Shown here one piece after another: positions 1 through 64,000 of a stretch of 64,000 bases of DNA. Source of the stretch: Eledone cirrhosa (lineage: Eukaryota); NCBI GenBank assembly GCA_964016885.1, contig OZ024742.1:97526001-97590000 (forward strand). Direction: 5' to 3'. Below the pieces are notes generated by a model. It saw nothing but the letters and a program-made list of their open reading frames with translations. It was not told the DNA's origin and did no database searches. Made by a program: the position numbers and the translations under genes. How positions within the stretch are numbered: the stretch's first letter is position 1; the number at the start of each line of letters is the position of its first letter.

Positions 1-158
1 TCCTTCGTAAAATATATAATATATATATATATATATATAATATATATATACTATATATATATATAATGTATATAATATAAATATAATATATATAATATAT
101 AATATACATAATATACATAATATATTATAAATATATATATAATCGTTTGTATATGTAT

Positions 159-191
<33 letters not shown>

Positions 192-481
192 TATATATAA
201 TATAGTAATAATAATAATAATGATTTCTTTATTAACCACAAGGGTTTACATAAAGTAGACATTAAGGACAGTGCAGGACAATACAGGACGGTACAAATGG
301 GCATTTCTGCGTGTAAAAAACAAAAACAGAGGATGTAACAAAAAAAAACAATGAAAAATTCCCCAATAGAGGAGGGGGGGGGGGAGACTTCGGATGGACA
401 TTTGTGGAGAAAGCCCAGTAAAAGGCCACAGTGACCCTGACCACCAAGGCAAGTGCCCTCTCCCAGTTTTCCACCTTTAAT

Positions 482-3178
482 TTACAGATACATACTCAGA
501 GTAGGCCCATTCACTCGGGCTATTCTTGCTTCTCTCACCCATCTTTCAACAAAATACTGGGAAGAGAGCACTTCCCTCTCTACTCTGATTTTCCTTTTCA
601 AATAAAATTTGAAAAAGTCAATCAGGGCATCACCGAAGAGGTAAGTGCTCGTCTTCAGCCCTTTCAAACGTGTCCACCATACTATCTCTTTCGCCATGGC
701 CACCAGGCAGATAAAAACTGCCTGCCCTTCCCGGCTAAAGGAAGAGGGCGGGGCAATCCTCACGATGGACTCAGATGATAGCCGGATCCGTCCTACACGC
801 GACAGCTGGTGTTCGACATAAACCCACAAGTCAGCAATTTTCGGACACTGGCCGTGCGTGCAGGACGGTTTCGTCGCCCTGCGCGCATCTCGGACATGCC
901 CGGCTGATGGCAGCTCCATGTCTGTAGAGTTTATCCCGAACTGGCAAAGCTCCTCGGTAGCACTGCCAGGCCAGAGATTTCTGGAAGTTGTCCATAGGCC
1001 CCGGCCCGAAAGTTCTTCCGAAGAGATTGGCTAGTTGATTTTCGTCGACGCCTAGAGTTTCCCCAAGTACGTCGTCGCTCTTCCCCTCCACTAATCCTCT
1101 AGAGAACGCCGAGGTGGAGTTTCCACCGATCACATTGCCCGATTGGTCGAGGGCTGTGAGCGCCTGAAAACATTCCAGTCTCCAGGCGCTCCCTCTCGGA
1201 CTTCTCTTGACCCAGGACGGCAACTCCGTCAAGGAAACGAGCTAGGGGAAATACGTGTCTAGCAAACGGCGACCACACCTGATCACCGTCGAGGAAGAGG
1301 TGGAGATGTCGTAGCCTGAGCGCGTGTCTGCGCTTCATCAGCCACGGCATACCCAGCCCCCCATGTAGCGGGTGTTGACAACAGATGGACCGCCTGACCA
1401 TCGGAGCGCGTCCCTTCCCCAAAAAGCGAAAGAGCAAACGCTCCAGCGCAGTCAGGCGGGGCTTAGAGCAAGGTACGACAGTCAGGCGGTAGCAGATGAC
1501 AGACGCGATGTACGCGTTAGCCACCTCCGCTCGACGTTTCAGGGATAGCTTCCTCTCCGCCGATTTCTGGGTGAGAGAAGCCACCCTGCTCGACACCTCG
1601 TCCCAGTTTTTGTCCGTCTGGAGATCCGGACCGAACCAGAGCCCTAGCAATTTAACCGGTCCGTCCGTTCAGCGTCCGACGACGCTGTTGGACGGCATGG
1701 ACCTGCCTCTCCAGGTGCCGAGCTGCAGGCCCACTGACTTTTCCTGGTTGATCATTGCTCCTGTCACCGCTTCGTATTCTCTTAGTGTAGTGCCGATCGC
1801 CTCGATGTGTTTGGCGTTCGACACCACTACGGTGACATCGTCCGCATATGCTGACACGGATCTTCCGCATCCTAATTCGCGCGGGACCCCCCTCAACGTC
1901 TCCAGTTTGTGCAGTAATGCCTCGAGAGTCAATACGTACAAGAGGGACGAAAGGGGACATCCTTGGCGGACCGAGCGCATGATGTTGAACGGTTCCGAAA
2001 GGTGACCGTTCACTCTCACCTCAGAACAGATGTCGCTGTGCATGGCAGCGATCCAGCCTCTGAAGATGGGCCCAAATCCAGCCGCCCTCAGGAATGCCGC
2101 TAGGTAACGATGGTCGACCCTATCGAAAGCTTTCGACTGATCTAAATTGATCAAGGACCCACCCGTGCCAGGTTCCCTAGCTACCCTCTCTACCATGTAT
2201 CGCATGAAGTGGAGGTTGTCGTGGATGGATCTGTCGGGAATGGCGCATGTCTGCGTCTATCCCACCAGACCGCCAACGACAAGCGCCAACCTCTTTGCTA
2301 GCACCTTGGTCAAAATCTTGAACTCTGTGTTTAGCAGAGTTATGGGCCTGAAATTATCTATGTTATCCCCCTTGTTCGGATCCTTTCTCAGCAGTGCCAC
2401 CGCTCCTCGGCTCACAGAGCTGGGAATTCTCCCGTTCTGTTGCCAGTTGCAGTAGACGTCCACCAAGAGGCCTCCGAACAAGTCTGGCATCTGTACGTAA
2501 AGTTCATAGGGCAGACCATCCAAACCAGGCGATTTACGCCTTGTGCAGCCAGTCATTGCCTCCCGTACTTCAGCGGCTGTTATCGGCTTTTCGCAACACT
2601 CCGCCTCAGTGGCCGAGAGCCGCGGCAGTCAGTCGAGGTAGACACTAAAGTCCATCCCTCGACCCGGACCACCGCTGCCCCCGAACAGCTGAGCGAAGTG
2701 TCGCTGAAAAGCTTCACAAATTTTTTCCGGGATTGAGTAGCATGTGCCCGTCGTGGTCCACCAAAGACCGGATCGTGGCTTTGTTGCCACGACGCACCTC
2801 CGCCACTCGGGCCCATTGAACGGCTTTCGTCCCCTCGTGTCTGAGAGCACGCACCCTAGCTCTGACAACGCAGCCTTCGTGCTTTGCATTGAAGAGGCTC
2901 TTGCACCCTCCTCCCCTATCCGCTTATCCCACACAGTCCCAGCGTGCATCTAAGATCCCGTTCCAGTCGCCCACTAACACTAAAGAGCGGGACGTTCCAA
3001 GAAAGGTCTCCAGACGCCGGAAGAAATCAGGCCGCCCTGCTCGTGCTTCGGAGATTCTTGTCTCGCTGATGGCCACTACATCTATGTTTAGTGACCTCAG
3101 GTCGTTGAGCAGGTGGCCCTGCTTCCATGACGACCCCAAGCCACGCGCATTTATGCTGCCTATTCTGAGTGAGGTCAT
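482..3178 (-). pseudogene. Tx1 ORF2 (APE endonuclease + reverse transcriptase), disrupted
   Basis: Split across several ORF-track frames (2924-3250, 2629-2949, 2257-2556, 1669-2205, 1099-1650, 831-1232, 482-919); endonuclease has a 210-bp deletion relative to the copy at 62761-63370. Confidence 0.9.
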
Positions 3179-3212
3179 GTTGAAATGGAGTGGAAAAGAT
3201 GGGAAAGACCAC

Positions 3213-4688
3213 TTACCGTACTTTTCGTAGGGGAAGGATGGTTTCTCCATCTCTTTTCACTTGATCGTCTGATGAAGGGACCGTTGAATCGTCCCTTCGG
3301 CTGGTCGTCGGCTCTTCTATGAGTATGTCCGAATATACTCTCCGGTTGAGAGTCCCTCCTAGGTCTCTCAAATCACCAACTGCGTTGGGGAATTTTGTTT
3401 TAATGTTTGTGTATTGTTTCTGTGCTATTCTTACCAGTCTTATGTTCGTTGGTGTTTTGATTGGTACAGGTATTATGTAGTCGTGCTGTGAAATGTCTGT
3501 GTGTTCAATTATGTAAGTCATTAGTTTCTTGTTGTGTGTATTTATTGCCGTGCATTTGTTTTTCTCCTTTCTCAGGGTCTTCTCGTTGCAGAAGGCCCTG
3601 AGGTGATTCTTCGATCCACAGCGAAAGCATTTCGGGCGTTTGCCCTCAACACTTATGGGCAGTTGAGTGCCGTTATCGAAGTCTTTCACATCCGGGATAG
3701 CTTCGATGCACTCCTGGTTGGTTTGGATTAACATCTCAATGGAGATGCCAACCCAATCTTCTCTTACTTTTTTCTGTACTTGTAGTACAGTTGTTTTGTC
3801 CTCGATTCCGACGAAGACAGACGCGGCCAGCCAAGAAGGGGCCATCCCGGGGGGGACGTGGATCAGTTTGACCCTCACAATTTTTTTCCCGCAGTAGGAG
3901 GGCACCAACACAATTTCCTCGTTCCTTAGGGTCACTAAGGATTGAGCCTTTGCCTCCTGCGGTGTGACAAAAAGCACGTCCACGGTGGCATATTTCTTGC
4001 CTCGGGTGATATGCGTTTTCCGCTGCCACACAGACCCTATGGCTTTTTGTATTTGAGCCTCTGTGGCTCTTTCAACCCTACGGGATTTTGTGCTTACTGT
4101 AAGGTATGTGACCGTACAGTGCTGTTGGGTTTCGAAAAATTTTTCGGCTGCCTTGCAGATTGCTCGGTGTCCGATTTTCGTCACCATCTTCTTTGCTTCC
4201 TGTAATTCCTCATTTGTTATGAGGATTGTTTCCAGGTTCTTTGCGATACCTGCAAACGAGATTGTTTTTTCTTTGCTGCTGTTGTTGTTGTTGTTGTTGT
4301 TGTTGTCGTCAGAGCTGCTGTTACTTTTGTTGTTGCTGCAAGTACTACGACTACTGCCGCCGCTGCTGGTGCTGTGGTTGTTGTCGTTGTTGCTACTGCT
4401 GCTATTGTTGTTGCTGTTGCTGCTAATGCAGTTGTTGTTTATGCTGCTGCTGATGCTGTTGCGGCTGCTACTGTTGTTTTCCTTGTCACTGTTGCTGCTG
4501 CTGTTATTACGGCTGCTACTTCTATTATTCATGACGTCAGACGAATGAAATGGATTTTCGTATTTACCGCACACCTTTTTCGTCGTTGTCGTCGTCGTGG
4601 AGAAATGTTCCATGTTTTGCACGTGATTTTGGAAACTATTTTTCTTTACTGGCGTCGCTTGCGAAAGAGAAGGGAGGGAGAGAGACAA
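3213..4688 (-). CDS. Tx1 ORF1 (gag-like nucleic-acid-binding protein with N/S-rich N-terminus and CCHC zinc knuckle)
   Basis: Open 491-aa frame containing CFRCGSKNHLRAFC; homologous fragments in the second copy at 63496-63962. Confidence 0.8.
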   Translation of the reverse strand: MSLSLPSLSQATPVKKNSFQNHVQNMEHFSTTTTTTKKVCGKYENPFHSSDVMNNRSSSRNNSSSNSDKENNSSSRNSISSSINNNCISSNSNNNSSSSNNDNNHSTSSGGSSRSTCSNNKSNSSSDDNNNNNNNNSSKEKTISFAGIAKNLETILITNEELQEAKKMVTKIGHRAICKAAEKFFETQQHCTVTYLTVSTKSRRVERATEAQIQKAIGSVWQRKTHITRGKKYATVDVLFVTPQEAKAQSLVTLRNEEIVLVPSYCGKKIVRVKLIHVPPGMAPSWLAASVFVGIEDKTTVLQVQKKVREDWVGISIEMLIQTNQECIEAIPDVKDFDNGTQLPISVEGKRPKCFRCGSKNHLRAFCNEKTLRKEKNKCTAINTHNKKLMTYIIEHTDISQHDYIIPVPIKTPTNIRLVRIAQKQYTNIKTKFPNAVGDLRDLGGTLNRRVYSDILIEEPTTSRRDDSTVPSSDDQVKRDGETILPLRKVR

Positions 4689-4789
4689 TCTTTCGCTGCT
4701 GTAGTGACGATTGAGGAAGAAGAAGACGGAATGAGTGGGAGTGACTTGTGAAAATTATTTTCGTAGCCATGTTTTTTTGGGGTTTAAAA

Positions 4790-5350
4790 TAAATATTTGG
4801 TTAAAAATAAATATTAATCGGCCGGGCGCACCGAAAACGATAAACGGGAAAAAAATAGTATGTATATGTATACATACTACTGTACGTATGTATACATATA
4901 TGTATGTACGTATACATACTTATATTTAAGTAACAGCCGTACTAAGAGTGAGAAATGAAATTTCGTTTTATTTTCTTCCGTTTATCGCGTTCGGTGCGAC
5001 CGGCCGTTTAACCCACACAATATGCAAATTAGGCTGCTCATCCGTTAATATGGATAAGGAAAGTATATACTTTCAGACGCTCAATCATCTGGCAGGAAGG
5101 TATACAGTGCTGACGATAGGTAATAAGCTTGAATCTAGTACATCGTTCCTTTGTGAGTGTTGAACAAAAGAGCAACGATGGTTGCTAAACATTGTACGGC
5201 TTAATTCGGGATGTTTGTTTACAAACACAACGAGCATTATAATAAATGTTCGGTGAATCAACACGTACATATATATATGTGTGCATGTATGTATATATAT
5301 ACATACTACTGTACGTCTGTATACATATAGGTATGTACGTATACATACTT
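4790..5350 (+). repeat. Diverged copy of the 468-bp hammerhead-bearing repeat (family A), with a short inverted piece at its left end
   Basis: Colinear similarity to 12404-12800; degenerate HHR CTGACGA...GAATCTAGTA at 5110-5140. Confidence 0.8.
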
Positions 5351-5419
5351 ATATATAATATATATATATATATATAATGTATATATATATATATAATATA
5401 TATATATATAAATATATAT

Positions 5420-6331
5420 ATACAGTAGCTAGAGTCAGAACTGGGTGGAAAAAGTTCAGAGAGCTTATACCACTATTAGCCGCTAAAGGGTTCTCCCTAA
5501 AAATGAAAGGCAGGTTGTACGATGCCTGCATACGAACAGCAATGTTGCATGGCAGTGAGACCTGGGCATTGTGTGCAGAGGATATACGCAGACTAGAGAG
5601 AAACGAAGCTTGCATGCTCCGCTGGATGTGTAATAGTAATATACGTGAACGACAAAGCATAAACGAACTAAGGAAAAAATTAGAGATAAGAGGGATCAGA
5701 TGTTGTTTACTAGAGAGAAGGCTACGTTGGTATGGTCACGTGATGCGCATGAAGGACGATAGCTGTATAACAAAGTGCAGGGCAATAAAGATAGACGGTA
5801 GCCACGGAATAGGCAGACCCAGAAAAACCTGGGACGAGCTGATAAACTCCGACCTCACACACTTACACCTCACCAAGACAATGTCACTGGACCGAGACCT
5901 TTGGCGGTACTCAGTAATAGAGAAGACCCGCCTTACCTAAATGCAAAGTAAAACCTACTACAGTCAGTAGGCATCTCTAACAAAATACACCCCCGTCCCA
6001 CCACCCCCACCCCATCCACACCGCCCCATTCTATGTAAAGTTATGTTGGTGCCACACCATCCAGGCCGAAACAAATGAGATCGTGTAGGTGTCACGACAA
6101 AAAAACACACAGTCCACGCTGTAATGTGGCCGTGTAGGCAACACGGTAAAAACCTCCCAGACCCACACTGTAAATGTGGTTGGTGTTAGGAAGGGCATCC
6201 AGCTGTAAAAAACCTGCCAGACAGTCCCATGCGAGCAAGACAATCACTCTTGCCTCAAGTGGGAAAACTCCCGTCCAAACCCATGCAAGCGTGGAACACG
6301 GACGTTAAACGATGATGATGATGAGGATGAT
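5420..6331 (+). mobile_element. RTE-clade LINE, 5'-truncated
   Basis: RT C-terminus (MLHGSETW, RRLRWYGHVMR, GRPRKTW), 3' UTR and (GAT)n tail; nearly identical to 61121-62039. Confidence 0.92.
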
Positions 6332-6351
6332 ATATAATATATATATATAAA

Positions 6352-6900
6352 TATATCAGCTAGAAATTGATTGACATATATATATATATTTAACATAAAT
6401 ACATGAAACAATCACAGGGGATAATATCTAAAGTGTGTAATCAAACGTAGCTAGGTAGGTAACTAATTAAAGTTTAACTAGAGCTCAAATATTAACGTTT
6501 AAAAAATGATTAATCTTCCTTGTATATATTTTATTAAAGAAATATATTTCACCATTAATCCGTAAAGTCACAGTAGTCAGATCCCAGATCTTCAGCAAGG
6601 GAGAAGATTTAACTATCTGTGTTTACACATCAAATGCAAATCTGTGAGTGACCCATCACACGTGTTACAATTCTAAAACTACAAACAACGTGCTAGCGTC
6701 ATCCCAGTGGCGTGAATAGGGTGATCGAGAGCTATAAATAGCAGCCGAGTCCTGTGATTGTTTCATGTGTTTATTTTAAATATATATATATGTCAATCAA
6801 TTTCTAGTTGATATAAAATACTCGGATCTATTCATTGGAATCTTTGAAGTTATTCTACGGTGGATATGATGCATGTCTTGGACATGATTCCCTTAATTTA
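6352..6900. repeat. Inverted-repeat-bounded element, same family as 32470-32872
   Basis: 6352-6418 is the reverse complement of 6750-6812; 6800-6900 matches 32470-32570 in reverse. Confidence 0.75.
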
Positions 6901-6942
6901 AATTAATTAAATTAATTTTGAATATATATAAATATATATAAT

Positions 6943-7037
<95 letters not shown>

Positions 7038-7039
7038 TC

Positions 7040-7175
7040 TAGTCGTTGGTAAAATTCCCGAGGCGGGTAAAATTCCAGAGATCCATGGACGAGTTCTCTC
7101 CAGCGGTCTCTGTCCCTCATTATCGCTGCCGTCCTGCGTCTCCAATAGACCAGTGTCTGTCCTTAGGGCACCAAC
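7040..7175 (-). mobile_element. 3' fragment of a second RTE-like LINE family
   Basis: Matches 52060-52175 (LRTDTGL...MRDRDRWRELVHGS); another piece at about 58733-58785. Confidence 0.65.
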
Positions 7176-7220
7176 ATATATATATAAATATATATAAATA
7201 TATATATATATATATAATAT

Positions 7221-7251
<31 letters not shown>

Positions 7252-7262
7252 AAATATATATA

Positions 7263-7335
<73 letters not shown>

Positions 7336-7503
7336 TATATAATATGTATATATATATAATATGTATATATATATATATATATAATATATATATTATATAT
7401 ATAATATATACATATATATATAAAATATATATTATATATATAATATATATATATATATAAAATATATATTATATATATAATATATATATATATATAATAT
7501 ATA

Positions 7504-7577
<74 letters not shown>

Positions 7578-7611
7578 ATATATATATTATATATATATAT
7601 AATATATATAA
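7176..7611. repeat. (TA)n-rich microsatellite
   Basis: Direct reading; one of dozens of such tracts in the window. Confidence 0.97.
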
Positions 7612-7745
7612 TTGTTTCTACTTTTGGCACAAGGCCAGCAATTACCCAGTACATTACTGGTACTTTATGTTATCGACCCCGTAACATAAAGTACCAGTAA
7701 TGTACTGTGTAATTGCTGGCCTTGTGCCAAAAGTAGAAACAATTA
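7612..7745. repeat. Near-perfect hairpin formed by two SINE 3' ends in inverted orientation
   Basis: ttgtttctacttttggcacaaggccagcaattac...tactttatgtta / taacataaagtacc...gtagaaacaa around a loop of about 9 nt. Confidence 0.9.
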
Positions 7746-7851
7746 TATAATTATATAATTATATATATATAATATATATAATATATATATAATATATATA
7801 TAATATATATAATATATATAATATATATATAATATATATATAATATATATA

Positions 7852-10077
7852 TATTTATTAAAATAATAGATTAAAGTTTAAGCAAAGAGTGGCTGCTTTC
7901 ACCCTTAACAGGATCTTCTGAAAATAATAAATCTTCTGAAACTTAACGGGATCTTCTGAAAATAATAAATCTGTGAACGCCGAAGTAAATATTTCGAAAA
8001 ACGTTGCAACCGAAGGAAAACAGGAATATCATAGTCAGGTTTGTGAAGACGTTCCCTGGCAATGAACGGAAAGAAACGAAGATAATACGTCGTTATGTGG
8101 ATCGGTGAGAACAATTATATGCAAAGACAAGGCCACGTTTATGGTATAAATGAAGTCGTATTCATTGCCAGGGAACGTCTTCAAGAACCTGAGTATCGTC
8201 TTCCAGTTTCCTTCGTTTGCAACGTTTTTCGAAATATTTAATTCTGCGTTCACTGATTTTTTTTAGTTTCAAAAGATCCCGTTAAGTGTGAAAGCAGCGA
8301 TTCTTAGCTTAAACTTTAATCTGTTATTTTAATAAATATTTGCTCTAGGGTTCTTATATATTGATATATATTTATCCTTCTCGAGCCCTATTTGGATTTT
8401 AGTATATATATATATATATAATATATATATAATAAAGAAGTCGATCGACTTTCGTCAAATCGGACCGAGGAAACACAATGTTTCCTCTGGTCTTTCCAAT
8501 CGCTAATACTATCTATCGGTCGCCACTCCAGGTAGAAATATATATATATAATATGTATATATTTATATATATATAATATAGTAATAATAAATTTGAAGAC
8601 TAAAATCCAAAGAGGGCTCGATAAGGATAAATATATATCAAATATATAAGAACCGTAGAGCAAATATTTATTAAAATAACAGATTAAAGTTTAAGCAAAG
8701 AATCGTTGCTTTCACCCTTAACGGGATCTTCTGAAACTAACAAAGTCAATCTGTAAACGCAGAAGTGAATATTTAAAAAAACGTTGCAACCGGAGAAAGA
8801 CAGGAAGACGATACTTTGGTTCGTGGAAACGTTCGCTGACAAAGAACGGGAAAAAACGAATATAATACGTCATTATTTGGAGCGGTGAAAAACAATTACA
8901 CGCAAAGACAGAACCACGTTTATGGTATAAAAGAGGTCGTAGACTAATGTTCTCTTAGGTGGTTCATAGAGACGTTCTCTGGCAAAGAACGGAAAAAACG
9001 AAGATAATACGTCATATGTGGAGCGTGGAGAACAATTGCACGCAAAGACAAAACCACGTAAATGGTATAGCTGAAGTCGTAGACTAAAATTCTAACCAGG
9101 AAACTGAATGAATCTCCGCTTCAGAGTTAAGAATAAAGTAAATAAAATACAATACAGAGGTAATAGAAAATAAATACATACACGCATGCAAATACGTACA
9201 TACACAAGCATACGCGAAAACACTTGCCATAGGTATACAAAACCACGCAGATATAAATATGTGTGTGTGTGTGTGCGTGTATACAAATAAATAAATAATT
9301 AAATAAACGTATATAAATAAATAAATATGTATATAACAAGCTCACACACATACCTACATGTAAATACACAAATGTTCGGAGACGACGTCAACCAAAACAG
9401 GAAGTACACAATACACACACCCTACATACGTACGAACCTGCATACTCACACAGACGAAAAACTCCCGTATACGCATAACCAAACCATATGTACCAGATAT
9501 ATATAAAAAATTATACGCCATAACATATACAATCAAATATACATTCGAGAAAGTATACGTACCTTCACAAAACACACAGGTAATATATACTTACCTATGC
9601 AAATAAGTAATGGTATAAACATAACATATACTTAGCTACCACATCAAGACGTAAAATATCCACGTATAGATCGTACTATCCGTTAGGGTATAACGTGGGG
9701 CTGTAATACAGGAAAGATTTGTGCAATTTATGCATAGGTAAGTACATATTTATGCATAGGTAAGTATATATTATCTGAATGTTTTGTGAAGGTACGTATA
9801 CTTTCTCGTATGTATATTTGATTGTATATGTTATGGCGTATAATTTTTTTTATATATTCTGGTACATATGGTTTGGTTATGCGTATACGGGAGTTTTGCG
9901 TCTGTGTGAGTATGCAGGTTCGGACGTATGTAGGGTGTGTGTATTGTGTACTCCATGTTTTGGTTGACGTCTTTTCCGAACATTTGTGTATTTACATGTA
10001 GGTATGTTGGTGCGCTTGTTATATACGTATTTATTTATTTATATACGTTTATTTAATTATTTATTTATTTGTATACA

Positions 10078-10108
<31 letters not shown>

Positions 10109-10925
10109 TTATATGTGCGTGGTTTTGTATATCTATGGCAAGTGTTTTCGCGTATGCTTGTATATGTACGTATTTGCATGCGTGTATTTATTTATTTTCT
10201 ATTACCTCTGTAAACAGTCGATGGACTTTCGTCAAATCGGAGCGAGGAAACAATGTTTCCGTTGGTCTTTCCAATTGCTAGTACTCTCTATCGGTCGCAA
10301 CTCCGGGTAGAAGGAGCAACGTGAAATAAAGTCTCTTGCTCAAGGACATAACGCATCGCCCGGTCCGAGAATCGAACTTACAACCTCACGATTACGAATC
10401 CAATTCTCTAACCACTCGGCCACACGCATTACCTCTGTATTGTATTTTATTTACTTTATTCATAACTCTGAAGCGGAGATTCATTCGGTTTCCTAGTTAG
10501 AAATTTAGTTTACAACTTCAGCTATACCATTTATGTGGTTTTATCTTTGCGTGCAATTGTTCTCCACGCTCCACATATGACGTATTATCTTCGTTTTTTC
10601 CGTTCATTGCCAGAGAACGTCTCTATGAACCACCTAAGAGAACATTAATCTACGATTTCTTTTATACCATAAACGTGGTTCTGTCTGAGTGTAATTCATT
10701 TTCACCGCTCCTATTAATGACGTATTATATTCGTTTTTTCCCGTTCTTTGCCAGGGAACGTTTCCACGAACCAAAGTATCGTCTTCCTGTCTTCCTCCGG
10801 TTGCAACGTCATTTGAAATATCCACTTCTGCGTTTACAGATTGACTTTGTTAGTTTCAGAAGATCCCGTTAAGGGTGAAAGCAGCGATTCTTTGCTTAAA
10901 CTTTAATCTGTTATTTTAATAAATA
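7852..10925. repeat. Four alternating-orientation arms of one unclassified repeat (possibly Helitron-related)
   Basis: +7852-8160, -8161-8403, +8599-9601, -9752-10925; shares ATATAAGAACCCTAGAG with the sequence next to the Helitron 3' end at 13665-13685. Confidence 0.8.
10213..10427 (-). mobile_element. tRNA-derived SINE (V-domain-like) with 12-bp TSD
   Basis: A/B-box-like head (GGCCGAGTGGTTAGAG...GTTCGATTC), tgtccttgagcaagagacttta core; TSD attacctctgta at 10201-10212 and 10428-10439; empty site in the opposite arm at about 9150. Confidence 0.9.
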
Positions 10926-10943
10926 TATATAATATATATATAT

Positions 10944-11109
10944 ATTGTTTCTACTTTTAGCACAAGGCCAGCAATTATCCAGTGTATTACTGGTACTTTA
11001 TTTTATCGACCCCATAAGGATGAAAGGCAAAGTTAACCTCGACGGGATTTGAACTCTATGCGTCAAAGCATGGCGTCCGACCGTCTAACGATACTGCCAA
11101 TCGACGCCA
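10944..11109 (-). mobile_element. tRNA-derived SINE, main family of the window
   Basis: ggcg..gattggcagtatcg head, gagttcaaatccc B box, ttgcctttcatcc..ggggtcgataaaataaagtacc core, gtagaaacaat tail. Confidence 0.9.
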
Positions 11110-11124
11110 TATATATATATATAT

Positions 11125-11262
11125 AAATTAAAAAAAACAATGAATAAAAACAAAGAAACAGTTCCTTATATTAAAAAATTCATCATTTTACGATTGTTTC
11201 TAGGATATATATGTGTGTGTTGGTATGTATATTTGTTTTTATTCATTGTTTTTATTAATTTA
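11125..11262 (-). mobile_element. PLE 3'-end fragment with half an HHR plus a short inverted tail piece
   Basis: Reverse complement of 17965-18070. Confidence 0.75.
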
Positions 11263-11520
11263 TCTTGACTCTGCTATCCTGTGTTTTTCATCGAAAAGAT
11301 TTTGAATACATCTTCTCTTTTCATGATATTTGGATTACATTGAGTTCTTCATACGGATTGGACACTACCGTATATTTTGGTAGATTTATCTATATATATA
11401 TATAAGTTGAAAAAAAAAATGAAAACGAAATTTCATTTCTCACTCTTAGTATGGCACTTACTTAAATGTAAGTATGTATGTATACGTACATACATATATG
11501 TATACAGACGTACAGTAGCA

Positions 11521-11560
<40 letters not shown>

Positions 11561-11709
11561 CAGGTACACATACATATATGCACGCATCAGTTTAGCGGAC
11601 GCTTATTATAACGCCCCTTTGTTCGTTTGTAAACAAACTGAACAGCCTGAATTTATGCCATACGGTGTTAAGGCAACCACGTCACCTTTTTGTTCAACAC
11701 TGACACAGG

Positions 11710-11754
11710 AACGATGTACTAGTTTCAAGCTTGTTAGCTATCATCAGCACCGTT
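11710..11754 (-). ncRNA. Type I minimal hammerhead ribozyme (family A, copy 1)
   Basis: Reverse complement reads AACGGTG CTGATGA T AGCT AACA AGCT T GAAAC TA GTA CATCGTT. Confidence 0.8.
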
Positions 11755-12177
11755 TACCCATCTGCCAGATAGTTGAACGTTCGAAAGTATATACTTTCCT
11801 TATGAAAATTAACGGCTGAGCAGCCTAATTTGCATATTGAGTGAGTTAAATCGGTCAGGCATACCGAAAACGATAAGTTGAAAAAAAAAAATGAAAACGA
11901 AATTTCATTTCTGACTCTTAGTATGGCACTTACTTAAATGTAAGTATGTATGTATACGTACATACATATATGTATACAGACGTACAGTAGCATGCATATA
12001 TATATATATATATATACATATATACATACAGGTACACATACATATATGCACGCATCAGTTTAGCGGACGCCTATTATAACGCCGCTTTGTTCGTTTGTAA
12101 ACAAACTGAACAGCCTGAATTTATGCCATACGGTGTTAAGGCAACCACGTCACCTTTTTGTTCAACACTGACACAGG

Positions 12178-12222
12178 AACGATGTACTAGTTTCAAGCTT
12201 GTTAGCTATCATCAGCACCGTT
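12178..12222 (-). ncRNA. Type I minimal hammerhead ribozyme (family A, copy 2)
   Basis: Identical motif, 468 nt from copy 1. Confidence 0.8.
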
Positions 12223-12533
12223 TACCCATCTGCCAGATAGTTGAACGTTCGAAAGTATATACTTTCCTTATGAAAATTAACGGCTGAGCAGCCTAATTTG
12301 CATATTGAGTGAGTTAAATCGGTCAGGCATACCGAAAACGATAAGTTGAAAAAAAAAAATGAAAACGAAATTTCATTTCTCACTCTTAGTATGGCACTTA
12401 CTTTTATCAACTTATCGTTTTCGGTATGCCTGGCCGATTTAACTCACTCAATATGCAAATTAGGCTGCTCAGCCGTTAATTTTCATAAGGAAAGTATATA
12501 CTTTCGAACGTTCAACTATCTGGCAGATGGGTA

Positions 12534-12578
12534 AACGGTGCTGATGATAGCTAACAAGCTTGAAACTAGTACATCGTT
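12534..12578 (+). ncRNA. Type I minimal hammerhead ribozyme (family A, inverted copy)
   Basis: Stem I AACGGTG/CATCGTT, core CTGATGA 12541-12547, GAAAC 12562-12566, palindromic stem III ACTAGT, GUA cleavage predicted after 12571. Confidence 0.8.
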
Positions 12579-12727
12579 CCTGTGTCAGTGTTGAACAAAA
12601 AGGTGACGTGGTTGCCTTAACACCGTATGGCATAAATTCAGGCTGTTCAGTTTGTTTACAAACGAACAAAGCGGCGTTATAATAAGCGTCCGCTAAACTG
12701 ATGCGTGCATATATGTATGTGTACCTG

Positions 12728-12765
<38 letters not shown>

Positions 12766-12799
12766 TGCTACTGTACGTCTGTATACATATATGTATGTT

Positions 12800-13618
12800 T
12801 ATCCCTCCTTTCTGAAACAGTACAGAGAATTACGGAATACCTCGGCCTGGGGACCGTGTCTACATTTTGTGCTTATAAAAAAAATTCGTCATAGATTACC
12901 AGGGGTTTAACTTAATTGGGTGCTTGAGAGTAAAATGTTCAACCCACGAAAGCCAAGACGATAGGGTTAAATAAAAAGGCATTCGACAAACCGAACATGT
13001 ATTTGTTGTGCTATGGTACAATGAGTGCAAGAGTTATAGAGCAGCAAGCATGTGTGACTGCAGTGGTGGAGAAAATGAAGGAATTTAGTTGGAAACTTTT
13101 AAGGTTACCGGCCCTAACGCAACCAAAATGCTAAACAATGCGGTCCCCGTGCAAACATTTGATATCTTTTTCAGTCAAGAATATTCGTGAAATATAAGTA
13201 ATGCATATGCATAGTTTGAAAAAAATCGGTTGGGTACTTCTCGAGTTACAGGCCCTAACGCAACCAAAAAGCATTAAAAAATCGGTTTTTCGCCTAATGC
13301 GGTCCCTGGGGAAAAAAATGAGAACATCTTTTTTTGCTCAAAACACTTTAAACAAAATAATTTAAATTTTGAAGAAATTGCCTGGATTATTGTTCCGTTA
13401 TGCCTCAAAAAAGCCTTTAAATCCTAAAATATGCGAATTTTCGCCTAATGCGGTCTTGAGGGCATGCAAAATTCGAAATAATTTTTGCTCAAAACACTCA
13501 CACGCCCATAAGTATTACATGTGTAAAGTTTGAAAAAAACCGCTTGGATGGTTCTCCAGTTTTAGGGAGACAGACATACATACAGACAGACAGACATTCT
13601 CTGTTTTAGATATATAGA
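12800..13618 (-). mobile_element. Non-autonomous Helitron-like element, 5' portion
   Basis: Minus strand starts TCTATATATCTAAAACAGAGAATGTCTGTCTG (TC start plus CTGT microsatellite); internal subrepeats; second copy of this end at 18590-18721. Confidence 0.6.
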
Positions 13619-13632
13619 TAATATATATAATA

Positions 13633-13660
13633 CTAGCAGAATGGCCCGGCGTTGCTCGGG
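13633..13660 (-). mobile_element. Helitron 3' terminus
   Basis: Minus strand: GC-rich hairpin CCCGAGCAACGCCGGG, 8-nt spacer, CTAG then T; same terminus at 36584-36611. Confidence 0.75.
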
Positions 13661-13694
13661 ATTTTCTCTAGGGTTCTTATATAGAGTTCTTATA

Positions 13695-14180
13695 CATTCA
13701 TGATTTTCAACAAACAGGTGGAGTACTTATCTTTGATAAGTACCAAAAAAGTACTAAACAGAGCTCTGTCAGCTTTATCTCCCCTGTTTGCTGAACATTT
13801 AAAGTAAGTGAGACTGTTACTACTCTAAATCAATAGCGTAACGTCTTCGAAATGCTTTTAATTATGCATACAGTGTATTGCAAAATACACTATATATACA
13901 TTCATATATATATATCGCTATTTCAGAGCACCAATTTTAATCTTCGATTTCTGCTTCACCGGTAAACGCTCTGTATGATCAGTTCCTGATTATTACTAGA
14001 ATTCTATAAGAATCAAACATTCATGATTTTCAGCAAACAGGTGGAGTACTTAGATTTGATAAGTACCAAAAAGTACGAAACAGAGCCCTGTTTGCTGAAA
14101 ATTTTAAATAAGTGAGACTGTCACTACTCTAAAACAATAGCGTAAGGTCTTCGAAATGCTTATAATTAAGCATACAATGT
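13695..14180 (+). repeat. Retrozyme-like direct repeat family B (period 323 nt) with U3-A8 hammerheads
   Basis: 13695-13895 repeated at 14018-14200; TTGATAA GTAC loop GTAC (G/T)AAAC AGAGC.. at 13733 and 14056. Confidence 0.75.
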
Positions 14181-14191
14181 ATTGCAAAATA

Positions 14192-14280
<89 letters not shown>

Positions 14281-14283
<3 letters not shown>

Positions 14284-15541
14284 CGAAGGAAATGTGGTAA
14301 GGAACCAGGTGGACCATAACGCACCAAAGTACTCAATACTAGTAGAGTGGGTAATAGGAACCAGTAAGACCCCGACGGCTGAAATAAAGGAAGCGATAAA
14401 AGAATAATTATTCTTTTATCGCTTCCTTTATTTCCTTCCCCCCATCCCTCCTTAGTCCTTCTACCCCAGCTCCTCTTCTTTGTCGGCGTCTTTTCTCGCC
14501 CACCCGAGGCTGCCCTTTGGCCCCTTGTAGCCTTAGTACCCCCACCCCCTCCCCTAGTCTATGATAGATTTGGCGGACTCCGCTTTTTATAGCAGTTGGT
14601 TTAGACCCCGGATACTTGCCCCCTTTTTCCGACCGCTCCCACTATTTTCCGTGCCTTCTATATTTCTTAGTGGCACTTATGCCTTATTTTCTCGTTTCAG
14701 TATTTCTTTCTTCGCTTTTCTTTTGGGCGGGGTGGATTCTGAATTTATTTTTCCGTATTCTACCTTTACTTCGTACGAACTTTCATGTAGCTTGTCTAAG
14801 ATCTTTTAGAGTTAGCATTAGTATATATTTTTTTCGGGACTCAGAATTATTATCTCGTACTAGTTTACTTTGCTGCACTAGGTGGTTGCTGGCATTGTGC
14901 CCGGGACAGAAACCTTTATTATTTATTTCGTGGTAGTCTCTTTAGTATTTTGGCCCCATTTGTTGACCTGTCACCGTATGATTTACGTACTTATACCTCT
15001 TAAAAGTGTCCTTGCCTATCCGTCCCACCTAGTTCATTTACTTATTTCGTTATTTCTTTATTTCTTTTTTTACTTCTTTCTTTCTTTATTTATTTATTTA
15101 TCAGCCTAACAATAGCTAGAGACTTAGGTCGTAGAACTTGCTTTACTTTTTTCTTTACACTTATTCGCTTTTCTCCACTCTCAGTATTTTTTCTTTCATA
15201 TATATTTTTACCCCTCATTGTTCTACCTACCGTTCCGACTTCCTCCCCCTCCCCCTCCCCAGTATCTTCTTTGACCTCATGCCCAGCTGTAGCTGGCACT
15301 ACCAACGCTTGATTGGGTCTACTCCACCCCCTCCCCTCTTTCTCCTACTGGCAGGTTTAGCCACCATCTCCCCTACTAATTTGCAATCACAGAATTACTA
15401 CTGACTTTTGACAAAAACTTTGACCATATATGGAATTACCCCTTGAGAAGATCGGCTATTTAAATACCAGGATAAATTTTCATTTAGTCCAGAATTAGCC
15501 GTCGAAACGGCTTGAGCTCAGCCGTCGTGGTCTTACTGGTT

Positions 15542-15545
<4 letters not shown>
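14281..15545 (+). mobile_element. Non-coding PLE-like 3' region (family C) with terminal HHR and inverted tail copy at the 5' end
   Basis: 14355-14382 is the reverse complement of 15518-15545; perfect 54-bp palindrome at 14381-14434; related fragment at 18245-18575. Confidence 0.65.
15438..15531 (+). ncRNA. Type I hammerhead ribozyme, U3-A8 variant
   Basis: ACCCC TTGAGAA GATCGGCTA...TAGCCGTC GAAAC GGCT TGAGCTC AGCC GTC GTGGT; the inverted tail copy reads GGGGT, which would pair perfectly with ACCCC. Confidence 0.72.
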
Positions 15546-15584
<39 letters not shown>

Positions 15585-15586
<2 letters not shown>

Positions 15587-16650
15587 GTAGAACTCTGGAA
15601 GGTAATATCCGTAGTGGTAGAGCACTCAGTCCATGGGACGAGTTAGGTAGAAGTGGTTTCACAACAGTTAGTTAACCATACCGAGAAAAATTGTTTCACC
15701 TTAGCGGATCCTCAGCTCGTAATGGACATGGTTATACGGAACAGGAAGGACAACTGTACGAACGCGCATGCGCGGAAACGATCACTTCAGACAGGCAATA
15801 CTAAATTGCGTGTGAGAGGTGTAAGGGAGATAACTGCGAAAGTCAGAAAGTTTCTAGTTGATAAGAAAATTAGGATGTTGTTGTAATTCAATCCGGAGCT
15901 TTGTAGTTATGTAAGAGGTGTTTCCAGACGTGTGGACAACGTGTGAAAAATTCATTTCTCGTGTTTAGGCAATCACTATTGCGTAATCTCTTTAGAATAT
16001 TTATTCGTTCATCAATACATAGTCCACACGACGGATTTCCCCTTGCGTATGGCTTTCAATTGAATGGAGTAGTCTATACTTGAGTCCTTGAGGGACCATA
16101 CCTGGCTCGCGAGTTTCGTGGATGAACGTCTGTCAGGGTACCTAAAGGTCGACTGTTGGTTCAGGAAGCGTTCCTTAAATCGGCCCTCCACCATACCCAC
16201 AGAGGATTTGACCGCCTGTGGTTGATTTGGTCGGTTAGAAGTGACCACAGCGTCATAAACTACAGCGGGTGTGTTGGATTGCTGTTGAAGGGAACAAGCT
16301 TCGGGCTTACAGCAAAAACACCCTGGTAGGGTGTTACTCCTAGGGCTGTTGGTGATGAGGGCCGTCATGTTCTTAGCGCAGGAGTATCCTAATTTTACTT
16401 TGTGTTGGTTAAAAATGATCGGTATTTATGACCTAGGGGAAAGTGTCTATCTAAGAGGGCTAGAAATTTTTTGCCTACATTGGTTTTAACGTTGAGTGAG
16501 AAGGGAGGAGAGAACCAGATAGTTTGTCTATTGTTACGCTTTCTCTTCTTATTGCTGGTGTTGTTAGTGGGAGAGTAAGTGATAGGTTGCGAGAAGCCGC
16601 TGTTAGCTAACACCGTGTTATAGCAGGGTGTCGCCCTGTCAAAGATAAGG
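15585..16650 (-). mobile_element. Penelope-like element, 5'-truncated (linker + GIY-YIG remnant + 3' region with degenerate HHR at 15682-15719)
   Basis: IWFSPPFSLNVKTNVGKKFL, VVYDAVVT...VGMVEGRFKERF...STKLASQVWSLK. Confidence 0.85.
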
Positions 16651-16673
16651 CTATCTTTGACAGGGTGGCACCC

Positions 16674-18072
16674 AATTTCTCCTAATACAATATTTATGAA
16701 TGGTTGTAACTGTAGAATCAAAATAAATTGCCCATTAAAGGGAAATTATCTTATTAATAACATAGTCTATAAATGTGTAATTAGCACTAAGGACTCCACT
16801 CAATCCTATATAGGAGCTACGTCTAACCAATTTAAAGTAAGATTTAATACCCACAAACATAATTTTAAAAATGCCGCATTATCTAATACAACCTCCTTGG
16901 CTGAAGCAATTAATAATATAGAAAGAGGGATATTGATTACAACCTGACCTGGAGCGTGCTCAAAAGGGCCACCTCTTATCAAAATAGCAGATATGAGTGT
17001 AGGTTATGCTCCCAAGAACTATTTCAAAACATGAAATCTAATGATATCCTATTAAATAAGCGACAGCAATTAATTATATCATGCAATCATAGAATTAGAA
17101 AAACCTTCAAATATTATAAACTTAATTAGTATATACCTCACTCTTATATTTTACAAACCATTATGATTAATTAAAAAAAAATGTTAATTCAATTAACTTA
17201 TAATTAGAAATTTACTACAGAGAATTTCATAATTTTATTTCCCTCTTACAGCTCACTTTACCTAAAGTTATCTTTAACCTCACTACGTCTTTTAACCACA
17301 TCCCCTATTTATCACATTTAATACCTAGGATTATTAAATATAATTAATATCTTTAATACTATGGATGTTTAGATAGATACACTGCTTTTTATAAAATTTT
17401 ATCTATTTCAGTTTTTCTATATATATTTTTTATTTTTTTTTATTTTTTACTTCTTTATTTATCACATTCATAAGAATTGATATAATTTTAACTCTGTAAG
17501 TATACCTATCAATTAAGTTAATTTCCTTTTATGTATCTAGGTTCCTTGAAATTTAAATAAGATTAGTATTTCTCACTAACACTCTCATCCCAACAAATTT
17601 CTTTCCCTTCGCTCTTAATAGCATTTTTCAATAACATTAAATTCTCTGGGACTCCTTCACTATCTCCTTGACTTGACCTCATTTTAACCCCTTTCTTTCT
17701 CTTCCCCATTGTATTCTTTTCAAAGCATAAATTTACATTCCTCCACTCCTAGCATCAAGTTCTACTACTGTAATTCTATCAATTTGACCTCTAACTCTTT
17801 TCTATTGGTCCATTCAAAACCTGTTCCCAAACAGACCTTTTATATTAACACTGTGTTTCTTTCAATAAACATACTTCACCATTTCTGAAGATGGCATGTG
17901 TAGATGAAGGTATGTATATCTCCTCTGATAATTTGTAATATTTTTTTACATAGATCTTTAACATGATATACATACCAACACACATATATCCCAGAAACGA
18001 TCGTAAAATGATGACTTTTTCAATATAAGGAACCTGTTCTTTGTTTTTATTTCATTGTTTTTATTAATTTAA
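16674..18072 (+). mobile_element. Penelope-like element, 5'-truncated (GIY-YIG + long 3' UTR + HHR)
   Basis: CNCRIKINCPLKGN..NIVYKC..SYIGATSNQFKVRFNTHK; HHR at 17880-18010. Confidence 0.88.
17880..18010 (+). ncRNA. Type I hammerhead ribozyme with a very long stem II
   Basis: CATTT CTGAAGA TGG...CCA GAAAC GATC GTA AAATG; palindromic stem III ACGATCGT; stem II of about 100 nt with ggtatgtatatc/gatatacatacc pairing. Confidence 0.8.
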
Positions 18073-18135
18073 TATATAATATATATATATATAATAGATA
18101 TAATATATATATAATATATATAATATATATATATA

Positions 18136-18167
<32 letters not shown>

Positions 18168-18211
18168 ATATATATAATATATATATAATATATATAATAT
18201 ATATATATAAT

Positions 18212-18243
<32 letters not shown>

Positions 18244-18244
18244 A

Positions 18245-18575
18245 CCAGAAAATGTTTTTTTTATATTTTTATCATTCTTATTATTCTTTTATATATTTAC
18301 TCCATATTGATGTACTTATTGTTTCGACTTCCTCCCCCTCCCTAGTATACTTTCTCGACCTCTTATCCTTAGGATCCTGCTGTAGTTGGCACTATCAACG
18401 CACGACTGGGTTTCGACCACTCCCTCTCCCTCTTTCTTCTACTGGCAAGTTTACCCCTACCTTCCACAAAATGCCATGATAGATTTATGTGTCTCAACAA
18501 CAAGCTTTGGCCAATCCTTGTGACAATCACTTTTACCATATATGGAATTACCCCCTGAGAAGCTCGGCTATTCAT
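18245..18575 (+). mobile_element. Fragment related to family C PLE-like 3' region, cut within the HHR
   Basis: Similar to 15190-15460 (ctgtagttggcactatcaacgc, atatggaattaccccctgagaagctcggcta). Confidence 0.65.
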
Positions 18576-18589
18576 GTTGAAATATTTTT

Positions 18590-18721
18590 TGAAATATTTT
18601 TTGCTCAAAACACTCACACGACCATAATTATTACATGTGTAAATTTGAAAAAATCGGTTGGGTGGTTCTCGAGTTTTAGGGAGTCAGAGAGACAGACATT
18701 CTCTGTTTTAGATATATAGAT
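18590..18721 (-). mobile_element. Helitron-like 5' end fragment
   Basis: Matches 13480-13618. Confidence 0.55.
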
Positions 18722-19046
18722 AATATATAACTTAACTTTGATAGGCTTCGGCCAGTATTGGCCCTAGGCCATGTCTAACTTAATAGCACCACCAGGCGAA
18801 GTGTTACAAATCAGGGTTGGGGCATCATGGCCCACTCGAGCAGAAAGTTATTGTTTATGTGTGCATACACACACTCAGATAAAAGTAATATATATATATA
18901 TACAAACGTATATATATATATATATATATATAAAGAATTAGTATATCTACCGACATATGTATACAGATGCATACCTATACTAGCAAATATATATGTTTTG
19001 TCTTAGTAACTTTGTGGTTCTATGCAAGGGGATGCAGAACAATTAT

Positions 19047-19446
19047 ATGAAAGACGTAAATAAGAAAGTTATGAAAATTGACTTACTTCCTAAAATTTCA
19101 CTCCAACTAATTAGTTTCTGTAAGTGGATAAATATGGTTACGGAGTGTATCCATAGAGAAGCCTTACGTCATCAGAGAGTCTATTCTCAGCTAAGCTTCC
19201 AGGCAATGCGGGGACACTGTCTTGGAATCTAGCCCCGCTCGCTTTTTTCCATCCACTGAATTATTTTTATATAAGTTCCCAGTGTCCCCGCATTGCCTGG
19301 AAGCTTAGCTGAGAATAGACTCCCTGATGACGTAAGGCTTCTCTATGGATACACTCCGTAACCATATTTATCCCCTTACAGAAACTAATTAGTTGGAGTG
19401 AAATTTTAGTAAGTAAGTCAATTTTCATAACTTTCTTATTTACGTC

Positions 19447-19452
<6 letters not shown>
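19047..19452. repeat. Palindrome with about 170-bp arms, one HHR per arm
   Basis: 19047-19219 is the reverse complement of 19280-19452. Confidence 0.9.
19319..19399 (+). ncRNA. Type I hammerhead ribozyme (mirror copy on minus strand at 19100-19180)
   Basis: ACTCC CTGATGA C GTAAGG...CCTTAC A GAAAC TAATTA GTT GGAGT. Confidence 0.8.
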
Positions 19453-19515
<63 letters not shown>

Positions 19516-19731
19516 AACGTACATGTACACGGACATACACATATACACACACATATATACACAGACACATGTATATGTATGCACACATGTCTTTTTCTAT
19601 ATTGCTATATATTTTTATATATTATTTTTCTTACCCTTCTTTTCTTATGTATATTTCCTGTTAATTTTCCAGTCTCACTTCCAATTTTTAACAGATTTTA
19701 AATCTCATTTCATATTTTTTATCCATAACAT

Positions 19732-19799
19732 CTCTGTCTGACGACCGTTCCAGACGTATATTATTATTGTCTGGGATCCAGAAACCTTTGGTAATGGAG
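19732..19799 (+). ncRNA. Hammerhead-like motif, partly degenerate
   Basis: CTCTGT CTGACGA CCGTTCCAGAC...GTCTGGGATCCA GAAAC CTTTG GTA ATGGAG; base of stem II mismatched. Confidence 0.6.
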
Positions 19800-20375
19800 T
19801 AGTTATATGTTGTGCTATTTACTTTCTAATTATATATATATATATATACACACACATATATATATAACCTATGTTTATTGCTCTAGTCTTTTAGGCTATG
19901 GAGCGCTTGCCAGCATGACTCAGAATTTGCGTTACGTTTCGCTTTTTCTACCCGCTGAAATGCGATTCTCGCTGAATTTATATTTGTATTAATCTCCCAA
20001 GCCTTACAATTAACCTGTTAATAATTCTATTGACAGATTAATTGTATAAGTTTATTTTTAAAACCACCCGGTTGAGTGCTTATTCGATTTGTGCTATTTA
20101 TGCAATGTTTGGCATGATTTACACATACTGAATTCATTTGCCAAAATCCAAGGTTTTTCCCCTGTGAGTTACACATATGCTTTTACGGAACACTCTGTCA
20201 TCCACAATACTGGTGCAGAACAAAATACCTGTTAATAACGTGATATTCCTTGTTCGATCACTATACCAAAAGCTTATTGTTTTAAGCAGAAAGTAATATT
20301 GATTTAGGTGTCGCAGAAACACTGTACTGGATTTTACCATCAATTCCAAGGGTCTAGGTTTGTTATATATATATG

Positions 20376-20422
<47 letters not shown>

Positions 20423-20451
20423 TATTTTTCTATATATATATATATATATAT

Positions 20452-20927
20452 ATACAATATTAAATAAATGGAAAACTATATTTATAAAACCATATTTATT
20501 TCATTATATATATTTCGGGGATATCATATTAACAATATGCTATGCCTTCATCAGACAAAATACAATATAAACAGTTTTATAGATAAATATATTCGACATA
20601 CCGTAATAAACATCAACTTCATTTGAAGAGGTTCACTCTAGCAGTGAAAATACAGAGAGAAAGAAAGAGAGAGAGAAAAGAGGGAAATAAGAAAGAAAGA
20701 AAGACAAAACGAAGAAAAGGAAGAAAAAGAAGAAAAAGAAGAAATGCATGGGACAAAATAGAGAGATGGAAAAATAGATAAAGCGAAGAGCTTCATGTAA
20801 AGAGACCGAAAGATATATATATATATAGAGAGAGAGAGAGGAAATAGAGATAGATACATATATAAATATAGATATAGAAAAATTAGGTAGTGGGAGGTCA
20901 TTTTGAGTAAGTGTATCAATGATGCAT

Positions 20928-20962
<35 letters not shown>

Positions 20963-22009
20963 GCTCAAGTATTAATGTAAGGGAGATATATAGAGAGATA
21001 TAGAGAGATATAGAGAGAGAAAAATTTAAAAATAGCCAGACATATTCGAGGCGTAGAAAACTCTATGTTTTAATGTATTAGTATTTATAAAACTTACACT
21101 ATATTGTAAATATCAGTATTCCTGAATGAAACAAGTATTCACAATGCGTGAAAATTCATTATCTTATGTTTAGTTTTTAAAAAAAAATTCATATGTCTAT
21201 GTGAATCCAACTGATTCACTCCGCAAATTCAAAGTTACCGGAAAACATTCTCAATGTGGTATAAAAATTTGAGCGTATTATTATTCTTGCGATTACTCTA
21301 CAAGATTATCTATCAAGCAGAAATAGAGAGCAGATTTCAATAATGATAGAATAGAAAACTAAAAAAGAATATTACGAAAGAATATTACATAATAAAAATA
21401 TTGCATATTAAAAATACTACGTATTAAAAATATTACGTATTAAAACTTTACATATAAAAATATTAAAAATATTAAAAATAATTAAAAAAATAAAAATTTA
21501 CATATAAAAAAAATTTACATATAAAAATATAAAAAAAAAAATAAAATAAAATAAAAAAAAATAAAAAAAAAATAAAAAATAAAAAAAATAAAAAATAAAA
21601 ATATAAAAATATTATAGAATACTACAATACTAAAAGAATAAAAATAAAAATAAAAATAAAAATAAAAATAAAAATAAAAATAAAAATAAAAATAAAAATA
21701 AAAATAAAAATGAAAATAAAAATAAACCACAAAGAACAACCCTTCAAGGTTAATTGACAATATATTGTCAAGTTCACTACAAGACAAAGCCAAAAATTAT
21801 CTATCAAATCACATCTAGCAAGGAATATCGCAAAAAAGATTATGATGTCCAATAATGTCTACATATGTTCCTATATTTAATATATAAGTTTATCAAGTGT
21901 AAGGTTAATTCAGAAAATTTGGAGCATCGGCTTTTAGGTTTTTTAAATTTTTCTCTCTCTATATCTCTCTATATCTCTCTATATATCTCCCTTACATTAA
22001 TACTTGAGC

Positions 22010-22044
<35 letters not shown>

Positions 22045-22520
22045 ATGCATCATTGATACACTTACTCAAAATGACCTCCCACTACCTAATTTTTCTATAT
22101 CTATATTTATATATGTATCTATCTCTATTTCCTCTCTCTCTCTATATATATATATATCTCTTTCGGTCTCTTTACATGAAGCTCTTCGCTTTATCTATTT
22201 TTCCATCTCTCTATTTTGTCCCATGCATTTCTTCTTTTTCTTCTTTTTCTTCCTTTTCTTCGTTTTGTCTTTCTTTCTTTCTTATTTCCCTCTTTTCTCT
22301 CTCTCTTTCTTTCTCTCTGTATTTTCACTGCTAGAGTGAACCTCTTCAAATGAAGTTGATGTTTATTACGGTATGTCGAATATATTTATCTATAAAACTG
22401 TTTATATTGTATTTTGTCTGATGAAGGCATAGCATATTGTTAATATGATATCCCCGAAATATATATAATGAAATAAATATGGTTTTATAAATATAGTTTT
22501 CCATTTATTTAATATTGTAA
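20452..22520. repeat. Near-perfect inverted repeat, arms of about 580 bp around a spacer of about 900 bp, one HHR per arm
   Basis: 20452-21032 mirrors 21940-22520 (ORF track gives almost identical 93-aa translations on opposite strands). Confidence 0.92.
22410..22475 (+). ncRNA. Type I hammerhead ribozyme (mirror copy on minus strand at about 20497-20562)
   Basis: TATTTTGT CTGATGA AGGCATAGCATATT GTT AATATGATATCCCC GAAAT ATAT ATA ATGAAATA. Confidence 0.7.
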
Positions 22521-23879
22521 ATATACTCCAAGTATTTGTCGAGTGCTTTTATATCAGTTATAAATATTTACTAGTTGTAACCCAACAATTTTAAATATAA
22601 CTTTACATGTATATATATATATATATATATGATTATGTCATTTATTTTGTCTGACCTGTTTAGCTTCACTTGCTTTTTGGCTTAGGTGGTCTATAGCTTC
22701 TTAACCGCCTTCTCAGTTTCTATGACCTTTATAACCTATGTTTATTGCTCTAGTCTTTTAAACTATGGAGCGCTTGCCAGCATGACTCAGAATTTGCGTT
22801 ACGTTTCGCTTTTTCTACCCGCCGAAATACGATCCTCGCTGAATTTATATATATATATACACACACATGCATATTATACTAAATGTAACTGCACAAACAC
22901 TGACCTCTATATCATAAACTCAAGCTGTGTACATAAGGAAGTAGTATAGAAATACAAAGTCCCTACAGTGGACTTCCAAAAGACATATATGGTCCTTCTA
23001 AAACATTCAAGATCTGCATCAATTTCTTCACTTAAACCATATTTTCCTTATGTTATATATGAAAATTGAAGGAGAAAAACATATCTTAGTGTCTAAAATA
23101 TTATATAACAACAGCAAAACTGTACACTGGAGGCCTAAATGTATCTGGATTATGCCAAAAATATTACATACAAAATTACTACTGCTAAAAAGACAATCAG
23201 GAAGATTACATTCGTAAGCACACAATTTTAAAATATCTAAGTATTTCTAATGTACACCGCACCGGAAAAGACCCACACCCCCACTGCATACCCCTTTATA
23301 AAGCACATACACAAACAAAAAGAATCATGCATATAAAAACTTCAGCAACTTCTGATGTAGCAACTCTCCAAATTTATAAATAATATTGAATTCGACATTC
23401 AATAATTAAATAATTAATCAATTACTCCTAATAGAAATCCATAATGTAGTCCTATTACTGGTTCTTTGCTTATTGCATATAAATATTTCATCTTTCTAAC
23501 ATTTAGCAGAGGAGACTCAGCGGTAGACCACACACAAGATTGTTGGTTAGCATCTATAACCTCAATTGCTCTCGATTGGGGATCCAACTAGATCTTTTAA
23601 TGACAGTTGCTTCCAATAGAGACTTCTGGATGATGTGTTGGAGGACTCTGTACTGACACCCCCACCCATGACTCTCTCAGGATTACTAGGGCAAAGGAGG
23701 ACAGAAAGAAAAAGCATAATTTGTGGAACCCTCTCTCTACTGAACTTTACACTATGTCACAGGAGAAGGATTCATACACACCAAATTTTAAAGGATGCCT
23801 GCAGAAACGTGTTTGTGCACTATGATTCTGCACTTCCCTAAAGAGTCAAAATGGTTTATATATGGAATGAGATCTGGAG

Positions 23880-24530
23880 ATGCTACAGATGTAAGGGTTT
23901 TTTATCTGGTGGGCTCTTAGAAAACTAGGAGGAGACAATTGGTTTGTGAGGGCTGTACAAGTCATGTAAAGAGGATCAGGTAGCACGGTCAGAATTAGCA
24001 ATTACTGTAGCAAATAATTTAGTGTTCATGCTGGGGTCCATCAGGGCGCAATTCTTAGCTTCCTCCTGTTTATTATTGTTCTGATGGCTATAATGGAGGA
24101 TTTTAAGACTGGCTGCCCATGGGAACTCCTCTATGCAGATGACCTAACCCTTATAGCTGAATCTAACCCAAACCTGGAAGCATGGCCTAGAATAAAAAGG
24201 TTTTAAAGTCAACTTGGCAAACACTGGAGCCATGACAATAAGCCCCCAGTCTTCACTCTAAAGCTATCATGTAGGTGTCACAACAAAAAGCACAAAGCCC
24301 ACACTGTAAAGTGGTCATATTGTTGATACAACAAAAGATTCCCAGCCTACACTGTAAAGTGGTCATGTAAGTACCACAATAAAGAGCACTCAGTAAACAC
24401 TGTAAATATGGTTGGCGTTTGAAGGGCATCCAGCCATACAAACCAAGCTGAAACCAGTTCTGAGAGAGCAAAACATGTTCCGCTGACTTTGCTGTCTTAC
24501 AATGGGAAAACTCAACTAACCCATGCTAGA
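23880..24530 (+). mobile_element. Degenerate, internally deleted RTE LINE
   Basis: GVHQG...GCPWELLYADDL similarity to 60450-60800 and RTE 3' UTR motifs. Confidence 0.75.
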
Positions 24531-24743
24531 CGTGGACGACAACAAAAAGGCTGTGACGACGGAACTGCAGAGGATATCGGAAGAATCCTTCCAGGAGTGC
24601 ATCCAAGTGTGGCAGAAAAGGATGGAAAAGTGCATTAGACTCCAGGGGGATTACTTTGAAGGAGAAAACTCTTTGTGTGAAATTTGGGTTTGAAATAAAT
24701 CTTTTGTGACATCAGTTCTGGAACTTTTCTGACACACCTCGTA
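24530..24743 (+). mobile_element. Mariner transposon 3' end
   Basis: Translates AVTTELQRISEESFQECIQVWQKRMEKCIRLQGDYFEGEN; ends in TIR-like ...ttttctgacacacctcg followed by TA. Confidence 0.85.
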
Positions 24744-25489
24744 TATATGTATTATACATTCATACATATACACATAAAACATGGTTAAAACCAATTTTAT
24801 TTTCAAAAAATTTCTGTATTTATTCCAATGTTGTATCTGAAGTTTATCGTTTTATATATTTTCTCTATTGTTTATTCTTTACATACACTCTGCTTACACT
24901 ACTACGAAATCTGTTTTCTGCTTTATTTTTTTTTCCTCGGAGAAAATATTCTATGAAGGGAAAGAACGTTCTAGATACTGCTCCAGGAGATCTCTAGTGT
25001 AAGGTACCAGCCTTTGGCTGTTTACCAAAATCTTTAATCAACTTGACTAAATTGTGTATGTTCAAGTTTTCCTCTCTTTCTGTCATATTATTTATTTTTG
25101 TTTGTCTTCTTTATGTCTTTTCTGTTGGAATTCATTGATTATTAAATTTGATTAATTTCTTTTTTTTTTTTTTTTGCCTTTTCATTTATAATATCAGTCT
25201 CACTGCCCAAGTTTATCAAAAGTGTTTCTCAAAAATGCGACAAATATTATCATGCCAAATAAGAGTTTGGGAGGATTCTCTAGTTATGTCAAAGATATGA
25301 CATTCTGCCTGGTACTGGTGCTATGATAAAAGACACTTGATTAAACGCAGAACCGTGTGAGATGCCAGCCTGCCTGGGAGGTCAGTGTCCCTTCTCACTA
25401 AAGACAGTCTGTGAAGACCCATCCAAACCTTGAAAGCAGGGAAAGTGGATATTAAATGATAAAGGTTAGGATATGTATGTATGCATATA

Positions 25490-27860
25490 TTTATCATCAT
25501 CGTTTAACATCTATTTTTCCACGCTTGCATCAGTTATACAGGTTGTCATGTTATGAGACAATTCAGCTTAAGTGACCATTTCTTGCTCAAACAGATCTGT
25601 ATTTTGGCTAGATTTCTAGGGCTGGATGTCTTTCCTAAAACTAAGCACATTACAGTGTGGACGGGCTTCTTATTATTGTAGCACCAAAACAACCATTGAA
25701 CAGGGTAGATTGGGTGCTTTGTTGTTATAGTACTAGATCACCATACAGGGTTGACATTGTTTATTTCTTGCATGGTTTCAGTGGAAAGGTGTATCAGGGG
25801 GGGGGGGGATAGAACAAGTATGCAGCTTCAACATGGATAAGGTATGTGGGTTATAGAGCTGATGAATGGTGGGATGGAAGGTACGGAGTTTTGGGAGGAG
25901 TAAAGAGCAGGAGATTGGTCCAGACTAGTGCCTTCTACACATTTGTTTCATCTTGTGCACATGTGAGGATGAGTCTTCTGCAATAGAGCACAAGATCTTA
26001 AACCTGTTCCATCTCATTTGTGAGGTATAACTGTGCAAGCTCAGCTTTTATCACCTTATAACAAACTTACCTATGTCTTCTTTTTCACAGTGCCCTACAT
26101 CTTTTTATGCAGCTGTCATTCTTCATATGCATCACCTGTCAATATAGCTGCAATCTCCTTTCCTGCTCACTGTATCTGACCCCTCAAAGCCTCTCATGAC
26201 GCTTTGTCATTTATGCACACAACTATTACATATCCATCGGATCATGCAAGCTTAATTTCTTGCTAATCTCAGTAGGTCCTCTGCACATATTACCCAACTT
26301 TCATTTCGATGCAGCATTGCTGTTTGTACACAAACTTCATACAATCTGCCTTTCATTTTGAGGGAAGAACATTTTGTAGCTAGCAGCAGTAGTAACTTCC
26401 TGAACTTTTCCCATTTCATTCTCACCCTGGCTATTAGAGTAGAGAAAAACCCACCTCTACTGCTAATTTGGTCACCTAGGTAACAGAAACTCTCATCTAA
26501 TTGTACAGATCTTATGAGCATTTAAAGGACCTTGTTTCCTGTGAGCTCTTACTTACTGCTCCTGTGCATTGACCACATATAAAAACCACATTCTTTGCTA
26601 TCCTTCCTGAGACTCCACTACATCTCTTGCAAACCCATAGTTTGCATTTGGGTCATAGAATGGAATTTATACCTACTCCTTAAGTACGCATTTAACAAGA
26701 CCATTTCCCTGAATGGTATGGGGCCTGTTTCTCTTTCTACTTACTAAGACTTTAGTCATTGTCAATTTGACATTTAATTCTAGGCCATAGTTCCAGGTTT
26801 GGAATTTCTTCTCTAATTTCTACTATAGATTCAACTACAAGGGTTAGACCATTTGTATATAGGAGTTCCCATGAGCAGCCAGTATTGAACTCCTCTGTTA
26901 TAGCCTGCAATATGATAATATATAAGTGAGGGCTTAGAACAGAACCCTGATTGACTACTACTTGCATGCTAAATTCTTCATTACAGTCATTGTTAATCCT
27001 ACCTATGCTGAGTACTTCTCTATACATGGCTTGTACAGTCTTCACAAACCACTCATCTACTTCTAATTTTCTTAGAGCCCACTAGATTATTGAATGAGGA
27101 ACTGTTAAAAGCTTTCTCCAGGTCAAGAAATGCCAAGTAAAGGTGTTTACCTTTAACTAGGTACTTCTTCTGCAGTTGCCGCACAAGAAAGAGGATGCTG
27201 CATATCATCTAGGCTAACTTGGTCCCTAATCAACTATGCTATCACTCTTTCAGCAACCTTCATGACCTAGTATATCAAATTGATGTCTCTATATTTTTCT
27301 CTGTCAAGTGCATATCATTTGCCTTTGTAGCAGTTAACAGTGCTGCTGGCTGCTACATCAGTCATTGGTTATGACACTATTTTGTATTATTTGGATTAAA
27401 TTACAGGTTGTTAAGGAGTAACCCACCATCCAAGATGCTTTTAGAATCTTGGCAACTATCCCCAATGGTCCTGGTATTTTCCCCATCATCATACCCTTTA
27501 TTCTCTTACATAACTTTTATTGCTGGACTCTCTGTTGGGTCTACATGGGTTTAAATTATCTTCCTCTGAATCATTCTCCTTATTCAGTACTCTTTCATAA
27601 TGACACTTCTATTATCCTTTCTTTACAGTGTCGTTGAGGACAAGTGCACCATTATCATCTTGGACACACTTTTCCTCAACAGCATCACAATTTTCCCTCA
27701 TACACTGTCTCACAACCCTGAACACCTCACATCCTAAATCTTCACTTTACAAAAGATGCTTATTATTTTTATTATCTGCTTACTCCTTGTAAATTATACT
27801 TGTCGCATGGCTTCTCTCCTAGCTTCCTGGCATTGTACTCTGTTTCCTTCATTTTGTTTC
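25490..27860 (-). mobile_element. Old degenerate RTE LINE
   Basis: ORF fragments 26252-26521 and 26752-27045 homologous to the RTE at 60133-61639; tail motif at about 25495. Confidence 0.85.
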
Positions 27861-27904
27861 ATCATGAAAGAGTTTTACTATGTAGTTCTTCACTCTGTTT
27901 CATC

Positions 27905-28023
27905 AAAACAGAGTTTTACTGAGTAGTTCTGAGGTGTTTGAGAGAGAACACTCGGCAAAAGTAACTGAATCTGTGGTGCCTGATGAACTGGATTCTCCAT
28001 GATGACAGTGCACCCTGGCACTT
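27905..28023 (+). mobile_element. Mariner transposase fragment
   Basis: NWILHDDSAPWH resembles the conserved WxLHHDNAPAH motif. Confidence 0.6.
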
Positions 28024-28289
28024 AGCATTCATCATCCGATTTCACTCTGGCAGACTTCTTCATTTCCTGACTATGAAAATAAAGCTCAAAGCACATGACC
28101 GTGATCTCTGGCACTATGAAGTAATACAGAAGACCCGCATTCTCACGAGAATAAGCTGAAGCATAAATATAGTATATGCTACCTACAACTCCACTCCACC
28201 TCACTCTTCCATGCAGCTCCCTTGAGTACAGCCTGAAGCATACATCTAACACCAATCCCAATATATCTCTCCTATCAAGCCCTTACTCT

Positions 28290-28555
28290 AAAGTGGTTGT
28301 GATGGTGCACTATAAAAACCAGCCAGCCCACACTGTAAAATGGTTGTGTAGATTTCACAATAAAAAGTGCCCAGTTCACACAGTAAATGTGGTTGGTGTT
28401 AGCAAGATCATCCAAGCTGTAAAAACCAAACCAAAATCAGTTCTGTGTGAACCAGACATGGTCACCTGACCCGACATTTTTCACAACAGGACAAATCGTC
28501 TAACCCATGCTAGCATGGAAAAATGAACGTTAAATGGTGATGATGATGATGATCA
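28290..28555 (+). mobile_element. RTE-type 3' UTR remnant with (GAT)n tail
   Basis: aacccatgctagcatggaaaaatgaacgttaaatggtgatgatgat. Confidence 0.7.
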
Positions 28556-28564
28556 TCATCATTA

Positions 28565-28752
28565 TTCGGTGGATTGGCAGTATCGGCAGAGGGTCGGACG
28601 CCATGCTTTCCAGCATAGTTACGTCCCTTTGCGGTCTGAGTTCAAATCCAGCCGAGGTTAACTTTGCCTTTCATCCTTACGGGGTCGATAAAATAAAGTA
28701 CCAGTAATGTACTGGGTAATTGATGGCCTTGTGCCAAAAGTAGAAACAATTA
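28565..28752 (+). mobile_element. tRNA-derived SINE, main family
   Basis: Full head-core-tail match to 43746-43938. Confidence 0.9.
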
Positions 28753-28869
28753 TTACTATTATCATTTAACATCCAATTTTCCATGCTGGCATGGGTGTGT
28801 ATATGTACACATTTATATATGTGTGTGTGCACATTTATGAGTGTATATGTATGTGTGTGTGTGTGCATC

Positions 28870-29068
28870 TAAGGGAAGGCTGAAAGTTCAAAGGCTGACT
28901 TTGAAGGAGTGATGCTAGTGCTTTGAAATCTTGCATGTATTAATTTCAACTCTTCATATTAATAACTGCATTGTTTCTGCGCAAGGCCCATGTTGAAAAA
29001 TAAACCTCATTTGGTCATTCCATGAGAGTATTTTGGTCAGCGTATGAACTTTTCAGCCAACCCTCGTA
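28870..29068. mobile_element. Tc1/mariner-type MITE
   Basis: TIR similar to CGAGGGTTGGCTGAAAAGTTCATAGGCTGAC with TA flank; second copy in opposite orientation at 57101-57283. Confidence 0.75.
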
Positions 29069-30689
29069 TGTGTGTGATCATGTGTATACCATTATTTGAA
29101 ATCAGAAATTGCGAACCATAGTATTATTAGTTAAAGGTGTGTGTATGTGAAAATATATATATATACATATGTCTATATCGCTATATGTTTGAATCTCTCT
29201 CTCTTCCTCTCTATCTCTCTCTCTCTCTATATATATATATACATATATATGTATATATATGTGCATACATTGGTCATGGAAACATGAGGGATGCATGTGC
29301 TTGTTTACAATTCTAGAATACTTAATATATTGCAAGTTGTATGGAAATGTAAAAATTATACAAATATAAGTGTGAGAGTTATCACCAGACACACACAAAT
29401 ATACATTCACAAATGCCTTTCTACTCTAAACATTCCATTGACATCACATGTTAAGCTATCACTGGTGTTACACAGTAATCTTTAACCTGTCACAGAATCT
29501 GCAATAATTTCCGGAGTATTCTGAAGCTACATGCATAAACATTACTGGAAATGTCTTCTTCATTTCAGAGTTATACATGTTTGGCATGTGACTTGATATG
29601 AGACTGTGGGTCAAAACTAAAGCAATTACAACATAGAAGAGTCATTTTTGTCATAAAACAAACAAAAAAAAAACACCATCATCATCATCGTTTTACATTC
29701 ATTTTCAATTTTTGCAGGGTTAGATAAGTTGTTGTGAGCTGAGATTAGACAGGTCAGAAAATCATGTTTGCTCATAGCTTCTATTTTAGAATGATTTCTA
29801 TGGCTGGAAGCCCTTCTTAATGCCAACATTACAAAGTGTAGTATGTGCATAGTATAGTGGGACCAGCACTACAACTTTGTAGAATTTACTGGAAGCGTTT
29901 TAGTGTGGCACCAACATTAACACTTACAGAGTAAACAGTTTGCATTTTATAGTGCTACCAAGACTACTATATTACAGAGGGGTACTGATGTAAGTAGCGC
30001 TTTTTAGAACATGCTGGTCATTTATTACTGATCATACATGGCATTAGCACTAGGGTGATCATTGTGGCCTTAGCCAGTGAGAGAGGGTTAGTGATAGAAA
30101 TAGGGGGTGGGGTCAGAATGTGAACATGGCAGTGGAAGCATTATAGGAGCAACTTTCTGTGAGAACCATCAGTTGAGAGGGAAGGAGAGTCACAGACCAT
30201 GGGGACAGGCTGAGAGGACCATAACTTATCTGCTGCATTATGAGGGTAGAGTGAGAGAGTCATCACAGAGAGGAAAGGAGAGTGAGAGTAGGTGCTGAGG
30301 AAAAGAGGCTGAGAAACCTAAATGTTAATGCATGTTTTAACTTAACTGCATGAGAGGACAGATGTCTTGAAGTATGGCAAATGGACAGACAAGTCAGTCA
30401 TGTATCATCATCTTTTTAAGGTGAACTTTTATTATATCATCCCATGTTTTTCTAAGTGTTCCTCTTCCAGAGCTTCTCTTGATTTTGAGTCTCCTGCATT
30501 TATTTATGAAGTTCTCATTCTTCATACACATCACATGACTATACAAAAACAGACTTCTCTCTTGTACACTGCATCTAATCCTGCTTATGCTAATTTATTC
30601 TCTATTGCTTTGTTCATGTGTACTTCTGTTAAGCATCCATTAGAACAGGTTCACTTCATTTTTCTCTAGCCTTCTCAGATACTCTGTGC

Positions 30690-31955
30690 TCAATGTCCAC
30701 TGGTCTGAGAAAAACTGCCTGTTCTTCTTGGCCAAAATAAGGTGGCAGGATCATTTTCATGGAAGAGACGACTGATAATCAGCTCTTTTCTATACACAAG
30801 AAAAGCTGTTTGAAAAAACCTACAAGTCAGCAATGCATGAACATTGAACAAGTACATGAGGAATTGTTTCATCACTTTGCATGAATCTTGGATAAGACTG
30901 TTTGGCATCACTTCCATGCCTAGAATTTGCCCAAGATCATTGTCACTCTTCTCCCTCACCAGTCCTCCATTAACTGCTAATAAGAAATATCTACTGACTA
31001 CATTCCCAAATGGTAGAGTGTTGTGAGTGTCTGACAACATGCCAGGTACCCAGTTTCAGGCTTCCCTTGACAAGATGAGCTGTGGAAAGATGCACCATAC
31101 GTATAAAGGTCAGCCATAAATGTTAGATATCTAAGAACATTTGCAAATTGTACATCCTCAATAGCCATGGCATGTGGAACCATCAATGTAAAAGTTGCTG
31201 AATTGCCTGACCTCTGGAACACCTCCATTTCACAAGGGCAACTTAACAGGTCTAGCTGTACAGCACCCAATGCTGTTGGAGGATGTGGAGATGCCTCCTC
31301 AGCTGAAGAGCAGCAACACCACTAACCATCATGGTGACATTTCCACATGTTGATGCAACACTTCCATATTAATTTTCGAGTGGAATACACTTCAACATGT
31401 ACAGCATCAACATTAGGAGTTCAAGAGAGAGTACAGAGAGTACATACAGAAAGGAAGATAATCATTGATGGCCTGAATGCATGATCTGAAATATTTCTGA
31501 TAGGTGGCAATTTACTCTGATCACGAAGCAGATGTTGCTGGGAACTGATGCTCTACTGTCTCTGAGAATGTGACAAGTTACCTGGAGCATTGTCTCCAAT
31601 TATCAATGATTATCAGAAGCTTTCAATTGATCCAAATTGAGCAGAGCTTTGCCAAAGCCAGGTTTACTTCCTAATCTCTCTATGATAGAGTATATGAAGT
31701 TGAGGTTGTCATGGATAGATATTGTAGGGTTGCCTATGTCTGTACCTTCCCAACCACACTTTTGATGACAAGCATCAATTTCCTTGCTATCACTGTAGCC
31801 TAAATCTTAAACTGTGTGTTTAGAAAAGCAATGGGACAGAACTTTTTATTTATGAACCCCTTTGTGTGTGTCCTCCATCATAAGCACTAACACTCCCAGG
31901 TGCACAGAAATAGATAGCTGTCAGGACATCAGGGAACACTTCACATCTTATGTTG
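30690..31955 (-). mobile_element. Old degenerate Tx1 LINE, 3' half
   Basis: GGLVREKSDNDLGQILGM resembles RGLVEGKSDDVLGETLGV of the young Tx1; FCPIAFLNTQFKI resembles FRPITLLNTEFKI. Confidence 0.7.
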
Positions 31956-32469
31956 CTCTAGGCCAAAGGTTCTCAACCCATTTCAGCCAAATCACGAAAA
32001 TGCCTCCCTAACCTATTTTCCTATTTTTCAATATACTACTGATTTTGATATCAGTAGATTATTGGGCCAAATCAAGTTGTGTTAGAATCTTAAAAAAATA
32101 CTCGCACGAATTAAATACAAAAAAGTTTTAGTCCAAAACAAAGGCAAACTATTTCAAATTATATAAAAATAGACGTGAATGTTCTCACAGATTTGATCTC
32201 AGTCGAAAAAGCTTTTTTTTTAAATTCTATATTTCACTGTCAGCTGTTGTAATATTTTGAGTGGAAAGAAATATCTGTATTCCTTATATATATATATACA
32301 TAGATAGAAACACACACACATAAACGTTCACGCACACACACACACATACAAAATTTTCTGTGTGTGTGTGCGTTGGTTTTGGTACAGAAAGAATTTTGTT
32401 TCCAGTTTTTATTGCCAGGTCAAAGGCCAATGCTCTTTTCAACAACGCCATATATATATATATATATCC

Positions 32470-32872
32470 AAAATTAAATTAAGGGTGTCATGTCCGAAAC
32501 ATGCGCCCTATCCACTGTAGAATATGCTCAAAGATTTCAATGAATAGATCCGAGCATTTTATATCAACTAGAAATTGATTGACATATATATATATCTAAA
32601 ATAAACACATGAACCACTCACATTTGTAATGTGTGTAAGCACACACTGCTAGGTAGGTAACTAATTAAAGTTTAACTAGAACTTCAAATATAGATACCTT
32701 TTAAAATCTGATTAATCATTTTAAATGGTATCTATATTTGAAGATCTAGTTAAACTTTAATTAGTTACCTACCTAGCTGGGTGTGCTTACACACTTTACA
32801 AATTATCCCCTGTGATTGTTTCATGTGTTTATTTTAGATATATATATATGTCAATCAATTTCTAGTTGATAT
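32470..32872. repeat. Imperfect palindrome with about 150-bp arms (family shared with 6352-6900)
   Basis: 32561-32708 mirrors 32717-32872, centre near attaat at 32711. Confidence 0.85.
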
Positions 32873-33029
32873 ATATATATATATTTATTTAGGTTTGTTG
32901 GTTCACCACTGGATAGAACTGGTCATTACGTATGGTCAACCTCGATGTAATATTATGGAGAGCACTCAACATAATGCAACACACCCGTCTTCGTTTGTGT
33001 AGTTGGTGGTGCGAGTAAGGAGTTAATTA

Positions 33030-33486
33030 TTATAAAATAACAGGAGGCTGGACTGGTGTAATTCCTTAAAAGGTTTATTATACTATGATCATTTCAATAA
33101 CCGGGTTCAGTATGAATCCGGTGACATCATCAGGTATTCGAAATATAACAAAGGAATATAATAAACAAAATCCATGGGGCTGAAAATCAGAGACATGAGG
33201 GCGACTGAACATTTAGCAGCTTCTACCCCGGTCGACCGCTCTCAAGTGGTGATTATTAAGCCTACTTATGTCCATCTGGTGACGGGGCGTAGGCTTATAG
33301 TGTACTACTTCCACCCCATCAAAGACCTGATTTTCAGCCCCATGGATTTTGTCTATTATATTCCTTTGTTATATTTCGAATACCTGATGATGTCACCGGA
33401 TTCATACTCAACCCGGTCATTGAAATGATCATAGTATAATAAACCTTTTAAGGAATTACACCAGCCCAGCCTCCTGTTATTTTATA

Positions 33487-33488
<2 letters not shown>
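33030..33488. repeat. Palindrome with about 160-bp arms, one HHR-like motif per arm
   Basis: 33030-33190 mirrors 33327-33488; plus-strand motif ATAC CTGATGA T...T GAAAT GATC ATA GTAT at 33380-33437. Confidence 0.85.
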
Positions 33489-33530
<42 letters not shown>

Positions 33531-33584
33531 GGAGAAAGAAAGAGGGAGGGACAGAGAGAGTAAGAAATGTGTGTTTGGTACACG

Positions 33585-33625
<41 letters not shown>

Positions 33626-33635
33626 ATATCTCCAA

Positions 33636-34040
33636 CAGGGGGCTCAAACATGCGGCCCGTGAGCTACTTTTCTGTGGCCCGTGGTAGAACCAATATTTCA
33701 TATTGCATTATAACTGGTGAAAATAAGGCGGTGAGCTGGTGGAATCGTTAGCACGTCTGGCGAAATGCTTAACAGTACTTCTTCCGTTTTTACGTTCTGA
33801 GTTCAAATTCCGCCGATCTCAACTTTACCTTTCATCCTTTTGGGGTCAATGAATTAAGTACCAATTGTGTATTAGGATCGATGTAATCGACTAAACCCTA
33901 GACCCCAAATTTCATGCCTTATTCCTATAGTAGAAATGATTATAAGTGGTGAAAATCTTCACGCACCACCACGTTTGGCCCACTGTGCCTCTCCTCTAGT
34001 ACGTAATGGCCCTTTTGTGTCCTTGAGTTTGAGACCCCTC
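33636..34040. mobile_element. hAT/Charlie-like MITE interrupted by a SINE
   Basis: TIRs cagggggctcaaac / gtttgagacccctc, subterminal ggccc motifs. Confidence 0.7.
33725..33938 (+). mobile_element. tRNA-derived SINE with 18-bp TSD
   Basis: TSD attataactggtgaaaat (33707-33724) and attataagtggtgaaaat (33939-33956), one mismatch. Confidence 0.85.
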
Positions 34041-34069
34041 TTCTACACACGCACACACACATATATACT

Positions 34070-34326
34070 TTACTTTTTTTCTGTCTCTGGACTACGCCCA
34101 TGCTGGAGCATCACCTTGGTAAGTTATGGGGACGTCGACAAACCAACTAGCATTGGTGGGAGGGAAAATACAAACGCAAAGACACACAGACATATATACA
34201 TATATACGACGGGCTTCTTTTAGTTTCGGTCTATCAAATTCACTCACAGGACTTTGGTCGGCCTGGGCAGTGGGACTGAACCCGGAAATATGTGGTCGGG
34301 AAGCAAGCTTCTTGTCACACTGCGCT
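34070..34326 (-). mobile_element. Octopus-type SINE remnant
   Basis: gacgggcttctt..tttcggtctatcaaattcactcacagg...cagtgggactgaacccgga..atgtggtcgggaagcaagcttctt resembles the abundant octopus SINE (recognised from memory). Confidence 0.65.
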
Positions 34327-34337
34327 CATATATATAT

Positions 34338-34671
34338 CAGTGGCGAAGGGTAACCTGGAAAGCAGGGCATGCAGTCCAATCGCCCAATTCCCTCTAAATG
34401 ACCCTCCCGGTCAAAGCCGCATGTAGTGTTATCTAGTGTGTGTGTGTGTGTGTATTATCTTTTTATGTCTACGATTTAGTAAGCAGCCGAAATTCTGCTT
34501 GCCCCAAAGCTGTCGTGTGTTTGTGTGTATGTGCGCGTGTTATCTTTTTTTGTGTCTGTACGTTTTAGTAAGCAGCCAAAATTCTGCTTGCTTCAACCGA
34601 CGCAATTGATCAACTCAAGATTCTATAATGCATGCACTGCATGCGTTGCATGCACGGACCCTTCGCCCCTG
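34338..34671. mobile_element. hAT-like MITE
   Basis: TIRs CAGTGGCGAAGGGT / CAGGGGCGAAGGGT; flanks atatatat and atttatat as a probable 8-bp TSD. Confidence 0.75.
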
Positions 34672-34747
34672 ATTTATATATATATATAGATTACTGCAAT
34701 AGATTACTAACAATAGACTACTAACAAGTGCAATAGATTACCATCAA

Positions 34748-36580
34748 GTGATGGAGTTCTTCAGGATTTCTATATCACTCCAAAATATACCTTTACCATC
34801 TAACGAAGAATATATGAAAAACCTTATTGCACAAACCAACTCCTTCAAAAGAAGACTGCGGTGGGGTGCTTTTCACTTTGAAAATAAAGAGAAAACGGAT
34901 AAGGAAAACACCAACCACAATTTCGAGCATATTTTTAAATCTAGGTAAAATCCTTCTTACAACAAACTCTTGGCTAATTTCGAAAACCAAATTATAAATA
35001 TATTAAGGAATATAAAATTAAAACAAAAACATATAGAGGCCAATAATACCTTAGAGGTCTAAAGGAAAAAATTAATGACATACAGAAAGTAAACAAAATA
35101 GTGAAATGAGACAAAACAAACAATTTATATGGGATTGAAAGAACAAAATATAACGACTTAATTTTAAAAGAATTGAGAAAAAATTACAAAAAGGCCCCAA
35201 GTGAAGATTTATTGGATATTAATAATGATGCATTTGAAATTATCACTAATCTCGGAATAGAGCGGAAAACCGAACCCTTCATACCAAGGCAACCGCGGAT
35301 ACATTTTAAAGACCATAAAAGTAAATTTGAAGAAGACTTACCTGTTAGACTTATTGCACCTTCGAAATCAGATCTCTGAATAATTAGTAAAATCATTATA
35401 GATAGGATTTTACCAACGCTTAAATTTAGGTCAAGGCTAAACCTATGGAAGGGTACTAGTGAAGTCATAGATTGGTTCAATAATATCGAAAATAAGAAAA
35501 ATAATAAGTTCATTCAAATTGTCATAGCGAGTTATTATTCCTCAATAACTCCTAACCTACTAAATAAGGCGTTATCATATGCATATAAGCACACGGATCT
35601 ATCTAGTGATGAGATAAATATCATATTAACGGCAAGGCGAACATTGACAGAATTTAATAATGATCTTTGGACTAGATCCGATAGGAAGAAGAACTTTGAC
35701 ATTACTATGGGCTCGTCTGATTTGGCGCAAGTTACCGATCTTGTGGGAATTTTCATCCTTAACATGATAACTAGAAAACTGCCGGAGATTACCGGTGGTT
35801 TATATAGAAACGACATATTATTTATTGTAGAAAAACATAATAATAGCGAATTAAATGTCCCTTACAAAATAACTGCCTTGACAAGAATCTAGTATATAAA
35901 TGCACCATTAAGACAAATAATAATATATATAACTACATTGGTGCGACTTCATCTGGGTTTAAACTTCGTTGGTACAATCATAAACATTCCTTTTCGAAAC
36001 CAGACAAAAAATGTTCAACTTCACACTCACAACTAATATGGTTTTTGAAGGACAAGAATATTAAATACTCCATCTCTTGGACACGGCTGAAGAATGCCAA
36101 TTCCTATCGGAACGCTTCCATTTCGCCAAATTGCAAACTTTGCAATCTTGAGACTCTATTGATAATTACAAATTATGACAATTTAATTAACAAGGAGAAT
36201 GAATTATTTAGCAGCTGCCAACATAGAACCGGTAAAACATTCCAAGCATTATACAAGTTTCGAAAGAATATTGACAATTAATAATTTTATAAATATATTT
36301 ATAATGTTTGCCTTACCGGAGTAATAATTGTTTCTACTGTTTGGCATAGGGCCAGCAATTACCCAATACATTACTGGTACTTTATTTTATCGACCCCGTA
36401 AGAATGAAAGGCGGGATTTGAACTCAGATCGTAAAGGGACGTAACTATGCTGGAGTAATAATGTATTGATGTTTTATCTATTATAATAATTTCATTATGA
36501 GTCTCTGTATCCTACGTTTTGATCAGGACAATTCAATATTTAACTTGACAATTGTTGATTTATGGTTTAGAAATATCATT
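34748..36580 (+). mobile_element. Penelope-like element, disrupted ORF (RT + GIY-YIG) with internal deletion
   Basis: QNIPLPS..FKRRLRW, PVRLIAPSKS, FDITMGS, GGLYRND (YRDD-like), YIGATSSGFKLRWYNHK, CKLCNLE..LINKENE..CQH; probable 3' tail with HHR at 38770-39290. Confidence 0.88.
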
Positions 36581-36583
36581 AGA

Positions 36584-36611
36584 CTAGCATTAAAGCCCGG
36601 CGTTGCTCGGG
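36584..36611 (-). mobile_element. Helitron 3' terminus inserted in the PLE 3' region
   Basis: Hairpin CCCGAGCAACGCCGGG followed by CTAG then T on the minus strand. Confidence 0.72.
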
Positions 36612-36865
36612 GTCATTAAGTTACCAAAGTTAGGTTGCACCACCCATTTTATGGCAGCACTTTTTTGTCTGCCAGGCACTGGGTGAATGAATTGCAGACC
36701 TGGAAGCAGGAGCTGCGCCAGTGGTGACAATTGTAGTTTCGCCTATGGTTTATTATCTCTGTGCAAAAAAGTGTTGAAATTTATTGTTTCACAGTACTTG
36801 CGCAACACGCGCGTAGACGATGCCAGCCGAACAGAGCTGCGATGGAGTTGTTCTGCATGGTTGTC

Positions 36866-37326
36866 TGTGTTTTCTAAATTTAAGACAGTAGGGAGGGTTG
36901 TGATATGAGGGAGAGTTAGCTGTTGTTTCTAGCAGGTTTAGTGACCTCATAGAGGATATGTGTTTTCTAAATTTAAGACAGTAGGGAGTGGTGTGATATG
37001 GGGGAGAGTTAGCTGCTGTTTCTAGCAGGTTTAGTGACCTCATAGAAGATATGTTTTCTAAATTTAAGACAGTAGGGATGGGTGTGATATGGGGGAGAGT
37101 TAGCTGCTGTTTCTAGCAGGTTTAGTAACCTCACAGAGGATATGTGTTTTCTAAATTTAAGACAGTAGGGAGTGTTGTGATATGGGGGAGAGTTAGCTGC
37201 TGTTTCTAGCAGGTTTAGTGACATCATAGAAGATATGTTTTCTAAATTTAAGACAGTAGGGATGAGTGTGGTATGGGGGAGAGTTAGCTGCTGTTTCTAG
37301 CAGGTTTAGTGACCTCATAGAGGATA
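36866..37326. repeat. Minisatellite, five units of about 91-92 bp
   Basis: Unit tgttttctaaatttaagacagtaggg...gagagttagctgctgtttctagcaggtttagtgacctcataga. Confidence 0.95.
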
Positions 37327-39170
37327 TTATTGTTTATCATTATCTATAAAAGGCAGATTGTTGTTGTTGTTGTTGTGTGTGTGCACATGTTCCATGTTTA
37401 TACATTTGCACAATTTCAAACCGATTCGACTCAAAGTCTGTAAGAATCCACGTTCGTTGAGAGGTTTTAAAAAAAGATTTATCGCTTGTTGTTGAATAAA
37501 TGTATCTGTTGCTTTTGAATAATTGTCGTTTCGTATGAAATGTAATAATTGTTTCTACTTTTTTGGCACAAGGCCAGCAATTACCCAGTACATTACTAGT
37601 ACTTTATGTAATAATAAACGTTCTCTCTCTCTCTCTCCCTCTCACTCTCTTCTCTCTCTTCGGCAATCACGCACGTTGTTTAATTGCTTTAAATGTGTGA
37701 GTGTGTGTTTGTATGTGTTTGTAAATAAATCATTAAGTTTGAAGCAACTAAAAGTATAAATCACGCACGTTGTTTAATTGCTTTAAATGTTTTTTTATCA
37801 TTTGAAGTGAGTGTGTGTTTGTATGCGTTTGGAAATAAATCAGTAGGTTTGAAGTATAAAAGAGAAAGTAGCAAAATGTGTGGGTTGTAGATAGAGGTAA
37901 GCAGATGATATGAGAGAGTAAAACGGACAGTATCAATATCATGCTTGGAAAGAGAAAGTATGAAGTTGTATAGATTTTGAATGGTAATGGAAAGAGTTTA
38001 GCAGTTTAAATGAGAGAGAAAAAATCGTAAAATATTGAGTTTTATCTATTTTTTGCGTACTTGTGGGTGAAATTGAAAAAATTATATGTGCCAAGACGCA
38101 ATCGAAGTTATTTCGAATACTGAATTGTAAATTTCAATTGAGGAAATTCTATATCGTAGATTTCTATAACAAAGGAGCATGTCCATACACTGAGCTTTAT
38201 AGATTATGATTTCAGAGTAGATATATTGTTTAATGCTCACATATGGTGAATGAGATATCTTCCTTTGGTTTACATTATTCGAAAATATTTTTATTCTGTT
38301 TGAATAGCTTGCTATTTTAATTTTTGACATAAATTATATAGTTGAATAATATAAGAATTTCTTTAAAAGGAAACTGTAATAATTTGTAATTACTGAAGTA
38401 AATTTAAATTAACGAAATAAAACTTTTGAGAGTAAATATAACTAAAATTTAATCCTGTAATTATATGATTTGAAACGATTTTATAAAGGTGATACATGCA
38501 TGTATTTTAATATATATTTTAATACAGGTTTAATCATTATTTAAATATGCTTTAAAGATGAATTTTATAAAGTTGTAACAAAATACTTATGGAATATATT
38601 ACCTAAATCAGAAATTAAAATCTATAATGAGTTAAATTAAATTATATCAATTTTTAATTAAGTAAATATGTGGCGGCTATGAAAAGTAATGTATTGATTA
38701 ATTTTGATATATTATATTAGTATAATTAACTTAACCATAACCAAATACTAGAGATATTCAATGATCTCTGGTAATTGATTGGTCGCTTCAATTGACCTAA
38801 TATTTGAAAACAACGGTTTTATCTACTTATACCCCCCCCCCCCCCTCCCATACTTTCTTTTGTCGTTATCTCTTCTTTCTTCTTTTTTCTTTTTTATACA
38901 TATTTCTTCATCTATTTCACCCATCTATATATTCATTTAAATATTTATATATGTATTTTTTTTTCTCTTTCTTTTTATTTATTTTTATTTTTTGTTTGCA
39001 TCTCCTCTTCTTTACACACTTATATCTCTAATTCGCTCCATGTCCATTTTTCCTTTAAGTTTATCATATTATTATTTGTGGTATATAAATGTTGAGATTT
39101 GATGAAATAAATCACTGCTAATACTGGAATTGAAATACCAAGACCGTTGAGATATGTCATATATCAAATC

Positions 39171-39248
39171 ATATATTTTATCTGACGAGGACGTACCGGA
39201 GAATAAACAACACAGTACCTTCGAAATATATTATAATAAAGCATATAT
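39171..39248 (+). ncRNA. Type I hammerhead ribozyme
   Basis: TTTTAT CTGACGA GGACGTAC...GTACCTTC GAAAT ATATT ATA ATAAAG. Confidence 0.72.
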
Positions 39249-39288
39249 TTTGATTATATGAATATCTTCATTTGTTAATATTTTGAAT

Positions 39289-39338
<50 letters not shown>

Positions 39339-39614
39339 ATGTGTGTGTGTATGTGTGTGCGTGTATAATATTATACACACATAAATATCAATGCATGTTT
39401 ATATACAAATGTATAAATGCATAGCTATATACATACGTAAATGTCTGTATGTATATATGTATGTATGTAGATATATATATATATAATTATGTATGTATGT
39501 AGATTTATATATATAACCAAAGTTTAATATGGTTCATTGATTACTCAATGAATATAGTTTTACAATAGGTTAAAAGCACTCTACAAAGTGTTTTCTGGAG
39601 TTATTATTATTCTG

Positions 39615-39645
<31 letters not shown>

Positions 39646-40482
39646 TTCGTTTCTGAATTTGTTTAGCAAGATTCTTTATCTGAAATCGTGTGTTGAAACC
39701 GATATTGTTATACTTTGGGAGGGTCAGGTTGCCAATAAGAAACACACGCAGCAGTTGCTTTCACTTCAATTTATTATATATTTATAAATTTACAAATCTA
39801 CAAACTTATGAATTTCTGGTTGGTTGGTTGGTTCCACAACCAGATAGTTGTTTATATATAGTCATAGTCCTTTCGTCACACACTCTGTGACCTCTTCAGT
39901 GACTGGGGATTCCTTTCTTTGTTTCTGTGCCTTTCCTTTCTTCCGTCCTACGCCATTTTGTTTGTGTGTGTGTGTTGTGTGCTCAGTTTGCGCATGCGCC
40001 ACATCCGGGTGTCTGTGTGTGTCTGTGTTCATTTATCTATTTGTTTATTTATTTACATGTTGTTGGTTGGTTGTTTGTTTTATGTGTGTGTGTGTTTTCA
40101 TTTTGTCCTTAATTGTAAGTTGTGATGTTGCTGTTCCACTCATATTTTCTATTTAATTTTGGTTGTAATTCTTTTATGCTTACTGCCTCTGTAATTTGCC
40201 TAAACATTGCATCTTTTCTGTGTGTGGATTCTATTTTTATTTCTCTGTTCTCTAATTTACCCTTGTGTTCTATCTTAGCATGTTGGTAGAGTACAGATGA
40301 TTCTTTATTATCTTGAAGGTCTCGCCAGTGTTCATTTATCCGTTCCCCTATACTACGAGCTGTCTCACCTATGTACACTATATTTTTGTTTCTACATTGT
40401 CCTTCAGTACATCTTATGCTATACACTACATTTCTAGTTTTACAGTTAATATGGGGGCTTATCTTACAGGTTATACATTTCT

Positions 40483-41408
40483 ACCCAAGTAGACACCCCA
40501 ACCATCGATTACCTGTACTAGACACAGAGCTCTGGTTAGATACCATTAACAACCAAAAACAAATCCTCCATTCCCATTATGCCAAACCCAAGACTTCCAA
40601 ACATCTGATCCACCGAAACTCGGCCATTTCGGACCATACCAAAATCAACATACTGATTGCGGATTTGGTACGGGTGATGAGAAATGTGTCCCGCATGTGC
40701 AACCCCGAAGAACTAGAGAGACACATACAACACTTCATCCACCGTATGCAGTTCTCTGGCTACAATCAGAGAGATAGAATCAGAGTGTATAGAGGAGCCA
40801 GAACCAAATGGGAAAAAATGGTAAATAATGACATAAATGGGACCTGCCCCTTGTACAGGAGCAAATTTTGGAATAGAATAGAAAGAACTAGGAACAAGGC
40901 CAATAGAATAAACTCATGGTATGATAGCAATAAATACCAGAGTGTAATGTTCATCAATACAATCCCTAGAGGCGAACTAGCCTACAAATTTAGAAGGGCC
41001 CTAAATAAACATAAACTCAATATTAAGATAGTAGAAACACCAGGTACCTCCGTAAAAACACTTATTAGCAAGACATACCCGTTCCAAAGACCCTCATGTA
41101 TAGATAAGAAATGTATAACCTGTAAAATAAGCCCCCATATTAACTGTAAAACTAGAAATGTAGTGTATAGCATAAGATGTACTGAAGGACAATGTAGAAA
41201 CAAAAATATAGTGTACATAGGTGAGACAGCTCGTAGTATAGGGGAACGGATAAATGAACACTGGCGAGACCTTCAAGATAATAAAGAATCATCTGTACTC
41301 TACCAACATGCTAAGATAGAACACAAGGGTAAATTAGAGAACATAGAAATAAAAATAGAATCCACACACAGAAAAGATGCAAGTTTAGGCAAATTACAGA
41401 GGCAGTAA
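40483..41408 (+). CDS. PLE polyprotein C-terminal part (RT thumb, linker, GIY-YIG endonuclease), 5'-truncated with a frameshift at the end
   Basis: Open frame within ORF 40371-41408; the inverted copy preserves the true C-terminus (AMFRQITEAVSIKELQPKLNRKYEW). Confidence 0.8.
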
Positions 41409-41665
41409 GCATAAAAGAATTACAACCAAAATTAAATAGAAAATATGAATGGAACAGCAACATCACAACTTACAATTAAGGACAAAATGAAAACACACAT
41501 ACACATAGAACAAACAACCAACCAACAACATGTAAATAAATAAACGAACACACACAGACACCCGGATGTGGCGCATGCGCAAACTGAGCACACAACACAC
41601 ACACAGAAACAAAATGGCGTAGGACAGAAGAAAGGAAAGGCACAGAAACAAAGAAAGGAATCCCC

Positions 41666-41710
41666 AGTCACTGAAGAGGTCACAGTGTGTGTGACGAAAG
41701 GACTATGACT
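41666..41710 (+). ncRNA. Minimal hammerhead ribozyme (mirror copy at about 39860-39904 on minus strand)
   Basis: AGTCA CTGAAGA G GTCACA GTGTG TGTGAC GAAAG GA CTA TGACT; one extra G after A9, vestigial stem III. Confidence 0.78.
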
Positions 41711-41987
41711 ATATATAAACAACTATCTGGTTGTGGAACCAACCAACCAACCAGAAATTTATAAGTTTGTAGATTTGTAAATTTATAAATATATAATAAA
41801 TTGAAGTGAAAGCAACTGGTGCATGTGTTTCTTATTGGCAACATGACCCTCCCAAAGTATAACAATATATATATATATATATATGACAAGAAAGTATGTT
41901 TTGAAACAGTGAGCAGGTTTGAAATTAGAAAATAGAATAGCTTTCACCGTACTTTTGACTAAAGAAATTTTAGTCTGATAATGGGGT

Positions 41988-42039
<52 letters not shown>

Positions 42040-42734
42040 CATATATATATATATATGTAGATTTATATATATATATATATATATATAAATCTACATACAT
42101 ACATATATACATACATTTACGTATGTATATAGCTATGCATTTATACATTTGTATATATATATGCATTTATATTTAAGTGTGTAAGGATGTTGAGAAAATT
42201 TTTGTCTCCAGATTTTATTACCTAGGGAGATTAAATACCACAGCTGTGGCTGAAAGCTGACGAGGTTCTCAACCTCATCAAACACTAACGCCGGCCTGTG
42301 TGTGTATATATGTGTATATGTATGTGTATATGTATGTATGTACGTATGCATGTGTGTGTATGTTCGTATGTATGTATATGTATACACCCACACCTTTCAT
42401 CACCATTGCCTCTTTTTGTTATCATTTCTGTTGAAGTTGTTCTTGTAACTGTTGTAAAAGTTGACGTTGTCCTTATTTTCATTTTCTTTGATTTCTTTAG
42501 TTTTTCTTTTATCTCCCTAGGGAATTCGTTGACAAGCTTCTTTTATTTATTTTCTTCGTTTTCTTCATTCAAATTCATTCACACTGGCTGTCTAAGAGAC
42601 TTACAAATATGACTTATAAAACTTACCAAACTAAAGGGGCTTCCAGCAACCCGCAAATCTTCAAACGTCCCACTAACGCCCTTTGCTCCAAAACGCCCCC
42701 CTGGAGCACCCCGTTCAGAACCTTTGCTCTAGGC

Positions 42735-44140
42735 TGACAAGGTTGGAAGTACAGTCAACTAGTGTCCCCATACCTCTGTCAGCACTTAACTATTGGATAA
42801 ATTGCTGCTGGAAATCTGGCATCAAATTATCTGTGCCTGTCAAAGAATGAATTTTGGCGTTTTGGCCTCACTTCACTTCTACCATTCAGGCCCATTGACC
42901 AGCTTTTGTTTCTTCCTATCTCATTCTTTAGTTCTGACAAAGTAACCATTATGTATTGCATTGATGACAAATGTCTAGGTTCATTTTCACTGATCAGTTG
43001 CGATGCCTCTCCAATCACTTCTAGTCTAATTGCTAACTTTCCTCCGATTCATTTTGTTATGACTTTGCTATATGTTATTGATTCTAAAGAAATTGTTTCC
43101 CTTAGAATGCACTACCACCGATTGTTGACAATTCTATGTGTCACATGGCTCTTAAATACCCCGCTAATCCAGTCTCTGTAGATTTTACATATTAATGATA
43201 CATTAAGATTCCAGTGGATATCTACATGTTCTATAAAGGTTAACTGTGCAAGTCACAAATTTATGGTCTGAGTACGTGACTGTAATTGTGTACAGATTAT
43301 GCTATCGCTATCTGCTAAACCAAAGACACACTTATTTATACACCATCTAGATGACTATTCAATTTTTAAGACTTGCAGCATGTGGAATGTACTAGATTTG
43401 AAAATGTCATCCTCTGTTTCAATGCCTTTCTTTTCTGCTATGAAAGACTTCAGTTATTTGTTTTCAGTGGCACAAAGTTTGGTATAGACATGGATTATGT
43501 TTGTGTGTTTGCAGTTGTTATTTTGGGGCTTTGTGGGGTGCTGTAAGTAATGGTGGTGGTGGAGTTGGTATTGTTGCAGATTTGTTTGTGTCTTGGCGTT
43601 GGAGTGCAGGTGGATTTATTGATGGTGCCATGAGTGTGTGGTTCAGATCCAACGATATTTCTTTTCAAGTATTCTCCACCTGAAAGTTTGATCATCTTTC
43701 CAGGCTCTAACTCTACATTCACAAATAGTGGTCTGAAACTATTTAGGGCGGTGAATTGGCAGTATCGGTAGAGGGTCGGACGCCCTGCTTTGACGCATAG
43801 AGTTACGGCCCTTGCTATTCTGAGTTCAAATCCCACCGAGGTTAACTTTGCCTTTCATCCTTATGGGGTAGATAAAATAAAGTACCAATAATGCACTGGG
43901 GAATTTGCTGGCCTTGTGCCAAAAGTAGAAACAATTATTTTAAGTGGCATATTTGTTGTTGTGGAGAAGGTAGGGAGTCTCAGCGATGTTGTTATTGCTA
44001 TTTCACAAAAGTGTATTTTCTTTTGTGTTAAAAACTGATAAGTTTTTTTTTATTTTGTCATTTATTAATGTTAGTAATTTGTTGGTGGCAGTAGAAATGG
44101 TGACAGCAGCTGTTAGTAGTGTAAATTCTTGCTATTGAGG
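42735..44140 (-). mobile_element. Old degenerate Tx1 LINE, 5' half
   Basis: FQQQFIQ...LPTLSA resembles FQRHFAQ...LPRLSA of the young Tx1 and continues across the hAT TSD; the far boundary is uncertain. Confidence 0.5.
43746..43938 (+). mobile_element. tRNA-derived SINE, main family
   Basis: Complete head, core and gtagaaacaattatt tail. Confidence 0.9.
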
Positions 44141-44395
44141 TAAAGAGAAAAAGGAAAATTGATGACAACTCTTCTTCTTTTACATATTATTCATTTTTTT
44201 ATTGCCAAAATTGATGCCATTTTGAAAAAATTTCCAATCAAATACAGAGATTTAAAAAAAAATTGCCCCCTAAGGCCAGATATCCAGGCTAGTATTTGAC
44301 ATTATTCATGACATTGGGTAGTAATTTAAAAACAAAATACATCTGAGACAGGTAACAAAACTTAGCAGCCAAAATTACATATATCTAATGTAAAC

Positions 44396-44443
<48 letters not shown>

Positions 44444-44860
44444 CAGCAGCAGTAATAATAATAATAATAATAATTATAATAATAATAATATCACAGCTGC
44501 ATTATTAAAATGAATACGAGCCATAATTCAACATAATATTATTGTATTTCAAAAAATAAAAGAATATCATATCAGAAAAATAAATGAAAAATATAATAAA
44601 TCTTCCATGAAAAAAACAAAAAAGGCTGAGTAAAATAAGCTTGGGATAATAATAAAAAATATCCCTGAAAAGAGCTTTTTTAAGACATGTCTATATTTAT
44701 ATCAAATAATATTTTCTTTCCCTCTCTACTGCTCTTCCACTCCTCTATCCCTCCCCATTTTGCATTCCACTTTCTGTACCAATTGATTCAAACTTTGAAA
44801 GATGTTGATTCCAGAATGAAACATTGAATATAACATAATATATAATATACATACGTATGT

Positions 44861-44931
<71 letters not shown>

Positions 44932-45248
44932 TATATAGATATATATATAAACGTATATATATATTTATATACACACATATACATGATTACATATACATAC
45001 ATATAAACATATATATATATATTCTTTTCCTTTTCAAGAAAGGGACATCAGAATGAGCTAATTCCTTTAACATTCTTTTGTAATTCTTTCAATTTTGTTT
45101 ATTCCTCTTATTGTTGTTACTATTATTGTTTCCAAATTAAATATAGCTGATATATCAGTGAGTTGGTTCAAGTTATACCACACACTTACACACACACACA
45201 CACACACACAAACATCCTGACACAGTCATACATACACACACATATATG

Positions 45249-45319
<71 letters not shown>

Positions 45320-45401
45320 ACACACACACACACACATATAAATATATATATATAGAGAGAGAGACAGCTAGGAAAATGACAGACATAAAATGGTGATGAT
45401 G

Positions 45402-45482
<81 letters not shown>

Positions 45483-45487
45483 TATAA

Positions 45488-45527
<40 letters not shown>

Positions 45528-45951
45528 GTATAAGGGTGTATTTTTGTGAGTAATGTATAATTTTTTTCAAAAAGTCTTCTGAAAGTGAATGGGACTAATT
45601 TCTTTTGTTTTGGAGGGAGAAATATTTTATGAAATAAAAGACAACAAAAAAAAATAAAACAACATAAAATGAAATAAATGAAAATATAAAATTCAGAAAA
45701 CAAGTGTCTTTTCAAGTGAATCATTGCAATGGAGAACTTAATTTTAGGATTTTAGAATGTGTGTCTTTTGTAGAGTAGGGAAGAAAAATATATCTGAATA
45801 GAAAATGATAATAACAACAACAACAACAACAATAATAATAATAATAATAATAATAATATTTTCTAACTCTTTGACACAAAGTGGTGATGATTTCTTTATT
45901 TGTCATGTGGGCAACATAAATTAGCACTATGATAGTATTCAAAATCCTTAA

Positions 45952-46022
<71 letters not shown>

Positions 46023-46111
46023 CTCACATGCATATATACGTATAGAAAAAAAAATATATATATATAAATACACACACGCATATATACATTTAGAAATATA
46101 TATATATATAT

Positions 46112-46161
<50 letters not shown>

Positions 46162-46446
46162 TTTACGTCTGCTCTTCCCTGCTTGCAAGGGTGACACATA
46201 TATATATATTCATATATTTAAAACAGGAATTCTACAACATATATTCTACACAATCTCCACCCAATGCACTACAGTTACTCTAAACAATCATCACCCACTA
46301 AAATAACACAACTTGCATTATACAGAGCCTACATAACATACAATTATCATGTGACTTTCCAAAAAACAATGCTACAATAGGCCTTAGAAACGTCACAGTG
46401 TATCTGGTGGAGCAGTGGATCTTCAGAAACAGATATTAATAATAAT

Positions 46447-48290
46447 AATTGTTTCTACTTTTGGCACAAGGCCAGCAATTAAATCAGTGCATTACTGGTA
46501 CTTTATTGTATCGATTCTACAAGGATGAAACGTAAAGTTTACCTCAGCTGGATTTGAACTCAGACCATAAAGGACCATAATTCTACACTGCAAAGCATGG
46601 TGTCCGACGCTCTACCGATACTGCCAATCAAGCGCCCTTAATAATAATAATAATTGTTTCTACTTTAAGTTCAAGGTGATCAATTTGTAGGGGAGTAGAA
46701 AGTCAATTACAATGACTCCAGTATGTTACTGGTACTTTATTTTATCAACACCGTAAAGATGAAAGGTAAAGCTAACCTCAGCAATGACAATAGATCATGT
46801 TATCTCTAAGTGTCCAGGGCTGGCAAAAGCCAATTATATAAAAAGAGACTATCACATTGCCAAATATGTGCACTGGCTGCTCTGCCCATCTAATGACATT
46901 CAAAGTTCAGAGAACCACTCTAGGTAAAGTCACTACATCTCCATATTGAGAGATCACAGCTCCGATACCTTTGGAATGGAGTTAGAACGTCTTAAGAAAG
47001 ATGGTTGGAAAGATTTTACAGAGAAAACTGACCAGCCGGAGACCCAGGAGTACAGCCTGAGCAACATGGCTAGATAACATCCATGGGCTTGGCTGATCTT
47101 GCTTGGGGATCTAGCTGGATCAGTTGGAGATGGGGGCTTCTGACAGGACCTGCTTGAAGGAGTGTTTGAGAACTCTGCCCCTACGACACTCTCAGGAATG
47201 AGTGGGCAAATAATGATAATAATAATGATTTCTAATATAGGCACAAGGCCAACAATTTAATAGTGCTTTATTCTATCGACCCCTAAAAATTGTGTAAATT
47301 ACTCCTGAAGACAGAAAAATGTCGACATATGAGGAAACAAACATCTCAAGGGATCTCTGACCAAGTAATGATAATTTAGGCACAAAAACAAAATTTTTAT
47401 GACAAAGGGAAAGTTGATTAGATCGACCAAGTATCTGACTGGTACTTTATTTTATCAACCCAGGAAGGATGAAAGGCAAAATTAACCATAGAAGGTTTTG
47501 AACTCAAAATGTAAGGAGTTGGAACAAATATTATAAAGCATTTTATCTACCATCCTATATAATAATAATTGTTTCTACTTTAGGCACAAGACCAGCAATT
47601 ACCCAGTGCATTACTGGTACTTTATTTTATCGACCCCGTAAGGATGAAAGGCAAAGTCAACCTCGGCCGGATTTGAACTCAGACTGTAAAGGGACGTAAC
47701 TATGCTGGAAAGCATGGCGTCCGACTCTCTACCGATACTGCCAATCCACTGCCCTATTTAATAATAATTGTTTCTACTATAGGCACAAGGCCAGCAATTA
47801 CCCAGTGCATTAACCATTATCCTCATCGTCATCATCATCATTTTACGTCCACTTTTCACATGGCCAGCAATTTGAAGAGAAGCGGAAGTGAATTAAATCA
47901 ACTCCAGTGCGTTACTGGTACTTAATTGTATGAGAACTGTAGGAATGAAAGTTGACCTCAGAGTATTGGAACAATTAATGTAAAGCATTCTATCCAACAC
48001 TCTAGTAATTATGCCAATCCACTACCCTATGCTACTACTACTACTATTCTACTACTACTACTGCTGCTGCTACTACTACTCCTACAACTGCTGCTACTAC
48101 TAATAATAATAATGATTTCTACTATAGCCACAAAGCCAGCAATTTTAGGGAAGGGGAAAATCGATTAAATCGACACCAGTGCAAAGCTAAACTTAACAGG
48201 ATTTGAATTCAGAACGTAAAGGGCTGTAACTTTATGCTGCAAAGCATGTTGTCTGAATCTTTACCAATACTGCCAATCCATCGCCCTTAA
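46447..48290. mobile_element. Cluster of about eight SINE copies and fragments, mostly minus strand, separated by (AAT)n
   Basis: Repeated ttgtttctact...cacaaggccagcaatt tails at about 46450, 46653, 47225, 47570, 47768, 48113. Confidence 0.85.
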
Positions 48291-48894
48291 TAAATTAATA
48301 ATAAATGCTTACTTGGCAGAAAAGTATGAATAAGGAAAACTTGAGCAGAAATTCTCAGAGCCAAACTCAAATTGCTGAATTTCACAGAGATGAGATGTGG
48401 AAACACAAGTGGAGAGAAGCTATGCTGGAGAAGTCTAGTCCAAACCAAGCAAGCTTGGAAAAACAAACAGAGTGATGATGATGATGATGATGATGACGAT
48501 GATGATGATGATAATGATGACAACAGATAACAACATGCAAAATTCTACAATCAAAAATTTCGACATACAAATTGCACACAATATCCAAGTTTGGTGTATT
48601 AACATTGTTCCATCACAACATGCATATAGAAAGGCTTTTGTGTATGAAATAAAATAAGAGTGTGTGTATGTGTATACCAACAAACTTGCACATTTTAATA
48701 TCGAAAAAACAAAACAAAACACAATGAAATGCTTGTATATGTATGCATATATATATATAATATTATTGTTTTTCGAAATGTAAAGAATAAAAATTATAGA
48801 AATCTTCCACATTACAACTTCAAACGTAATTTTGAACATTAAACATCCCATTTATTCTCTTCAATGTTTTTATCGAATGACTAAGCTGTGCAAC

Positions 48895-49593
<699 letters not shown>

Positions 49594-49775
49594 AGGTGGT
49601 GTATGAGTGTCTTTATGTATGTATGCATATGTACATGTAGATAAATATAGAAAAGTTAGATATGAATAGTCATCTATATGTAACTTAAATAAATACACAA
49701 ACCTTTTAAATTATATATCATCATCATTGGCACTTAACTTCTGTTTTCCTTGCTAGCAAGGGTTGGGTATGTGCA

Positions 49776-49831
<56 letters not shown>

Positions 49832-50312
49832 TTGCATTATCATATACGTATATGTAAAGGGGAATAGATATTTACCTAGATAACACATACACACAGAAAC
49901 ACAAACATATATAGGCATTCATTTATGTTTTATTGGGTCACGTTGACAAAGATTGCAATCTCACAAACATACAATGATGATTTAAATTAGGACACATCTT
50001 TAGAAAAAAGATTTCTGGAATGAAAATTATAATTTCCAGTGTAGAATTTTATAGAAAATCCTTAAAAGTCATCAACAAATGATCGTTACATTCTTCATAT
50101 AAACAGTATATATTTTAATGGTGGTTGATGGTAGATATTTCCACTAAGATGGACAGATATAAATGGAACCGAGGCTTATGCACAAACATACATATATATA
50201 TATATATATATATATGTATCATCATCATCACCATCTGTTTTTCCATGCTTGCATGGATATATAATATATATAAGCATGTATAAGTATGTATAGAATAGAT
50301 ATATAATATATA

Positions 50313-50585
50313 TGGCACATGGCTTAGTGGTTAGAGCATTGAGCTTGCAACTGAGAATGTGTGGAGAACATGTAATGTATGATTTCTGAACTAGGTGATG
50401 CATTGTGTCCTTCAGCAAGAGACTTTATTTCATGTTGTGAAAGTTTACTCAGCTGTAGAAATGAGTTGCGATGTCACTAGTGCCATATTTTATCGGCCAT
50501 TGCTTTCCCTTGGACTACATTAATGGCGTGGAGAGAGAAGACTGGTATGCATGAGCAACTGCTGGTCTTCCACAATCAAACCATG
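50313..50585 (+). mobile_element. Degenerate V-domain-like SINE
   Basis: tggcttagtggttagagc head and gtgtccttcagcaagagacttta core as in 10213-10427. Confidence 0.7.
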
Positions 50586-51077
50586 TCCTGGCTTGTTCAC
50601 ACTATATGCAAATGTACATTTAGAGCCATTGTTTTCTCTTTGCTATAGGCAAATGAGCAAATATTCTAAATTTATATAGGCTCTAGCCTATTTTCAGCTC
50701 ATAACAATTTGAGTGAATGACACTAATGAAAGATTAGTGAACCTTGAAACAGCTGTATGTCATTCTCTATGGCTATAGAGATAACTGTGACATCATGCAA
50801 AAATATTTTTCGTTGATAGCAAGGCTTCCATGTGTATTTTACATAAACATATCATATATGATTTCATATGCATGCATAATGTTACTGCCAATTAATTATA
50901 ACTGTCCGAATTCACACTATATGCAAATTAACATCGCCATTTCAATATGCAAAATCTAAAACAAATGAATATATATATATATACATCCTCATATTCCCTA
51001 CCATTTTATAGCCCTGTTCCATATATATATATATATGTGGGTGTGTGTGTGTATCTATCAATCTATATATAGAGAGA

Positions 51078-51658
51078 CAGAATTAGAATTTAGCTTCATG
51101 CATAGCTGTATACAGATATGTATTGGAATTTCCTATTTCTTTAGAAATCTGGTATGTTTATAGAAAAACATTTAGAAAGCCATAGCTATACAAAACACTG
51201 GGGCTATCGTCCTCTGGTGGTGTCCAGCAGAACCAAGGGGGACAATCGTCGATGTATTTTGAACTTAATTGGTCCTCATTAGCATGATCCCTCCCACTCT
51301 TGCGACTGCTGGACATGAAAACAGGTGAGGATATATGGTTTTCTCGTTTGTGTAAATGAGGTGATTAATCTCATTTGCATATGAAGCTGCATAAGTTGGC
51401 TCAACTTATAATAGAATAGAATTAGGATTTAGCTTCATGCATAGCTGTATACAGATACGTATTGGAATTTGATATTACTAAAGAAATAGGGTTGTTTATA
51501 GATAAACATTTAAAAAGCCATAGCTATGCAAAACACTGTGGCTATCGCCCTCTGGTAGTGTCCAGCAGAACCAAGGGGGACAATCGTCGATGCATTTTGA
51601 ACTTGACTGGTCCTCATCAGGACGATCCCACCCATTCTTGTGACTGCTGGACTTGAAA
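51078..51658 (-). repeat. Retrozyme-like direct repeat (period 338 nt) with hammerhead motifs
   Basis: 51078-51318 repeated at 51417-51657; minus strand GATCGTC CTGATGA GGAC CAGTCAA GTTC AAAAT GC ATC GACGATT at 51582-51627. Confidence 0.72.
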
Positions 51659-52049
51659 CGTGTGTGCTCTTCCATGATGTAACTGGAGATCCCTTCATCA
51701 GCAGGCTTGTCCCTTGTATCAAAAGTTTGATCAGACAACAGAGGCATTTAAGCCATAGTAGTTATGTTGCCTGTGTTGTCACATGACTTATTTCAAAAGA
51801 GGAAGGTTATGCTGAGATTTTCCCACCTCAATACAAAAGCTCTCAACTAGCGTGTTTAGCAAAGAATAACTGAACTGTTATTGACAGTATATATGAGACT
51901 AGGAGAATAATATCATATTAGGTATGAATCGAAGTTGTAGCTACCATATAGCAGGTACGAGTTGTTTGAGGCAATCACAAAGCACTTGATAGAGCGGTAT
52001 GTTAATACATTACCGTTCTGAGTAGACATACACATACATATATAAATAT

Positions 52050-52550
52050 ATCTCTATATAGGGCAGGTAAAATTCCCGAGATCCATAGATGAGTTCTCTC
52101 CAGCAATCTCTGTACTTCATCATCACCGCCATGTCCTGCGTCTGCAAGAGACCAGTGTCTGTCCTTAGGGAATCAATATATGTCAACCTCAGTTTCCCTC
52201 TTCTAGTGTGTCCATCTAGGGGCTCCCACAGGAGCACTGAGCATAGTGTCAACTCTGAATGTCGGTGCGCATGTCCAGCTAACCTCCGTCTCCTCTGTGT
52301 TACTTTGGAGCTGACTTTTGAGATCGGTGTGCAAGTCGGCCCTTCAGAGAGACCTGAAGGTCCATCTCTTCATTGCTACAGTAGAGTATGTGCTACTGTA
52401 TGGGTCTGAGACTTGGACACTGACCAAGAAACTCACTCAGATGGTGGATGGGTGCTACACAAGAATGCTGAGGATGGCTCTGAACATCAATCAGTATACA
52501 CTAAGGATGAAGAACTGTATGGGAGCCTCCCAAAAGTCAGCTCAAAAGTA
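52050..52550 (-). mobile_element. RTE-like LINE 3' end with 5' inversion
   Basis: Minus 52050-52320 (RRLAGHAHRH..LLWEP..RRG) and plus 52321-52550 (VLLYGSETWTLT..CYTRMLR) are consecutive parts of one ORF. Confidence 0.82.
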
Positions 52551-53081
52551 TATCTATATATATATCTATATCTATCTATCTATCTATATATATATAGATA
52601 TAAAATGTAACAATAGATTAAAATAGAATTATTGCAGTCATATTACACCTTAAATAGCTCAAATGTTATATATAGGGTAACACTTATAATCTGTAGAGCT
52701 TCATGTTTTCAAAAATTATATTTGGTATACAAGTTTACCATAGATTAAAAGTAAGTATTGCAAGCGAAAACCATTTAAAAATAAAATTATAATTACAGCT
52801 AGAAATTTGTGCTTATACCACTGCTTCATTCCAACAAAAACAAAAGAGATATTAATTAAGATAATTAATTAATAAATTAAGATGCCGTAAACTCATCAGT
52901 AAACATGTCTTAAATCATACCTTATAGATTTGACAAGAAAATTCAAGTGAAATATATATATACAAACACAGGAAAATAAGTTTTTTTAACACAAGAATAT
53001 AAAATATATTCATGGACATGTAGGTAAGTCATATCTCTTTTTTATATACACTATTTACAGCATGAATTGAGGTTTTGTAAA

Positions 53082-54047
53082 TCATCATCATCATCCTCAT
53101 TTAACGTCCATTTTCCACGCTAGCATGGGTTAGACGGGAGTTGTCCCACTTGAGGCAAGGTTGGTCGGGTGACCATGTCTCGCTCATATAGGACTATCTG
53201 GCAGGTTTTCTATGGCTGGATGCCCTTCCTAACACCAACCACACTTACAGTGTGGAACTGGGAACTTTTTACCGTGTTACCTACACGGCCACATTACAGC
53301 ATGGACTGTATGTTTTTTTCTCGTGACACCTACACAATCTTGATCTCGATCTCATTTATTTGGACTGGATGTTGTGGTACCAACTTTATAGAGAGAGGGT
53401 GGTGTTGGTGGGAGGATAGGATAGGGTAGTGGATTGAGGTGTATATTTGGTTAAGAGGTGCCTATGGCTGTAGGTTTCGCTTTGTACATAGGCAAGGCGG
53501 GTCTTTTGTATTACTGCGTAGCACCAAAGATCTTGGTCCAGAGACATTGTCTTAGAGAGGTGCAAGTGTGTAAGGTCGGAATATATCAGATTGTCCCAGG
53601 TTTTTCTGGGTCTACCTACTCCGTAACTACCATCAATTTTGATCGCCCTGCACTTTTTTATACAGCTGTCGTCTTTCATGCGCATCACGTGGCCATACCA
53701 ACGTAGTCTTCTCTCGAGTAAACAGCATCTGATCCCTCTTATTCCTAATTTCTCACTTAGTTCATTTATGCTTTGCCGTTCACGTATATTACTATTACAC
53801 ATCCAACGGAGCATGCATGCTTCGCTCCTTTCCAGTCTACGCAGGTCCTCTGCACACAATGCCCATGTCTCATTGCCATGTAGGATTGCTGTTCGTATAG
53901 AAGTATCATACAATCTGCCTTTCATTTTTAGAGAGAAACTTTTTGTAGCCAACAGCGGTATAAGCTCTCTGAACTTTTTCCATCCCGTTCTGACTCTGGC
54001 TACTGTACTTTCAGAACACCCTCCACCACTGCTGATTTCGTCACCCA
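53082..54047 (-). mobile_element. RTE-clade LINE, 5'-truncated, related subfamily
   Basis: ORF 53386-54180 is homologous to 61010-61639; (GAT)n tail at about 53085. Confidence 0.92.
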
Positions 54048-55271
54048 TGCATTTTTGTATAGAAAGGTGTAGTATATACAAGAGTACATAGGTATATATA
54101 TTATTGACATACAATGTTAGTCTTGTTGTATACTTTGTAAAGTATTTGGCATTAGGAAAGCATCCAACCATAGAAACCATGTCAAAAACGTGCTCTTACC
54201 CTTTTTGTCTCAGATAGGGATAGACCTCTTACCAGCATGGGAAATGGACATAAAATATTGACTATAATGATTTTTAGCATAGCTGATTTTAATCAAAATA
54301 TACTAAATATATGACAACTCCCTAAGGTTTTGAGTATGGATGGTTCCATAACTCTTTGTGGAAATGTAGGGGCATAGTATCATAGAGTGTTTCTTGGGCA
54401 TTTTACACCTGGTAGAACTCCTACCCTCTCTATGTCTGAACACAGTCAATTTCTTCCCGAGAAGGAAAGAGAAAGAGAGAGTGATAGAAAGAAAGTGAGA
54501 AATGATAGATATAGAGGAAGAATTGACCGAATGCCAAACTGGTACATTTTTATTGAAATTAAAAGGCTGAATGGCAAACTAGACCTCATTGAAATTTGAA
54601 GTGCAGAGGGCTGAAATAAACATCGTAAAGCATTTCTTTGGCTCAATCAATTGGCTGTATATAGACAACTAATATATTAATTCACTGACTGAATTTAGAC
54701 AGACATTTACAAGAGACAAACAATCTTCCTGAAAGAGACACTATCTTTCTAGATTATAGATTATGTATTATATCTATGAAAAAACAAAACAATTTTAATA
54801 CAGCTTGAAGAGGAAAATTGTGTTTTTCTATGAAGGAAAAAAATGTGAATTAATTGTAACCACAATATTTAGCCATGTAATCAAGTGATGCCAATAAATG
54901 GTACATCATGATGTGTTCTTGGAAAAAATATGTTAGATATTTTTAACTTGACACTTTAAACATCAATTTGCATGAAACTCAGTCAATTAAAGTGTTCAAA
55001 TTTAAATTCAAACCCTGGACAGAAATTTCATTATGTGAGAGAAAATATTACATTTCTGTAGATAAATATTTACCATATACAAACATAAGAGTATTATTAA
55101 AATAACTTTTTCACCTTCATATATGAAAGTAATTCACTAGAGATAGCTGTCTTAGTGTGAAATCTAAGATATTACAATGCAATTGACAAGAAAAAAAATG
55201 TTTGTAGGGGAATACAAATAATATTACACATTTCAAGTACCACCAAAGTTATCTAAAATACAAAGTGGAAA

Positions 55272-55463
55272 TAATTGTTTCTACTTTTGGCACAAGGCCA
55301 GCAATTACCCAGTGTATTACTGGTACTTTATTTTATCGACCCTGTAAGGATGAAAGGTAAAGTTAACCTCGGCGGGATTTGAACTCAGAATGGCAAGGGC
55401 CGTAACTCAATGCGTCAAAGCATGGCGTCCGACCCTCTACCGATACTGCCAATCCACCGCCCT
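55272..55463 (-). mobile_element. tRNA-derived SINE, main family
   Basis: Complete copy. Confidence 0.9.
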
Positions 55464-55641
55464 CAAATACAAAGTGCAAATAATGATTGAGTGAAAGCCA
55501 TTTGAAAGCCACCATTTTTCAGAGTGGATAGACAAATATTGACATTGACAACCACGGGTGGACACACTTTGAAATGGACAGTTATGGGTAGATAGGCATT
55601 CAAAAAGTCAGCCATGGACGAGCAAATATTTACATGGACAG

Positions 55642-55802
55642 CTATGGGTGGACAGATACACATTGACATGGACAACTATGGGTAGACAAACATTGATATG
55701 GACCACTGTGGATGGACAAACATTGATATGGACCACTGTGGGTGGACAGACAAACATTTACAGGTTCCTTCCGTTTTATAACACGTTTTTTCCATCTTTT
55801 TC
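55642..55802 (-). CDS. Candidate host exon running into a 30-bp tandem repeat
   Basis: Strong acceptor tttctctttttttaactctgcag; frame compatible with the exon at 57325-57455; reads GKRWKKRVIKRKEPVNVCLSTHSGPYQC... Confidence 0.3.
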
Positions 55803-57100
55803 CTGCAGAGTTAAAAAAAGAGAAATCTCGTCCTTAGTAGAATGAAATGTAATATAAAACATAAAACAAAGAAAAGCCATTATTAACCCTTTAAACACAA
55901 ACCTGACTAAAACTGCCTCCATTAAAGTGTTGAAATTTAAATTGAAACCTTGAACTGAAATTTCATTATTACATGACAAATGATATTAAATTTCAGTAGT
56001 TAAATATTTGTCTTTTATTACTAATTTGAAAGTTAGTCATAATTCCTGATTACTTTGATGGTTAAAATACAAAGGCAACATAATCTTGTTAGAAATATAG
56101 TAATAACTATGTTGATGTTAGCAGAATAAATAACATAAAGAGTGCTAAGCCAATGCTGGAATCTCTTTCTGGTCATTCAAAACACTAAAAATCCATGCTA
56201 GATATTTTGTCATATCTTTCAACATCATCATCGTGTTAGCTGCAATCTTTGCATGCTGGGTGTGGCAGTGTTTTACATCCAGATGAACTTTCACACAATT
56301 TAGTCATTGTTTATGACATGCATGTTGATAGCATACTGATTGTAAAAACCATGAAAGGATACATCGAGAACTATACTAAGAAAAATATGAGGTCATGTTG
56401 TATATGGGTGGTGTTGTATTTAGTGGTGATTCAGCAGAGTATGTTTTTTGTCAGTTGTGTTATTTCATTTGAGGATTTTTGCATAGTTTATGTGTTGTGA
56501 GATATTATTGGGTGGCTATTGTGTAGATGTACTATGTTAATTGTTTAGAGTATGGTGTTGTGTGAGTTGTGATATTTTATGGAGGTTATTGTATAGATTA
56601 TGTGTTGTGTGAGGTATTTTATTGGGTGGTTATTAATTACAGCAAGAGTTGTGTGAGTTGTGTTATTTTATTTGGTGGTGATTGTATAGATTATGTGTTG
56701 TGTGGATTGTGGTGTAGTATTGGGCCGTTATTGTAGAGATTATGTGATGTGTAAATTCTGCAGAAAATAAAATGTGGTATGTGCATCAAATTTAAAGATG
56801 GGATATGAGCTGTGCTTAGCAAGGCTAAATGTTATAAGGGGCTGAAAAAAATGAGAGTTTTCTTGTTTTTTTCCCCACATTCATCATATTCATACCAAAA
56901 GCTGGAACAACAAAAACAATATAAAAATATAATTTGAGGTATCAAAATAGAAATAAAAAAGATATTGAGATTAAAAGATTGCATTTAGTTAAACTATGGT
57001 ACACAATTCAACACGTAATCGAAATTGTAGCATAATAATTTTTATGAACTATACTAACATGAGAGAGAAGCCTGGTAGTAACTGTAATAAACCCAATACT

Positions 57101-57283
57101 TACAAGGGTTGGCTGAAAAGATCATAGGCTGACTAAGATACTCTCATGGAATTACCAAATGAGGTTTATTTTTCAACATAGTTCCCAGAGAGAAAGAATG
57201 CAATTATTAAAGGGAAAAGTTGAAATTAATGCAGGCAAAAATTCACAGCTTTAGCATCACTCTTTCATAGTCAGCCTATCTTT
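57101..57283. mobile_element. Tc1/mariner-type MITE
   Basis: tacaagggttggctgaaaagatcataggctgac; same family as 28870-29068. Confidence 0.7.
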
Positions 57284-57324
57284 GTAGATATGAGTGAGTG
57301 TATTCATCTATGTGCAAGACATAC

Positions 57325-57455
57325 CAGTAACAGCAACACCATTGATAGTGTGCATGGAAGGATGTCTAAACTGGAAATTTTGGCCTAAACAGTCAGCATT
57401 TGATCTTCTGGTGGATTGTGAAACAGGTTTAATGTTACACTTTAAACAGCCATAA
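57325..57455 (-). CDS. Candidate 131-bp internal host exon
   Basis: Acceptor tccttctatag, donor G/gtatgt, open frame YGCLKCNIKPVSQSTRRSNADCLGQNFQFRHPSMHTINGVAVT in unique sequence. Confidence 0.35.
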
Positions 57456-58786
57456 CTATAGAAGGATATCAAAGACATAAACAAAATGTTTAACAGTGAA
57501 ACGATGTTATGGGAGTCTATAAATATATGTATCAAAATAGAAATAAGAAAGAATACTCAGCAGTTATTTTATCGCTCTACTAATTCTGCCATCTAATAAT
57601 TTGTTCATTATTAAAAGATTAAAATAGAATGAAAAAAGAAAAATGTGGCATAAAAATACAAATCAGACAAACAGAAATATTAAAATGAGTATATTGATTT
57701 TAAAAATTTACAAAATTAAAAACAATGATGATGATCATGTTGATGATTAGAATTATTAAGGTGATGGTGCTATTGCTGGTCATGATGAAGGTTGTGGTGG
57801 TGGATGTGATAATGGGATTTCTGGTTGTGGTTGTGGAGTTTGTGGTGTTGGTGGTTGTGATGTTGGTAGTGGTGTTGGTGATTGTGATGATGGTATATGA
57901 TAATGATGATGATGGTGATGACGGGAGATTGTGGTGGTGATGATATATGATAATGATGATGGTGTTGGAAGTGGAGATGGTGAGAAAGAGGACTATATGT
58001 AATGTTTGCATTAGATATACATTAAACTGATCAACGAGGCAAGTAAATTTGACTAAGTGATGCCATGGTATTGGTTTAGTGCCAGTGACTCTTGGGGGAG
58101 TTCAGCTCCACTGCAGTTGACAGTGTGATGTATATCTATAACATACATCAGCAGGGATATATATGTATGCATGCGTATGTTTGTTTGAATTTGTGTATCT
58201 ATGTGGGCATGTGTTTGCTTGTCTAGTGTATCTAACATACATCAACGGGGACATATATGTATGTATATATCTAAGTGTACATGGGTGAGAATACATGTGA
58301 CTGTGTGCATATGTAAGTGCTTGTGAATGTGTGCATGTGTATGAGTGTGTGTACATGTGTGTGAGTGTATGTGTGTGTGCATATGTGTATGTAAGTGTAC
58401 AAGTGCGTGTTTGCAAACATTTGTACGTGGATTTAAAGAGTAAACCCTCATGCAGATTAATATATATATATATATATATATATATGAACTAATGTTGGTA
58501 AACCTAATTTGTCATCCAATGTAATACCACTGCCATATGGCTCTTGGATACCACTCTGTTGCAAAAATTCATATCAGGTCTTTAGCTTGAGGATAGCTTT
58601 TTCCCTAAAAGTGGCATAAAACATCTAATTTCATGTTGTTCCACTTAACTCAACTGAAAATAAATACCATCAATAGCGGGGGGTTAAAACTCTGATGTAC
58701 TGGCATCCATTCCCAGGAAAATTCTTGCATACATGGCAGCGATAATGAGGGACAGGGACCGCTAGAGATAACTCGTCCATGGATAG

Positions 58787-58829
<43 letters not shown>

Positions 58830-58911
58830 CATATATATATACATATATATACGGAGGAAATTGTAGTTTACTTGAAGCATTGTATAGTTAGGTATACACG
58901 TTTGGAGTTAG

Positions 58912-59288
58912 GAGTGTCTTTTGGTTAGCTGTCCGCGTAGAGAAAGTCCTGAGTGGGCTAGCTGGATATCTATATATATACATATATATATATGTATATA
59001 TATACATATATATATATGTATATATATATATACAGTTGGCTATACTGCAGTGGCTGTCATGTCTGGTGGAGTGTTTTTTGGTTAGCTGTCCGCGTAGAGA
59101 AAGTCCTGAATGGGCTAGCTGGATATATATACATATATATATATATATATGTATATATGTATATATATACATATATATATATGTATATATATATATATAT
59201 GCAGTTGGCTAGCCTGCAGTGGCTGTCATGTCTGGTGGAGTGTCTTTTGGTTAGCTGTCCACGTAGAGAAGGTCCTGAGTGGGCTAGC
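58912..59288. repeat. Three tandem copies of an 85-bp unit separated by (TA)n/(TATG)n tracts
   Basis: ggagtgtcttttggttagctgtccgcgtagagaaagtcctgagtgggctagc at about 58912, 59068 and 59238. Confidence 0.85.
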
Positions 59289-59289
59289 C

Positions 59290-59887
59290 CCTATCTAGTC
59301 CCTCTCGTCTCATAGCTCTGCGGATGGTTGTTGTTGTTTCATCACTGAAGTGTGGGAGCTTCAGGAAGCATGTCTTAGTGCCTCGGGTGTGGTGTCCTCT
59401 GATGTTTCTGGTATGGTTCATGGTGGACGTCGGGTATCCGTCAGTTTAAGTACTTCCAGGAAATATGTGGTGAGTGTGTCCCGGTCACTTGCGTCGGTGC
59501 ATTTGTTCTGGATATGTTCCTTATGCATCCGAAATTAGTGCTGACTGAGAGGCCTGATCTGAAATGTATGAACAGGTCCCTGCTGGTGACTTTTTTTATG
59601 GAAGCAGGTGTAGATGTCACCTTCCTCTGTTACCCTGAGTTGGAAGTCCAATAGGGATAGGGATCCACGGTCATCAAGGTGTTCCATGCTGAACTTTATA
59701 TTGGCGTCGATGCTGGAGAATGTCATGTGTATTTTATCCGCTTCTTCATGGGATGATGTAAGGATGAGTATGTCATCTACATATCGGGTGAAGAAGGTAT
59801 AGGAATGGCAGGTGTTAAGGGCTCGGCATTCCAGCTGGTTCATATAAGTGATGGCCAGCAGGCCCGATAGCCTGGATCCCATGGGTA

Positions 59888-59888
<1 letters not shown>
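59290..59888 (-). mobile_element. Penelope-like RT fragment
   Basis: [15 protein letters not shown]...FTRYVDDIL...IKFSMEH..SLSLLDF. Confidence 0.88.
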
Positions 59889-59937
<49 letters not shown>

Positions 59938-59948
59938 CATATACACGT

Positions 59949-59980
<32 letters not shown>

Positions 59981-60082
59981 ATATATACACATACACATAT
60001 ATATATACATATATATACATATATATACATATACACATATATAAATATATACATATACACATATATATATACATATATATAC

Positions 60083-60118
<36 letters not shown>

Positions 60119-60132
60119 GCATATATATATAC

Positions 60133-62039
60133 ATGGGGTTGTTCCGAAGGATTGGCATAGCAGCATCATCGTTAACTGTTATAAGGGTAAAGGAGACGCC
60201 CTAGATAGGAGTAACTATAGAGGCATTAAATTAATCGACCAGGTCATGAAGGTCACGGAAATAGTAATAGCGCAACTAATCAGAGAGAGAATTGACCTAG
60301 ATGAAATGCAGTTCGGGTTTGTGTCAGGCAAAAGTACCACAGACGCTCTTTTCATTGTACGACAACTACAGGAGAAGTACCTAGCTAAAGGTAAACCCCT
60401 CTACTTAGCTTTTGTCAACTTGGAGAAAGCCTTCGACAGAGTCCCCCGCTCCATTATCTGGTGGGCTCTTAGAAAACTAGGCGTTGACGAATGGCTTGTG
60501 AGAGCTATACAAGCCATGTATAAAGAAACAGTCAGCAAGGTTAGATTTAACAACGAATATAGTGAAGAGTTTAGCGTAAAAGTTGGCGTGCATCAGGGCT
60601 CTGTTCTCAGCCCCCTACTATTTATTATTGCCCTTCAGGCTATAACAGAGGAGTTCAAGACCGGCTGCCCATGGGAACTCCTATACGCAGACGACCTGAC
60701 ACTCATAGCGGAATCAATGGCCGAGCTAGAGAAGAAATTCCAAACATGGAAGCACGGCCTAGAATCAAAAGGCCTTAAAATTAACCTGGCTAAGACTAAA
60801 GTTCTAGTTTGTAGGAAAGAAAATAAGGCGGCGGTCCCTTCTGGGAAATGGTCATGCTTGGTGTGTAGGAAAGGCGTAGGTAGAAACTCCATTTTATGTC
60901 CTAAATGCAAAGTATGGGTGCATAAAAGATGTAGTGGGATCACAGGTAAGCTAACTAAGAACATAGATTTTACATGTGGCCGGTGCTCTGGTGCAATAAG
61001 TAGCAGCAAGTGCCCACAAATACTAGCTCTTTCAATTGCGCAGAGGGTTCTATAGAAATAGTGGACAGTTTCCGTTACCTGGGTGATAAAATCAGCAGTG
61101 GGGGAGGGTGCTCTGAAAGTACAGTAGCTAGAGTCAGAACTGGTTGGAAAAAGTTCAGAGAGCTTATACCACTACTAGCTGCTAAAGGGTTCTCCCTAAA
61201 AATGAAAGGCAGGTTGTACGATGCCTGCATACGAACAGCAATGTTGCATGGCAGTGAGACCTGGGCATTGTGTGCAGAGGATATACGCAGACTAGAGAGG
61301 AACGAAGCTTGCATGCTCCGCTGGATGTGTAACAGTAATATACGTGAACGGCAAAGCATAAACGAACTAAGGAAAAAATTAGAAATAAGAGGGATCAGAT
61401 GTTGTTTACTCGAGAGAAGGCTACGTTGGTATGGACACGTGATGCGCATGAAAGTCGATAGCTGTATAACAAAGTGCAGGGCAATAAAGATAGACGGTAG
61501 CCACGGAATAGGCAGACCTAGAAAAACCTGGGACGAGCTGATAAACTCCGACCTCACACACTTACACCTCTCCAAGACAATGTCACTGGACCGAGACCTT
61601 TGGCGGTACTCAGTAACAGAGAAGACCCGCCTTACCTAAATACATAGTAAAACCTACTACAGCCAGTAGGCATCTCTAACAAAATAACCCCCCCCCCCCG
61701 TCCCACCACCCCCACCCCATCCACACCACCCCGTTCTATGTAAAGTTATGTTGGTGCCACACCATCCAGGCCGAAACAAATGAGATCGTGTAGGTGTCAC
61801 GACAAAAAAACACACAGTCCACGCTGTAATGTGGCCATGTAGGCAACACGGTAAAAACCTCCCAGACCCACACTGTAAATGTGGTTGGTGTTAGGAAGGG
61901 CATCCAACTGTAGAAAACCTGCCAGACAGTCCTATGCGAGCAAGACAATCACTCTTGCCTCAAGTGGGACTACCCCCGTCCAAACCCATGCAAGCGTGGA
62001 ACACGGACGTTAAACGTTGATGATGATGATGATGATGAT
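60133..62039 (+). mobile_element. RTE-clade LINE, young, 5'-truncated, one frameshift near 61010-61055
   Basis: NYRGIKL, QFGF, EKAFDRV, GVHQGSVLSP, YADDL, Cys-rich PHD-like insert (CLVC..CPKCKVWVHKRC..CGRC), RTE C-terminus, (GAT)n tail. Confidence 0.95.
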
Positions 62040-62149
62040 ACACATATATATACATATATATATATATACATATACACATATATATATATATATACATATA
62101 TATACGTATATATATATATACATATATATATACATACATATACACACAC

Positions 62150-62183
<34 letters not shown>

Positions 62184-62220
62184 ATATACATATACACATA
62201 TATATATATATATATACATA

Positions 62221-62760
62221 TATTGTTATAAATTTGGGAGGGTCATGTTGCCATTAAGAAACACACGCACCAGTTGCTTTCACTTCAATTTATTATAATA
62301 AATTTATAAATTTAAGAATTTATAAATTTCCGGTTGGTTGGTTGGTTCCACAACCAGATGATTGTTCATATATTGTCAAAGTTCTCTCGTCGCACATTGT
62401 GTGACCTCTTCAGTGACTGGGGATTCTTTTCTTTGATTTTGTGCCTTTCCTTTGTTCTGTCCTACGCCATCTTGTTTTGAAAACAAGATGGCGTAGGACA
62501 GAACAAAGGAGAGGCACAAATACAAAGAAAAGAATCCCCAGTCACTGAAGAGGTCACAGAATGTGTGACGAAAGAACTTTGACAATATATGAACAATCAT
62601 CTGGTTGTGGAACCAACCAACCGGAAATTTATAAATTCATTATAATAAATTTAAGTGAAAGCAACTGGTGCGTGTGTTACTTCGGAAATTTATAAATTCA
62701 TTATAATAAATTTAAGTGAAAGCAACTGGTGCGTGTGTTACTTATTGGCAACATGACCCT
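62221..62760. repeat. Palindrome of two PLE 3' ends (family of 39702-41868), HHR in each arm
   Basis: Centre ccatcttgtttt g aaaacaagatgg at about 62480; plus-strand HHR at 62541-62583; 61-bp tandem duplication in the right arm. Confidence 0.9.
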
Positions 62761-64000
62761 TAGTTCTCTGCAGAATACGCTATCGAGATACGATCTGGAT
62801 GACCCAATGCGGTCCACATTGGCACATTCGGGTGATCCAGTCGATACCTGTCAGACAGTTCAAAACGTCTGAGCAGGTTGGTGAAGCTCTCGCACCCTCC
62901 TCCCCTATCCACTAGCCCCACATGATCCCAGCGTGCATCTAAGATACCGTTCCAGTCGCCCACTAACACTAAAGAGCGGGACATTCCAAGAAAGGTCTCT
63001 AGACGTCTGAAGAAATCTGGCCGCCCTGCCCCTGTTGGGGCATAGACGGCTACTAGCCTGAAAGCATTGCCTTTGCTGCCGGTCACGGCCAGCACCACCG
63101 ACTTACCTTCTGGGTTCAGGAAGATGGCCCATATCGCGAGATCCAAGCCTCTCCGAAAAAGGACGGCAACTCCTCCCCCCAATCCTGGACGGCTGGGAGA
63201 TGGGTATACATCGTAGCCACCGAAGATCGATGTGAAGGCCCGTGCCTCGGAGATTTTGGTTTCACTGATGGCCACCACATCTATGTATAGTGACCTGAGG
63301 TCATTGAGCAGGTGACCCTGCTTCCAAGATGACCCCAGGCCACGTGCATTTATACTGCCTATTCTGGTGATGGTGGTGGTGTTGCTTCAAGTTTCCTTGC
63401 TGCCTTTACGCCTCTTTGTATACCTTCGCTTTTGGAGAATGAATCTAAGGGTTTTTTTGTTTTTGTGACAGACCGTTTCCTACTTCACTCCCGCCTCAAA
63501 CTCCATGTCGGATTCTGTGGCGTCTGGGAGGGGTATGTGCTCCACGACTGTTGGTGGTGGTAGTGGAGCCCTCTTCGGGCACGTCGGGTGGGACCTGGGT
63601 CACTTTGACCCTCACAATTTTCTGCCCGCAGTAGGAGGGCACCAAGACTATCTCCTCACTCTTCAGGGTTTCCAAAGAGTGAGACTTTGCTTCCTGGGGG
63701 GTGGCGAAAAGTACGTCTACTGTGGAGTACTCTCTGCCTCGGGTGATGTGGGTTTTGCGTGCCCAGACGCCCCCAATGCCTTTTGGATTTGAACCTCCGT
63801 GGCTCTCTCCACTCGATGTGAGATTTTGCTTACGGTGCAGTAAGTCACCGTCCATAGCTGCTGGTCCTTGAAAAAATCAGGTGGAGGTTTCAGGGAAACT
63901 CTATTTGCGCTTCTTGTCACCATGGCCCTTGCGACTGCCATCTCCTCCTCTGTGACTAACACTGTCTCGATATTTCGGGCGACACCTGCAAAAGAGTGGT
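62761..64000 (-). mobile_element. Second young Tx1 copy (ORF1 remnant + APE endonuclease), 3' part lost
   Basis: VAISETK, GGGVAVLF, LVAVYAP, LVGDWNG; ORF1 RVERATEVQIQKAL. Confidence 0.9.

What the first reader, a model, noticed from the sequence alone, without database searches (positions are those of the whole stretch)
13695..14180. 323-nt direct repeat carrying a U3-A8 hammerhead variant with an extended stem I
Seen: both copies have TTGATAA in place of CTGANGA, followed by GTAC-loop-GTAC. Copy 2 keeps GAAAC; copy 1 keeps the palindromic stem III ACAGAGCTCTGT, the GUC site and a distal helix (aaacaggtggag/ctcccctgttt). Each copy has a different lesion, but their consensus is a complete ribozyme. 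Established: positions 3 and 8 form a Watson-Crick pair and U3-A8 is a compensatory variant. Standard CUGANGA searches would miss this family.
Basis: partly seen in the sequence, partly recalled or inferred. Interest (0 to 1): 0.72.

Follow-up and report, generated by a model that had tools for sequence, protein, structure and literature searches.

The report
Variant-core hammerhead retrozyme, Penelope footprints
These are two broken copies of a 320-base non-coding repeat with thousands of copies in this animal genome, which carries a predicted self-cutting RNA with an already described base-pair swap and is likely pasted in by Penelope-type jumping-gene enzymes; its relatives show that the swap likely arose once from the standard form.

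Summary
The window has a decayed dimer of a dispersed ~320-nt repeat, and each copy has a different lesion. Intact copies exist: 2,674 genome matches, of which 2,526 are U3-A8, 109 C3-G8 and only 39 mismatched. All stems covary. The 'extended stem I' lines up with the ordinary loop-1/loop-2 type I layout. U3-A8 is already published, in natural hammerheads (PMC3088659) and in about 1,300 Schistosoma Penelope-element motifs (PMC4209133). The element has no ORF. Arms end at two fixed 3' sites next to (TA)n, 28 of 32 two-armed insertions pair the two sites, and 67 of 87 arms read through a cleavage site. It is best read as a non-LTR retrozyme copied by a Penelope-like RT/endonuclease. What is new: trees with C3-G8 relatives show U3-A8 arising once (99/99), on the branch where stem III became a perfect palindrome. 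Cleavage, expression and the partner element are untested or not found. This scan had already noted U3-A8 retrozymes on other DNA, in this and other genomes; no note matched this family by sequence.

The parts
13694..14217 (+). One-armed insertion of the ~320-nt retrozyme: 5'-truncated start, one whole unit, and a second partial unit ending at the short (S) 3' site
   Evidence: 91% identity over 542 nt to a head-to-tail reference, unit positions 245 to 143 of the second next unit; unit length
13704..13797 (+). Hammerhead copy 1, with distal stem I 13704-13718 / 13783-13797 and proximal stem I 13729-13732 / 13771-13774; likely inactive
   Evidence: Alignment to intact L005; pair counts; active fold predicted 9.0 kcal/mol above the minimum-energy fold
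13733..13739 (+). Core positions 3-9 of copy 1 (U3-A8 variant)
13740..13754 (+). Stem II of copy 1 with a 7-nt loop (6 nt in intact copies)
13755..13755 (+). Lesion: catalytic G12 replaced by T
   Evidence: GAAA in 213 of 233 aligned copies
13758..13770 (+). 12-nt palindromic stem III and GUC triplet; predicted cleavage after 13770
   Evidence: GTC in 220 of 233 copies
13880..13942 (+). Region holding the two fixed 3' end sites of the family (S, unit position ~128-145; L, ~166-175), here internal to unit 1; inferred reverse-transcription start sites
   Evidence: End classes S 44, L 43, other 8 of 95 arms; coordinates approximate
14027..14100 (+). Hammerhead copy 2: core 14056-14062, stem II 14063-14076, GAAAC 14077-14081; an 18-nt deletion after 14085 removes the cleavage site; inactive in cis
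   Evidence: partial HH9 match 14057-14092, 16.6 bits
14195..14282 (.). (TA)44 tract at the 3' end; likely the insertion target
   Evidence: 70 of 87 S or L ends are followed by TA repeats

Best explanation
The window holds a decayed two-unit copy of a dispersed, protein-free 320-nt tandem repeat whose intact copies carry a complete type I hammerhead fold with U3-A8, and which is likely a non-LTR retrozyme: multimeric transcripts are predicted to self-cleave at GUC, probably as dimers, to give unit-length RNA that likely circularises and is likely copied into TA microsatellites by a Penelope-like RT/GIY-YIG enzyme supplied in trans. Shown: copy number, intact motif, covariation in all stems and at 3-8, no ORF, two fixed 3' ends, TA targets, S+L pairing in inverted insertions, read-through of cleavage sites, and one branch separating U3-A8 from C3-G8 relatives. 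Inferred: cleavage (about 0.85 for intact copies), Penelope enzymes as mobiliser (about 0.85), a circular rather than uncleaved linear template (about 0.6), dimer dependence (about 0.6), direction C3-G8 to U3-A8 (about 0.9). The two window copies are probably dead on their own, since one lacks G12 and the other the cleavage site.
For: Copy number: 855 and 2,674 pattern matches against 0 in reversed controls. Positions 3 and 8: U-A 2,526, C-G 109, mixed 39 by subtraction. On 82 distinct rows, 95.2% of cells pair, 15 of 30 pairs have double changes, 0 of 500 shuffles reach this, and slid controls pair 33-46%; pair 3-8 is UA 67, CG 13, other 2. Subfamily-level compensations occur in proximal stem I (C-G/U-A), stem II (two pairs), distal stem I and stem III. 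Ends: S 44, L 43, other 8 of 95 arms in 56 loci; 28 of 32 two-armed insertions are S+L, 1 S+S, 0 L+L, 3 with an odd end; 70 of 87 are followed by TA. This matches the published inverted 5'-truncated arm with a 30-40 bp tail on one end and the two internal RT start sites with AT-rich cutting of both strands. 5' ends are spread, 4 of 87 lie at the cleavage site, and 67 of 87 arms cross at least one site. The circular monomer folds at z -7.2 and -6.2 against 60 shuffles. A 66%-identical 310-nt relative has arms of 7 and 2 units with 0 differences within each arm and the same two end classes. With core columns dropped, U3-A8 copies form one side of a 99/99 branch against two C3-G8 groups, and the 310-nt relative (C3-G8) roots the tree outside them.
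Against: No cleavage assay and no RNA data. No autonomous Penelope-like partner sharing these ends was found in the window or 173 loci. Covariation counts reflect a handful of events inherited by many copies, and 3-8 is a single event; alignment A1 was 88 rows chosen by hand from 233 to balance subfamilies. The best Rfam score is 24.5-28.4 bits against a cut-off of 52. The minimum-energy fold of single intact U3-A8 motifs is an inactive one, 2.6-8.4 kcal/mol below the active fold. In this family the sign of one shared template is weak: rare variants shared in 6 of 208 (opposite arms) and 3 of 80 (tandem units) against 70 of 19,035 between loci, and the window's own two units share none. For a purified Penelope-like protein, uncleaved RNA was the main insertion substrate. 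The root rests on one long outgroup branch.
Confidence: 0.8

Rival explanations
1. Same element and same Penelope-type enzyme, but the template is an uncleaved linear multimer from arrays or dimers; the hammerhead only frees the transcript from upstream host RNA, and no circle is needed.
For: Hammerhead mutants did not affect insertion in vitro and no RNA reads ended at the cut (PMC11167929). Long arrays exist: L147 with 18 and L160/L172 with at least 9 stem III matches. Arms are short, up to about 750 nt. Intact single motifs are predicted to misfold.
Against: Array units differ by about 14% (4 units compared), while tandem units inside arms differ by a median 4.6%, less than copies of one subfamily at different loci (6.8%). 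The 310-nt relative has identical units within arms. Circular RNA is documented for coral, mussel and axolotl retrozymes.
Confidence: 0.25
2. The repeats are only truncated pseudo-LTRs of an autonomous Penelope-like element, not a self-contained non-autonomous family.
For: Published U3-A8 motifs are in pseudo-LTRs of Cercyon elements and mostly occur singly. Ends are of Penelope type. A splice-donor-like word follows the ribozyme at 13804 (seen in sequence; function untested).
Against: Units join head to tail with no ORF, and 12 of 87 arms cross two cleavage sites. No ORF of 200 aa or more continues from an element in L001-L059. Seven subfamilies amplified in this ORF-less form.
Confidence: 0.07
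3. A satellite spread at the DNA level (unequal crossover or carriage by a Helitron-like element), with a relic hammerhead no longer under selection.
For: Two old tandem arrays. A Helitron-like end lies just upstream at 13632 (seen in sequence; label recalled). Individual copies decay in the core as neutral copies would (13 of 100).
Against: Dispersed copies with two fixed 3' ends, variable 5' ends and inversions. Flanks differ between loci. Compensatory changes fixed in successive subfamilies, none at U4, G5, A6, A9, G12, A13 or A14.
Confidence: 0.04

Closest known systems
Metazoan non-LTR retrozymes (Cervera and de la Pena 2020, PMC7229834, passages and part 3 of 6 read; Li, Clavereau and Pollet 2026, bioRxiv 10.64898/2026.07.22.740005, parts 1-2 of 5 read)
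   Same: Tandem ~300-nt non-coding units with one type I hammerhead each, a strongly self-paired monomer, monomers/dimers dispersed plus a few long arrays, and a proposed origin from Penelope-like elements.
   Different: The core is U3-A8 in about 94% of intact copies, and stem III is a 12-nt palindrome rather than 1-2 bp. Penelope-type two-site ends are visible here; the parts read do not describe them. Circular RNA is not shown here.
U3-A8 minimal hammerheads of Schistosoma Cercyon Penelope-like elements (Cervera and de la Pena 2014, PMC4209133, parts 1-2 of 4 read)
   Same: Same 3-8 swap, over a thousand genomic copies, palindromic stem III region, inverted neighbouring copies, link to Penelope-like elements.
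   Different: Those are minimal motifs (long helix II, short helix I, extra nucleotide before stem II) in ORF-bearing elements. This one has a 4-bp stem II, a 6-nt loop and a looped long stem I like canonical type I, in an ORF-less repeat.
Rfam Hammerhead_HH9 (RF02275) and canonical tertiary-stabilised type I hammerheads
   Same: The alignment covers model positions 1-77 with matching loop II, core, GUC and the internal loop of stem I (E 2.6e-4). Internally looped helix I extensions are described for type I motifs (PMC6155905, passages).
   Different: 24.5-28.4 bits, below the gathering score of 52; shorter proximal stem I, longer stem III, U3-A8.
Poseidon element PAc of Anolis (Frangieh et al. 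2024, PMC11167929, parts 1-2 of 4 read) and Penelope-like insertion structure (Craig et al. 2021, bioRxiv 10.1101/2021.04.23.441226, passages)
   Same: Two internal RT start sites downstream of the hammerhead giving an optional 30-40 bp tail, AT-rich targets, an inverted 5'-truncated arm.
   Different: PAc encodes its own RT-endonuclease. This element encodes nothing, and its partner was not identified.

Membership tests
Type I hammerhead ribozyme | Conserved core (U4 G5 A6, A9, G12 A13 A14, A15.1-U16.1) and NUH triplet | tested here: met
   Intact copies: GAAA in 213 and GTC in 220 of 233 aligned copies. Not met by either window copy.
Type I hammerhead ribozyme | Watson-Crick pair between positions 3 and 8 | tested here: met
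   U-A 2,526, C-G 109, mixed 39 of 2,674; UA 67, CG 13, other 2 of 82 rows.
Type I hammerhead ribozyme | Three helices supported by covariation | tested here: met
   95.2% of cells paired, 15 of 30 pairs with double changes, 0 of 500 shuffles; few independent events.
Type I hammerhead ribozyme | Loop 1 / loop 2 tertiary contact | tested here: inconclusive
   Loop II and the stem I internal loop align with the HH9 consensus; the contact itself was not modelled.
Type I hammerhead ribozyme | Site-specific self-cleavage | not testable with these tools
   No assay. U3-A8 is reported active in vitro in other hammerheads (PMC3088659 passage).
Rfam RF02275 Hammerhead_HH9 | Score at or above the gathering cut-off of 52 bits | tested here: not met
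   24.5 bits and 28.4 bits; no hit at E<=0.05 for 3 of 4 loci.
Non-LTR retrozyme | Tandem units of ~170-400 nt, each with a type I hammerhead | tested here: met
   311-328 nt between cleavage sites; arrays of up to 18 units.
Non-LTR retrozyme | No protein-coding capacity | tested here: met
   No ORF of 120 aa or more over 13694-14165; head-to-tail junctions without ORF.
Non-LTR retrozyme | Highly self-paired monomer | tested here: met
   Circular fold z -7.2 and -6.2 for two real monomers against 60 shuffles each.
Non-LTR retrozyme | Expressed as unit-length circular RNA | not testable with these tools
   No run on record as RNA was offered.
Mobilised by Penelope-like elements | Two fixed 3' ends (30-40 bp tail on one end), inverted 5'-truncated arm, AT-rich target | tested here: met
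   S 44, L 43, other 8 of 95 arms; 28 of 32 two-armed insertions S+L; 70 of 87 next to TA.
Mobilised by Penelope-like elements | Sequence shared with the pseudo-LTR of an autonomous partner | tested here: inconclusive
   Only other ORF-less retrozyme families matched in the window and 173 loci; no genome-wide search was possible.
Autonomous Penelope-like element | ORF with RT and GIY-YIG endonuclease between pseudo-LTRs | tested here: not met
   None between or co-linear with units.

The most novel reading that the evidence does not exclude
The family is a natural record of a catalytic-core base-pair switch being selected. On one branch the retrozyme changed C3-G8 to U3-A8, lengthened loop II and made stem III a perfect palindrome (predicted self-duplex about -20 kcal/mol, against -11 to -12 in the C3-G8 relatives). 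The new palindrome can also pair with the core, and U3 weakens that misfold. The switch would thus have turned a monomer-competent ribozyme into a dimer-gated one that cuts multimers but spares the circle, and this lineage then took over, with 2,526 intact U3-A8 copies against 109 of the nearest C3-G8 subfamily.
Probability: 0.2. Interest if true: 0.62.

Novelty: new member of a known kind. Interest (0 to 1): 0.38.

Why it matters
The class (non-LTR retrozyme), the core variant (U3-A8) and the Penelope-type footprint are each published, so this is not a new kind of system. Its use is as a test set. Closely related natural hammerheads with C3-G8 and U3-A8 lie on a resolved tree, so one can measure what a core pair swap does in a canonical, tertiary-stabilised ribozyme and whether dimer-gated cleavage favours spread. 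It also adds end-structure evidence for the proposed but unproven link between animal retrozymes and Penelope-like enzymes, and shows that CUGANGA descriptors and Rfam cut-offs undercount such families.

Tried and rejected
Expression: no RNA holder listed. Contigs of three runs of unknown kind were laid; they show that the family and its relatives are present but give no strand, ends or level, so they were not used as evidence. Rfam scan of 11000-17000: only weak HH9 hits and microsatellite-driven miRNA hits. My own descriptor scan missed both window copies because of their lesions. A sister C3-G8 family seemed absent at first (1 of 9 hits) because that pattern fixed N7 as T; freeing it found 109. 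A midpoint-rooted tree suggested that C3-G8 was a reversion; this was dropped once outgroups H and J were found. A pile-up of 5' ends at the cleavage site, expected from a cleaved linear template, was not seen (4 of 87, about 2 expected). The high shared-variant figure for tandem units (153 of 555) came from 15 of 84 pairs and did not hold in the stricter recount (3 of 80). The idea that palindromy first arose with U3-A8 was rejected, since the C3-G8 relatives already have imperfect palindromes. A search for C3-G8 relatives with a 6-nt loop II gave 3 hits and no family. The autonomous partner was not found. Literature searches: 'hammerhead'+'U3-A8' gave 1 paper, 'C3U'+'G8A' gave 0, octopus+hammerhead ribozyme+transposable gave 3 hits, 2 listed, neither on such a family by title or abstract. 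The kinetic paper on 3-8 exchanges that I recalled was not held, so no rate for U3-A8 is given. Supplements of PMC4209133, PMC7229834 and PMC3088659 and the bioRxiv supplements were not read and may hold further U3-A8 examples.

Full report
Observation. Two copies start at 13694 and 14017, 323 nt apart. Compared with an intact genomic copy, copy 1 has lost G12 at 13755, has a stem I mismatch and one extra loop base, but keeps the stem III palindrome and GUC. Copy 2 keeps GAAAC but has an 18-nt deletion after 14085 that removes the cleavage site. The insertion runs from 13694 to about 14217 and ends in a (TA)44 tract. Rfam gave only a partial weak HH9 match on copy 2.

The family. The window lies in a 3.0-Gb genome. 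A DNA search had 2,114 candidates, 40 of them scored, and the best copies were 94-96% identical on many contigs. An exact core pattern matched 855 times against 0 for its reversed control, and a 3' anchor matched 2,902 times. With an anchor on stem II only, 87 of the 100 listed copies have TTGATAA, 97 have U3 and 99 have A8 (counted from the listing). The unit is about 320 nt, joined head to tail without an ORF. I labelled seven subfamilies, A-G, by rough diagnostic motifs; a few rows were mislabelled, as the trees show. Copies lie a median 3-6% from their subfamily majority.

Is the hammerhead real? An intact copy aligns over the whole HH9 model, with matching loop II and stem I internal loop, at 24.5 bits (E 2.6e-4), under the cut-off of 52. 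The 'extended stem I' is therefore the ordinary looped type I layout (PMC6155905 passages), plus a 15-bp distal helix. On 88 rows chosen by hand from 233 (array copies and truncated copies left out), 95.2% of cells pair, 15 of 30 pairs show double changes, none of 500 shuffles reaches this, and slid controls pair 33-46%. These cells count copies, not events. The independent events are subfamily-level swaps in proximal stem I, two stem II pairs, four distal pairs, stem III and the 3-8 pair. No column of U4, G5, A6, A9, G12, A13 or A14 differs among subfamily majorities, but with about 62 of 265 columns varying that alone is not significant.

The 3-8 pair. One pattern with positions 3 and 8 free matched 2,674 times: 2,526 U3-A8, 109 C3-G8 and, by subtraction, 39 mixed. 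One of the 100 listed C3-G8 hits is an unrelated motif. So both paired states amplified and neither mismatch did. Two more distant relatives turned up. Group H (about 75% identical, 20 loci read) has a C3-G8 core, in 19 of 20 copies, and a 5-nt loop II like subfamily E. Group J (310 nt, about 66% identical) has C3-G8 and a different hammerhead. With core columns dropped, the 34 rows of the U3-A8 subfamilies are one side of a 99/99 branch against E and H, and J roots the tree on the H side (one long branch). U3-A8 is thus most likely derived once. On the same branch N7 changed, loop II gained a base and the stem III palindrome became perfect. Predicted stem III self-duplex energy is -10.6 (H) and -12.2 (E) against -16.9 to -20.1 kcal/mol in most U3-A8 subfamilies, with one D variant at -9.0. 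The gap between the active and the minimum-energy fold is 0.5 kcal/mol in E, 4.1 in H and 2.6-8.4 in U3-A8 copies, and 5.5 in a natural C3-A8 copy of subfamily A against 2.9 for U3. These are nearest-neighbour predictions without tertiary contacts. They suggest dimer dependence but do not show it.

How it moves. I fetched 60 loci from the first 100 hits of a 3' anchor on contig C1, chosen without regard to the ribozyme, and dropped two arrays and two duplicates. Of 95 arms, 44 end at site S (unit position 128-145, blurred by an internal TA run), 43 at site L (166-175) and 8 elsewhere; 70 of 87 S or L ends are followed by TA repeats. Of 32 two-armed inverted insertions, 28 pair S with L. 5' ends are spread over the unit, only 4 of 87 at the cleavage site, and 67 of 87 arms cross at least one site, 12 of them two. 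This matches Penelope-like elements: an inverted truncated arm with a 30-40 bp tail on one end, and two internal RT start sites with cutting and extension of both strands at AT-rich DNA. Inferred mechanism: the enzyme cuts (TA)n, primes from both DNA ends at the two start sites, and the two cDNAs join. Read-through means the template was a circle or an uncleaved multimer. A circle is favoured by the J relative (7 and 2 units with no differences within each arm), by the stable circular fold and by published circles in coral, mussel and axolotl. It is only weakly supported within this older family, and uncleaved RNA was the main substrate in vitro for PAc.

What is known. Natural U3-A8 covariation was reported in 2011 and described there as already proven active in vitro (PMC3088659, passages), and in about 1,300 minimal motifs of Schistosoma Penelope-like elements in 2014 (PMC4209133). 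Non-LTR retrozymes and their proposed Penelope origin are published. My searches found no paper on this family or on a C3-G8 to U3-A8 switch traced within one retrozyme lineage; supplements were not read. Earlier notes of this scan describe other U3-A8 retrozymes and two-armed insertions in this and other genomes; none matched this family by sequence or place.

Verdict. A real, decayed copy of a new member of a known kind. The ribozyme fold and the U3-A8 pair are well supported by comparative evidence; activity, expression and the partner enzyme are untested. The added value is the resolved natural switch of a core pair. Interest 0.38.

Noticed in passing
window 11402-12800: A second, unrelated retrozyme-like family: 468-bp units with a canonical minimal hammerhead (CTGATGA at 12541 +, 12215 -, 11747 -; 6-nt palindromic stem III), arranged as two opposed arms.
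   Followed up: partly
window 22418 +, 20554 -, 33384 +, 33133 -, 39182 +: Further minimal-hammerhead candidates, two as inverted pairs; 39182 lies upstream of a Penelope-like ORF remnant.
   Followed up: no
window 16012-16425 -, 35380-36281 +, 40109-41408: Broken RT / GIY-YIG-like ORFs of Penelope-like type, recognised by eye from translations; no link to this family was found.
   Followed up: partly
window 14283-15540: Another repeat bounded by (TA)n on both sides; its first 100 nt and last 55 nt recur in many fetched loci, often close together, suggesting another TA-targeting element.
   Followed up: partly
window 13076-13690: Helitron-like non-autonomous ends: a microsatellite-bearing end near 13570-13620 and an ACTAG plus hairpin end at 13632, the latter also seen in L054. 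The Helitron label is recalled, not tested.
   Followed up: no
L168:1921-5357 and L103:1711-3125: A young 310-nt relative (66% identical, same end region, different C3-G8 hammerhead) with identical tandem units in two opposed arms.
   Followed up: partly
L147/L171 and L160/L172: Two long head-to-tail arrays of the 320-nt unit (18 and at least 9 stem III matches); 4 units of the first differ by 14%.
   Followed up: partly
window 13801-13809 and 13921-13926: A splice-donor-like GTAAGT 34 nt after the cleavage site and an acceptor-like TTTCAG about 120 nt further, inside the tail region; Penelope-like elements are known to keep introns. Splicing is untested.
   Followed up: no
L131:208-810: A deleted derivative lacking the hammerhead, repeated in tandem as ~165-nt units and ending at site L, which hints that the end region alone may suffice for copying.
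   Followed up: no
window 482-4754 -, 60045-61639 +: Remnants of LINE-type retrotransposon ORFs, recognised by eye.
   Followed up: no
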